A stretch of 63,994 nucleotides of DNA, filler included, from Porpidia crustulata (lineage: Eukaryota): NCBI GenBank assembly GCA_964255105.1. It is 5 parts of 5 records of this genome, joined end to end, with 100 filler letters (N's around TTAATTAATTAA, not from the genome) between each part and the next. Parts side by side here need not be neighbours in the genome. Positions count along the whole stretch, not along the records: positions 1 to 12,853 come from CAXUWE010000477.1; 4 more parts are not named here. One strand, given 5' to 3'. Under the pieces are notes generated by a model that was given only the letters and a program-made list of their open reading frames with translations, had not been told where the DNA came from and did no database searches. Position 1 is the first letter of the stretch. Every line of letters begins with the position of its first letter. The position numbers were made by a program, and so were the translations under genes. Shown here piece by piece: positions 1 through 63,994 of the stretch.

Positions 1-456
1 GGGATTTAGAGGGGCAAAATGGGGGAAGGAGATTCATTGGAAGGTGTTGGGGCTGCGAGTTTGATGGATGCGCCGATCGTGCCTCGAAGAGAATGATATG
101 GTGCTTCTCTTGATATGAAAGCCGTGCCTTGATATCACAAACATCATACTTTAGGCACTCAAAAGACAAATTCTATGCATTCGTGTCACTAACATAAAGA
201 GCGCCATAAAGATGCGTCCCCAATCCCGTCCGTGAAACCAGGGCACCTGTTACTTGCGTCCTATGCGTCAACTTTTACCCAATTAATAGATAGCAGAGCT
301 TGCAGCAACAAGCCAGCCCGCACATTTTTTACCGGTGCCTAACATCCAGCACATACCACTGAGGAAACGCCGGATAGATGATGTTATAGAGTCTCGTATC
401 CTGCCAATCGTTACCCCCAAAGCCCACAGTGGCTTCGTGCGAAACAGGGTTTATCC

Positions 457-3100
457 CTAATTACCTCCTTGCCCAGGCATTGAGTAGACTCCGTTCTGAT
501 AGCTTGGCATCGACTGTCCGTTACCCATGGCTTGTAAATTCATAGAGGCATGAATATTCGTAGGCAAAGAATGCTGAGACTCAGGCATGCTACGTACATC
601 AGGTGGCGGAGGCTTAGGTGGTAGATGGGCCGGCGTTCCCCATTTCGATAGCGAGCTATGGCCCGGCGACTGTGAGTCGTTTGTCTGTGATGATGTTTTC
701 CGTGTTGCATGGGATCTAGGATCTGAGATTGGAGCATAGAGGTTAGGTCCGGGCATTGGTGACATGAAAGGCATGGTTGGAGTCAAGGAAGGCTGTATAT
801 AGGCCGCGGTTTGCTGAACGTAGGATTGATTCTGACTTCCATTGGACATGGGTCTGCTGCCATACGATGTAGTCTGTGGAGAAGCATATCCTGTACTTGG
901 GACGAAGGACCTTGTTTGTGGGTTGAATGCTTGTCGGTTGTAGCTACCAGGAAGAGGATGGGGTGCCTTTCCACCAGGGGTGTGGGATTGGTATGGCAAT
1001 TGTCCGTACTGATAAGGTATAGTAGGTAAAGTACTAGGAGATGGACGATCCTGCATTTGGAGAGGATGCACTGGTTGCTGGTCTCTTGGCTGCTGGTAGG
1101 GGTACGAGTAGCTGTTCTGCGGCCAGGGCTGGTCCACCATTTGAGGCTGAGGGTGAGATAGCTGAGCGTTACTACTAAGGCTTGGTGACGATCTTGCCGG
1201 AGAGTGTTGCCCAGCCATTGTTGGTGGTATTGGCTGGTAATATTGCTGAGGAGTATGCTGATTGTAAACCGCAAAATTGTTATGTTGTCCAGGCATGTTT
1301 GACCCGCCCGCCAATGGACTCTGTTGCATAATCATTGTATATGCTGATGCACTGGGCATGGTATGGTACGCTTGGTTGTATCCCTGCTGATACATGGGGG
1401 GGGTTAGACTGCTTGATGGACTTATGACATTACTTTGTTGTGGACCGTAAGGACTGAAGTACGCTGCTGAATTCCCGGTTTGATCAAAGGTAGTCGTTGG
1501 ATATTGCAAAGATGGATAGTAAGCATTGTACTGTGATCGTGCATGAAACCCATCGTCGTTGTTTCTGTGCTTTTTTGTCTTTTTCTTCTCGTTCGCCGAG
1601 CTGGCACGCGATACTTCATTCGACGGCACGTTTACGGCAGCAGCGTCTCCATCTTCGTTGCTATTCTCAAACCCTTTGAAGATGCGCTCTCTTGTCTCTC
1701 TATACTTTGCTTCTCTCTCCTCACGCGTCATGGAAGCCTTATCCTTTGCGTTGCAAGAGTCAGTCGGCGACACTACACCGGTATCTTGCTGACTACCGTC
1801 CCCAGCTTCGGACCCCGACTTAGATGCAATTATAGAGTTATTGTTAGTAGCGGGTCCCGAATCGGTAGGCTGGCGGTCTTTTCCTAGTCCAGCACGTCGC
1901 ATGATCTTCACAGCTGGCTGCGACGCAGGTGTATGGTCAGTGGTTACAGGAACCCGTGGAATAGCGCTCAAGGGGGTAGGACTTAATCCCGTAATCAGCA
2001 ACAAAGAATTTTATCGGGAGTGGTCCATACTTACATTCGACAATAGGGTGTCCTATACAGTCGTACAGCGCTCACAGCATTATCCACAAAATGGGTCAAA
2101 GCGTAATAATCCGCTAGCTTGTGTGTGAGCAATCGGTAAAATGAATGACAAGATGGTAGGTCGATGATAGGTTCCCTGAGCATTTATTTAGTATTTTTGA
2201 GTGTAAGGTTCTCGCAAACTTACGTTGAATCTTGAACAAATTTGATTATCGTCTCCTCCAGCTGTAAAAGGAAGAAGCGGTCCTTCGGCGATTCTAGAGC
2301 TTCAAATAATTTCTCATCAGGCTCTTGATATTGATACGTGAAGGAAGGTCCATTTGTAGTAATAGCTGGTGTTCCGGGTATAGTGTTTGATGCAATCAGA
2401 GGAACAAGAGGGGCGAGTGACACTTGCTGGCCCTCCTCCAAAATTCCGGGTATAACACGTCGAGTAATGACATTCGAGCGGTGAGGACTGGGGCCTATCC
2501 TCTCAGATATCTCGTAAAACTGATCTCGGAAAGCTCTACTTCCGGCCTCTGATCCCACTCTAGAATTTGCAGTTCCAGAAGCAGGTCCTGAATAGAAGTC
2601 CTCCTCCTCTGCCGCTTTCACGCTGGCACTGTCATCTGGACGAAGAGACTCTTTCTCGTCTAACGCAAAAGCTGTTCCAGATGTGGCGCTCTTGCCATCG
2701 AGGCTGGCAGGCTTTGTGGATGTGGAGGAAACCTGGGTTTGATCGTCATCGAGCTTGTGTCCAGCTTTGACCGTGACATTAGTCTCTTGATTATGATTAA
2801 CGATGGCAATTTGGGTTGATTCCTTCACCGTCAGTCGCGAGATCGAGGTTTGAAGATCCCTTTGCATCTGCGCTGTATGTAGGTTTTCTGGACCAGCCAA
2901 CGTCCGTTTCACGAGCGGCCCCGAAGGCGATGCGTCCGTGGGTTTTATTGTGCCGCCTGCTTGCTTTGTTTTTGCAGGAGCAGCCATTGCTGCAATCTAG
3001 AGTCGCTATCAGCTACTATATCAAGTCACGGAGCAGTATTTGCACATACAGTCGCAAATGAAGGCTTTAGACCAGTCATCGTAGAATTTTGGGTAGCCAT
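457..3100 (-). CDS. R3H + SUZ domain RNA-binding protein (encore/RBS1-like)
   Basis: Spliced exons 3100-3050, 2996-2224, 2175-2035, 1981-457 with GT-AG introns. Exon 3 encodes the R3H core (LPSCHSFYRLLTHKLADYYALTH). SUZ motif MTREEREAKYRETRERIF, then a Q/P/Y-rich tail. The first exon is inferred. Confidence 0.85.
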
Positions 3101-3803
3101 AGCGTACTCGAGACTATTGGCGCATACAAATGAATGATGACGCTCAACGACCGGTCCTTCCTTCGAATTTTGAATCAAATGAGTGTAAAAGTTGGAGTTT
3201 GTAGAATGTAAAAAGGTCAAGGAGAATGCATATCAAAAGCGTCTGACTGCACCGAAAGAGGGTCCTTTGACATTGTGGAGGCTCGCCATGCGTAGTGACC
3301 GAGCTTTCCCGTCTATAGCACCTTTCGACTATAAGTGGTGATTGCTGGAAGTTTCAAAGAGGCACGCTGTCAATACTGACGGTGGGGTAGTTGTAACTTG
3401 GGAACCGCTGGAGTAATGCCGACAGGATTCCAGGTCGCTTGTAGCAAAGGTGGTCAGTGCCTCAAGTCAGGGCTTGAGGAGGAAGGTGGAGAGTTATTGG
3501 AAGCATCAGCCTCAAGAGATGTAGTGGGGATTCACTTCCCAGCACCGTCGCCTAGCCTCTTCCGCCAAGGCGCGCTAGGGCGGGATCGAACCGGCTGTGG
3601 CTCGCTTAGTCATAGCCTTATTGCTCACTTCAACTTCAAAAAAAGGCTGAGCCGCGAAGGGCTTTCTGGACGGCTGAGCTTCATAGGTGTTAAACACATT
3701 ACATTATGCTTCATGACCCTAACCACTTCAAGCTGATGAGAATTGGGCCGCGTACTCATCATCGTTGATATTGTCGTCCTTAGAATCCCGCACTGAATAT
3801 CAA

Positions 3804-5046
3804 ATGAATCGCTACCGTGGACCAACTGCTATCGGACAGTCGAAAGCTACATCACAAACTCTATGCCAAAAATGCTTAAAGCGAGATGAGTTTCCCTGAA
3901 GTTACTAGGCATCTCGTCTCAACTAACACTCTTTACGGCACTACAGTTTCGAATGTAAAACCACTGCGCAGGATAGGCCATATGCTTCGCGACCTTCAAG
4001 AACGCAACAGCTAGCAAATCCTAAACTTCTGCCGAAGCTATCTAGCGATGTCGCAAATGATCTACTTCGAAAGTCAGTTTGGTGCACATATAATCAAGCT
4101 AGAAGATGGACTGACGACTTTCAGAACGGGTGTAGCAGATGAAGAGCTTGCCAAAAAGGAAGCGGAACGTGGCCGAAAACGCAAGGCAGACGAAAATTCC
4201 CCTCTGGATGATTCACAGAAGCGGCCTAGATCTACTTCAACCTCATCTTCAACATCAATATCTACCATCTCTACGAACCTCTCACGCTCACCCAATGCCA
4301 GACATACATCCAAACATCATCCTAGAGGGTACCCTGAATCATCCAAATACAGACAAGCGGTATTTTCCCAACAGGCAGTCCATAAAACTAGGAGCCGGTC
4401 AAGCTTATCAACAATTTCGTATTCATCAGAGTCGTCAGCAGACCGGAGACGCAAGGACCGTTCCAAATATTCGGAACATCGCAGACATTTGTCCACTCAC
4501 AGGAAGGAGCAGAACGCCCGCGGGGCGGGGGGTGGCCTTTTGCGTAGCGCTCCTCGCAAACGCAGGAGAAGTTCTTCCTCCTCATCGCTATCGTATACCT
4601 CAGAATCATCTCATGAAGGTAGAAGGAGAGATATCTCAATGACCGAACACCGAAATACGAGACGTCGGCGATCCTCCATAAGTCCAAAACATCGTGGGCG
4701 AGATAGGAATTTTGATGAGGGAAAAACCAAAAGGAGGCGAAGCCGTAGTAATAGCATGGATAGAAGCCAAGTGGCGCGAAATCGACAATCAATGACTCCA
4801 GGTGCGGCGCCTCGCAGAGATGGGAATCGAAATGGTGCTGGAATTCAAGACCAGCGGCCCACGACAGCTCATGGCCGCCGCTTGTCAAACGATGACGATC
4901 GCTATGGAAGTAGCATCAGGAATCAGGACCACAATGAATCCAGGCGTACTAGGCCCCCGCAGCCACCTTCACCTCGACGGGAAAGAAGTTTAAGCCCGTT
5001 CAGCAAGCGCTTAGCTCTTACCCAAGCAATGAATATGGGACGTTAA
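3804..5046 (+). CDS. Zinc-knuckle (ZCCHC10-like) protein with RS-rich C-terminus
   Basis: Exons 3804-3885, 3937-4072, 4125-5046 give MNRYRGPT...TLCQKCLKRGHYSFECKTTAQDRPYASRPSRTQQL and an Arg/Ser-rich tail ending RERSLSPFSKRLALTQAMNMGR. Intron 1 is AT-AC; intron 2 (4073-4124) is GT-AG. Confidence 0.85.
3886..3936 (+). other. Non-canonical AT-AC spliceosomal intron (U2-like signals)
   Basis: Starts ATGAGT, has branch CTAAC at 3923-3927, ends CTTTAC. It contains an in-frame TGA, and its removal restores CX2CX4HX4C exactly. Confidence 0.75.
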
Positions 5047-5453
5047 CAAGCTTATGCTAGGGTTGGGCGTTCACGCAACAGGGCAATATATGCGACCCGC
5101 GTATCTATGGAAGGTGGCGTTTTTGGCTCGTTCCCTTCCTTTGAAGGCAGGTCATTGTGTCAATGAAGAATGGAGTACAATGTTTACTGTCTACCAGGAC
5201 TTGGTATGGGATTTCCTGACTGAAGAGCTCACGTAGGTTGGACTTTGCATAATATTAGCAGCCTTTTGAGTATCACAAATCATTCTCATTAAGAGTCTTT
5301 CCTGTAACCCATTTCTGTTATCACTCGCGTTCCAGACCCTCCCACCAGACGCCACGCTAAATCGCAGTATGTCCAATCTTTGTAGTAGTCCCTATTCCCA
5401 GAGGTTTGGAGACCTGCGAGCCGTTTGCAGCAAAAACTCAAGGTTTGGACGTA

Positions 5454-6116
5454 TCAAACCAATTCCTCATCCTCCTCCCTCTCCTTCCTCTCGTCTTCCT
5501 CTTCCTCCTTTTCCCTCACATGCACTCCTTGTACCAATTCTTCCCCCTTCATTCCCACTTCTTCCCCAACTACACCCCTCTCACCTTGTGCCCCGGCTTT
5601 CCTCTTTGCGGTCTCAACCCTCTCCCTCACCAATCGCGCAATAGCATTATCGGTCCTCGTATTCAGTCGTTCCATTTTCTTCTCCAGATCTCGCTTTAAA
5701 TCCCAATTGGGTTTCTTGGGCTGCAGCTTGAATAGATCAATCGGCTTCTCTTCTCGCTCCTCCTGCTCCGCTAGAACGTGCGTCTCTTGCGCGATTTGCG
5801 TCGCTCGATCTTCTAGCGTCTCTTGGTCTTCTGTAGGGGCTGCTTCGAAACCGAGCTTGGGACCTCGAGTGGTAGGGTCATAGTTTCGCCCGGAGAGGTA
5901 GGTTGTAGTTACTGAAGGCGGGTCGGAGGCTTCTATTAGTGTTTGTGTTGATGTATTTGACAGCCCAAAGGCTTGAGGTAGGTCGCGAGAGTTTGCCTGA
6001 GGAGGTTCAATCTCAGAGTAGCTCTCGGGCTGCTTGCGTTTAAGGGATTTCAGCTTTGCGAGGCGGAGTTTGCGTTCCGTAGCGGCTGCATCGAGTGAGA
6101 TGTGTGCGGAGGCCAT
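5454..6116 (-). CDS. cwf18: Pre-mRNA splicing factor Cwf18 (CCDC12 family)
   Basis: Motifs ERKLRLAKLKSLKRK, SGRNYDP and DLFKLQPKKPNWDLKRDLEKKMERLNTRTDNAIARLVRER; ATG at 6116. Confidence 0.92.
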   Translation of the reverse strand: MASAHISLDAAATERKLRLAKLKSLKRKQPESYSEIEPPQANSRDLPQAFGLSNTSTQTLIEASDPPSVTTTYLSGRNYDPTTRGPKLGFEAAPTEDQETLEDRATQIAQETHVLAEQEEREEKPIDLFKLQPKKPNWDLKRDLEKKMERLNTRTDNAIARLVRERVETAKRKAGAQGERGVVGEEVGMKGEELVQGVHVREKEEEEDERKEREEDEELV

Positions 6117-6378
6117 CTTGAACAAATTTTCCCAAATGGCTGCCACAGCTAAGATAACTAGAGCCACATAGGAAACTGGGGGAAATGATTCGGCCCCGCC
6201 ATTCCAGTGAAAGTTGATGTTAAGATCACGCCCACGTGAAGCTGCTAAGGTAGTGCACGGGCCACCAACATTTGCTGCTATGGAAACATATTTCTAATAC
6301 GATTATATACTTGCTTCAACTACAAAGGATTGATGAGCGTTGGGAGGAATCTCCGTCTGGGAATGGGACTTTGCTTCT

Positions 6379-8586
6379 ATGCTCGCACGTAATGTCCATA
6401 CGCTTCAGTTTTTAACGAGTTTGAACTCGACGCGACAAGTAGCAATCAGTCCACCGTTGCGCCGTTATACATTTCCTACTAGACAGCCCGCCGGAGAAGG
6501 GAGAGTAGCAAAGACCGACGACGTGAAAGACAAAGCTGTGACCTCAGGAACGCAGCAAAGCCTGAGAACGCCTAGAGCGCGGGCCTGCGCAAGTGCACCA
6601 CAAAAACGTCACAAGTTCGGGGACCCAAGATTAGTCGAAAGTTTGGGATCCATAGTGGACAACGGCAAACCGATACTCAAGCTAATAGTACCCGAGCGGG
6701 TTCAATTCAAGTCGTTGAGGCTTTGGAACACCACGGATCAGGGCAATGAGAATCAAGATTGTGTCGCTTCGTTGTCGACAGACTGGTCAACGAAGTATGC
6801 CGCTATATCGGAGACTAGGATCGAACAGCACCTCTTCGACGTTCATGAAGATCTCATAGGACTTCTTCTTGGTCGTTCCAATGATAGGGATGCCACCGTC
6901 AAGTCGTGGATGCTGATTCCACCCTCGATACGTGAGAGGTACTGGCATACAATGATGCTCTGGGCACTACGGAACAGCCCAGAGCGAGCGTTAAAGCTGC
7001 TCGATGCCTCCATCGTTACACCTCAACTCAGGCCTGCGAGACATGTCGTTGAGGATTGCTTGAACTACCTCACTACATTCTACCTCAAGAAAAGTTCAGT
7101 AGATCCACTTATCGTTGACACTCTTCTTCGCCTCGTTTGCAATTTTGCAGAAGCATCTGCGGCAAGATCAGCGGGCTTCTCCTCATTTCCACAACCTGCT
7201 GTATATCTGCTCCTCCAGCATTGCAAAGGTCAAGAGATCGAAGCTCTCTTTGCGACTTTGTGCAGACACAATATGACATTACACCCGTTTACATTGTTTC
7301 ACTTTTTAGGGAAATTTGTTGACATGGGAAAGATTGAGCTGTCATTGGAGATACTACGCCATCTTGTTATTACCAGTGCTAATTTTACTTCCGATATATT
7401 TCAAAGTGCATGCGTCAAGCTGTTGCGAGGCCCAGTCCATACAGAAAATAGGTACAACATTCAATCCAGCATTCTCACGCAAGTCCTTGAGGCTGGGATA
7501 CGCCCAGGTATCATCATGTGCAATGTGATCATTCTCAACGCTATCGAGGCCGGTGATTATCAGACCGCTTGGCACATGTTTGATCTGGCCCGCGAGAACG
7601 GCCTTAGACCCGACGCAACTACATACTCCATTATGTTGAAAGGCGTAAAAAGCAACTCGAATTTCGACATTATTGACCATGTCATCCATAACGCCGAGGG
7701 GCAGGGCCACCTACCACAAGATAGATGGCTTGTTGGAGATGTGCTTCACGCTATGTTTATCAAAGAGCTGGTTCGAAATCAAGAAAACCCGTTCACCGCT
7801 CTACTTCGAATTTATACCCGGTACTGTGACGTTGGTCCTCTTCGCGATTTGAGCTTAATATCTGACATCGTTAAAACTCCGCTCAACTTCAGACGCCAGG
7901 TGCAAAGCCCATCTTCTTGGACTATCGGCCTCATGATTATGGCGTATATCAAGCAACATCAGGATTCAGCTCACTTAGCGCAGCGGTACACACGATACCA
8001 TAAGCTAGTCGTTGAAGGTCACTCACTACTTGCGCCGACCGCGCAAGGCGACTATATTTACAATGCTTTTATTTTGGCTCTCGGTCGGAGGCCTCAATCT
8101 CTAAGATATTGTGTGGATGTGATCAAGGATATGTTGCCATCCCCAAGGGAAGTTCATGATGCTAAGCCTATCAAGGTAGCTATACCCACTGTGAGAACAT
8201 GGTCGATTCTTGCTGCCGCTTACTTCCATCATGGGCAACAACTTGCCGCTAAAAAAGTGCTCAAAATGATGGAAGCTCGGGGACTGCGACCGAATCAAGT
8301 TACGTGGAACATCATCATCGGCGGTTACTCCAAACTACAAGATGTCGATAGTGCTGTACAGGCCGTGAAGGACATGGAGGCAGCAGGCTTCGAAGCTGAT
8401 GCTCATACGTTGAAAGGCTTGGGAAGGTTCCAGGATCGTAGCCGTATGCTAGAGGCTCTGAAGAAAGCTACTAAACTGGAGGAAGGAGCAGAGTATGGGG
8501 CCAGCAATCCTATAGGTAGCTCTACATCTAGAGAAGGGGCGCCGGAGCAACAGCCCGGGATGAATTACCAATTAGGTCTTGCATGA
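6379..8586 (+). CDS. Pentatricopeptide repeat (PPR) protein, probably mitochondrial
   Basis: Tandem 35-aa PPR motifs (MCNVIILNAIEAGDYQTAWHMFDLARENGLRPDATTYSIMLKG; TWSILAAAYFHHGQQLAAKKVLKMMEARGLRPNQVTWNIIIGGY). First ATG at 6379 with a basic N-terminus. Confidence 0.88.
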   Translation: MLARNVHTLQFLTSLNSTRQVAISPPLRRYTFPTRQPAGEGRVAKTDDVKDKAVTSGTQQSLRTPRARACASAPQKRHKFGDPRLVESLGSIVDNGKPILKLIVPERVQFKSLRLWNTTDQGNENQDCVASLSTDWSTKYAAISETRIEQHLFDVHEDLIGLLLGRSNDRDATVKSWMLIPPSIRERYWHTMMLWALRNSPERALKLLDASIVTPQLRPARHVVEDCLNYLTTFYLKKSSVDPLIVDTLLRLVCNFAEASAARSAGFSSFPQPAVYLLLQHCKGQEIEALFATLCRHNMTLHPFTLFHFLGKFVDMGKIELSLEILRHLVITSANFTSDIFQSACVKLLRGPVHTENRYNIQSSILTQVLEAGIRPGIIMCNVIILNAIEAGDYQTAWHMFDLARENGLRPDATTYSIMLKGVKSNSNFDIIDHVIHNAEGQGHLPQDRWLVGDVLHAMFIKELVRNQENPFTALLRIYTRYCDVGPLRDLSLISDIVKTPLNFRRQVQSPSSWTIGLMIMAYIKQHQDSAHLAQRYTRYHKLVVEGHSLLAPTAQGDYIYNAFILALGRRPQSLRYCVDVIKDMLPSPREVHDAKPIKVAIPTVRTWSILAAAYFHHGQQLAAKKVLKMMEARGLRPNQVTWNIIIGGYSKLQDVDSAVQAVKDMEAAGFEADAHTLKGLGRFQDRSRMLEALKKATKLEEGAEYGASNPIGSSTSREGAPEQQPGMNYQLGLA

Positions 8587-10270
8587 CCTCTACCGCGAAA
8601 CCACTCACGCTGACCTGAGTTGTGAAATCGCCATTCTAATACGCTGACTGACAATCGGGAGTGGTATGGATCAAAACAGATACATATTCTGGGCTGGTAC
8701 CTGGTACTTCCCCGATGACCAAGATGAATCGCTCCAACGAAGATAAGAAAACCATGTGGTTCAACGAAAAAGCTTCTTGGTCGGAATCGAGTTATGTGCC
8801 AGTGAAGTGTTCACCATCTTAGAGGAATGGTCAATACAACGTAGTGCAGCACATACGCATGCCGCTGAGAATTGTTGCTACTGGTTGAAGCAATAGAGTT
8901 CTGGATACTCACAGACACTGCAGGGTTTGTTAATTTCTGAATGTACTCGAAACTGCTATACTTGCAGGCTCGACTTTCATCATTACCTGGTAATAACATT
9001 GTCTTCGAATACCTATGCGATCTTCGTCCATGCGATATCCGACTGCTCGGATGGAGAATTTACATCCGCACCCAACCACTAACCCTCGTCGTTAGCCATG
9101 ATCCCAACAGTTCTGGCTCGGGAAAACCCGGGCGTCTCTCAGGACACAAAGACAAAATCTCCAGAACATGGGATATTCTTTGGAGCAGATGAGCGAAGAC
9201 TTTACTTACACGCAGCGCGCTCGCGAGCCCCTACAAAAGAGGCTAAATTAGGATAGACGATACCGTGTCCAAGAAACGACGCTCGTGGCTGAGGCTGTGG
9301 AAATCGTAAGAGTATTAGGACAACGAGTAACAAGAGTCAAATCTTGGCCAGGCCTTCGCAACATAGCATGAGCGGGTTCTTTTTCGAGCCATGATGTCAC
9401 TTAGTCTCTTGTGGCCAATTTTTGTCCAACTCATGCCCAGGTCATGTTGTTGGTTTCACCATCAAGGATCGAACACACCTTGATCGCAGTCCTTGGTCCC
9501 TTTGAATCTTAAGGCGATAAAAGTTACGCCAACGCAGACAGGATTTGATATGTTATCTAAATTCTAAGCCGCTGCGTCAGGAACTGTTGGCCACTAGAAT
9601 TAGGCAATCACTCGGATTGCATAGGAGGGCTTATTTGATTAAGAAGTGGTAGTATTTTTCATATCGGTGATTCCTCCGAGGTCATATGAAACTATGCAGT
9701 ATACAAGACTATTAGGCTTATTTGCGTGGGGGCACTTGGCAGCTTCCACACAAACTAGACTTTACTTTGCCGTGGACTGGCACTAGGGAGAAGAGGGAAC
9801 TGTTTCATTCCCAAATCATGTGTTACCATGCGAGCTATTCCTGCCGGGCTCCTCCCTGCTCTTCTACGGTGTCTCCGACAAGTACAGGCCGAAAGGAGCG
9901 AAGTCTCAATATGAGCCCAATAGAGATTGCGGTTATCATTATCTCGATCACGGGTTCATCCACGACACCAAACTTTCTGTAGTGGAGTCAACTTTAGTCC
10001 CTCAAAAAGCTCGGAATCTTGTCGTGCCCATTGAGGTCCACTGTGGAACCCAACGTCTTACACTTTCGCAAGTATGCTTAGAAACATCCGAAATTACCAA
10101 CCGATCTGAACACATGCTTCTTACGAATGAAGTGTCTATGCCTTCATTATGCGTAATTTGTGCAAGATACCCTTTATATCGTCAGCAGTCCCCATGGATT
10201 CTTGTGCTCAGCAGATTGTCTCAGTACGGTTAGAACAACTCAAAATCACTTGAAGACTGTCACAAGGACC

Positions 10271-11672
10271 ATGTATACATTTACCTCCTTCCATCTTATC
10301 ACTAGCTTGATTTGCACGTCCTTGGTGCTCACGTCTTCCATCGACTTTCCTACAGGGGAACAAAAACGACAGTACACTAATTGCACTGATCTAGGCGAGC
10401 CGTTCGACGAGAGCTGCTGGCACACTCTTGATATTGCCGGGTATCTTCACAACTGGAACCAGACTATAACTATCTGCACGAGAAATCAAACCGCTTGTTG
10501 TAAGCCTACGGAGCCGTGGACAACCTGTTTCCTCCGACTCGCGCACGGAAGGCCTGGCAGTGACTGTAGTGAGATCAACCCCCAATTTTGTTCTTACGAT
10601 CCTACTTTAAAGAATGGTATCGATCAGACGACCGCGCCTCAGGTTCAATACGTAGTCAAAAACATTTACGGTAATTGCCTTGTCAAAGTCGAAATTGTAA
10701 TTGATACTGAGTTTTGCTTCAACAGCCATCAATGACTTCTTTTCAAGCTGGTTCAACGCTCTGGGTCACGCAACTGCGCAGGCCCAACTCATAGTGTCTC
10801 CCGTGATCAACGAACTGGACCCTCCGATAGCGTGTTGGTTCGTCCTAAGAGACGTCTTCTTCGCGCTCGCTCTTGGCCTCGCCTTTATAGCAGGACCGGA
10901 GGCCGCCGGCGTTACTGGCCTACTAGCTGCGACTGCAACTTCTGGCAGAGCTCTGCTCAAAGGGCTACAGCAAACACCCACCATGGGTCGTGGAATATGG
11001 CCGGCCGGGACCGAAAGCTCGAAATCAATCCAAATCGGTGACATGAACACCGAGCTCAACGATGCTACTGGCCAGCTGTCACAAATTATAAACGCTGGTC
11101 TGGAGGTGCTGATGACAGATATGCCATCTTTCGTTACTTTTGCCCAGACTGGCTACTTCTCTGGCTCTCAATCTCTTTCTCTTGCCAAGGAAACCGATGG
11201 TCTCGATATGGGTCTCCGTACCTTTATACTCTCTAACGTCATGGTCTCCAACGGATGGCACGCACATGCTATCGCGAACATTAGCAGAGCCCAGGTCGCA
11301 AAAACGAACATGGACTGCAAATGGAATGGCGACATGTGCGGCGATATCATCTGGTACAGCGGCGCGACCCAGCGCTCCTACGCCATCACGACGAATGGCG
11401 GCGAGCTCTCCACAGCGCAGCTGCTCAAAGACATCGGCGATAATGATTGGTCGACTCTACCGCTGCTGTTCGATGGTGCGTACAGTTGCACAGTCGCAGG
11501 CAATATGGGGAAGTCGCCGAGCTTCATCCACGCTGATGGGACCATTGATATGGATTGCATGTCGCAATTCAAGCTCTGTATTGGGTGCGGCAGTGAGTGC
11601 CCCGTGGCGCTGATCGACGGTCAATGCCCCTTTCCGCCTTGCATGGCAAAGGCAGATGGGAGCTGTTATTGA
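10271..11672 (+). CDS. Secreted cysteine-rich protein of unknown function
   Basis: Signal-like N-terminus MYTFTSFHLITSLICTSLVLTS plus a KR site. GT-AG intron 10671-10725 joins the two ORFs in frame (YVVKNIY/AINDFF). Cys clusters at both ends. Confidence 0.8.
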
Positions 11673-12599
11673 GGGATGAAAGATTGGCCTTTGATCGAGT
11701 GTCAGGGAGGTGATTTATGCAGTTTCCAGGCAACAAATTCCCCAAATTCTGAGCGGCTTTAGCCACAGGTGGAAGATCTACTCGGTGGATACCCCCGATC
11801 ACAAGAAATGGCCCTGAAATCCTTGATCTCTACACCGCGTATGGGTGAAACAGATTCGAGAATTGGGGCTGTCTTTTTTCCCCCTAGTATCCAAGCATTA
11901 CATGGACGCCCCATTGCCCCTTTCCCCTTCCATCCAGCCCTATCAAACACACGCTCTCAGTCACCTCGTCGAACCTGCAGCTTTTGGTTCATTCCATCGT
12001 CATTCCAAGACCTCTGAGCTTATTTAACCAGTCTAAGACCCCAGCATCACATAGAAGAATCGTCGAGATTGGCCCGGGGAAGTGGCGTTAAAGAAGCGCC
12101 GTGGCGATATAGATTATTAGCTTCTAAGACACATGCGAATAGAAAGACCTTGACAACCACCACTCATCGCGCCCGCACCGTGGTTTGCGCGGACCTTTGT
12201 CAGCCGCTTAAAGGCTTATCTATAAATCGGAAACATGTAAATGGACCGTCAGGAACCCTTTCAGCCAGCATACTTGATGAGAGGATCTAGCAGCCGAAAC
12301 CGTGCGAACCCCTGACAGGTGGCGGCAAAAGCTCCCTTGAACTTGTGCAGCGTCTCTCTAGCCCTGTCAAGGAATGATGAGTCGGGAGAACAGTTGAGGC
12401 CTGCCACCAACTGCCTGAATAGTTCTTCCTGCTCCTCATCCGCGATCCCCAGCCGAGGAATGGTCTGTCGCGCTTGTTCAGTCATGCTTTCGCCAGCAGC
12501 CACCCTCTTTCCTGCAGACGTTCCCGAAACCCGACGCTCCGTCTCAATCCTACTCTCTCGGCGCCCATGAAACTCCTCCCCAACATCCAGAAGACATCC

Positions 12600-12738
12600 T
12601 CAGCCGGCTACAGTAGCCGCTTTAATCATTTCCGCCACAAGATCCGGCTTGCTGATAATAGCCATATGCCCCGCCTCCACGTGTTCAATCTGGCAGCCGG
12701 CCATCTCGCCCATCTGGAGTTGTAGATCCTTTGGTAAC
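12600..12738 (-). CDS. Last exon of an alpha/beta-hydrolase fold protein (rest lost at the contig break)
   Basis: Translates LPKDLQLQMGEMAGCQIEHVEAGHMAIISKPDLVAEMIKAATVAG*, a typical catalytic-His region (AGH). Preceded by branch CTGAC and an AAG acceptor. Confidence 0.65.
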
Positions 12739-12853
12739 CTTGACCAGGGGTATGGAAGTCAGTGGGAATTATCGGGCACACAGAGATAGAGATTAGGCGA
12801 AGAGGTTGCAGCCTGGAGGTCGGAAGGTGGGGCTTGGCGGGGGACAGAGAATC

Positions 12854-12953
12854 NNNNNNNNNNNNNNNNNNNNNNNNNNNNNNNNNNNNNNNNNNNNTTA
12901 ATTAATTAANNNNNNNNNNNNNNNNNNNNNNNNNNNNNNNNNNNNNNNNNNNN
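12854..12953. other. Artificial contig linker (N run - TTAATTAATTAA - N run)
   Basis: 100-nt spacer with a six-frame stop core; the same design recurs four times. Confidence 0.98.
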
Positions 12954-15900
12954 GTTGAAGGAAGAAGGGAGAGGGGGAAGAAGGGAGAAGAGGAAGAAGG
13001 GAGGGATGAGGCTTATGGGTTGGAGGTGCAGGTTTAGAATGACGGAGATGAACGAAGGCGGGGATATTTTGGAAGGGATGGAGGATAAAGGGGGAGGGGA
13101 AGTCATGTTGTTATTATGAGAAACGATCAAGTATGTACACTCGAGCTAGCTCGACGAGGGGGGTAGAAAGTGGTCTTTTAGGTCATGATATGGATTTTTG
13201 ATTTTTGCTTTTGGGTTAGTCAGTCGAAGCAACGATAGAAAATCGATTGTAGTAGAAAAGAGAACTCTGCCTTGGGTGGCGCGGCTGAATTTTGGTTTGA
13301 CACGCCATGGTACATCAGCTATCTCGGGAGATTGAGATGACCGTGAGATGCAGAAGAAGTTATGGTTGAGATTTAGAGGATTTCAGGCCCTGGATGTCGT
13401 GCTGCAATGTTGTGCTAGGAACACACGCAGAGTCATATACCGGACCGACTCGTCATAGTTCGATTTGCTCGTTCTGGGGGCTACTTCTGAATGTTGTAGA
13501 CGAGGGTTCCGTTTGGAACAATATCCGCCGCGCCCTTGGCTTTGATCAAAGGGGTTTTTGGAAGAGCGTGGATCTTGGAGAGATGGTAGGATGAGGCCGT
13601 CATATTCTTTCGGAGAGTTCAGTCAACGATGGAATGGTGGCAGGCGTTTGTGAGCCATACAGTCGAAAGGCAGGTTCCGTACACGTGTTCTTAAATTGAG
13701 GACACAGGGCGCGGAGCTTGTTTTCTCGTGTGTGCGATTAAATTGGAGTTTGGACCGTGTATTTTGCTTTGATCGAGACGATCGCACTTTCCTCTATTGC
13801 AGAGAATCGGGATGGGCGCTTTCTTCAATCGGACCCTTGGGGTTATTGTCAGGCCCGTTGCCGTGTAACGACTCCCAACAATAGGACGGATGGACTCAGT
13901 CGGTATGAAGGAGGTCGATACTAAGGAAAGTACATGGTCAGCGCTTTTTTCATACTATTCGAGAATCTACTTCTAAGTACCCTGAAGTTGCGATTCATAA
14001 AAAGGTCATGCTTTCACCCACTTCCATCGCTTTGGGTCTCTGTGTATGAAGTCAAAAATGTCATCTCTCCTTCTCCCTCAATCACGTCAATAGCAGGGAA
14101 TTCTGACGACGCAGCCTTAGTCTCACAAACCAATGCAGATTTTTGAGATGAAAGTGTCTATCAGAATTCCATGGCCCAGAGAAAGTTTCCAAAGCTTCAT
14201 CTCTTCCAATGAGCTTCGCGTCTAGGTTCAGACCAGGAACATTGCGTTCGAAGTTGAAAATCCAAATATTAGTCGTTATGGCAGCCGATGAAAAGCAAGG
14301 ATTCGGGGGAATAAGCAGCTATCCAGTACAGGGGAGTCGGAATGCCAATCACGGGTTTCTGGGTCAGCAGACAAGTCAGTGATGACAAGCAGGTCTAGAT
14401 CTATCAAATAAACAATGATCGTTGGCACCCCCACGAAAGCAGTCCAATTGAGGGTGGCCTATCCTTTGCCTGGCCGTCCATCAGCCCCAGACACTGAGCT
14501 GACCCTGTCCGAGGAGATCGTAAGATTACGAACCCATACAAGGACCCATTAAAAGCTCGGTTTACAGCAAGGCAATAGAAAGCCCATCTATAGGTTCATC
14601 ACGAACGGCGTCGGGATCAATGTTTTTCTCGTTTTAATGATTTCTTGTGCTGTTTCGAAGCAAACGCTAGAGCGTTAATAGCATCATACTAGACGGCGCC
14701 ATTCCCATATTTTGCACCCTAACAGGAAGTCGGAGACAAGACTTGGGCCCAGGAGTCACAACAGAAAAGTGGTTTTACAAGATCGAGATCTAGCCAAGAT
14801 TATCATGAACCGATGGCCCATGCGCTGTCAGGAGGTAGGGGCAACGCATTAAGTCATTCTGCGAAATCCCGAATCCTTCGTTTCATCGAGTGGTAACCTC
14901 GAGGGCGCGGACCTCCTCGATACTTGGTTGCAACATCTTCGTCCAATTATTGAAGCTCTCTCGCGTTTCCACAGATAAAGTTTCGGAGAATTGAAGACGC
15001 TGGTTCCATTTAAGGCAGCGACTGACGTCCGCCGAAACCAAGAACTGAGGACAGCCAGCAGCAGACATGTTCCCAGAACGTATGACAGCAGCTTTCATCC
15101 AAATAATTGGCTGCCGAACGATCGTCATTCATTATGCTGCGAAACGTTACCGAAAGTAGTACCAAGTCCCAGGCATCCCGTGAATCCACGGGCAACTCTC
15201 GGGGCTAACGGAGGCAGAACAGGTAAAGAACGCGCCAGGGCATCTGTGTTACATGTTAGACCCATGTGATAGCGCTAATTGATGATCCTGCTGACGGAAC
15301 AAAAGTAGCGAGCAGGTCAAATTGCAGTCTCCAGAAGCCGAAGGCTTTTCCCATATTCATGAGCACAGCTGATTTGAGCCACGTCGTATCTTGATTCCGT
15401 TCTTCTTGACGCGTTGCATTAGACTCTATGGAAGATTGTCCCGATGTGAGAAGATACTCTTCGCACTCCCAAAAGCTCACGCTAGGTTTACCAATTGGAT
15501 CTCTACAGAGGAGTAGACCTCAGCTGCAGCGGCAAAGGATTGAAACTCAACAGAATCGGATTGAGATTTCTCATGGACCACATCTAAATGATCGTTGTAC
15601 GAACTGGGCTGGTTTAATTAGTCCCGGTATTTTGCAGGAATCAATAAATAATTCGATATAATCATATGAGGGCTATACGGGTCTCTCAGGACTTTGGCAA
15701 GTTTTCGTAAGTTAGATTCCTTTTGAGTTGCCTTAGTGAGATCGGCTGCTATGCAGGACGGAATAAGGGACGTGTCCGGTTGGACAAAGGAGCGAAACTG
15801 TAAGCTGTAAACTATGGGCTGTGGACTATGATGCAGGCATCCGTTCAAACTTACCAAAGGAGGCATCGAGATCCTGAAGACTCTTTAACACCCTCGGGTA

Positions 15901-16891
15901 TTCAGTATCAAGTAGAGAACTTTTGGGGTAAATTCAAGGCAGAGCAATTGGAATAAACAGCGCGAGAGTTCTACTGCTAGCTAGAGCAAGCGCTTGATCA
16001 AGCGATGTCATACTTTGCTTGACGAACTATAATAGGTTGAAACACGAAGCCTTAGAAGCAAGAAGACTATGTGCAGCAGAAAATTATTGCCAATCAACCT
16101 TGGAGTGCCTGAATATTGCGGGAAGGACCTTCAGAGACCATAGAATTGGGTGTAGTCCTTGAAGGAGATGACACGGGTTTGGGGCTGAGCCTTGACGCTG
16201 ATTTTTTAGTACCTGTGGATGCGGTGAGTCCGATCCATGCGGCTCATTATAGCAAACGCAAACAGCCTCTGTGCACAAAACGCCTGCAGTTGATCAGTGA
16301 GATCACCGGACAGCAGCGCAATTACGCATGTAGGGAGCGTGACCGTTGTGGCAGTATCGGCACTTAGTTGAGAGGGCTGAAGACGATAGCAATGAGCACC
16401 TAGGATAATGTCCAATGAGAGGCTCACACGAACGGTTCTCGGTGAGCCGTATTTTATCCATGCCATCTCTTGGAGGTAATTTCATCGCTTGACCGCTTGA
16501 CTACTTAACCGCCACGCCGCCAGGCTGCGGTATAATGCGGTTGTCCTGGCTCGGAGATACTGAGGCATATCTCTGGCCCTATTATTATCTTATTAGCCCC
16601 ACGGTTTTGGCACGAGACTGTAAAACAATGCACGATTCGTCTGGAGGTGCACAAGATCTATTATGCAAGGTACAGATACAATCTCTTCAAAGGGTGCCAA
16701 CGGTCAACAGAGCAGTTGTGTCCAAGATTGGAGTGCAATGGTAACAATAAAGAGCGTCAAGTATATAGTACTCAGCAATCATGGATAGAGAATAGGTGTT
16801 TGAGTGAGACCTGGAGGGTTGAAAGAAGATTTAGACCCGGCGTTAAGCGGCGGACGGGTTAGCCCGCCCGGGGAAAGTGCCCGAGGGCTCG

Positions 16892-16960
16892 CTCTAGTTA
16901 GAACTCTCTAGTTAGGATCCTCTAATTAGCATTATCTCCCTAGTTAGCATCGTCTAGTTG
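16892..16960 (+). repeat. Degenerate tandem CTAGTTAG array
   Basis: ctctagttag, ctctagttag, ctctaattag, ccctagttag, gtctagttgg at roughly 14-20 bp spacing. Confidence 0.55.
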
Positions 16961-19900
16961 GTCTGTAGTCTGGATATAGTCAGTCTCCTCTAGCTAGTCA
17001 TTAGTGAACGAACTAGATGGCTAACGTCTCCTATCTCTCTTTGTTGCCAGCAGTCTCTATCCAACTCGCAGTGTCATCAGGTCGGCCATCCCGATAACGC
17101 ATGACTGGCGTGCAACTCATTCTGGATGCTCTGTGGAGGAAAAATGCCCAGAGCATCACCTGCCTCAACCCTCTATGCTACTAACTTCAATCTCAACCCC
17201 AAAGGCTGCTCGCGAGGCTGCCCTCTGTGGAATACAGCACCTAAAACATTCATGGCTGATGCTGCAGCAAAGCGTAACTACGAGACTACCAAGCCGCAGA
17301 CTAGCTAAGCTCGTGTTCCTGCATCATCGAAACGAGCCACCACTGCTTTCATACCACTTCCATTGACCCGTGAAATTACTGCAAATCCGATGGGATTGAC
17401 GATACAAGGCAATAAGGAACGACACAATCCCCGCAATGCAGCGCCGTGGTCCCAGACTATCTCATGATGGATGTTTCGGATCTATTCGGCCCTGGCGATG
17501 ATCCAAAATGGTTCGCTATGAACATGTGCTTGTTTCGTTCCGTCTGCATGATGCTGCAAGCTGCCAAAATGTCCTGGCAGTGAGGCACAACGCCGCTATG
17601 CTTGATACGAGCTCTCGAGTACCAAGTACCATAGCCGAGGCAGGGGAGTGTGATATCAGGTCCTAACGGCAGCATCAGAGGCAGGAATAGCAATGGCTGT
17701 GCGTGTAATGCGTTTGAAAGACCGCTACTCGGGATCGATTTATGACGCTAGACTCCGGCTGGAAAATGGGATGGCAATAATTTTGCTCATAGTAGAGGAA
17801 ACCCACTGGCGATATAGTTTGGGCATGGTGTGGTACGCATCTCGATTGGCAGGTCGTCGAAATCGATTCTGCGTACTTAACCTTCCATCTGTGCCTATTA
17901 CTTGCGCGCATTTGGTCACATTCAACTATCTCCCTGCGCGTGAAGTTAAACTCTTTGTCTCTCGTTTGGACGTCTCCAGAGTAGGCTTAGCTTGACGGCA
18001 TTAGCAAGGAATGATCAGAGAGCAGCGAGTGATAAATTCGAATACCAAGTATCGTCGATCTCCAAAAGCCCGAGTGGGCTCTGGTGTACAAGAAGAGCAA
18101 ATTGCCCCAGCGTCTTAAAAAAGCAAACAGCGTCTCGTACCCCATGAACATCAAGGTGGCCTTTCTCGAAGAAAAGGTAAGCCTCCTCGCCTTGACAAAC
18201 ATTTCCAGTTATTTTCTTGTGTTTGAAATATCGCAGTCTCAGCCGCCCTTGTTCAGGACAATCTTGCCACTTGTTCAATTTCTTTGCTCGGCCTGAACTT
18301 CGATTTGCCCAGTCGTGCCTCACGCTTGCTGTGAGCCAAAGCGAATCCTCCCCACACTAGCTCAGCCTTCAAGGCACTGTCTGCATCTCCCACGTCAAAC
18401 CCCAATTCCATGCCCTGCTCCTGCTTGGCGCTGTCCGCTGGTGCAGCAGTAACGGCACCGCGATGGATCATTTAGCTTTGACGAATCTCATGTCAAGCTC
18501 GTCCGTCGCTTCAGTTATATCTACTTACACACCCTGAGTACTGCATCTAACCCAAAACCTCTCTTCCCTTTCTTTTCTTTTACTGCTGCCTACCTTTTTC
18601 TCTTCTATTTTGGAGGCGCGTGCTACATGCAAGTGCTGACCGGCCGAGTCTAGTGGCCGCTTTTAGCTGAAGATCTCGCATTCGCACCCTCCACTCAACA
18701 AGCCAGCCAGACGAGCCAGGGGCATTGAAGCGAAAAACTTTCGCGGCAAGCCTAAGCCCTAGGTACCGGTCCGGCCAGCCTAAGTATCTAAGCTCCTACG
18801 CATCCAAGCAGATCGCGCTTGGGGGTCGGGAGATCCTAAGGACGCGAGAACGGTGTTGAGGGAGTCGATCAGACCGCCTGACGATCGGTCTTGTCCGTTG
18901 ATCCCTCGAAAAGAGCACAAGGGTTGTCAGAAAGCGTCAAGAGCACTTCCAGTGTCTGGTTTGTGCCGATTTGGTTGCTGTGAGCAGAGTCTATCTACTC
19001 AATGAACAACAACAGTAAGCCAGCCTTATGTTCACATACTCGATATTGTATACACTTTTCATGACATTTCGGATGATTACGCTGGTCTTGGTTTTGCAAT
19101 CGAACTTCTATCGCATTTGATTCCGCTTTTTGGGTTACGAGATACATGCAAGGGATCATCGCTGGTTGGCATCCGGTGCCAAAACCAGTTGACCCGAGAG
19201 AATGGCACGATATCTTTGACCTTTTGGCCGAAGGCTGGGAGGCGACCAGGTTATCCTCGGCCGTAGACGGGGTTTCAATACGGCCATTACGACTCCCACG
19301 CACACCTTGCTTTTTGGCAGAGCGTTCATTCGTGTGTTCAAGGGGTGGCTAGTGACTAACAAGCATTAGCGCTCCTCCATAGTCCCTACGACTACCCTCT
19401 CACTCCTCTCCAGACCGAAAGCGAGTCGCTAGGACAAATCCGGGCATATGCAAGCCAAACCCCGTTGCTGACTGAAAGCCCGCTCGGAAACCTTCAGCGG
19501 TCTGACGGCTACGGCTTGCTTAGCCAGCAACTCGTCCACTCGATGCCATTGAATGCCGCCAAGCCTTTCGGTTATGCATCCCAACCCAGCGTTTTGGCTG
19601 TGCCGCCGTAAGTTTTCTCCTTTCGAAACCCCATCAAGCCTTTCCATATACCCCAATTGGTTCGTCCACCACATTTGCCTTGTTTCATCAACTCTCGCCT
19701 CTTTCCCTCCTTGATATTCTTTCCATCTCCCCCCGCCAATGCTGTCATAGTGTTGTTGGCACCAGCGTTCTGAATTGCGCGATATTTCGTGCATAACCCA
19801 GCGGCGTGGCTCGTCACACCGATCACACGACGTGGTATCACTTCTCTAGCCACGCATTAGCTGCTGTCCCGTCCATCTAAACGTTACACCAAATTTCACG

Positions 19901-20189
19901 ATGATCTGATGGACTCAGCCGCGCCACGAAATCGCAGTACTTGTACCGTGCTAACCAATGATTAACATGAGGCATCAGTTTTCAGAACGGTCCTGGCATA
20001 TCCTTGAGTCCACTGGATTCCAGTTGCGACTCTGCATCCACGAGTCCCAGTTCAGCCTCATCGTCTTTTGTCTTCTCACCCCACGCCACCAATCCCGCGA
20101 ATGGCTTCAACAATATCGCAGCCTTTTCCTCGGCAGCGCCAGTGGGCTATCCGACACCATTGAAGTTCCCGCAGGCATACTTGCCAACT

Positions 20190-21997
20190 ATGTACGACAA
20201 TAGACCACGAAACACATCAATGTGCGTTCCCTTCTCACATGCTTGTGCTTCCAATTCCCGAGTTTATTGGGCCATGGCAGTCTTGTCGTCTGACAGTTAT
20301 CGTGGAATATTAGTCCCTCCTCGGGTATGCCACCTCCCTCCCAAGCTCCAGGAAACCCCAACACCGTGTTACCGTCGCTTGGTACGACAATCAGAGAATC
20401 TTATCACACGCCATCGTCTCACTACCCCACGTACGGATATCCTCTCCATGGGAATCCTATTTACGCATCCAATTCCTCATCCAATTCCATCCTGGCTAGC
20501 TCCAGAGGCTCCGAGCCAACACTTAACATGGCGCAAACGGCGAATGTCGGCTATGTCCATGCAGGTCAACATGATGCTTCTATTCCGTATCCTCTCAACT
20601 CGCATAATACGGTGCCGCCGTTTGTCAAGACAAGAACCCTGCAGCCCATCACCGACAAAAAGGGCATGTCTGTTCAGGTCGAACTCCACGCGAAGATTGA
20701 TAAGGGGTTTTTCCAAACCGACCCCGAGCAAGATTGGACATGTTATCGCCGCAACTACTTCTCCGTCGCTTGTTCATATAGCCTCAAGCCTCACTACAAT
20801 CCCGCTTCCGAATCTCTCTATGTGGGTCGAGATAGGATCCAGGCTTTTGCCATGTGCATCTCGGCCAGGGTAGACGGCGAAGACGGAAAGCCTATTGACC
20901 TCGTCCAACATACTCCGAAACGGGACAAAGGCCCCATGGGACGACCAGAAAAAATCAAATTAACGCCACAGATCTCTGGATCGTTGAGTATTTATGAGCC
21001 TGGCGGAGGGATCAGCCCTAGTGCACAGCTGGCAAACCCAGACTATGAGCCAATCTACGCACCATCTGCACCGACCCAGCAGCAAAGTCAAACGATGGCG
21101 ACTTTTGATCGAATTCAATTCAAGAACGCTACAGCGAACAACGGTAAAAGAAGGGCAGCACAGCAATATTTTCACATCGTGGTAGAGTTATTTGCCGAAA
21201 TCCCGAGCAGCCAATCTTCTCAAGGCCCATGGAGCAAAATTGCAACTCGGATATCTGCGCCGATGGTTGTGCGCGGTCGTTCACCGGGCCACTACTCGGA
21301 GGATCGTCGAAGCAGCTCAACAAGTATGGGACCTGGAGGTGGCTCTAGTGGCGACAGTGCCGGGAGCCAAGGGAATTCGAATGCCGGGGGTCCATCAAAT
21401 GTGTTGCGAGGTGGCATGTCGGGGCTACCTTTCTCTGGATCATCTCGGGTCGGAAGCAGTACATACCGATCGCATTGTGATACTCATTACGATTCTCTCG
21501 CAAATAGTCCTTCGAAACTTTCTTCGGAATCGTCGTCGAGTTTCGGAAGCCGCAGGTTGATGTCACTTGATCGACCCCGGGATCTCATACTTACCACGGA
21601 GGAGACCAGTGCTATTGACGATCATGAGGGCTATTTATATTTCCCTTCACCCCTCGCTGAGATCCCCGAGAATGGCCGATCCATGCGGCCTCAGCTTCCA
21701 TCAGTCACCTCCAGTGCATTCAAGTCCGAGGCCCTACTTCCTTCCTCTCATTACCAACCTTCGTACGGATATGGCGATAGTGCTTCGGGAAGACATCAGA
21801 CTAGTTTCGAATCGAGGCCATCTGTTAAAGAGGAGAGAGATGAGTCCAGCACTGGCTTTTCCTGGATTCAATCAAACGACAGTCACGAGTCACAATCACA
21901 CCCAGGGCTGAGCAACGTTGACTACCTAAGAAGCTGCGGACGCTTCCAGGGCGTTGAGAGCAGTCGAGGGTACTATCCCGTTGCTCCTGCGTTATGA
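20190..21997 (+). CDS. NDT80/PhoG-family transcription factor (Ndt80/NdtA/FSD-1-like); 5' end uncertain, frame open back to about 19980
   Basis: Motifs AKIDKGFF, WTCYRRNYFSV, LVQHTPKRDKGP, FDRIQFKNATANNGKRRAAQQYF and VVRGRSPGHY; intron 20222-20313. Confidence 0.92.
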
Positions 21998-23326
21998 TCG
22001 GGACCCGGTATATTGCTGCCTCCCCTACCATCATCCACGGTCTTCGTCAGGATCGCTTGCCGATGTTCGTATCTTGCAAGTCTACGATCAGCGTAAAAAA
22101 TTATATCAACTAGATCGAGCCTGCGATCAAGTTCTTTTCGTTTCGTTTCTTTTTTTCTGATTTGGTCGGCCAGACCTGTCCTTGCAATACTTGGATCTCT
22201 GATTTTGCTAGTAATGTTTACGCTGGACGATGGACGATGTAGATGGTCTGCAAACATTGCTTTGGCGCTCTATACCTCGGGTTGGTAATCCTGTGGAGGG
22301 GAATAAATGGGCAGGACAGGATGAGGATGGGATATATCCATGGCGTTACAAGCTGGAAAAGACGCAACGGTATCGGATTGCTGACACAGGGCTTTAGATG
22401 GGAGTACCTTGGGGGCTGCCTTGTACCAGTGAGCATTGTTTTTGGATTCGCCCATGCATGATTAGAGTAGAGCGTTCGTTCAGACTACTTCGCGCGGACT
22501 ATAATTCAGGGGTGGTATCACGTTTGATCATATTGGCAAAGTGTTCTTCGGGCCGGCCAGGCATTTGGCACGTCCTGGCAGGCGCTCATAGCGAACACCA
22601 TTACCAGGATTATGACCGTTGATTCCGAGTACAAATTCGAGTAAATCACCAGGTACCTACTGCTCTACTACCAATATATCATGGAGGAAACCTCCATGAG
22701 ATTGATATTCGGGGCATTGGACTGGCATGTCTGCCGAAATAGACGAATTGAGCACTCATACATAGGCATGCTCCATCGACATGATCGAATGTGAGTTGAG
22801 CAGTGGGTGGTCAAGCTATAGTGATTCCATTGAAGCCTAAGATGAGAGTGAGAGGGAGAGGGAGAGGATGTGGAAAAGAAAAGAGATCGGTTGGACTGGC
22901 ACAATTGGGCAGCCATAGCAGCTTCAAAGAAACTTTAGACGATACGCTAGCCCTCCACTAGTCTTGCCCCGCGTCATCACACTTTCCATCCCCTTTGCCA
23001 AGGTGTCAACGGTCAACATTTGTTCTCTCCTCAATCCTCCATTCTCCATTTCCTTCAGATCTCCATTCCTACCTATTCCATGTCGAAGACTCATCACTCG
23101 ATCGTCTGAGCACTCAGAAGGCGAAGCAGCCACGAATAGTACTGTCATATAACCTACGGCAAGCGGTCTGCAGCCTATGCCGTATTTTTCGAAATTACTG
23201 TACCTCGCCTTACTGTTTCTCTAAATAGCCTAAAACATCACAGTTACCGAGAAGCGGTGTCCCCATCACTATTTGCCATTTCTATTCGAGTTCTGATCAC
23301 TCCTGCGTACGCCTCCCCCAGGTGCA

Positions 23327-25154
23327 ATGTCTCGTTTTGGGGGTGAGTCCCGTGCTCATGGGGGCTACGACCGCGGCAGTGGAGGTGGAGAACGATGGGA
23401 CCCCGAACGCTTTAGTCGTGAGAGGGATCGTGTCGAGAGATCTCGAGGACCAATGCTCGCTGAGCGGGATATTTACGAGGAGCGAGATGTATTTCTCCCG
23501 AGGCCGAATCGAGGTAATGCAAGGCGAGAAGCTTCTGCCGACGGGTCTTACCGTGGTGGAGCAGGTGGAGGAGGTAGAGGCCAAACAACCTTCGAAGAGA
23601 GAGATGTTTTTCGTCAAGAAGAGCGATTTGGACCGCCTGCAAGAAGAGCTAGACCACCACCAGCCAGATATTATGATGAAGAGGTCGACAGCTTTGAAAG
23701 CAGTCCTAGCCGAGGACAAATGGTACCTTTCGAAAGTCGTAGGAGAAGTATCAATGTAGAGAAGAACTACACACCACCACCTCGACGGGCTCCACCAAGG
23801 CCTACCATCATCAGGCGTCAGTCTAGTCTCGACACTTTCGATCGGAAGCCACTCCCTCGGTATGGCGTTCCACCGCGAGAGCCTCCAGAGACTATTGTCA
23901 TTCCAGCCAGAAGCCGGAGAAGGAGTCCACCACCGAGGTTTGTGGAGAGAGACTATGAAGAAGATATCAGAGTTGCGGAGCCAGACTACTATGGCGATGA
24001 AGATTTTAGGGGCTACAGAGAGCGGGAGGTCTCTACGGTCAGAAGGAGGAGAGCTAACAGTGAATTGCCTGAGTTCAGGGAAGAGATCAGGGAAGAGATT
24101 CTGGAGGTGAAAGAAGAGGAGCCGTTCCCCAGGCGTGGTAAAACCAAGATGCCGAGGAGGCTAGTCAACAAGATGGCGATTCTTGAACTCGGTTATCCTT
24201 TTGAAGAAGAGGTAATTGCATCATCTTTATCTTTGACTATTACTAATACTGTCATAGGGAGAAACCATAATTATCCTCAAAGCACTAGGCAAGGAGCATA
24301 TCGATGAGGTCATTAGGATCAGTAAGGAAATGAATGAAAGACCTGTCGTCAAGGAAGAGGGTTAGCTGTCTGTCCAATAAGTGAGACTAATTGACTAACA
24401 ATCTGCAGTCCGAAAAACCTACGTGATTGAGTCCGGCCCTCCTCCGCCTCCAGAGCCGGAAGTCATAGAGCGTCGGACAGAGATTATCATCAATCCTCCA
24501 GAGCCACATGAGATTCCGCGCTCTGTCCGTGAGTGGGACGTGATGAGCGGGACTGCTGGAGGCAAATCCGAGCATGGAGGCCACAAGTCCGAGCACGGAG
24601 GCTACAAGTCCGAGCACGGAGGCCACAAGTCCGAGCATGGAGGTCACAAGTCCGAGCATGGAGGTCACAAATCCGAGCACGGCGGTAGCAAGTCACACCA
24701 CGGAGGTCACAAGTCAGAGCGTGGCGCCAAATCTCACAAAAGCCATTCTCATTCCCGAGCCCGTAGTTCATCATCCTCCAGTAGCAGCTCCTCCGGGCCC
24801 TCCGCCATCGAGATCGTCCGCAGACCCAGCAAATCCTCCCGCCGCCGCTCCCGCTCCAGCGCTGGCCACAAGACCGTGTATCTTGAGGAAGGAAAGGAAC
24901 AATCAAACTCCATGCACGGCCTCTCTCTCGTCGTTCCCAGCCGCAGTAAAGACACGCACAAAGACGAGCGCCAAATCAAAGCCGAGATCCGGGCGCTAGA
25001 GGCCGAAAAGAAGATGCTAAAGTATGAGCGCGAGATTGAAAAGGAGCATCGTAAAGCGGATCGGTACAGGGACGAGCCGGTGGTGATTGAAAGGGATCGT
25101 GATGTCGTGAAGATCGAGAAGGATCGTAAAGGTAGGATGAGCCTTGTGAAATAA
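23327..25154 (+). CDS. Conserved-looking fungal Arg/Glu/Pro-rich hypothetical protein
   Basis: Introns 24212-24257 and 24361-24408 join the ORFs in frame (RRGKTKMPRRLVNKMAILELGYPFEEE/GETIIILKALGKEHIDEVIRIS). Ends EKDRKGRMSLVK. Confidence 0.8.
24564..24722 (+). repeat. Coding 21-bp minisatellite, about 7-8 units encoding KSEHGGH
   Basis: Repeated aagtccgagca(c/t)ggagg(c/t)cac units, varying mostly at synonymous positions. Confidence 0.92.
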
Positions 25155-25800
25155 TGGTTTTCGGGGGAGGAAGAGGGGGCTGATTATTTTTCTTGCCGAT
25201 GCAGCTCCGAATCCGAAAGTCATCAAGGCCATGCTGGCGACATTGACTTAGAAACGTTCATCGATGACGACATACCGACCTTGGCGCCTTCTCCCGAGCG
25301 CAGACTCCGTCAGTATTGCGAACGTTTTTACACGTCGTCGACGTATCTGGAATAACGAAATAAGAGGATGCCCAACTCCTCGGCGACACCGAGCAGAGCA
25401 ACGTTTTTAGGCCAAGCCCCGCTTTGCAACTATCCGGCATTCCTGTCACCCGCAGACACCGATGCCCTTTCACCTTTGGCAAATACCATTTCATAATTCC
25501 CCATTTCTACATTAGGTAGACTGCTTTAACGGCTACATTAGAGAAGGGAATTTTCATAGAGCCAGGTCAATGTAGCTAACAATGACGTTATGACTAATCT
25601 CTTCCTATATTGGCACGAAGTCTTCAATAAAGATTCTGATTAGATGACTAGTGCAAGAACATTCGTCCTTCACCCCACCCCTCCGCAACGGTCCCGCCTT
25701 TCTTTTCTTCCTTATTCCTCTTTATCTTCCTTTCTACTCCAACCCTCGCCTCCCTCCTGATCTCTTTTTCCCTTTCATCTCCTTCTCTCCCCTTCTCTTC

Positions 25801-25900
25801 NNNNNNNNNNNNNNNNNNNNNNNNNNNNNNNNNNNNNNNNNNNNTTAATTAATTAANNNNNNNNNNNNNNNNNNNNNNNNNNNNNNNNNNNNNNNNNNNN
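25801..25900. other. Artificial contig linker
   Basis: N run - TTAATTAATTAA (25845-25856) - N run. Confidence 0.98.
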
Positions 25901-26102
25901 CCTTACTAACCTTCTCATGTGCTGCCCCCTCCAACGGCCCCTCCGGATTACTCGGCAATCCACCCTTGGTATCATCGCTCACTTCCTGGGCGTGGGTAGC
26001 GCTGGGCGCAGCATCGATCTTGCCGGATTCGGGTTGGCCGACCTGGGCACCGGATTGCTGCTCCGGCTCGGGGGACTGGCGGCCAGCATTCGGGGCGGAC
26101 AT
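25901..26102 (-). CDS. Small hydrophilic fungal protein, 3' end cut by the linker
   Basis: MSAPNAGRQSPEPEQQSGAQ...LPSNPEGPLEGAAHEKVSK; good start context, coding-like composition. Confidence 0.75.
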
Positions 26103-26705
26103 GGTGTGGCTGTGTCTGATTGTGCGTGGTTTCGTTCAGCGAAGTGACGATTGTGGGTTCTGGATCGTGGCAGTTAGACGGTACCTTGGCGGGAGAAGGT
26201 AAGGATGGTGAAGAGAGGTATGGGGGGAGAAGGGGTTGGAATTGCGGGTGTGACGGATGCAAGAGAAATGGTGGGTTGATTGGAAGACTTACTATGCTGT
26301 AGGTCTTGGGTGTTGACCTTCTATGGCTTGAGCTTATGATGGTGCAATCGCTGTTGTTGATTGTAGAAGTAGAATATGTTTTGGAGGGGCGATAATATAG
26401 TACCTTATAGCCCCACCAACCTACGTCACTAGCGTATTTTTAGAGGAGCGGAAATTCACCCTGCGCTATTCACTGCAATCAGGGGAATATCACGCGTCAT
26501 TTCGTAACAAGGGATCATTCCATCTGTACACGTTTACAGCCAGCCAAAGTAAGCCCTGGAAGTCTTCCCACATTCTGCTGTCCCGGGATAGATCTATATT
26601 GATTGACTTCGCCTACATCTCGGAGAAAATTCGAGTTATTGACACATCAACGCAGTCAAATAGTAAGGCCTGAAAAACGGGAATGTAAGCAGAGTCGTGC
26701 AATTG

Positions 26706-28004
26706 CTATAGATGACCAGTGACTGGTAATCCACGTTGCCGAAGCTCTTTTTCAATGACTTTCCACCTTCCCAGTTCCTTCTCCTTGTCAATAGGAGTGT
26801 ATCTTCGGTCCATTATCTGCAGATTTGGAAGACTTTGCAGTTTCTCGCTGAGCGTTAGGGTTTCTGCAAGCTTCTTGGGCTTCGGCTTCTTGATGAGATG
26901 TCCTAGTAGTCCGTTCGTAGACTTTATGCCATCGATTGCGGGGTCGGGGATACGAGTACCTGTAAGCTGCATGACACGCTTCAATATCTATGGCATAGGT
27001 TAGCGGTTCGCTCATTTTGGAGAGGATTGATACATACTGCGAACTTAAGATCTGGATCGTCGAAACGGATATAACGCCAGCTAGTATCTTTGGATGCAGC
27101 CTCCAGCAGATTTGGCTTTTGTACTTCCACTTGAAAATCTGTCTCAAGATCCAAGTTCTGTGCCGACTCTGATTCTAGCACGCTAGCATCTGCATCATCG
27201 TTTGCCTGTTCAGTCTCTTGCTCCTCCACTTCCAGCACTCCTTCTTCCGTGTACATGGGTAGCCTTTCCTCTTCCGGTTCCGGCCTCGACACAGACATCA
27301 AGACAGTTTCCCGTAATTGTTCATCGGTAAAGCTCAACGTTACATGCCCGTTGGCATCTTGCGGTGAGAAAGCTACACCGCTCAATTCTGGAGGATCCTC
27401 ATCCCGATCTGACTTGACAACGAGAGGCATGTTGGCTTCATGTAGTGTATATATTTCGATCAAGGCCCGGTGAACAGCTGCAAAGATTTCTTCCCGCGCT
27501 TTTAGAATGGAGGATGCCATGAAGCTAGGGGGAGACTTAAGTAAGCGTAGGACAACGGGAACCCAGGAATACTAACCCTTGGAAAGGGGCCATCTCATGC
27601 GCAGGAGGGAGACGAGCAAGCTCTGTAATCGAAGTTGCTGGTACATAGTCTTCTCCTAGGTCCCAGCCTTTAGGGGTCGAGATCCGAGGCTTTGTGTTCG
27701 CGATTCGCTCAGACCGTGCTTCAGCTTCAGCTTCAGCAGCCTCCTGTTCCTTGGCAACATCTCGTGGGGTCTTCGGACCATAAGGATCTTCTTGTCCGGG
27801 GGGGTTTTCTCCCCATATCCTTTTCCTCAACCCATCTGTAAAGTTGCCGCTGACGTGTCGCCGAAGGGCGAAAGATGCCTGTGGCAATAATTGACTGGTT
27901 TCAGACGCTCGTTGCCGGCATTGCAGGCATACGAAGCCTGAGCGAGATGAAGTCTGTCTTGTGACTTGTGCATTCACTGCGCCAATTCGTATAGCCGGTC
28001 TCAT
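26706..28004 (-). CDS. Mitochondrial large ribosomal subunit protein mL50
   Basis: Exons 28004-27577, 27524-27038, 26987-26706. Motif WRYIRFDDPDLKFA/ILKRVMQLTGTRIPDP and C-terminal RRYTPIDKEKELGRWKVIEKEL; presequence-like N-terminus. Confidence 0.82.
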
Positions 28005-28490
28005 GTTGGCTTTGAAGTTCTACTGAAGGTATTCGAAAATGAATTATTGAGCTAGGAGCACCAGCCTTGTCTTTTGACGCAGAGAAATGTCACTGTCAGT
28101 CTGCGATCGAATTCGCCGTGTGTGCTATATATGTGTAGAAGAGAAGAAACTCAACTTCGCATGTTGATTGAGTAGATTCCAATGATGTTGCTCATCAGCC
28201 GGAAGAATCGCGCTAGTACAATAACGAAACCGCTAGCCAAGAGTGCCAAGATAGGCCATGACATGCCTAAGTCCTCGAAATTGCTAAACAAAATTGTCAG
28301 GTCTGGGACTGTAGCTCAAGGCAATTTGTTCATGATCGTCACTTTTGGCACATGGAGGTGAACGATCATGATTTTCATTCAATCCTATCTCATACGACCC
28401 ATTTCCTGCTAAGCCAAACCATTGGGACAACCATGCTTGACCAAATAAATACGCAAGACTGCTCCAAACCCCAAGGTATTGCCAGCGACC

Positions 28491-29566
28491 TTAAGATTTC
28501 TCACTTAGCGGTGCTATGTCGGAGCTTGCGGCAACATCGGCAGCGGGTCCTGTCGCCGATTTCTCCCCAGTCATAGCACCCTTCGAACAGCCACTGCAAG
28601 CGCACTTTCCCTCTGCACATGGACAATTTCCTGTGTCGCCACCGCATTTGCACGTCGTCTTTTCAGTGCCAGGGACTTGCTGCATTGACTTCTCGTTCTC
28701 CGCCATAATGCTACCGCTGGTGCCAGCCTTACCACTCTTCATATCCGCCAACCTTCGGGCTTCGGCATGGATATCCCTCACCTGCTTGTCGCTTTGGGTG
28801 TAGAAGCTAGCCAGCTTTTGACCGGTTGGAGTGCCTAGTGCCTTCTCGAAATAGGAATTTAGACCCTTCCATGTGGTATTGGCCTTATCAGTGAGGCCGT
28901 AGCTTGCATCCAAACCCTTGGCACGATCGGTTGCCTTATATTTGCTGTCGAATGTTTGAAGAGCATTGGTGAAGCGAGCGGAGACGCCGTGTTTGTTATC
29001 AAGGGCAATGGCACGCTGAAGGGCATTATCGCTAATGACGTAACCGTGGGCTAAGTATTCGGCAGCGATGCGAGAACGTGGCTTGTCTTCTTGGGCTATG
29101 TCGTTCATATCGCGACTTGAATCATCGCTGGCTGGTTGAGAACCAGCCAAATCATCAAAGCCTGCAGCGCTGGAAACTTGGACCTGCGAACTACCGAGTT
29201 GCGTATTGTCAAGGAGCAAAGCTGTCTTTGCGGCTCTAGAAATATGTAAGTAAAGCTTCTAACTGGCATGATGAATCAAGTGAACTTTACGTTTCTTTTT
29301 CAAAGGTTACGGTTGCGCTTTTTGGGCTATCTGGAGCTTCAGATGCAGGCGTAACTGAGAGCGTGGTGATCTTGCCACTGCTATGTATTAGAGAAAACGT
29401 AAGCTTGTCTAGGTGAGATTTTGAAGAAATACCAAAAGCTGAAGAAGTCTCTCACTTCCTTCTCGCTTGTTCCATGACCAATGTTTTTGACCTGTAGATT
29501 TAAGAATCAGTAAGTCAGAATGTGCATCTTCTGGGAGTTTACACTGACATGAACCACAGTAGACAT
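28491..29566 (-). CDS. vip1: RRM protein Vip1-like with Cys-rich C-terminal tail
   Basis: Three GT-AG introns give MSTVVH/VKNIGHGTSEKEVRDFFSFC/GKIT...ATVTFEKE/TAAKTALLLDNTQLG, then QEDKPRSRIAAEYLAHGYVISD. Confidence 0.88.
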
Positions 29567-30156
29567 AATGGTGGAATTGGGTACGGTTTCGGAGGTTGTA
29601 GGATACTTGTTGGGTAAAAGTGCTGGATAGTTTATGGTAATTTGGATTGAAGGAATAGGTTCATGAGATATGTGGATAGGTAGGTGCGTATACAAACGTA
29701 AGTCAAGGGAGGAGGGGCGTGACGGGACCCTTGTTACCTTAACCTTGAATACTCGCAACGCTTACGACGTCAGTGGCTAGGAATGTGGCTGTGCAGCAGT
29801 CTTTTTGCATGTGAACAGCATGAGCTGTAGCTCTCAGCGAACGTGGCATGCGCACCTGGATGTGCAAGTCTTCAAGTATTCAAGCCACCATTTTGGCATT
29901 GAAGGCAATGACGAGTCAAAAATACGGAAGCTACTCACCTTTCCATCACGGAAGCCACTGCTTCAGCAATATTGCATCGCAAGTCACCGGTCTGCCATAA
30001 TTATGGAAATACGTAGACATACATTTCCTGAAGCGTCTTGGAGAATCACTGCCATCGCAAATGAAGGATTTGTTTTCTTCAGGTACGCCTTTGCGCCTGC
30101 ACCACAATAGAAGGCCCTCAACCACGAGGTTCAGAACCAAAGGCAGAGAGACCACA

Positions 30157-31233
30157 TCAGCGTCCGGCACCCAAACCAACGCTACCCGCACTTTCCCCAA
30201 CACCCACTGCATCCTCGTCATCGTCCGTGGTACTGGTTTGCCGCTGGGAACCGCCCCTGCCTGGCCCACTATTGCTCGCTGTATCAACGCTCACTAGAGC
30301 AGCATCTGATCCTCGACGGCTGCTAAGAGTTCTTTCCAGCTCTCGGATACGTTTCCGTAATGCTTCATTCTCTCGCTTGGCAACTTCTAATTCAGATCGA
30401 TGATATGCAGCTTCCTCGTAGCGCGCTGTAGCTACACTGGATGGTACGAAGGATGAACGAACGCTGCTTGGGCTCATTGTTTGCTGGAAGTTTGGAGGAG
30501 ACGTAACAAGGCCATGCTGAGAGGAACCAGACTGGCGGTGAGCGGGAAGGTTGGGGAAATGGTCGCCTTGATGGAGCGACGAAGACAGAGACGGTGATGA
30601 TGCTTCGGATCGTCTAGATGATGTAAGTGAGTTGTGCCTGCTCAGGCTTTCCCGCGCATGTGATAGGTGGGGACCAGCAACGTCGCGTGCAGGTGTGATG
30701 CCGAAAACGGTGCTTCCAGCAACTCCTCCCGTTGTCCCAGCGGTACTCCCGCTCACGCCAGTCAGTCCCGTCGTCGAGGTATTAATACTGCGAGTGCTCA
30801 AGCTCGAGGATGATCGATGGCGCCGTGATGGAGTGGGGTGACTGGGTCCGGAAAGTAGATGGTTGGCATTCTGATCCGTAGAGTCCGGGAGACCATTGGA
30901 TGTAGACGAGGTTGTAGACACAACAGACGCAGACTGTTGGCGAAGAATTGAGAGCTCCCTTGTAAGACGATTGACCTAAGGAGCGGTCCTTGATTAGGTG
31001 GCTGTGAATAACTCTTTCACTAATCTAACTAGACACGTACCACAGCTTCCTGCTCCTTCTCTAATTGCATATGTAGATCGGCGGCTGTGAGTGGTCTTGG
31101 GTGACGAATGGGACCTATCGAGATATGAGCGCCCTAGTAATAAAATGATAGACCAGCTTCAAGGTCTAAACTTCTTACCAGGGCCGACTCCCACTCCAGT
31201 GTTGTCTGCACCAGTTGCACTGCTGCCAGCCAT
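30157..31233 (-). CDS. Conserved-looking fungal hypothetical protein with coiled coils
   Basis: Two GT-AG introns give MAG...GVGVGPG/PIRHPRPLTAADLHMQLEKEQEAV/VNRLTRELSILRQQSAS, continuing into ORF 30157-30921 (ELEVAKRENEALRKRIRELE). Confidence 0.78.
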
Positions 31234-31817
31234 GTTCGGTATCGTCCGACTTGGTTGTTGATGGAGCAAGACCGGTAGCAATGCGGACTGTGGACTACTT
31301 ATCATACATGATGTACTATTCCCTAAGCATCTGTGTCATATAAAAGTGATTGATCTCTCATTGATTGAGTAGATAGCTTGGTAGAGCTTCGTCGTGTATC
31401 GATGATATGGAATGGGCATGTTCCACCAACACTTGGCATCGCACCCCTCCTTCCACATGCGACTTATGATACGATACATCAGACATATCTAACTACCAAC
31501 GACAACATCTCCAACCTTTCGAGCTCCTTTCTTTTCCAATGTCGTATATCATTAAATGGGTGCATAACCCGCAGTATTTGTGAAATTTCCCGTCACATCC
31601 ATCTTGCGTTCTAGCCAGCTACCTTTGTGTCATGATTCATTCTTTTGTACTCCCAGTGATTTTCCATGGCTCCGAATAGGACTCAGTCTCTCCAGCTATG
31701 GTCATGCTGTAAAACTTGAATGATCAGGATCGTGCTCGAGAACTTCGACAGACCTTACAGTAGGAAAGAGATTCTGCAAATTACACTTAGGCCTAATTAT
31801 ATGAAGCTCACCAGACA

Positions 31818-34480
31818 ATGGGCAACTCTGCAACCAAGGAGCAGAGGCAAGCACCACTCAGCCCACGGCCGGGTGGCTTAAGACGACCTTCTGAGCCTAT
31901 CGCTCCCGGTTCAGATCCTCCACTGCCAGACTCTAGTACAGAGCGCTCGACGCATCAGCTTTACAGCTCGCGCAGTGGAAGAGGCAGCCGATCAGATCTT
32001 TCCTCGTTCCTAGGACTCGGGAATGTTGTCGAAAGAGATCTTTCTGGTCCAGATGGACGGCGGGAGACAAAGCAAGAAAGGGAAGCTAGAAAGCTAGGAA
32101 AGGAGCGAGTCATGCGAGAAAGGGAGCGTGAGCGTAGCATGCGAGAGGAGAGCGTGGATGGAGGCTATCTTGTTACCCAGGGCGTTTACACGGGTCTAGA
32201 AGATTATAACAAGAACGTAGTACGACAATTAATGGTATGGAGCATGATATGAGGTATAGACATGCATTGACAGATTCTCAGATTGAACGACGAATCGCGC
32301 CGTTTTGGAGGGGACTCAACGACCATTCCAATTCATGGACGGAGAATCAATTAGTTGCAGCAGCGAGAGGACTACCTATACCAGCTCCCGACGAGATTCC
32401 AGAGGAGGATCATATCCAATCAGTTGATAAGGATGCTTCGCCGAATAAAATATCCAAAGGAATGGAAAATAGCCTGATGGTACCCATTACCTCTAGATCA
32501 CAGTCATATAATTCAGATTCGTCAACTCCAATATCTCCATCTACTTCCGAAGCACCCTCACCGTCTCCAACCATATCCGTGGTGACCTCACCGCCTGGCC
32601 CTACCTTGTTCAAAGGGCGAGCCAAAACTTTGGCGTCCCTCACTACTTCATCCAAGGGTTCGCAAGCTGAGATGGTGCCACGCGAAATAATGCTGCCAAA
32701 AGATCCCTACATCAGCGGCCAACAAATCGGCGCTTATCTCTACAAAGATGCATCTGAATGCCCCATTTGTTTTCTGTACTATCCTCCATATCTCAATAAG
32801 ACACGGTGCTGTGACCAGGCGATCTGTTCCGAGTGTTTTGTACAGATCAAGCGTCCTGACCCACATCCTCCCGAGCATGCTGATCCGACCGCTCCTACTC
32901 CACCATCTTTGGATAGTCTCAATGCGGAGGAACTCGACGGAGAAGATCCTTTAGTGTCGGAGCCTGCTGCCTGCCCATTTTGTGTGCAGCCAGAATTCGG
33001 GGTCATCTATGACCCTCCTCCCTTTCGGAGAGGGTTGACTTACGCCAATCAAGGGCACCCACTTATTAACAATACTCCTTCCGCCATGTCTTCGGAATCC
33101 TCCTTGGTATCGGGTATGAGTACTGGTGGACAATTTTCCCCGACATCGGCCGCCCGCCGGCGAACCACGTCCATTTCAGCAAGCTCTTACACAGTTATCA
33201 CTACCGACCAAATACGCCCACACTGGCATCAAAAGCTCACCAGTGCCAGGGCTCATGCTGCGAGACGCTCAGCTGCAGCAACGGCACTCCACACGGCGGC
33301 ATATCTGATGGGCAATCGCAGCCACGATTCGGACAGTCGGGCTTTCGCTGGATTCGGAAGACGTGGCATTCTTCGAAGAGGAGGGGGTGTTGATGGCTCG
33401 TCCGCTGCGAATAGTGTGTCCCAGCAAAACATGCTGGCTTTGATGGCGGAACGTTATGCAGCTTCTGGTGCTCGAGGAGAGACAGGCAGTTTTGGGGAAG
33501 GTGGGCCTGTCCATGCTTCTCGAAGCAATTCCAGGAGGGACCGAGTAGATGATTTGGAAGAACTGATGATGATGGAAGCGATTCGACTGAGCATTGTATC
33601 GGAAGAGGAGAGACGAAAGCGAGAAGAGAAGGAGTCCAAGAAGGAAGTAAAGAGGAAGGAGAAGGAGAACAAGAAGGCAGAAAAGATAGCTAGGAAGACT
33701 GGAGTCTACAATACTAGCGCAAACCAGAGCAGTTCAGGCTTGGATAGGACGCAAAGCGAAGTATCGCTTTCTTTACCAGGCTCAGTCCTGGCTCCGGGAA
33801 AAGGAAAGGAAACCCAGCGATCAGGTTTTGAGCAGACTAAGGTTGTAGTTTCTTCTTCCCACTCGAATGCTTTCACCAGAGGAACAACCAAAACTGGCTC
33901 GTCACCAGATACGGCTCAGGGTCATAAGGATCGTGCTGGAACATGGGTGCAGCCAAATGAAGCTCCCGCTTTGCCGGTCACCTACAAACCATCACATCTG
34001 AGAACTCTGTCAAATGCATCTTCCTCGGCATCTTCAGTCAATGAATCAGCATCTGTATCGCTGAGGAATGAGCATCTCGGATTACAGTCATCATCGGACG
34101 CATCGCTCAACTCTAGTGCTATCAATATCGCGAGAGGAACAGCGACACAGGACACCTTGATCTCGAGCACTCCCCCTGGTGGTGGTACTGGTACAGAACC
34201 AATGTTCAATTTTAGCAGTCTTGCGGCCATGGTGGGAGAAGAAGAGAAGTTGGGAGGTTCGATGCATATTGAAAACGCCGGAAATGACACTGAGGGTGGG
34301 CATCATCCCCAAAATGGTGAGAGCTCAAGTAACGTGGGCATAGGAGGCCTCCAAGGAGCCAGTGTAATGCTTGACCAAACAAAAAATGGATCTCAAGTGG
34401 CATCCAGTCTTCACTTTCAAGCTGAAAAGTCTCTGACCGACGGCGAAGGTCGTCGATACGAAGCTGGAGCTTTCTCGTGA
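31818..34480 (+). CDS. SIP5: Sip5 (Snf1/Reg1-Glc7 interacting protein)
   Basis: MGNSATKE start; [14 protein letters not shown]...[18 protein letters not shown] across intron 32235-32281; RING-like [10 protein letters not shown]...[17 protein letters not shown]...ACPFC. Confidence 0.92.
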
Positions 34481-35122
34481 TGGGTGGCAAGCAAGTGTAT
34501 CTGCTAGCACTCATCCTATCTTCATGGGTTGTATGGACGGCGTAACGGGAGGTAGGGGAGGTGTTTTGGGCATGCGACAGGGAGCTCTCTTGGCAGCATT
34601 GGGAAGGGTGGAGATCATGATTTCGTACCTGACCTATGAGCCTTGAGCTGCATGAGCACTCTTTACAGTAGGGTCTTAAGAGACTGATAGATTAGATTAC
34701 TCTGCTATACTTTCACCTCTTTTAATAAGTATGTGGAAAGAAGACATTGACCGTAGTATGTCATTTTCAGACTGATTAGATGCGCTGAGACAAGTTTTGG
34801 ATACACAATCGCCAATACCCAATCCCTAAATGAGCCCTAGAAGACCCCTCCACGCCCTCAAGACTACCCCGAGTGTAAGCTTACGCCGCTGCGTTCCTCT
34901 GCGCATTTCCAATCAAATTGTATTAATAAGCAGAAGGCGACACAGAATAATCGCATTCGAAACCAATAGGCGTTTGTCCAACTCGCCTCCCTAGTATCTT
35001 GATAAAGGCCCGGCATGCCTGCCAACCCTCGCGTCAGATAAGAATCATTGGATGCTGAAGTGCCACCATAAAGAGCCTCGACCACAGCATAAGCATGAGC
35101 TCTGGACAAGCGTCCTGTCAAG

Positions 35123-38102
35123 ATGAACAAGTCTTTGACACCCGACAGTATGGACTCCGCTCCTGTCTGGGACGACATGGACAGGTAAGTAGCTCTCCAT
35201 AGCTAACGGCCAAACCGTCGCTGAATATCAGATAAACAGGACTATGGGCCAGCTTTTTATGATGGGATTCGATGGCACGGAGGTCACGCCTCAAATTCGC
35301 CAACTGATCGAGGTCCATCATCTGGGAACAATTCTACTGACTGCAAAAAATCTGAAATGTTTCCAACTCCGAACCCGATTATTTAAATATTGTACCCTTG
35401 CTGATGAACGACAGCCGCTGAACAAACCACCAAATTGGTACTAGACTTGCAGAACATCGCACACAATGCCCGCCACCCTGTACCTCTGGCCATCGCTCTT
35501 GACCAAGAGAATGGTGGAGTTAATAGTCTCTTCGATGAAATTTATATTCGTCAATTCCCAAGCGCCATGGGCGTCGCTGCCACTGGATCTACGGAAATGG
35601 CGTACGAGATTGCCAAAGCAACAGCCGAAGAGCTGAGCTCTGTGGGCGTTAATTGGATCATGGGTCCCGTCTTGGATGTTCTTACGAATGCGAAGAACCA
35701 GCCGCTAGGCGTGCGAACGACCGGCGATGATCCGGAGGAGGTTTCCAAGTACGGCGTGGCTTTCATGAATGGCTACAAAGATGCAGGCATCGCGACTTGC
35801 GGCAAACACTTTCCTTCCTATGGTAATCTCGAGTTTTTAGGATCGTCACTCGATGTGCCCATTATTACCGACTCTCTGGAGCAGTTGAGTCTCAGCGCCT
35901 TGGTACCATTTCGTAATTCAATTTCCCACGGGATCGATGCAATGATGGTGGGCGGATGTGCTATGTCGTCGGCTGGTGTAAATGTCATGCATGCTTGCCT
36001 CTCCGAACAGGTGGTGGATGACCTTCTTCGGCGAGAGCTTGGCTTTGATGGCGTCGTGGTATCCGAATGCCTCGAGATGGAAGCTCTTAGTCACAACATC
36101 GGAGTCGGCGGAGGGACAGTCATGGCTGTCAATGCTGGCTGCGACATTGTACTTGTCTGCCGATCCTTTTCGGTACAGCAAGAGGCGATTAATGGTCTGA
36201 AGCTTGGTGTTGAGAACGCGATGATCACCAAATCGAGAATACGACAATCACTGAAACGAGTCCTCGATATGAAGGCTAGATGTACGACGTGGGAAAAGGC
36301 TCTTGCACCTGGGGGTATGACAACACTATCCTCTCTACAGCCATCGCACACGACATTATCTACAAAAGCGTATAATACCTCCATCACCGTGGTTCGCGAT
36401 AGGGATCGACTTCTACCGCTTTCTCACCTTTTGGAACCCGAAGAAGAACTACTAATGCTTTCGCCCTTAGTCAAGCCATTGCCGGCTTCTGCGGCTTCTC
36501 GAGGGCTAGCAGCCGGCGCAATCGCTGCCTCGCCGGGAACTATGTCTTGGGAGAAAGGGGCTTCGGTGATGAGTGGTGAGAGTGTCTTCCGAGAGCTTGG
36601 CCGATCCCTCGCGCGGCAACGAAGCGGGAGGGTCCTGCACACATCATACACGGCGAACGGAGTACGACCAGTGCATGAAAATCTGATCAATCGGGCCAGC
36701 GCGGTCATTGTCCTCACCGCCGATGCAAATCGGAATCTCTATCAACACGGGTTTACCAAACACGTCGCAATGATTTGTAAATCACAATTCTCGCAGGGTG
36801 GAGAGAAGCGCGAGAAGCCACTGGTGGTGGTCTCGGTCAGTTCTCCATACGACTTCGCCATGGATCCTTCGATCGGCACCTACATATGTACTTATGATTT
36901 CACGGAGACTGCGTTGCAGGCACTGGTCAACGTCCTTTATGGGGAGCTGACTCCCGCTGGAGCGTTACCTGGTACCATTAGTCAAAGGCAGAAGCTTCAC
37001 CAATCCAAGCAGCACTGGCTGGTAGAGAATTGGAATGAAGAGCGGGATGCTAATGCACTGGACGATTTGCTCAGAAAGCTGCAGCAGGAACATCCGCTAA
37101 ACCAGGCATCCGCGCTTTCTGGCTGCTCATCGAATAGCTTCATCCTACACAATCCTATGGTTGAAGAGTCCCACTTCGTCGTCCGAAACAGTAGCACTCA
37201 TGCACTGTACGGATTTTGCTCAACTTACTTCTTCAAGTCTACAGGTACAGGTGTGCTAGGATCAATACTAGTGGACCCTGAGAGGCGGAAGCTCTCAATT
37301 GGTTACTCTTTACACAATCGAGCCATTAGGACTCTGCTGCAACGGGAAGGGATTCGACATTTCCAACTCGGCTCCAAGCTCCCTTCGGTATTCCTAGGAA
37401 TACCCACCAGTAACAGCCTCGAACGGAAGCGACTGCGTTCATGGTTTGCAAACATGTCATGGGTCGACGTTGCGTCGCAACCGGTGTGTAGTATGATCAT
37501 GAAAGATCTGTCTTCGTGGAGCGCTCCCGAGGGTATTGTCAAGGCTTTACAAAACACGGACCTCGAATTCGACCTCGTCCGTGGTTGGGAGCATTCGGAA
37601 TCTATCATCGACCACATCAAAGCGGACACAACCCCAGGCACGATGGAAATATACAAATTGGCATTGGCGGATCAAGCAGCTTGCGGAGTCATTCGAGCCA
37701 AGAGGCCTGGAGACGGCAGCCTCCTCGGGACCGTCGTACTATACAATGCTAGCTGCAGCTGGGCCGAGACGGTGCCGCCGTTGAAGAACACCAACGAAGC
37801 CATGGGGGGGATCTCGAGCGCGGTGATCGCGTCGAGCCCGGAAACATATTCCACGCTACTACAGGGCCTGGTACTGCTCGGGATCCGACAGCTCAAGAGC
37901 CAGCACGCTGAGGCGGTGCTCTTGGATCACGTAAGTCTCACTGCGCACGGTCCGTCCCGTTGTGGGAATGGAGGCACTAGCTAACAGGATTTAGATTGTT
38001 GGAGAAGAGAACTTTGACAGTCTGTCGGCTATGGGTTTCAGTGTGTTGAATAGCTTCGAAGAAATCTCCTGCAACGCGAATGCCATGATACCACCATCTT
38101 GA
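35123..38102 (+). CDS. GH3 beta-N-acetylglucosaminidase-like protein with C-terminal GNAT-like domain (NGS1/nag3-like)
   Basis: GQLFMMGFDG, ALDQENGGV, GPVLDV, CGKHFPSYG, VVSECLEMEAL; GNAT-like segment GSILVDPERRKLSIGYSLH. Introns at about 35185-35239, 35359-35414 and 37931-37994. Confidence 0.9.
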
Positions 38103-38741
38103 CATTTCTATCTAATTAGTAGCCTCCTTGATCTGATTCATACCCGGTCAAACATGACCGCAGCCCAGGGGTCTCCGGGGTTGGTGTTCTTCTAGAAGGA
38201 AATCGTCGGTCGCTGGATATCTTATCGTGACTGATATTTGGCCGGTGCTATCGGCTCTTCTGCCGGCCCTTGCCACAGCAAGAGTTCGGGGAAGAGCGTA
38301 TCGGATCAGGAGGCTGTGCCAGAACGGCGTTAGTGTCGCGGTGATCATCATCGCGACATCAAATCGAAGTACACAGTATTCTTGTCCCTTGCAATTCCCT
38401 ACGCTTGTCCAGCGACAACTATTGAGGGAGAAGTAAATCACGGGCGTGCCACGAAAGCACGTCATAATTGTGACTCGAGTTCTACAGACTACGTGTGAGG
38501 TGCCAAAGGGAAGCCTCAGACCGCCATTGAAGGGTGCGACGGAAAGCGCTGACGGTCTTGATGTAAGTGTGGCAGACAGCGGAGAGATGTCCGCACCTGG
38601 GTCAACAACATCTACATAGACCTTTGGATAGAGTAGTGGAGAAAATAACAATCATGCATCTCTGAAATGTTCGTCCACCTGCTCCGTCTCCTATTCCACC
38701 ATCATGTCATGAGACTCTCCCCTACCTCCCAACCTCCCTAT

Positions 38742-38841
38742 NNNNNNNNNNNNNNNNNNNNNNNNNNNNNNNNNNNNNNNNNNNNTTAATTAATTAANNN
38801 NNNNNNNNNNNNNNNNNNNNNNNNNNNNNNNNNNNNNNNNN
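38742..38841. other. Artificial contig linker
   Basis: N run - TTAATTAATTAA (38786-38797) - N run. Confidence 0.98.
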
Positions 38842-41800
38842 ACCACGATCCTCCCGCTCGGTCCCTTCAGATCGTCCCAATCCCCCTCCATGACCGCCTC
38901 CCTCAGGAAGCCGACCGTGGTCTCGAAGCTCATCTTCATGAACGGGCTGGTGCCGCCGCGGAGGCCGGTGCGGTTGAAGGCCTTGAAGCCGCCGCCCTGG
39001 GTCATGACGTCGGCGATGAGGTTCAGGTGGCGGTTGTCGACGGTGATGGCGTGGCCTTCGAAGACGGCGTCCATTTCGCGGACGATGGTAGCGCGGCAGG
39101 CTTCGACGCCATAGATGGCGAGGACGGCGGCGATGTCGTTGGTGAAGAGTTTGTGGGGGTTGAGGATGTGCTGGTAGGCGTGCATGGCGCGTAGGTTGAC
39201 GCCTTGGGTGACGATGACGCGGGCGTCGGGAGTGGTTGGGGAGGTTTTTTCCGTGGTGGACGTTGCCGAGGTGATGTTGAGGATGTGTTGGATTATGGCA
39301 GAGTGGAGCGCGGATTCGATGAGGGAAAGGAGGAGGAGCTTGGCGGTCGAGGCGTCGTATTCGAGGCGGATTTGGCAACGGGAATTGGAAATTGGGTCGA
39401 AGGAGAAATGGGTTACTGATGGAAATTTGGATTGGATTCGGTCGAGCAAATCCCGCGCAGCGTCAGTGTGGTGAATGCAGGTAGAATCTTGATCATGGGA
39501 CTCGTCTTGGCCTTGTTTTGATTTGCGTGGACTTCCGCTGAAACCCTCATCTTCGGAATCTTCATCCGGGGTTGATTCGCGTTGCGCTTTTTTTGCAATG
39601 GCGGCTTCTTCATCGTCAGGCTCAGCGTAGTTTGCCGCCCCATCCCGATTTTGCTTCTGCTTGTTAGTCGTTGCGTCGTCATCTTCATCCTCATTCTCAT
39701 CATCATCGCCGCCCTCACGGTCGGCTTCTGGTCGCGACGGAGCATTTTCGACTACACTCGTAGATTTACCTATTTCAGGCTGAGCGGCGTTTGGCTTCAG
39801 CAACTTCGCATCGCCCGTACGGCTGAGCTCTTTCTTAATTGTTCTCGCCAATTGAGGGATAAATTTGAGCTCAATGGCCCGTATAACGTCAGAGATCCCA
39901 ATGGCATATGTCTCGCAGTACTCTACCGAAGGGAATAGATTAAGTGTAATATCGTAGACTTTCGCCCTTGCGTATCCAATCCCTGGCCCAATTCTCTCAC
40001 TAACACTCACATCTTCCATCACCTCTGCAAGAGTAAGCTTTGTAATCATCTTTGCAAAACGGTCGCCGTCGTCCTCAGTCAATTCTGGATTCAGATGCAG
40101 TGTCATCGATGGTGTGGAAATGTGGTTGCTGGCCGTCATAACAATCTCACGAAGTCGTGGAATTCCCAACGTGACATTCTTTGTAGAATGGCCAGCCAGA
40201 TGAAAGGTGTTTAGAGTCATTTGTGTCGACGGCTCTCCAATTGACTGCCCTGCGACGATGCCGACCGCCTCGCCAGGATCAATAACAGACTTCATATACT
40301 TCATATCCAGTAGACTGTTGAAAGTCTTCTTGGTAATGGGTGCATCCGCGGCTTTAGGATTCTTCTTGTCCCTCAGCCGATTCCCCGGATTTGCATTGCA
40401 GTACTACCTCACAACAATTCATTAGCGTTTCCAAACTGTAAGATATAGAATAACTTACGTCTTTAAGTGCCGATGCAAAGGTCTCTGACGTGCTCCCCAT
40501 ACAGCTTCCTGGGTTAAACATAGCCAGTGCCGGGTCCATAGCGTCGGACTTTCCTCCCCTAACCATTTTCATTGCCTTCTTGTGCCAGTCGCCTGCATCC
40601 GCATTGACGGTCTCTGGGTAGTCTTCTCTCACGTTTAGCTGTGCAACAAGAGACATGTAATTTTCTGCTAAGAATTTGAAGTCTCTCAAGTGTTTTTGCT
40701 TAGTAACATCAAGACCATCTTCTCCATACAGAAATTGAACCATTGTTCCATCGGAATCTCTCACAGAATTATCGTACTCAACCTTCAATCCCTCCATGCC
40801 TTTGATCAGACACCGCTGGAGATAACCCGATCGTGAGGTCTTAACCGCAGTGTCAATCAGGCCCTCTCGGCCAGCCATGGCGTGGAAGAAATATTCTTGT
40901 GGCTTAATACCAGTAAGGAATCGATCAACTATGTATCCCCCAGCCCTGGCCTTGGTTTCAAAGGGCTTGAATGACGGAAGTGTTTTCCCGCTGACCATTA
41001 CGGGAACCCTCCTTCCTTCAAGGACTTGCTGGCCAAGATTACAGGAGATCAGGTTAGCATTGACAGAAGAACCCTTCGCTCCCGAAGCAGTCATTGCTTG
41101 CATTTGGTTCCCTGGGAACTGTTTTCTCAATCCGGAAGGTAAGCAAGCTGAGGTGATCGCCGATGAAAGCGTAGCTGTTCGTGAATTGTAGACACTATCA
41201 AGACCAGCTTGCTTCTCGTTGTCCCGAAGAACATCTTGGAGTCGGGTAAGAAGTTCCTTGCTATTTGCATCTGGATTGGTGTCCAAGGTTACGTATTTGG
41301 TCGCGACTTCCAACCCAATCTTTTCGGCCTCTTTGAGTTTCTCGCTACGATCCATTTCCCCCTTCTTTGTCAAGACCAGGTCATCCATGCCGCAGGTGAA
41401 GGCACGCATGTGTAGAAACTTAGTCAAAAGCCTTCCCAATACGCTCAAAAGCTTTCCAGCGGTGGTGTGCCCATAAGCTTCGTAGACGGAATGCACAAAA
41501 CCGCCTCCACTAGGTCCGAGATGGGCTTTATCTAGTATACCACAGATCAACTCGCCGTCTTGAAAGATCACATCGTCTTCCTTGTCTTCTTTATTCCTCC
41601 CCAAGTCACCTTCCCACCGATCGCCAGTAGTCTGAGATTTTCCGAAGAGAGTCAACCCTTCATGAGTAATAGGAGTAATGTTCTTTAACACAGAGCTTAC
41701 TATTTGCTTGCCTGTCCACAAAGCTCTGGGCTTTACGATTGCGGGCGTCAAAGTTTCGATTCTTGCAGATGTCGTATGATTGTTCTCCGGTCTTAAGCAA

Positions 41801-44070
41801 GCATAGAGAAGCTGGTAGTAATCTTCGCGATCAAAGAAAGTATCTCGGTTTGTCAGCCATACCCCCATGGATATGTGGTCCTGGATGAGGCCCCGTAGTG
41901 GTTTTCCAGATGTTGCCACAAGATATTGATGATCGGTATCGGCAATTTGTAAGGCTTCAGACCTTGCAATCTCATTCTGTGGAAAATGCATGTTCATCTC
42001 ATCGCCGTCAAAGTCTGCATTGTAGGTATTACAATTAGCGTAATGCATACGAATTGTTTTCTCTCCTGGCAGGACACGCGCACGGTGCGCCATCATCGAA
42101 GGCTTGTGCAAAGTAGGTTGGCGATTCATGAGAACGATGTCACCGTTATTAAGATGTCTATGGACTTTCTTGTTTCTTGCGCCAGTAACATTCGTACTCG
42201 ATGGAGCCAGTAATTGATTTGCTAGTGCTTGCCGTTCTTCGAAGTTCTTGATTCGCAAATTGATGACTTGGCCATTCTCGTTTTCAATTGCCGCAGCACC
42301 TGGCCACTTTTCCACGCCGTTGAGGACAGCCTCTTTCAGCTCATAAAAATTGTGATTCGTTACAGGTTCAGGGTACGTCAGTTTCTTGGCGAAGACGGGA
42401 GGAACTCCGATCTCATTGGTTTCAATGTTGGGATCCGGGGAGATGACACTTCTGGCCGCAAAATTGACCCTTTTCCCCATCATGTTCTTCCTGAAGAGAC
42501 CATCCTTTTTCTCGAGTATCTGCTTAATACCATCTGGATTTTTTCTACCAGACAACCCTTGAACAGGGTTGCGATCCCGATCTAGCAGCGAGTTAACAGC
42601 ATCTTGCAGCTGCACCCAGATGTTTTGGAAGTCTTTGAAGTCACGTCTTCGATATGAACTATCTGGCGCAGAACCACTCATTTCTTTTCGAACTTGATTT
42701 AATTTTTCACATTGCGTCAAAATCTGTTTATAGAGCGTGTTTTGTTGTGCTTCTGCAATTTCACCTTCCCCTGTTCTTGCCTCTGGACGATATCTGTTCG
42801 GCGGTATCAGAACAGTTTTGATGAAGAAAATGTCGGATGTGATAGGATGAGTGTCTTTCACTAGCCGTGGACTATATATCAGCTCCATAATCTCTTTCTC
42901 TTTACTAAAGAGGTCCGAGATTAGTGCATGAACCTCCTGGGCATTCACGTACGTCTCTGGTCTTAGCTCCTTAGCCTTTGACTTGGTTTGTGTAGGCGCG
43001 TGTGTGCCGCTCGGGAGGTATCCATTGGCCATTCCGCTTCCAGGATCAAGTATTCCTAGATCCTCACCGTCCTCTTCGGATGTCACGTCCTCGAAGTCTG
43101 CCACAATGCCTTCATCAACTTCACGGTCCTCTCGCTTTTGCTTTTGCAAAGCTTTTCGCTCATTGAAATTCCTAATTAAGGGATTTACAATTTTGAAACT
43201 ACCTTGTGCCATTTTCGCCTGGTCTCTCGCACTAAGGGGCTTCCGGAAGATCTTGCTATATCGATCTTTCCGATACGATGGCGAAATTCTAGAGTAAGCT
43301 TAGAATCGGTTGTCTCGGTCCATAAGAATTTCACAATTACCCATTGCAAGATCCACAGAATCTAATCTTCGTGATATTACCCATAAACTCTTTGATAATT
43401 TTCCTTCGTTCTTCCGATATAGCTTCCACTTTCCCGGCCGCAACAGTAGCTCGTTGGTGGCAACCACCTGCTGCTGTGATGCATTTCTTCACGAATTGAT
43501 TTCTTCGTTCCGTCAGGTCATCTTCATCTTCAGAACCCTCGCTCTCCGTTCGGTCATCTAGGTCGGAAGGCCCCTTGATATTTGCCGTTTTCGAATGTAC
43601 ATGCTCATCCAATTCTTCTACTTCGCGGAGTAATCCGTGCTGAATTAGCCTGAGTTTGCACAAATATCGATTGAGCTCTGCAGGATGGAGTCTGAAATGG
43701 CTGCAGTAGGCGCATTGGGCTCGCAATAGCCGAAGCAGTTGGTCCATAAATGTAACATGATATACAGGCACAGGAAGCTCGATGTGACCTATGTGGCCGG
43801 GACAAGCGTAAGTGTTTAAGTGACATGTTGCACACCTGAGGAGTTTAGTACAAGGGAATTTATTAACCACACGGTTCCTGAAGCTCACAAATTATCACCC
43901 CATGCACCCAGTGCGGTATCATATAAGCCACCCGGTACAGGGTGAAGTAGAGTGTCGAACGTTGTTGGGTTCTGTATTTTCTTCACAGATAGCGTTTCAA
44001 TATCACGGGATGAGAGAAAGCCAAAGTCTACGCTTCCGATGTGGGAAGCAATAGGTTGAGAGATATTCAT
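38842..44070 (-). CDS. RPA190: RNA polymerase I largest subunit (3' end truncated by the linker)
   Basis: Catalytic YNADFDGDEMN; GLFRKNMMGKRVNFAARSVISPD; CPGHIGHIELP; SIGEPSTQMTLNTFHLAGH; Pol I-type MNISQPI N-terminus; three GT-AG introns. Confidence 0.98.
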
Positions 44071-44364
44071 AATTGCTCAAATTTGCCATGTCATCCGAGT
44101 ACGCACTTCTGGTATCGTGAGGTAGGCGACTTCTGTTATAAAATGGTGTTCAGCGCCCAAATGTTGCCGAGTTCAGAAAGCGGCAGAATAAAGTTAATCG
44201 CCAAGGCGGTGAAACCTAATGTCTAGTCATGCGTCACTTGCGTCAACTTTGATGCTTTCATAACCGATACACTTCCATTTCCACGCGCTGTGACTTTCTC
44301 ATAGATCAGTCGAGACACTCTGGGCGCTGTAACTGATATACCTTTGACGCACAGGTTTTGAACC

Positions 44365-46137
44365 ATGGCCGAAACTCCCAACGGACTGAAACGGCCCCAC
44401 CCTGGGGATGATTTCCATACTGCGCAGAAAAAGTCGCGCTCCAACTATGGATCTCCAATCTTAGCTCCACAGACAAACGGCACTGCCTCGATCGGGAAAC
44501 CAGATATCAACAAGATCATGGCCGAAGCGAGAGCCAAAGCTGCGGTTGTCGCCGAGCGACTTGCCAGTTCAAGGGCCACTACCAATGGCTTATCACCCAC
44601 ATCGCAGTCTCCCTCGCCAGCACCTACATCTACAGCGAGTAGTGCTGCTTTATCCAGGATAGAAGCACTGAAAGCAAGGGTGAATGCTGCAACGGGAAAG
44701 GTCAATACTACATCTCAGCTGCGGACAGCGTCCCCTGCTCCAATATATCAGCCTCCACTCTTCGACGACGGAATGTCACGCGCCAGAGGTGGTTTAGACG
44801 TGGGACTACATCCGGCTTTAATGGGAGATTCGGGCCAAGATGCAAGAATGTCAAAAAATCGGCAAGCCATCCAGCCTAAATTTGCAACTACGATGGCAAA
44901 CAGGCGACCTTTATCGCCCGTTGATCAGACCTTAAAAACCGGAAAGGACAAGAAACCATTGGACTTATCTGGCCCGTCTGCCGAAGAGACGCGGAATAAT
45001 CCATATTTTGATTCTTCGTTAGGCGCGAAAACAGCTACACTCAAGTCAAGAAATTCGAGGCAATTGGTGTTCAATCAAAAGGGAAAGTACGTGCAGCAGG
45101 CTGCTGCACTGCGCCGTCAGCATGCACTAGAGCAGATGAAAAAGCGCATCGCTGAATCTTCACGAAAGGCTTTTGTTGATGATGATCTTGACACGGGCAA
45201 GTCCTTCCTAATAGAAGCTCCACCACATATAGAATGGTGGGATGAAGGAATTGTAGGGGATGACTACTCCAACGAGCCTAAAATAGAAAGTGCCGACTCT
45301 ATCATTACAATATGGGTTGTTCATCCTGTACTTCTCGAGCCTCCGCAAGAAAATCTGATGCCAGCGCCAAAACCAATGTTCCTCACGTCCAAAGAACAGG
45401 CTAAGTTAAGAAGACAAACCCGGATGGCGAATCTCAAAGAGTATCAAGCAAAGGTCCGCTTAGGACTTGAACCTCCCCCGCCTCCAAAAGTCAAGAAGGC
45501 CAATTTGCTTCGCGTTTTAGGTGACGCCGCTTTAGCTGATCCTACTGCCGTCGAGGCCAGGGTTACAAAAGAGATTCAAGAGAGAGCGGATAAGCATCAT
45601 CAGCAGAACCAAGAACGAAGATTGACCAAGGAAGAGGCCAACGAGAAACTTGCCAAAAATCAAGTCAAGGATGCAGAGAAAGGGATTCACGTCTCCGTAT
45701 ACAAGGTCAAATCCCTAGCCAATGGCCGCCACCGCTTCAAGATCTCGAAACATGCCGAGCAAGAATCTCTAACGGGTCTATGCATCCAAAATCCTCACTT
45801 CAACCTCATCATTGTTGAGGGCGGTGAACACGGTATCATTTCCTACAAGAAGCTTATGCTCAACCGGATCGACTGGACCGAGAACCTGGCCCCAACTGCA
45901 GCTATCCGGGAAGGTAACAAGGAGGTGTTGGCGGAATTTCTAAGAGCAGAGAACCAGAAAGGTGAATTGAAAGATAACTCGCAGAATGAGTGTGTACTGG
46001 TATGGGAAGGAGAGGAGAAAGGTCGAGCGTTTCGACGCTGGGGGAGCAGAATCTGCGAGACGGATACGGAAGCAAGAGACTTATTGAAAAAATCAAAGAT
46101 GGAAAATTTTTGGACGTTAGCCAAGAGCATGACATGA
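44365..46137 (+). CDS. PRP3: U4/U6 snRNP protein Prp3
   Basis: IEWWDE, MFLTSKEQAKLRRQTR, KVRLGLEPPPPPKVKKANL, DPTAVEARV, IIVEGG...YKKLMLNRIDW, CVLVWEGE. Confidence 0.95.
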   Translation: MAETPNGLKRPHPGDDFHTAQKKSRSNYGSPILAPQTNGTASIGKPDINKIMAEARAKAAVVAERLASSRATTNGLSPTSQSPSPAPTSTASSAALSRIEALKARVNAATGKVNTTSQLRTASPAPIYQPPLFDDGMSRARGGLDVGLHPALMGDSGQDARMSKNRQAIQPKFATTMANRRPLSPVDQTLKTGKDKKPLDLSGPSAEETRNNPYFDSSLGAKTATLKSRNSRQLVFNQKGKYVQQAAALRRQHALEQMKKRIAESSRKAFVDDDLDTGKSFLIEAPPHIEWWDEGIVGDDYSNEPKIESADSIITIWVVHPVLLEPPQENLMPAPKPMFLTSKEQAKLRRQTRMANLKEYQAKVRLGLEPPPPPKVKKANLLRVLGDAALADPTAVEARVTKEIQERADKHHQQNQERRLTKEEANEKLAKNQVKDAEKGIHVSVYKVKSLANGRHRFKISKHAEQESLTGLCIQNPHFNLIIVEGGEHGIISYKKLMLNRIDWTENLAPTAAIREGNKEVLAEFLRAENQKGELKDNSQNECVLVWEGEEKGRAFRRWGSRICETDTEARDLLKKSKMENFWTLAKSMT

Positions 46138-48006
46138 GCGAGTGCTAGGGCATCTCAAGTCAAGCAACTACTCCAGAGCTCCTAATAGTTTAGCGATTAT
46201 GTTGTACCCTTTAGATTTTTGGCAGTGGAGGCTATTATTCTACAAATGTGCAAACGCATGTGGAAGGATCCTCAAACCAAGATCAACAGCAACGCATCCA
46301 ATTACACTTATCCTTCGTTAGCTTTTCATTCCGATATCTCGAATGGACACTGAGGCAAATCAAATCGGGCATACGTCACTCAGATCTACCTGCAACTTAG
46401 CAACACTCACGCAGTGGGTAGCGATCTTGATAAATCAGCAACAGTGGATCAATATCCTGGTTCCTCAACGTGTTTGACAAGATAATGACCAAAGCGGTAG
46501 GCCTGCGGCTAGAGAAGACTACCTCACCTCTGCAACCTTGTGGACAACTCGGAGTTATTCCTCAAACCCTCGATTGTTTCACGTTCCAAACATCTACCCC
46601 TTCTCTCACCCCCATGTTCCCACACCCGTTTCATCAAGTCCTCCTCTCTTCCAAGTCATACTTTGACCATAGAAGAGCTTCGCTTCGTAACCGATATCGC
46701 ACAGCAGGCCTGGAACGGGAAGTCCGCACACTGAGGCCACTGTACCATAAGCTGTTAAGCACGTTCAAGAGCTCTCTAAGATAAGAATTATTGAAAAACA
46801 TCGCTAGACAATGTTCTGTGGTGATTTGAAGCTTCAGAATATCTTCAAAACGTAGGGTTTGATGATTTATTGATAGGTACTGCTATTAACTTATGTCCTA
46901 CAATCTGTTTAGCCCAAAGGCCGCTTATAGTCCATTAACTTTTAATACCCCATGTACTATATCGTGAAAGATTACACGAAGTGCAAACCATTGCACACAG
47001 CAAAGACCAGGTAACAGAACCTAATATGGTTAGACTTATTTCCAGAAGTTCTAAACGCCAACTCAATAATAACTTCCAAAGCTCCACCCTCTACACTCAC
47101 TAATATGAACGGGACACGACTGGTCTAACTGGCTTGATGTCATTAATCTGGTTTTGATGTCTGCTACCCAGATTGCTAGATATAGTGGCAACTGTAAATA
47201 CGTATTGCTATATCGTGGCATACCGGATTCTTGGTTCACACGACAATATTTCCGGGCCGGTGAGAAATTTCTTCCTCGTTGAAGTTTGCACGGAGTTTCT
47301 CCGAGACCTACAAAGAAGTCAAGTATTTATCGTCGTACTGTACTGCTTCAAATACCTCACTCGATGGTACATGATCCTGTTTATTGGTCTATTCTTGGTT
47401 AGGAAAAAAAGCCATTCTATACAAAATTATTTGCATTGGATCTCTACATACTGCTTACCTACTTCTAGTATGCTACTCCGGGAAAACATGATCTTGCATC
47501 ACATCATTAGTATATACCTCGCTTGCATCCGTCCATCTGTCATGAAACTCTCCGACTTGCATCTACGCTTGCCGTTCCCTTACATCTAAAACTACCTTAT
47601 GAACTACCATCACTCTTGATTGGAGAATAGCTTTGATTCCTTCTTCCACAAACTTCCGTCGGCCCCCAAAACTTGTCACGACCAGTATTCTTGGGTGGCA
47701 AATCATTCCCGCAAGTTTCCAACGATTGCTTAGGGCTCAGCTACAACGTTTCGAGTTATGTTATTGACTTAAAGGGGAATATGGGATATATGGGATATGG
47801 CCCAGCTGAGATTCTTAGCTGTATATCACGGAGGGAAGTTTAATAGATAAGACAACTGCGGCCCTCAATGAACATTGCACAGGGCGCATCCATCTCATTT
47901 AATATATGAATTGTAATCATTTCCATTCGTTCATTCTTTAACTACTGACAGGTCCAAACTCACGTTAAGAACTCATTCAATTCAATTCACCAAATTTCAA
48001 AAGAAT

Positions 48007-49479
48007 ATGCTTTTCTCACAAGCATGTGTGCTCCTTTCAAGCTCTATCCCTCTCATAGCCGCATTTCCATCATCTTTAAACAAGAGGCAAGCTGGGGATA
48101 TTGTCGGCGTTGCAACATTCAATGATTACGCAAACCAACAAGGAGGTGAAGTGTGTAAGAATGCCGGTATCGCCACAACAGCAGGTATGATCAAGTATTC
48201 CATCTGATGAGAAGTCTTGAAGAACAGTCACAACTGAATTTTCACTTGCTAATACATATCTTCCAGATAATAAAGGTGTCTTCAAAGCTGCCGCCGGTGA
48301 TATTAGCCCGGACCTCTCGAAGGGCCTTTGTGACGGCAGCCAAATGGACCCAAAGGCACAGTATGACTTGAGCAAATGCACTGCAGATGGAGGAGTTGTC
48401 AGTGGCTATCCCCATCCGTCTTGCCAAAACGCCGTAGCTTGCGGGGCATGCTACGGGGTGGCAAACTTCGGCGCCTATCCTACAGATAGTGGAGCTCAGA
48501 TCGGGAAAAGCATCGTCGTCCAGATTGTCGATGCCTGCCCTGCGGGAAGTGCCCTCAACTACTGCAAAGCCAAGGCGAATCCTCCCGTTCCCGCAGATGA
48601 ACGATGTGGCGCAGGCAATACCCTAGACATTGACTATAGTGCCTATAAAGACCTTACTGGGACAGATTATCAATCGGTACGTATTCCGCTTAGGAAGATG
48701 GGGCTAGGAGTCGGACTGACGAGAAATCCCGCTCAAAGAGCAATAAAGCAAACTTGAAGATCCACATAACTCCAGTAAGCAACTCCACTTAGACAAGACA
48801 ATTCCATGCTTACTATCTTCACCAGAACGTTCCATGCACAGCTGGCGCTGCAGGAACCAGTACTGGCGCAACTTCTGGATCTACTGGAACTCCCAATACT
48901 GGGGGAGCTGCTGGTAACGGCGGAGCTAAGGCTGGCGGATCTGCTGGGAACGTTAGTGCTAAGACTGACGGAACTTCTGGAAGCTCTGGAACAACCGGAA
49001 AGGGTGATAGTGGCAGCACTGGAGGAACAACTTCAACCCAGGGCGGAAATAACCAACAACAGCAGGGAGTTGGTAACAATTCCACATACACCTACCCTAA
49101 ATCCAACCCCAACGCCGCCATTAATAACCCAGGCAATTCGTACAAAACACAACCGCTATCAAGCAATTCTGACCCACATGCAGCTTATGGAGGAAGCACG
49201 GGCTCTACCAGTTCTGGCCAGATCTATGGTCAGACAAATAGTCAGACAAATGGCCAGACTCAGCCGCAAGGGAATTCAAATCCAGTGAACGGAGTTGCAG
49301 GAACAGGAACCAGTGGCGCCACCGCCAGCAACGGCCGCACAGAAAATCCTGGAGCTTTCCAAGAAGGACCTCCTCCTCCCCTAACTGGACCGCCAGGCGG
49401 GATGTCAGGCGGACAGGGACAAAGACCGGGAGGTTTGGGTGGATTGTCGCAGCTGTTGGGGCTCGGTGGAATTATCTAA
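48007..49479 (+). CDS. Secreted expansin-like / double-psi beta-barrel protein with Gly/Ser/Thr-rich tail
   Basis: Signal peptide plus KR; ACGACYGV...IVVQIVDACPAG...LDID. Introns 48185-48266, 48677-48738 and 48775-48825 give one frame ending at 49479. Confidence 0.8.
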
Positions 49480-50115
49480 TCTTCAAAGAATACCGGAGCG
49501 GAGGGTTGTTGGCTTTCGCGGAACACCAAGGAAAACGAAAAGTGTAATAGAAGGGAGTCAGGAGAATACGGATCGAAGTGGACGGCCGCCAGGCTCAGTG
49601 CGTAATAAGCTGTGATGTATTCTGGCGGAGACGTAGGAAACAGGCCGGGGGCTGCGATATCCGAAGGATGCTAACATTACCTGATTGTATCGGAATTTGA
49701 GGACATCGAACTGTTCATAAGCTTGCTAGGTGCAAGGGCTGCATCATCTATATTTGGAAGTCACACCAGTTGTATAAACCACTGTTTCGCTCCAGTAACA
49801 ATGATGTGTGACAACAAATTTTCTCTGCTCCCATCGATAATTGTGCGGATGAATCATTACTGACCCTTTCTTCGAGTACCTTATGATCTTGGGAAGCTTT
49901 GGTTGACACTAGTGCAATAAATTCGTGTGTGCAACGCTTGCCCCAAAACGCGCCTTTCCTCATCCGGCCCATTTACACATCAGTCCATCTTTTGGGTCGC
50001 GTCCTGCTTGCTCCATGAGCTCTCCTATGCGTCAATCGCGCCGGGACAGTCAACCGGAAGACGGAGCTTCGCGCGCGCTGGCATAGCGACCCGTGATACA
50101 TCATCGGCCAGAGTA

Positions 50116-51674
50116 ATGGCCAATTCGAGAGTGAGTATTGAGCTCCATACTGTCTTCGAAGAATTACACTGAGTCAAGGTAGATTGCTGCCGGCAGGCTA
50201 GCCAGTACACAGCCAACATTCGACTTTCTTACAGGCGCGTCCAGTCCACCGCGCGTCCTACCGCTTCAACAAAGTTTACGACAGTCGCAATCCGAGCTGC
50301 AACAGTCACAGGCACCAAAAGTTGGTGAGTCTGGTTTGCCTGCATAGAGGCGCTACCGCTAATAATTATAGACATTGGCAACGAAGACCTCCGTGCTCAG
50401 GTCAAGACTCTGCAGTATGAGTTGGAGTCATTTAAGCAAGAGCGCGAATTTACCAACTTGAGGCATGAGAAAGAGCTTCGTGATGCGCAAATTCAAGCCG
50501 AAGCGGACTTCAGAAAGGCCCAGGTGCGTTCCCAATATTTGCCGAATTTTTTCAGTGACTGAAATCCCTTCTTAGGCGTCAGAGAGTAGCAAACATATTA
50601 CGGGGAACAAGTACGAAGCCCTTAGTAGAGAGCTGAAAGCGGTCAAGGATCTGGCAATCAACCAGCAGCAGGAACTTGAGAAGAAAGTGCGAGCACTGCA
50701 AGAGGAGAACCGGTCTTTAAAGGAAGATACCGAGGAGGCGCAGGCGGAACTTTCTTCCCTCGACCGGCAGCACCAGCACCAATTGCGAGAGATAGACTTG
50801 AAACATACTACACTACAGAAAACGCTAAGCGATCTGAGGGGTGATCTGGATGCCAAGTCCAATGCGCTCGCCGCTACTCAGCATAGGCTAGTTGAGAGAG
50901 AGGCAGAGTCTGGACATCTCGAAAGCGAGATATTGAGGTTAAAGGCACAGACTGGAGATACGGAGACTCTTGGGGTGATCAAGAGAGAGCTTTCGGAGCA
51001 AGTGGCGCATATCAGAAAACTCGAGACAATCAACAGGGAGCAGACTGCGGAGCTCAAGCAACATCGGCGAAATCACAAAGCCGTCGAGGTAGTGCAGGAA
51101 GAGAAAAGAGCGCTGGAAAGCAAGGTCAAATTAATGGAGGACTTACGAAATGAATTGGGGGAAGCTCAGCTCCAACGCCAGATACTAGAAGATGAAAGGC
51201 AATCATGGACGTCATATCTTCAGAATGAAGCGGGTCGTTATGATGAATTCAAATCTCCAGAGGATCTTGCACGAGCCCTGGTAAAGGAGCGTTTGGAGAC
51301 TGCTTCGCTTCTAGAAAGGCTCGGAGCACTCCAACCCGAGTTGTCAGAAAAAGACGAGATTATCAAAATCCTCGAGGAAGACAAGAACAAGGTCCAATCC
51401 GAACTTGAAAAACTGCGAGCAAGTGGTGGAGGCGGCGACAACCGGGCCAAAACACGTCTCGAACGGCAGAGAGCACTCGCAGTGAAGGAAGTCGAATACC
51501 TCCGTGAACAACTCCGAACCTTTGACAGCGAAGAAACAACCTATCATTCCGAAAACCAATTCGACGCCCAAAGAACCAAGCGTATCCAGGACCTCGAATC
51601 CCTCGTCGACCAGTACCGCTCGGAGCTCCAATCCCTCTCCGCCTCAGCCTCCAAAAACCCCGACACCCAAAACC
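50116..51674 (+). CDS. MAD1: Spindle assembly checkpoint protein Mad1 (5' part; cut by the linker; start inferred)
   Basis: QPTFDFLTG...NEDLRAQVKTLQYELE...RHEKELRD; long coiled coil with VIKRELSEQVAHIRKLE and RLERQRALAVKEVEYLREQLRTFD. Confidence 0.85.
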
Positions 51675-51774
51675 NNNNNNNNNNNNNNNNNNNNNNNNNN
51701 NNNNNNNNNNNNNNNNNNTTAATTAATTAANNNNNNNNNNNNNNNNNNNNNNNNNNNNNNNNNNNNNNNNNNNN
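51675..51774. other. Artificial contig linker
   Basis: N run - TTAATTAATTAA (51719-51730) - N run. Confidence 0.98.
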
Positions 51775-51983
51775 GTGCATAGTTGGCATTGTGTAGAAAT
51801 TGCATGGGAAGGAAAGGTTGATTAGCATTGTACGAGTTGATTTGAGACCTCTGTTCTAGAGATTTAAAATATCACTATAACGCCTCCTTGGAGAAGTCCC
51901 ACAACCATCCAGCCGCACTACCGCGCTCCTTCGTGGTTTTCACCCCCCATCTCAGCCCGCCCGACGTAGTTTTCATGAGAGCC

Positions 51984-52622
51984 TTACTGGTCAAGATCGA
52001 CCGGAAACGTTCCTTTTTCTAAGCCTTTGTCAGCTAATGTGGGGTACAGGCCTTCCGGATGAGTGTCGTACCTCGTTGCTCGTTCCAGCGTTCAGTCCAG
52101 GCACTCGGGCATAGAGATCGATACGCTAGGAAGAACTAATGAAATCGTATCAGGAAATCTCTTCTGAACATGAAGTCGGTAGTATCCTGGGGTGCTGTTT
52201 GGCGTACCTGACGACACGGGGCAAAGTCCTCCCCCTTGGCTAAAATGCATTTGTGGTAATCGACGTAATTTTGCCAGCAATGCTTAGTTCTACAAATCTC
52301 GTAAACCCTCAATTGAACATATCGAATGGGTGCGTGATAGCTTACTGGTTCTGGTTGGGAAATCTGGCGTCGAAGCCTGGCAGGTCAGGAGCGATTAGTT
52401 CAATACGAAATTGGATGCCACCCCACCCTCAATGCGATTCGATACGGCTAGAGTGGCAGGTTATATGCACCCAGGTGGTGGTGGGCATATCGTATAAGTC
52501 AATGAACGTACCAGCTGAGAGGGACGCTTCATTTAGCTATTGTGATCGAAGCCCTTGGGAGGCGGAGACATACCTGTAACGAACTTGAAGGGTTTGGTCA
52601 CGTACTCCTCGTCATCCGCCAT
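51984..52622 (-). CDS. COX12: Cytochrome c oxidase subunit VIb (not resolved by the ORF track)
   Basis: Exons 52622-52574, 52514-52512, 52376-52346, 52289-52208, 52135-52072, 52018-51984 give MADDEEYVTKPFKFVTAGFDARFPNQNQTKHCWQNYVDYHKCILAKGEDFAPCRQFFLAYRSLCPSAWTERWNEQREKGTFPVDLDQ. Confidence 0.95.
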
Positions 52623-52876
52623 ATTGGCAATTGGGTCTGCAAATCTGGAAGATGTGGCTGGAGCTGACGATTTGGCAGCGTTATCCTGAAAGAGGCGTGT
52701 CTCTTTAGTAATGTGAATTGTGTTCGACAGAGCAAGATCATCATAGAGTTCGAGGCGATTGGGAATGAAGTCAACTACGGCAACCCGTCGAGGTCGATCC
52801 CGCAATTTGTAAACCAGCACTTCCGCCATCAATACAACATCCTGTTACGATCAACAGCAGCTTCAACCTCAGCAAT

Positions 52877-53397
52877 ATGAATCCTACACGTTTCTTACAG
52901 ATGCGGCCTACGCCGTTCATGATGAGGCCAGTACCGGTAAGCTTTATGACTTCTAAGACCAAGTAGACCTCCACTAACGTCATCTAGAAAGAAGAGCACA
53001 GTGGTATGCGATCCCACAGTCCGGCTGTCTATGATGAGCTCTAAGATAGATTACTGCTCTTTGAGGTATCAATCTTTCGAACATGCGTGGCTGATGGAAG
53101 GATGTTTGTAGCACATACTATATCACAACGCTTGAGAACGCTCAAGAAGATTCCCCCAGAGTTGATCCCGTTAGGTGAGTAGATATTCCCAGTCGAATTT
53201 TCGAACGTATACTTGCTAATCCATCGATTCATAAAGGAGTTGTCCTTAGGTGACATGAGTGGTTACCCATACCTTACTACAGCTGACCCCACGGCAGTAT
53301 TGCGGTAGGCGCCGCTTTCTACAGCATGGGCAAGAAGCTCTTCACCGACAAGACCCTACGACTCACAAAATCGAATCGCTCGAACACCTTCAAATAG
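52877..53397 (+). CDS. NDUFA4/MLRQ (B12D)-like small mitochondrial membrane protein (not resolved by the ORF track)
   Basis: Exons 52877-52936, 52988-53003, 53112-53174, 53237-53249, 53298-53397 give MNPTRFLQMRPTPFMMRPVPKEEHSAHTISQRLRTLKKIPPELIPLGVVLSIAVGAAFYSMGKKLFTDKTLRLTKSNRSNTFK. The PELIPL motif plus one TM helix is typical of the family. Confidence 0.82.
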
Positions 53398-53632
53398 GAA
53401 GCTACGCTACGCATCGAGAAGGGGCGGTGGTAATATGCGAATCTCCAAAGCGAGCTTGAATAATTCATTCCGAGAACGTATCTTAACGATCGTGTTTCGA
53501 GAGGTGCGAGCGTGTACATATGAATTCATACCATATACCTTTACAGTCGTGGGCTTTGTGTCGTGATGGCGTACGCGATAAGGATATCGATTTCAATCAG
53601 TGGTCAAGTTAAAGACTCTCGTAGCATAGCGT

Positions 53633-54233
53633 TCAAACAGGTTGAGGTCCTGCAACATCCAGTCCTTCGAGCCCTTGCATTGGATCGTCCGGTCTAGATT
53701 CTAAAGCGTGGCCTTGGTCCGCAGCTGATCGATCTTCCTCACTCACAGCATGCTTAGCCAGCCAACCTTCCTATGAGATTATGAAAAGTCAGTACTCAGT
53801 AGTCGTACTCCATAGATTAAAGTGCAGAGTCGAATGCTAGACATGAAAGCGTCGTACCTGTTCCCAAACAGCCGTCTTACTCCCCAGCCCCTCATTACTC
53901 TCCTTTTGGGGTTTTGCTGCCGCAACTTTGATTACTCGTCCAAACAGCTCACTCTGGTCCATATTGTCAATGGCTTCCTTGGCGTCGGTCAGGATCTCAA
54001 ATTCCACGTAGCCAAAACCACGGTGGGGATCTGTCGACGAAGGAAGTTCGGGTTTCGGTAAAGTCACATCCACAATCTCGCCAAACGGCAGGAAGGCATC
54101 TGTTAAGATTCTTTCATTCACAACATTATCAAGACCGCCGACATAGACGGTAGCTTTTAGGCGAGCCTAAAGATGTTAAATTCCTTCAATTGCGTGTAGG
54201 GCATGTCATGGGGAAACACACTGCATCTGTCAT
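53633..54233 (-). CDS. RRM-only protein related to the N-terminus of cyclophilin E (PPIE/Cyp33)
   Basis: Two introns; MTDA/ARLKATVYVGGLDN...AFLPFGEIVDV...HRGFGYVEFE...AIDNMDQSELFGRVIKV...AVWEQ/EGWLAKHA...GPQPV*; no PPIase domain. Confidence 0.85.
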
Positions 54234-54639
54234 AGCTTGGGCTGTGGTAGTCGAGGTAGTAGCATTTGACCAACCGTTACTAATGGTCCAAACCTTTCCT
54301 GATCCTCGAAACTAAATTATCAACGGTCGGCCAGGCCCAATGAGGAAATATCAAAGTTCGGTTAGACAGCCTTACGATGATTAGCCTTCAAATCACATGA
54401 TAAACGGCGAAATAAACACCGTCGAGCAGCTTGCATACACGTATGTACATTCAACATTATTTATGATCTCCATATCCATTCTTTCTAACCAGAGCCACTT
54501 CCAGGAAATTTCTTACCTCAATTGGAACCCGTGGCGAAGTAGCAAAGGTTCCACAGTATTTCTCGCAGTGCTGGGTGCGTGCATGAGGCAGACTCGGGCA
54601 CCTTACAACGTTTCCTCTTAAGGTCTCACCGCGCTCAGC

Positions 54640-57600
54640 ATGGTCAGATTGCGAGAAATACCGAGAACAGCTACCTTTGCCTGGTCGCCTGGAACGACTT
54701 CTCCATTTTTAGCAACAGGTACAAGAGCAGGGGCTGTTGACGCCGATTTCTCCAACGACACACAACTCGAATTATGGGACTTGGATCTTGACAATGTCAA
54801 GCAAGGTAATGATTTGCAGCCGGCGGCGAGCATAGATAGCGACTCTCGGTAAGAAGTATTTTGTGGGCGTTCTCTTTTGTTCGACAAGCCCTTACTAACT
54901 GGGGTTATTCGACACAGATTCCATGATATTGCATGGGTACGGGCAAACAATGATTTCCCTAAGGGAGTAATTGCTGGTGCATTGGAGAACGGCTCCTTGG
55001 ATCTATGGAATGCTGATAAGCTTCTGAACGGAGATGGGTGATTACTACGTCAGCTGGTTTTTCCATCGTCGACTGAATTGCCTTAGGGATGCATTCATGT
55101 CACGCACTTCGAAGCACAGTGGCGCAATTAAGACATTACAATTCAATCCCTTTCGGCCAGAACTCCTGGCAACAGCGGGTGCCAAAGGAGAGCTATTCAT
55201 CTCAGATCTGAGCAACGTTGGAAAACCTTTCCGGATGGGAAACTCCGTAGCAAGAGCCGATGACTTCGAATGCCTCGATTGGAATAAAAATGTTCCGCAT
55301 ATAATGGTCACAGGCAGCAGCGGCGGTTTTGTGACGGTGTGGGATGTCAAAACCAAGAAGGAGAGCCTAACATTAAATAATCTGGGCAGGAAAGCGGTCA
55401 GTGCTGTAGCATGGGACCCGAACAAACACACTAGGCTGATTACTGCAATTCCTCATGATACCGACCCTCTGATCCTTGTCTGGGACCTTCGAAATACAAA
55501 CGCACCCGAACGGATCCTTAAAGGACATGATGGAGGTGTCTTGTCTGTCTCATGGTGTCAGCAGGACAACGATCTTCTGCTATCATGCGGGAAAGACAAC
55601 AGAACAATCTGTTGGAACCCCCAGACAGGCGAGTCATATGGCGATTTCCCTGTCGTTACGAATTGGACCTTCCAGACGAGATGGAACCCTCACAATCCCG
55701 ACATCCTAGCCACTGCTTCTTTCGATGGCAAGATTACTGTGCAGTCAATACAGAGCACAAATGCGGACTCAGCACAAGCAGGTACGGGCCAGGCCCAATC
55801 CGGAGATGATGAAGATTTTTTCAATAAGTCTCAATCACAGCCTCAAGGAGACTCGTTCAGCCTTAAAAAGGCTCCTAAGTGGCTAGAGAGACCTTGTGGC
55901 GCGTCTTTTGGATTTGGTGGAAAAATTGTTAGCTTCAACGCAGCTGGGGTATCAGGAGCGCAAAGGCACTCGAAGATACGCATATCAGCTTTCGCTGTCG
56001 ATTCTGGAGTTGGCACGTCCACAGAGACCTTTGAGAACGCGTTAAAGCAGAATGATTTGAAGAGCATTTGCGAGAGCAGAATTAACGGGGCCGCTTCTGA
56101 CGAGGAGAAAACCGACTGGGAAGTCATTGGAACTTTAACGTCGGCTAATCCAAGAAAAGATCTCATTAAGTACCTTGGATTCTCGAGTAGCGTAGATGAA
56201 GCAGCGGATGGGATCTCGACGTTGGCAGTCAACGACCACGACAAGCCTGAATCAAATACAGCGCAATCAAAGGAAGTGGCCGCAAAAAAGTCAAACCGAC
56301 TGTCCGCCTTTTTCGACAATGCTGACGGCGATAGCTTTCTGGCTGATCTCGCAGCTACTAAGGGAGCGAAAACTAATAATCCGTTCCGAGTCTACACGGG
56401 CCAGGAATCTGAGGCGGACAGAAGGATTACCCATGCGCTCCTACTAGGACAGTTCGAGAATGCCTTGGATGTATGCTTGCAAGAGGAGAGACGGTCTGAT
56501 GCATTCATGATCGCTATCTGTGGGGGTCAAAAATGTATCGACAAAGCACAGAAAGCCTATTTTAACAAGAAAGAAGGAGGTCCCAGCTACTTAAGATTGT
56601 TGGCGTCTGTGGTAGGGAAAAACTTGTGGGACATAGTTTACAACGGCGACTTGAACAGTTGGAAAGAGGTTATGGTCACGCTTTGCACATACGCCAGTGC
56701 GGAAGATTTCCCCGACCTTTGTGAAGCTCTTGGAGATAGACTGGAGGAACAAATGAGGACGGACGGAGATTCAAGCTCTCGGAAAGACGCATCATTCAGC
56801 TATCTCGCGGGCTCAAAATTAGAAAAGGTCGTCGCAATCTGGATCGCCGAGCTAGAAGAGAACGAAAGATTTGAACAGCAAGACTCTAGCACTGATTCTA
56901 CTTTCTCTCTCCATGCGCGTTCGCTGCAGGCGTTTATCGAAAAAGTCACTGTTTTCCGTGAAGTCACCAAGTTCCAAGATAGCGATAAACGTGCAACCTC
57001 GGGGTGGAAGTTAGCGTCATTGTATGAGAAGTACACCGAATACGCTGATATCGTTGCCTCACATGGACAACTTCAGATCGCTGAAAGGTATCTTGACCTG
57101 CTACCTGATTCATACCCTGCAGCCGAAGTTGCAAGGAACAGGATAAAGCAAGCTACGAGAAAAGCAGCTGAGCCGGCTCCGAGGCCATCTGTAAACGCTG
57201 GTAGGGCTACACAGCGAACGCAGCCTGTCGTTTCCAATTTCCAGAGTCAGCAGAGTCCTGCAAAATCCACTGTACCCACTCAAGCCAATATATATGCGCC
57301 ACCGGCTCCAAGCCAGCCACAAAACCCATACGGGCCAAGCAACGGGACTTACAGCACTTCTACTTTTCCCAGTGCTGGCGGATATCAGCCACCTCAGCAG
57401 TATCAACAACAACCGCGACAGCCAACAGGCACAGCTCCACCTCCAACTTATGGCGCCCCATATCAGAATCCGGGTGTAGGTGCTCCTCCGCGTAACATCA
57501 ACGCTTCACCGTCTATTCCACCTCCCTCGAAGGCTCAGAATATGAGCAACTGGAATGATATTCCAGAGAATTTCATCAAGCCTCCAACGTCACGCCGCGG

Positions 57601-58613
57601 CACGCCTGGCATACCTCCATCAGTCAGTAATCCCGGTTACGGATACCAAGGTGCAATGGCATCGCCACCTGTTTCTGGGCCACCACATGGACCTCAGTCG
57701 AGATCAATCCCTCCGGTTGGCCCACCACCGAAAGCCTCAGCCGGTCCACCCCCAAGGATGAATTCTCCAGCTTTGAACATGTCACCATCGTTTCAGCAAA
57801 CCGAGAGGCCTACTTCGTCCGCTGCGAACGTGTATGCACCACAGCAGGCCGCATCACAACTAAGGTCTGTTTATCCACAAGCTCAAATACCGCGGGGCCC
57901 CTCACCATACAATGCTCCACCGGCCGCTCCACCACCTAGCAATCGTTATGCTCCAGCTCCAACAACACAATCATCCGCACCACCATCACAGCCAGAACCT
58001 CCGATGAATCAACAAGGGCCACCGCCTCCGAATGCATACGGGCAGCAGCAGAATTATGGGCGGCAACAGCAAGGCCAAAGTACAATGTCTCCACCTCCTG
58101 GCCCAATGTCGAGGCCTCCTGCACCCCCTGCAGGACCGCCGCAAGCGCCAGCGCAAGGCTCCAGACCCGGAACGACTCAATCGCAGCGTGGGAAAACTCC
58201 CGTCCCATCCAAGTACCCCCCCGGAGACCGGTCCCACATTCCAGCAAACGCAAGAGCAATATACGACGTCTTAAGCGGCGACATGCAGCGAGTTAAAGCG
58301 AAAGCGCCTTCGTCGTTCAAAGCGCAAGTTGTCGATACCGAAAAGCGACTGAACATATTATACGACCATCTCAATAACGAAGACCTCCTCAAGGAAGATA
58401 CCGTCTCCAGCATGGTGGAATTGGCGCAGGCGCTGCAGGCGCGGGATTACGAGCGATCACAGGCGATTCACGTGGAGATCATGACGAACAAGACGGACGA
58501 GTGCGGCAACTGGATGGTAAGCGGACCGTCGACATCTTTGTGGTCGGCAAGCTAATCATAATGTACAGGTCGGGGTCAAGCGGTTGATAGGCATGAGTCG
58601 CGCAACGCCGTGA
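54640..58613 (+). CDS. SEC31: COPII outer coat protein Sec31
   Basis: [17 protein letters not shown] start, WD40 repeats, [21 protein letters not shown], Pro-rich region, C-terminal [15 protein letters not shown]...NWM/VGVKRLI. Introns 54849-54917, 55038-55087 and 58517-58568. Confidence 0.97.
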
Positions 58614-60226
58614 GCGCAGCCGGGGGGGGATTGATGTTTCTTGGAGGTCGCTGTATCTTGTATCGTAGAGTAGACGACCGAAAATGCCGTTTGGGAATCT
58701 CCATTGTCTCCATATTTGATTCCTAGTGCTCGTTCAATCGGCGTATCTGTCTTGACGGGCCGTTAAGACGATAAGCTAATCCTCACGAGCTACTTGAGCT
58801 TCATGCCCAGCTGATATTTGCTACGTCTGCCACAACATCCTGTTTTACAAAGGAAGTGAATGGCTAAGTCTCGGATTCTTTCCCAGCCCTTGTACTGGTT
58901 TTGGTGTACTTTAGCTCAACCGGCAGGGATAATGTCTATCTCTTTAAACGTGATTCATTCGAAGATGACGTAAGCGCTTGAATTTTCCGCTTTTTGTGAA
59001 TTGTTCGAGGCTGAATGGAAATCCGTGTAAGTGAGGTTCGAGGATTGGGAGGAAGATGCGATTGGATTTTGGAATTGAGGGATATGTTGGTGATAGGTTG
59101 TAGTCTGTGGATGTGGGTGGCAGCGATGGCGGTGGCGGTGGGTAGGAAGGTGTGGAGAGTGGTTCTTGAATATCTGATATCTAAGAATTAAATACTCAGG
59201 CTACAATTCTCCCTTACAATTCATCTTCCTCGACCATGATCCGATATCCGATCAACGAACACCCGAGATTTCATTCTACCGACAGCGATATTTCTTTCTG
59301 ATATCCAACCGCACCTTCAATGTCCAAAACTTAATGTTGGTCACGGTTTGGCGAATCCTTATTAGCGATACTCCCTTGATGTAACTCGTGTAGTCGGAAG
59401 GCTTTTTGAGGATCGATGAAGAAGAGTAGGTTCGGGTTGTGGGTTGAAAGTGGATTATGTTGGATTTTGGGGGGGAGGAGGAGGAGGAAAGAGAAAGAGA
59501 AAGAGGACGAAACACAAAATCTACCGGGCTACACGGCCACAGTTTGTGCGACAGGGGGATACAGGTAAAGGGCAACGGGTCGAGGATTGTTGAAAGAACA
59601 ATACGCTTCCTCAGTGCTGAATGTAAGGTTATGAGTGCTACAGTTGTTATAGATAAATACAGTAAATTTTGTAATGATGCTCAGAGCAGCGGGGACGGGA
59701 ACTGAATTTAAGAAAGGAAATATGTTGTTGTCGTCATTCATATTCAAAATCGCGTCCAAGCATACATTCTACCATTCGAACTTCGTTTCACGCATGATAT
59801 GTATTTGTATACAAACACAACAGAATCACATGCTTTTCAAATCGCGCTATACCCTCGTCCCATCTTTTGATTTACGTCGCAGTTGTTCTACCACCCACTT
59901 TCAAATATCTCAAACTGACTTGATTGGCAATCAAGCGAGCATAGGGTGTGGTGTAGATGTAAGGAAAAACCTTCGAGACATGCGAAATGTGATGGATGAG
60001 ATGAGAAACGGTGCCTTGATGGGAGCACGAGGGAGCAACAAACTGTTGATGAATGCTGATTGTGTGAGGCTTGAGATCCAGGAGGCGATCTTTGTAATGC
60101 GTGAGATGTGATCTTGAAAGGATAGAGCAGTTAAGCGTTTGGAGACATGTATGCGTCTCCTATCCCAAGAGAAAGGAAAAGGAGGGAGAGCTGAGAAGGA
60201 GATGAAGGAGGGGCAATGTAGAACAT

Positions 60227-60522
60227 CACCAGGGGGTGTCAAAAGTCAGTGGACTCAGCCCTACCGAGGCCCACCAAAACATCGAATTTTGCTAATTACA
60301 TGAAGCCATCAGCATAAATCCGATTCCATGGGTTTATCATCAAATTCAATTAGATGATCACAGCGCTATGACATTTCCTGAATGCGCGCCGTATTTCCTC
60401 CATAGGTAGGTATGTGGGTGGGAACTGAAAGAACTTAATCATTTAAGATAAATGTTTTGGTGGGGGCTGGAGATGCTCTGGTGGTGGTAGGGCTGAGTCT
60501 ATTGACTTTTGTCACCCTGGTG
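60227..60522. mobile_element. Non-autonomous TIR element (MITE), 296 bp, CACC...GGTG termini, CAT target-site duplication
   Basis: Left caccagggggtgtcaaaagtcagtggactcagccctacc versus reverse complement of right caccagggtgacaaaagtcaatagactcagccctacc. Inner inverted match cccaccaaaacat. CAT at 60224-60226 and 60523-60525. Confidence 0.82.
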
Positions 60523-60952
60523 CATTAGAAAGGAATATGAGCTCATCACCTCATTTCTTATACGAATACGACTTTGAATACAATCGCTGTCATCGTCTTC
60601 CGGTAGTTTTGTGATGTGTTTTTAGCTCAAGACTAATTGGAATCTGTCGTTTTGCTTGCATGCGACGATGAAATTCCGAACTTTCTAATTGTTTCTTCCA
60701 GCTTCAGGGAATTATACTATTGATCACTACAAGGATTTCTAAGTATAGAGTATAACACTTACAAATGCCTCCATATGAAGAACATGTCTGTAGGTCAACA
60801 AGTAAGCAGACGAACAAGGTGATATAGTTCCAAAAGGCAACTTCAGCAGTCACGCTCATAGTATGTTTTCCTCGATTCGTGTATTCATGATATAGACGTA
60901 CAAAGCAGTAGAGAGAGCCAACCCAAGGTGCTTTAAAATAGCTGGTGAGTAT

Positions 60953-63356
60953 TCAAAACGTCCGACTCTTGAATCGACATACTGTGTCGCGGTCTTTTCT
61001 TTGCACAAACTCCTTTCCGAGGTAAAGTCGTTCCATCGCATTCTCAAACACATCGGTATCAGAGTCACTAGCGCCACTGGCATTGCCGTCCTCAGAGTGT
61101 ACTGAACCGGGTTCTAAAGATCTGTCGGTACTACGATAGCTAGGAGAAGCTGGTTCTTGCATGATGACACCCATTAACTCATCAAACGCGAGGATGATCT
61201 TTTCTGTCGAATCAGGTCGCTCTTTCAGTTGACTCTTGAAATCGCTGGAAGAGTAAGAGTAATCATATTTCAGACGAAGATGGTCAGTATTCATCAATAT
61301 GGACATTGTCTCGATATCAGCGTAAAGTGCCACGATCTGGAGCAGGTGTGGACCGGTTAGGCGAGGGCATTCGCTGTATTCAAACCAGCGATCAAGGAGC
61401 AGTCTCAGGACATTGTGGCTGTTATATGTGACTGCGGTAGTCAGAGGCGTTTGACCAGAAGCAGTGGTTGCGTTGATGTTTGCACCATATTCCAGGAGAA
61501 GAGTTGCAAAGCTTGCATTATCTCTTCGAGAAGCGTGGATCGATGCCGTCATTCCGTCGATTCCACTAGACTCGACGTTGGCTCCAAAGTCGAGAAGCGT
61601 CTTCAGGATCAAAGGGTTAGAGGCATTTCGTGCAGCAACGTTCAGTGGATTGCCAACTTTGTTGACATGATCATATGCAATGTCAGGATCTGCACCAGCT
61701 TCGAGTAACAGACGAACGCATGTAACATAGCTTCTGTCTGCAGCATGGCCTACCACCCCAGAGTACTGTACGTCCAATGTATTGACCTCTGCGCCATGAC
61801 TCAGAAGCGTGACAATTGCCCGGTCATCTCCCCGACATGCTGCCCATGCGAGTGGCGTGCGGCCCATCACATCTGGAGTGTTGATATCTTCGGGATGAAG
61901 ACAAATTTCTTCATCGAGGCTCGCGAGCGAAAGACCAAGGATGATTCTGTGCAGCATGGTATAGTTCTGTTCGCTGATAAAGTCATCACCTCGTGTCAAA
62001 CATCGAAGTGCCTCCACATCGTCGTCGGAAAGGCCGCCCATAAGTAAGAATTGGTGAGCTTTGTTTCTTGGACTGTTGTCAGACGCGGCGATAGGTCTGT
62101 AATCCGCATCTGCCCCAGCGCCCAATAGAAACTTGCAGGTTTGGTATTGTTTTCCATACGTGGCCCATCTAAGCACAGAATAGCCCCTGGTGGCGCTGAC
62201 GTCTCTGGGAGACGCCAAACCTCGTTTAAAGAGATCCTTTAAGCCATCAATATTTCCGTTAAGTGCAAAATTAACACATTGCGCAGAATCGGGACTCTTC
62301 TAAGCGTGCTTAACTCGAACTGTGGTCCAATATGGGACTGATAGGTTAATTGGAAGCGTAAGATCTTAGACCACATGAAACCAAGGGGAAACCAATATTC
62401 GAAGCTGAAATGAGCATTTTGGCTTTTCTGACAAGACATGGTGTCGCATTTGGCATTCATAAGAGGAAGACCAGCGTACCCGACAAACATTCGCCCAAAA
62501 ACCCGATCCATAAGTCCCGGTGTCGACGAATTTGCCTACACGTGACACCCGCAAGGACAACCCGGCACGCTCCATACTGTTTAACTCTCATTCCGACTTC
62601 TTCTGAGTTAAGAGAGACCTGGTGTTGCGTTTGTTTTCTGGATGGTGGTGGTGGTCTTGAGTAAGACGGACGGCGTCCATATGAGCAACCCAACTGATTA
62701 AGCTGACTTGCTTGCATATGGACGGCCTGTACTTTGAGTAACTCTTCAACGTTACCAATCCTCCGATCGACATGCTGGTACAATTGTGTAAGAGACTCTG
62801 TCAGGCTGCCTTGATAGCGAATAAGGCTACTATGGAGGTTTTCCTGCATGCTGAGTTGGTTTTGCGCAGAGTTGAAACTAACGGTCGAGAGAGTCTCCAG
62901 ATCGTACCGTATTCGCATCATATCCTGGGAATTAGAGGCACCTTACATGATGTTGAGGCTGCATTTGACGGTTTTGATGTCCTCTTACAACGCTTGCAAT
63001 CTTGGCTGATTTTTCCGCCAAGCATGCGCTCGAAAAATGGGCAACTTGGTTGTTTTTACAATGACTGCAAGACTTTCCACAATCGTCCTCAGCTCCCCCA
63101 ATTTAGATCCTGCTTGATTCAATAAATGTTGTATATGGGCCTCTTGTTTCTTCAGCGTTGCCTCGCCAGCTCTTTTTTCGATGACCAAGGCGACCTGGTA
63201 AAGGACCAATTCGATGTCGGAAACCTCGTTGCTTAGAGCATGTAGTCTCCCTGGCAAAGTCGTGCATAGCTTCCGGAGCTCTTTGAATGCTCTAGCTGTC
63301 GATGCTGCAATAGCACTTATACCAATCACGGCTGCTGCAATTGACAAGGGATCCAT
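60953..63356 (-). pseudogene. Disrupted gene: N-terminal HeLo-like/STAND-type helical domain fused to ankyrin repeats
   Basis: MDPLSIAAAVIGI...LHALSNEVSDIELVL N-terminus. In-frame stops at 62985, 62943 and 62536; frameshifts near 62562 and 62291; no intron model is needed to keep a protein-like reading. Ankyrin repeats (GRTPLAWAACRG, GQTPLTTAV) are intact. Confidence 0.85.
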
Positions 63357-63994
63357 CCTAGCTTCAGCAAGCTGTCGGGCGCTTGGTATAAGTCACGCAG
63401 CTAAGTAGTAGACCAGAGCAGGTGTAAATAGTGGTAGCCTAGCGGGACGAAGAACCGAAGGCCGGGTGCGAGGAGTGATGGTATGAGCGGAATCTGGGAA
63501 GCTGGGATGAGAAAGGAATTGGGTAGTAGTCTCATCTGTGGAAAGCTAAATATTACAGGAGATAGTTGATACAAACTTCTTCCTTCCCCCAATAATTATG
63601 ATCGTCCTCTTGCAGTCGTATGGCTAGAATAGCCGTCCTTTTTGAAAGGCGCCACGCGGGCGACAAAAAGATCCATACCGCAAAACTCGATCCCTACCAA
63701 ATTTGCTACTGTATCTGTAGCACACCTTATCTGAAACGTTACAAAGTCAAGTAGATCATGCACGACAAAAGAAGAGATTAGAAACGATGAGCTGTCAGAC
63801 TAGATATGTAGAAGAAACAAAAAATCTTCTTGAAAAAATCATCAAATCTGATTGATATTGATGAGGAACGAATTTTGCGGTATGGATTTTTGCCCTCAGC
63901 GTGGGCGCCTACACAACAAATCATATTTGAACGATAAGATACTCGTTCCCACCCCCAAACGGTCCGCCCTACCTAGGGTTAGGGCTACAGCGTA

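Follow-up and report, generated by a model that had tools for sequence, protein, structure and literature searches.

A conserved AT-AC intron with U2-type signals very probably interrupts the zinc knuckle of a ZCCHC10-like gene in Porpidia crustulata

The window analysed here, meaning the whole stretch of 63,994 nucleotides from Porpidia crustulata (filler included), carries on its + strand a ZCCHC10-like gene whose predicted product is 379 aa long. The gene model comprises three exons and two introns, and a rival pair of splice borders overlaps the first intron:

3804..3885, + strand: exon 1, from the ATG to the first base of a split Gly codon (MNRYRGPTAIGQSKATSQTLCQKCLKR followed by G), with the first two knuckle Cys
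3886..3936, + strand: predicted AT-AC intron, 51 nt, phase 1, with donor ATGAGT at 3886-3891, branch CTAAC at 3923-3927 and TTTAC at 3932-3936
3937..4072, + strand: exon 2 (GG, then HYSFECKTTAQDRPYASRPSRTQQLANPKLLPKLSSDVANDLLR, then AA), with the knuckle His and last Cys and a conserved RPSRTQQL segment
4073..4124, + strand: intron 2, 52 nt, an ordinary GT-AG intron (GTCAGT...ACTGAC...TTTCAG)
4125..5046, + strand: exon 3, a 306-residue Arg/Ser-rich tail ending ...RSLSPFSKRLALTQAMNMGR, with the stop TAA at 5044-5046
3890..3946, + strand: rival GT...AG pair, GTTTCC...TACAG, 57 nt, in frame, which deletes Gly-His and is the choice of gene callers in relatives

The N-terminus encoded by exon 1 agrees with the N-termini of relatives (L001: MNRYRGPTAIGQSKATPQTLCQKCLKR). 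Exon 2 matches the Pfam profile zf-CCHC_3 (PF13917) over profile positions 15-41, scoring 42.9 bits where the cut-off is 27 (E 4.6e-11). Exon 1 matches positions 2-14 under the cut-off (E 0.0072); since the two halves meet between profile positions 14 and 15, nothing is missing between exon 1 and exon 2. A search with exon 3 found 598 relatives among 8000 scored candidates, the best of them 64% identical and the best named ones, from Lobaria immixta and Sticta canariensis, about 50%. Human ZCCHC10 likewise has a single N-terminal CX2CX4HX4C knuckle of the PF13917 type followed by a low-complexity Ser-rich tail, a likeness that consists of the shared Pfam domain. Comparison of solved structures with the zf-CCHC_3 family profile gave no match.

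Exon 1 ends TGC CAA AAA TGC TTA AAG CGA G at 3885 and is followed from 3886 by ATGAGTTTCCCTGA; the intron closes with AACTAACACTCTTTAC at 3936, and GG CAC TAC AGT TTC GAA TGT follows from 3937. The termini are thus AT at 3886-3887 and AC at 3935-3936, and the branch-like CTAAC places its A at 3926, 10 nt ahead of the last intron base. When 3885 is joined to 3937 (CGA G/GG CAC, a slash marking an exon-intron border or the junction), the predicted spliced junction reads ...AAGCGAG/GGCACTAC... and encodes CQKCLKRGHYSFEC, an intact CX2CX4HX4C knuckle. Reading through from the ATG at 3804 gives MNRYRGPTAIGQSKATSQTLCQKCLKRDEFP and then a TGA stop after ...DEFP, and the frame from 3939 reads HYSFECKTTAQDRPYASRPSRTQQL... 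Because 3909-3944 contains no AG and the frame over 3909-3938 contains a TAA, no AG acceptor can retain the His codon. Only the AT-AC borders both restore the knuckle and open the frame. DNA contigs of run X1 (depth about 10), which is possibly the assembly's own source, are letter-identical to the window over 3000-7000. The earlier note on this DNA had described these exon and intron letters, a fungal CTAAC branch, the TGA met when the intron is retained, the knuckle formed by removing 3886-3936 and a competing in-frame GT-AG pair that leaves out the Zn-binding His; all are present in the window as described, to the base, and the abutting PF13917 halves agree with the knuckle.

Orthologous loci strongly support these borders as a natural splice pair. 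An alignment of the knuckle region, used to scan metagenome contigs, gave 161 pattern matches, of which 103 were confirmed and the best 80 taken. The count excludes four of these: L039 and L073 (cut off upstream, both showing ...AC/G ahead of the His codon), L010 (one base off the search motif, yet with the same AT...AC) and the false hit L079. Compared over the end of exon 1, the intron and the start of exon 2, the other 76 loci and the window fall into 54 distinct variants, which are not phylogenetically independent. At the same phase-1 Gly-codon site, the 54 variants from the best 80 of 103 loci comprise 39 with AT-AC borders, 2 with AT-AA, 4 with GT-AG and 9 without an intron, and none has AT-AG or GT-AC. 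The first and last intron bases therefore covary, AT-AC against GT-AG and never mixed, a pattern that marks a genuine splice pair, and the recurrence of AT...A[C/A] borders in 41 of the 45 distinct intron-bearing variants of this set is far beyond chance. The eight loci closest to the window (L001-L008) all read G/ATAAGT...CTAC/GG. In an alignment of 14 variants from different groups, G/AT..GT, AC/G and the flanking codons are invariant and the intron interior is free; the 41 AT introns from the best 80 of 103 loci are 46-59 nt long. Intron 2 serves as an internal control, and all 36 copies detected in relatives are GT-AG, with lengths of 45-146 nt. At the protein level, alignment A2, made up of 37 intact relatives, shows no variation in the knuckle C, C, G, H and C, Gly-His included.

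The splicing signals of this intron are of the major-spliceosome type. Among the 41 AT introns from the best 80 of 103 loci, the donor is ATATGT in 20, ATAAGT in 9, ATGAGT in 5, ATAGGT in 4, ATAGGA in 2 and ATACGT in 1, so that +2 is T, +3 is A or G and +5 is G in every one, +6 is T in 39, and ATATCC occurs in none. The same set has a CTRAY branch in 36 of 41 introns and a pyrimidine at position -3 in 39 of 41. Its branch A lies 10-12 nt from the 3' end in 36/36, against 7-19 nt in the GT-AG intron 2 of the same genes; we read this fixed spacing as a need to present AC at a set distance, because no AG marks the 3' site. The U12 branch consensus is TCCTTAAC-like, lies 10-15 nt from the 3' end and includes TCCTT. 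The window's distance of 10 nt fits that spacing; its branch sequence, TCAACTAAC, is not of this kind, and neither are the GCTGAC-like branches of most relatives. Exon position -2 is A in 40 of the 41 AT-intron variants (best 80 of 103 loci) and in only 3 of the 9 intron-less ones, a bias that fits selection for AG/ pairing with U1. The window donor AG/ATGAGT equals AG/GTGAGT at all positions except +1, as in the definition of U2-type AT-AC introns, whose donor follows the U2-type consensus but for +1 (Sheth et al. 2006, PMC1557818). Known members of that class have /ATAAGT as donor consensus, and /ATATCCTT is quoted as the U12-type donor (PMC5029451); where a U12-type intron would have /ATATCCTT or /GTATCCTT, the window has ATGAGTTT.

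Two relatives add support at the RNA level. The protein P0328 (291 aa, encoded on one 953-nt contig) corresponds in 290 of 291 residues to locus L050 once ATATGT...AACCAC (51 nt) and a 90-nt GT-AG intron 2 have been removed. The genomic span of L050 from ATG to stop is 1017 nt against the 953 nt of the P0328 contig, so the template of P0328 lacks introns and was, we infer, derived from RNA; P0328/L050 was the only same-species pair of spliced protein and genomic locus found. The second case is an RNA-seq study of Fusarium graminearum, whose additional files list AT-AC introns in two genes (Zhao et al. 2013, PMC3577648). One of these, FGSG_10073, has a 52-nt AT-AC intron found by RNA-seq, with primers listed for Sanger confirmation, and the text states that seven such genes in a figure were confirmed by Sanger sequencing (PMC3577648). 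The reverse primer for FGSG_10073 encodes HGGRHQ, which among about 395 stored family proteins occurs only in nine Fusarium members, including P0243, an F. graminearum protein by cluster look-up; this confinement identifies FGSG_10073 as the orthologue. The forward primer, for which no frame gave a match among the stored proteins, may be located in the untranslated leader, and the place of the intron in the protein, estimated from published coordinates across assembly and model versions, is 7 nt off. An earlier canonical model of FGSG_10073 had placed the acceptor 3 nt upstream (PMC3577648), which resembles the TAGAAC/ end of the sordariomycete-like locus L071. FGSG_10073 and the window thus share the gene by orthology, the AT-AC ends and almost the same intron length (52 and 51 nt), and they belong to different classes of fungi. 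In the available parts of that paper, FGSG_10073 appears in supplementary tables only, with no ZCCHC10-like name, U2-type class or remark on conservation (PMC3577648).

An alternative is that the canonical GT at 3890 and AG at 3946 are used, alone or as a regulated alternative producing a knuckle-minus isoform. This pair exists in the window, in frame, and automatic models of relatives have used its equivalent (P0018, P0034 and P0065, as well as 8 of 91 and 7 of 157 proteins in the two sets described below). However, GTTTCC is a poor donor whose GT is merely +5/+6 of ATGAGT, and the AG is part of an AGY serine codon, for which 7 of the 41 AT-intron variants have TCN instead; across the 41 variants, drawn from the best 80 of 103 loci, the rival pair is both available and in frame in only 12. 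The lengths of the AT introns are spread evenly over the three classes modulo 3 (14/14/13), and Gly-His does not vary among the 37 intact proteins in alignment A2; both observations argue against a knuckle-minus product. In addition, the spliced template of P0328 and the Fusarium RNA data use AT-AC and not the GT-AG pair. We therefore hold use of 3890-3946, in either form, to be very unlikely, and the switch between knuckle-plus and knuckle-minus isoforms suggested in the earlier note is not supported, given the 12/41 availability, the even intron lengths and the invariant Gly-His; a minor, local knuckle-minus by-product may arise.

Public gene models frequently go astray at this intron. None of nine named lecanoromycete models that were fetched has an intact knuckle, and three of the nine carry the exact GT-AG mis-call. 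Mis-called relatives read CLKRDNFEC (Sticta), CLKKDDYEC (Squamulea) or CLKRDIYEC (Icmadophila and several Aspergillus/Penicillium). The knuckle is intact in 55 of 157 cluster representatives; the His motif is missing from 7, and 95 are broken, mostly as reading frames left unspliced. A further set of 91 proteins, mostly from Eurotiales, Leotiomycetes and Dothideomycetes, has 79 intact members and 12 that do not keep the knuckle, 8 through the mis-call and 4 through retention of the intron. One cluster comprises 15 Fusarium models, 5 of them intact and 10 not. Mis-annotation by gene callers had been foreseen in the earlier note, and the predicted mis-call (CLKRDxYEC) is indeed found in many public models. 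Many pipelines, notably for Aspergillus, do yield the intact protein, so the junction is implicit in public records; many of these intact models may be homology-built and not RNA-built. A fixed rule for the ZCCHC10-like gene would correct many annotations.

A second alternative is that the intron is of the U12 type, or was converted recently and is still processed by parts of the minor spliceosome. Such an intron could have both AT-AC and AT-AA ends, the fixed 10-12 nt branch distance (36/36, against 7-19 nt in intron 2) would suit it, and 20 of the 41 donors start with ATAT. None of the 41, however, is ATATCC, the +5 G and +6 T agree with the U2 consensus, and the CTRAY branch lacks the TCCTT of the U12 box. 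Furthermore, Ascomycota/Pezizomycotina are reported to lack both U12 snRNAs and U12 introns (PMC2846911), in line with the earlier note's statement that filamentous ascomycetes lack the U12 spliceosome. An Rfam search at the gathering threshold gave no match within the 64-kb window. We consider this second alternative extremely unlikely. The last alternative, an assembly or sequencing error or a decaying pseudogene no longer making the knuckle, could appeal to non-canonical ends as a classic sign of error and to coverage of the site by one, possibly non-independent, DNA data set, and is close to refuted, its probability being negligible, by the recurrence of these ends in 41 distinct variants drawn from numerous contigs and studies, by G/ATAAGT...CTAC/GG in L001-L008 and by three exons that are all open and conserved.

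We conclude with high confidence that 3886-3936 is a constitutively removed U2-type (type II) AT-AC intron in the gene of a ZCCHC10-like, Arg/Ser-rich lecanoromycete (lichen-forming) protein; both its removal by the major spliceosome, suggested by the signals and by the reported lack of U12 splicing in Ascomycota/Pezizomycotina, and its splicing in Porpidia crustulata itself are what we infer. Conservation of the AT..AC termini in orthologues, proposed in the earlier note as a check, is found in 39 AT-AC and 2 AT-AA variants of 54. The note's central proposals, a natural AT-AC intron with major-spliceosome-type signals and a U2-type ATGAGT donor distinct from the U12 ATATCC, are likewise upheld, the former by same-site conservation, covarying end bases, the P0328 template and the F. 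graminearum record and the latter by +5 G in 41/41 and ATATCC in 0/41. In the mechanism we propose, the donor would be recognised like any fungal donor, through the exon AG/ and ATGAGT, and the 3' site would be a pyrimidine-AC lying 10 nt past the branch A of a usual CTRAY. At the second step, the A at +1 would pair non-canonically with the terminal C, as G normally does with G; this A-C pairing could explain why the AG 10 nt further downstream would not be used productively.

The distribution of the intron suggests a long history. AT-AC carriers span Lecanoro-, Eurotio-, Leotio-, Dothideo- and Sordariomycetes, as judged from a quick tree and cluster look-up. In that tree, the window pairs with L001 (SH-aLRT 98) within a clade of lichen fungi (95), and other AT-AC loci adjoin Thermoascus (99) and also group with Aspergillus/Penicillium, fall in a leotiomycete clade (96), lie next to Mytilinidion of the Dothideomycetes (98) or belong to a group (97) named by cluster look-up as Stachybotrys, Fusarium, Hypoxylon and Xylariaceae. 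In-frame models that retain the intron, CLKR-D-[KMT]...x-R-H, are encoded by G/AT...AC/GN; Penicillium salamii, Emergomyces, Lepidopterella and Glutinoglossum are added as probable carriers, as judged from protein only. The Sordariomycetes are the 'NVQCQKC' group by cluster look-up. A 'MFRRPG' protein group was considered as Sordariomycetes and rejected, the tree placing it with Lindgomyces (Dothideomycetes).

At least nine state changes are needed on the quick tree, where the placement of the four GT-AG loci depends on rows that are long or short. A GT-AG intron 2 was detected in three intron-less variants, which represent four loci (L030 and L035, sharing one variant, L033 and L068), and intron-like sequence follows exon 2 in L067 and L077, also intron-less at the site; all of these loci are therefore genomic, and their losses of intron 1 are true. 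L041 and L058 lack both introns and lie on long contigs. The AT-AC intron, common to five Pezizomycotina classes with the same position and odd ends, is, on this comparison, old. The simplest account would be an old double change, or an old AT-AC intron, that was then held in place. Its persistence would most likely reflect the fact that either single change (to GT-AC or AT-AG) would cripple splicing, and rare lineages may have escaped by a double change to GT-AG or by clean loss of the intron.

Whether the AT-AC ends are more than a frozen accident can be asked in two ways, and we regard a positive answer as unlikely. One version, to which we give low odds, is that the intron is a relic: a U12-type AT-AC intron would have outlived the minor spliceosome by acquiring a U2-type donor and branch, its ends and spacing being kept. 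The other version is that the intron acts as a reporter, a slow, proofreading-sensitive second step tying the output of the knuckle protein to spliceosome performance. FRA10AC1, a spliceosomal protein, has human ZCCHC10 among its listed interactors (PMC10048706), and this partnership makes an autoregulatory reading worth testing, though not supported yet. If true, either version would account for the retention of AT-AC, branch spacing and exon AG/ across five classes as intron 2 drifted.

The intron class itself is already known, and so is the junction of the Fusarium orthologue, which is in the 2013 supplement (PMC3577648). Few intron classes are as rare as the U2-type AT-AC introns, of which animals have a few dozen known examples; counts are 15 in human, 6 in mouse, 3 in fly and 0 in both worm and Arabidopsis (PMC1557818). 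The animal examples, such as those of SCN4A/SCN5A, resemble the fungal intron in their AT/AC ends, /ATAAGT-like U2-type donors and long-conserved borders, and they are spliced by the major spliceosome, as is probable for the fungal intron (PMC1557818). The fungal intron differs from them in being short (46-59 nt), in the constant distance of 10-12 nt between its CTRAY branch and its 3' end, in having hosts reported to lack the minor spliceosome and in the GT-AG, AT-AA and intron-less states found at its site. Fungal major spliceosomes can splice /AT...AC/, as shown by engineered A1...C(last) introns in yeast (Parker and Siliciano 1993, as cited in PMC5029451), and by a minor junction of S. cerevisiae RPL30 (PMC5029451). 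However, the former are artificial constructs and the RPL30 junction is a 1-2% side product with an atypical donor (PMC5029451), whereas the window intron belongs to a conserved gene and is predicted to provide its sole productive junction. U12-type AT-AC introns share with it the dinucleotides at both ends, the occurrence of a rare AT-AA form and a short, constant distance from branch to 3' end, and differ in that the fungal donor is never ATATCC (0/41), the branch has no U12 box and the host lineage is reported without U12 splicing.

In the openly accessible literature searched, mostly main texts, there was no description of this intron as conserved and no link of ZCCHC10 to AT-AC, U12 or minor introns. 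The present intron would be a deeply conserved natural case in a lineage reported without the minor spliceosome, so that the major spliceosome has presumably handled an AT-AC intron for a very long time. One site thus offers a comparative series of AT-AC, AT-AA, GT-AG and clean loss, with intron 2 as an internal control, and this series is suited to the study of how end bases and branch spacing jointly set the 3' site.

The AT-AC intron of the ZCCHC10-like gene (intron 1, window 3886-3936, plus strand) has been cleanly lost, repeatedly, among the orthologous loci on metagenome contigs (L001-L080, the best 80 of 103 confirmed matches).

Loci lacking intron 1
L030/L035, L033, L067, L068, L077: without intron 1 but with intron 2 or intron-like sequence
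L041, L058: introns 1 and 2 both absent, long contigs

In these intron-1-less loci, the Arg/Lys codon preceding the junction has lost A as its last base (CGC, CGT, TTT, AAG), as if the constraint for exonic AG at the junction had been released.

At four other loci, a canonical GT-AG intron lies at the identical phase-1 position in the Gly codon; two of these, L078 and L080, are placed with Cladosporium in the tree, on long branches.

Ends of the GT-AG introns at the intron 1 site
L075: GTATGA..ACAG
L076: GTCAGG..CCAG
L078: GTAATG..ACAG
L080: GTTGGT..CCAG

The intron 1 orthologue terminates in AA, not AC, in two leotiomycete-like variants, and the AC form persists in a read-through frame from a close relative (protein sequences P0167 versus P0164). 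Elsewhere, AT-AA termini are a rare U12-type variant.

AT-AA variants, just 5' of the His codon where the match begins (slash, junction)
L029: ATATGT...ATGCAA/GC
L057 and L065: ATACGT...CTTTAA/GC

Intron 2, by comparison, is GT-AG every time, both in the window (4073-4124) and in the 36 loci where it was detected. Its length spreads threefold, from 45 to 146 nt, whereas the AT-AC intron is confined to a narrow 46-59 nt, and its branch distance is 7-19 nt versus 10-12 nt for the AT-AC intron. A search of the whole window (1-63994, 64 kb) against Rfam at the gathering score returned zero families, and no tRNA or snRNA genes by that search.

The closest relative of the window gene (64% in exon 3) is a sequence carried almost unchanged, with a single intron variant, by eight contigs, L001-L008, from eight separate metagenome assemblies. 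Exon 3 is 98.5-99.4% identical to P0004, a protein sequence from a relative, in the seven of eight loci passing the coverage filter, the incomplete L003 falling below it. Recurrence of this gene indicates one lichen fungus present repeatedly in the eight assemblies.

No Pfam family covers the tail encoded by exon 3 (window 4125-5046). This tail is Arg/Ser-rich, with small conserved islands (STISTN, DRYG and RSLSPFSKRLALTQAMN) common to different classes, a composition typical of splicing-related RS proteins.
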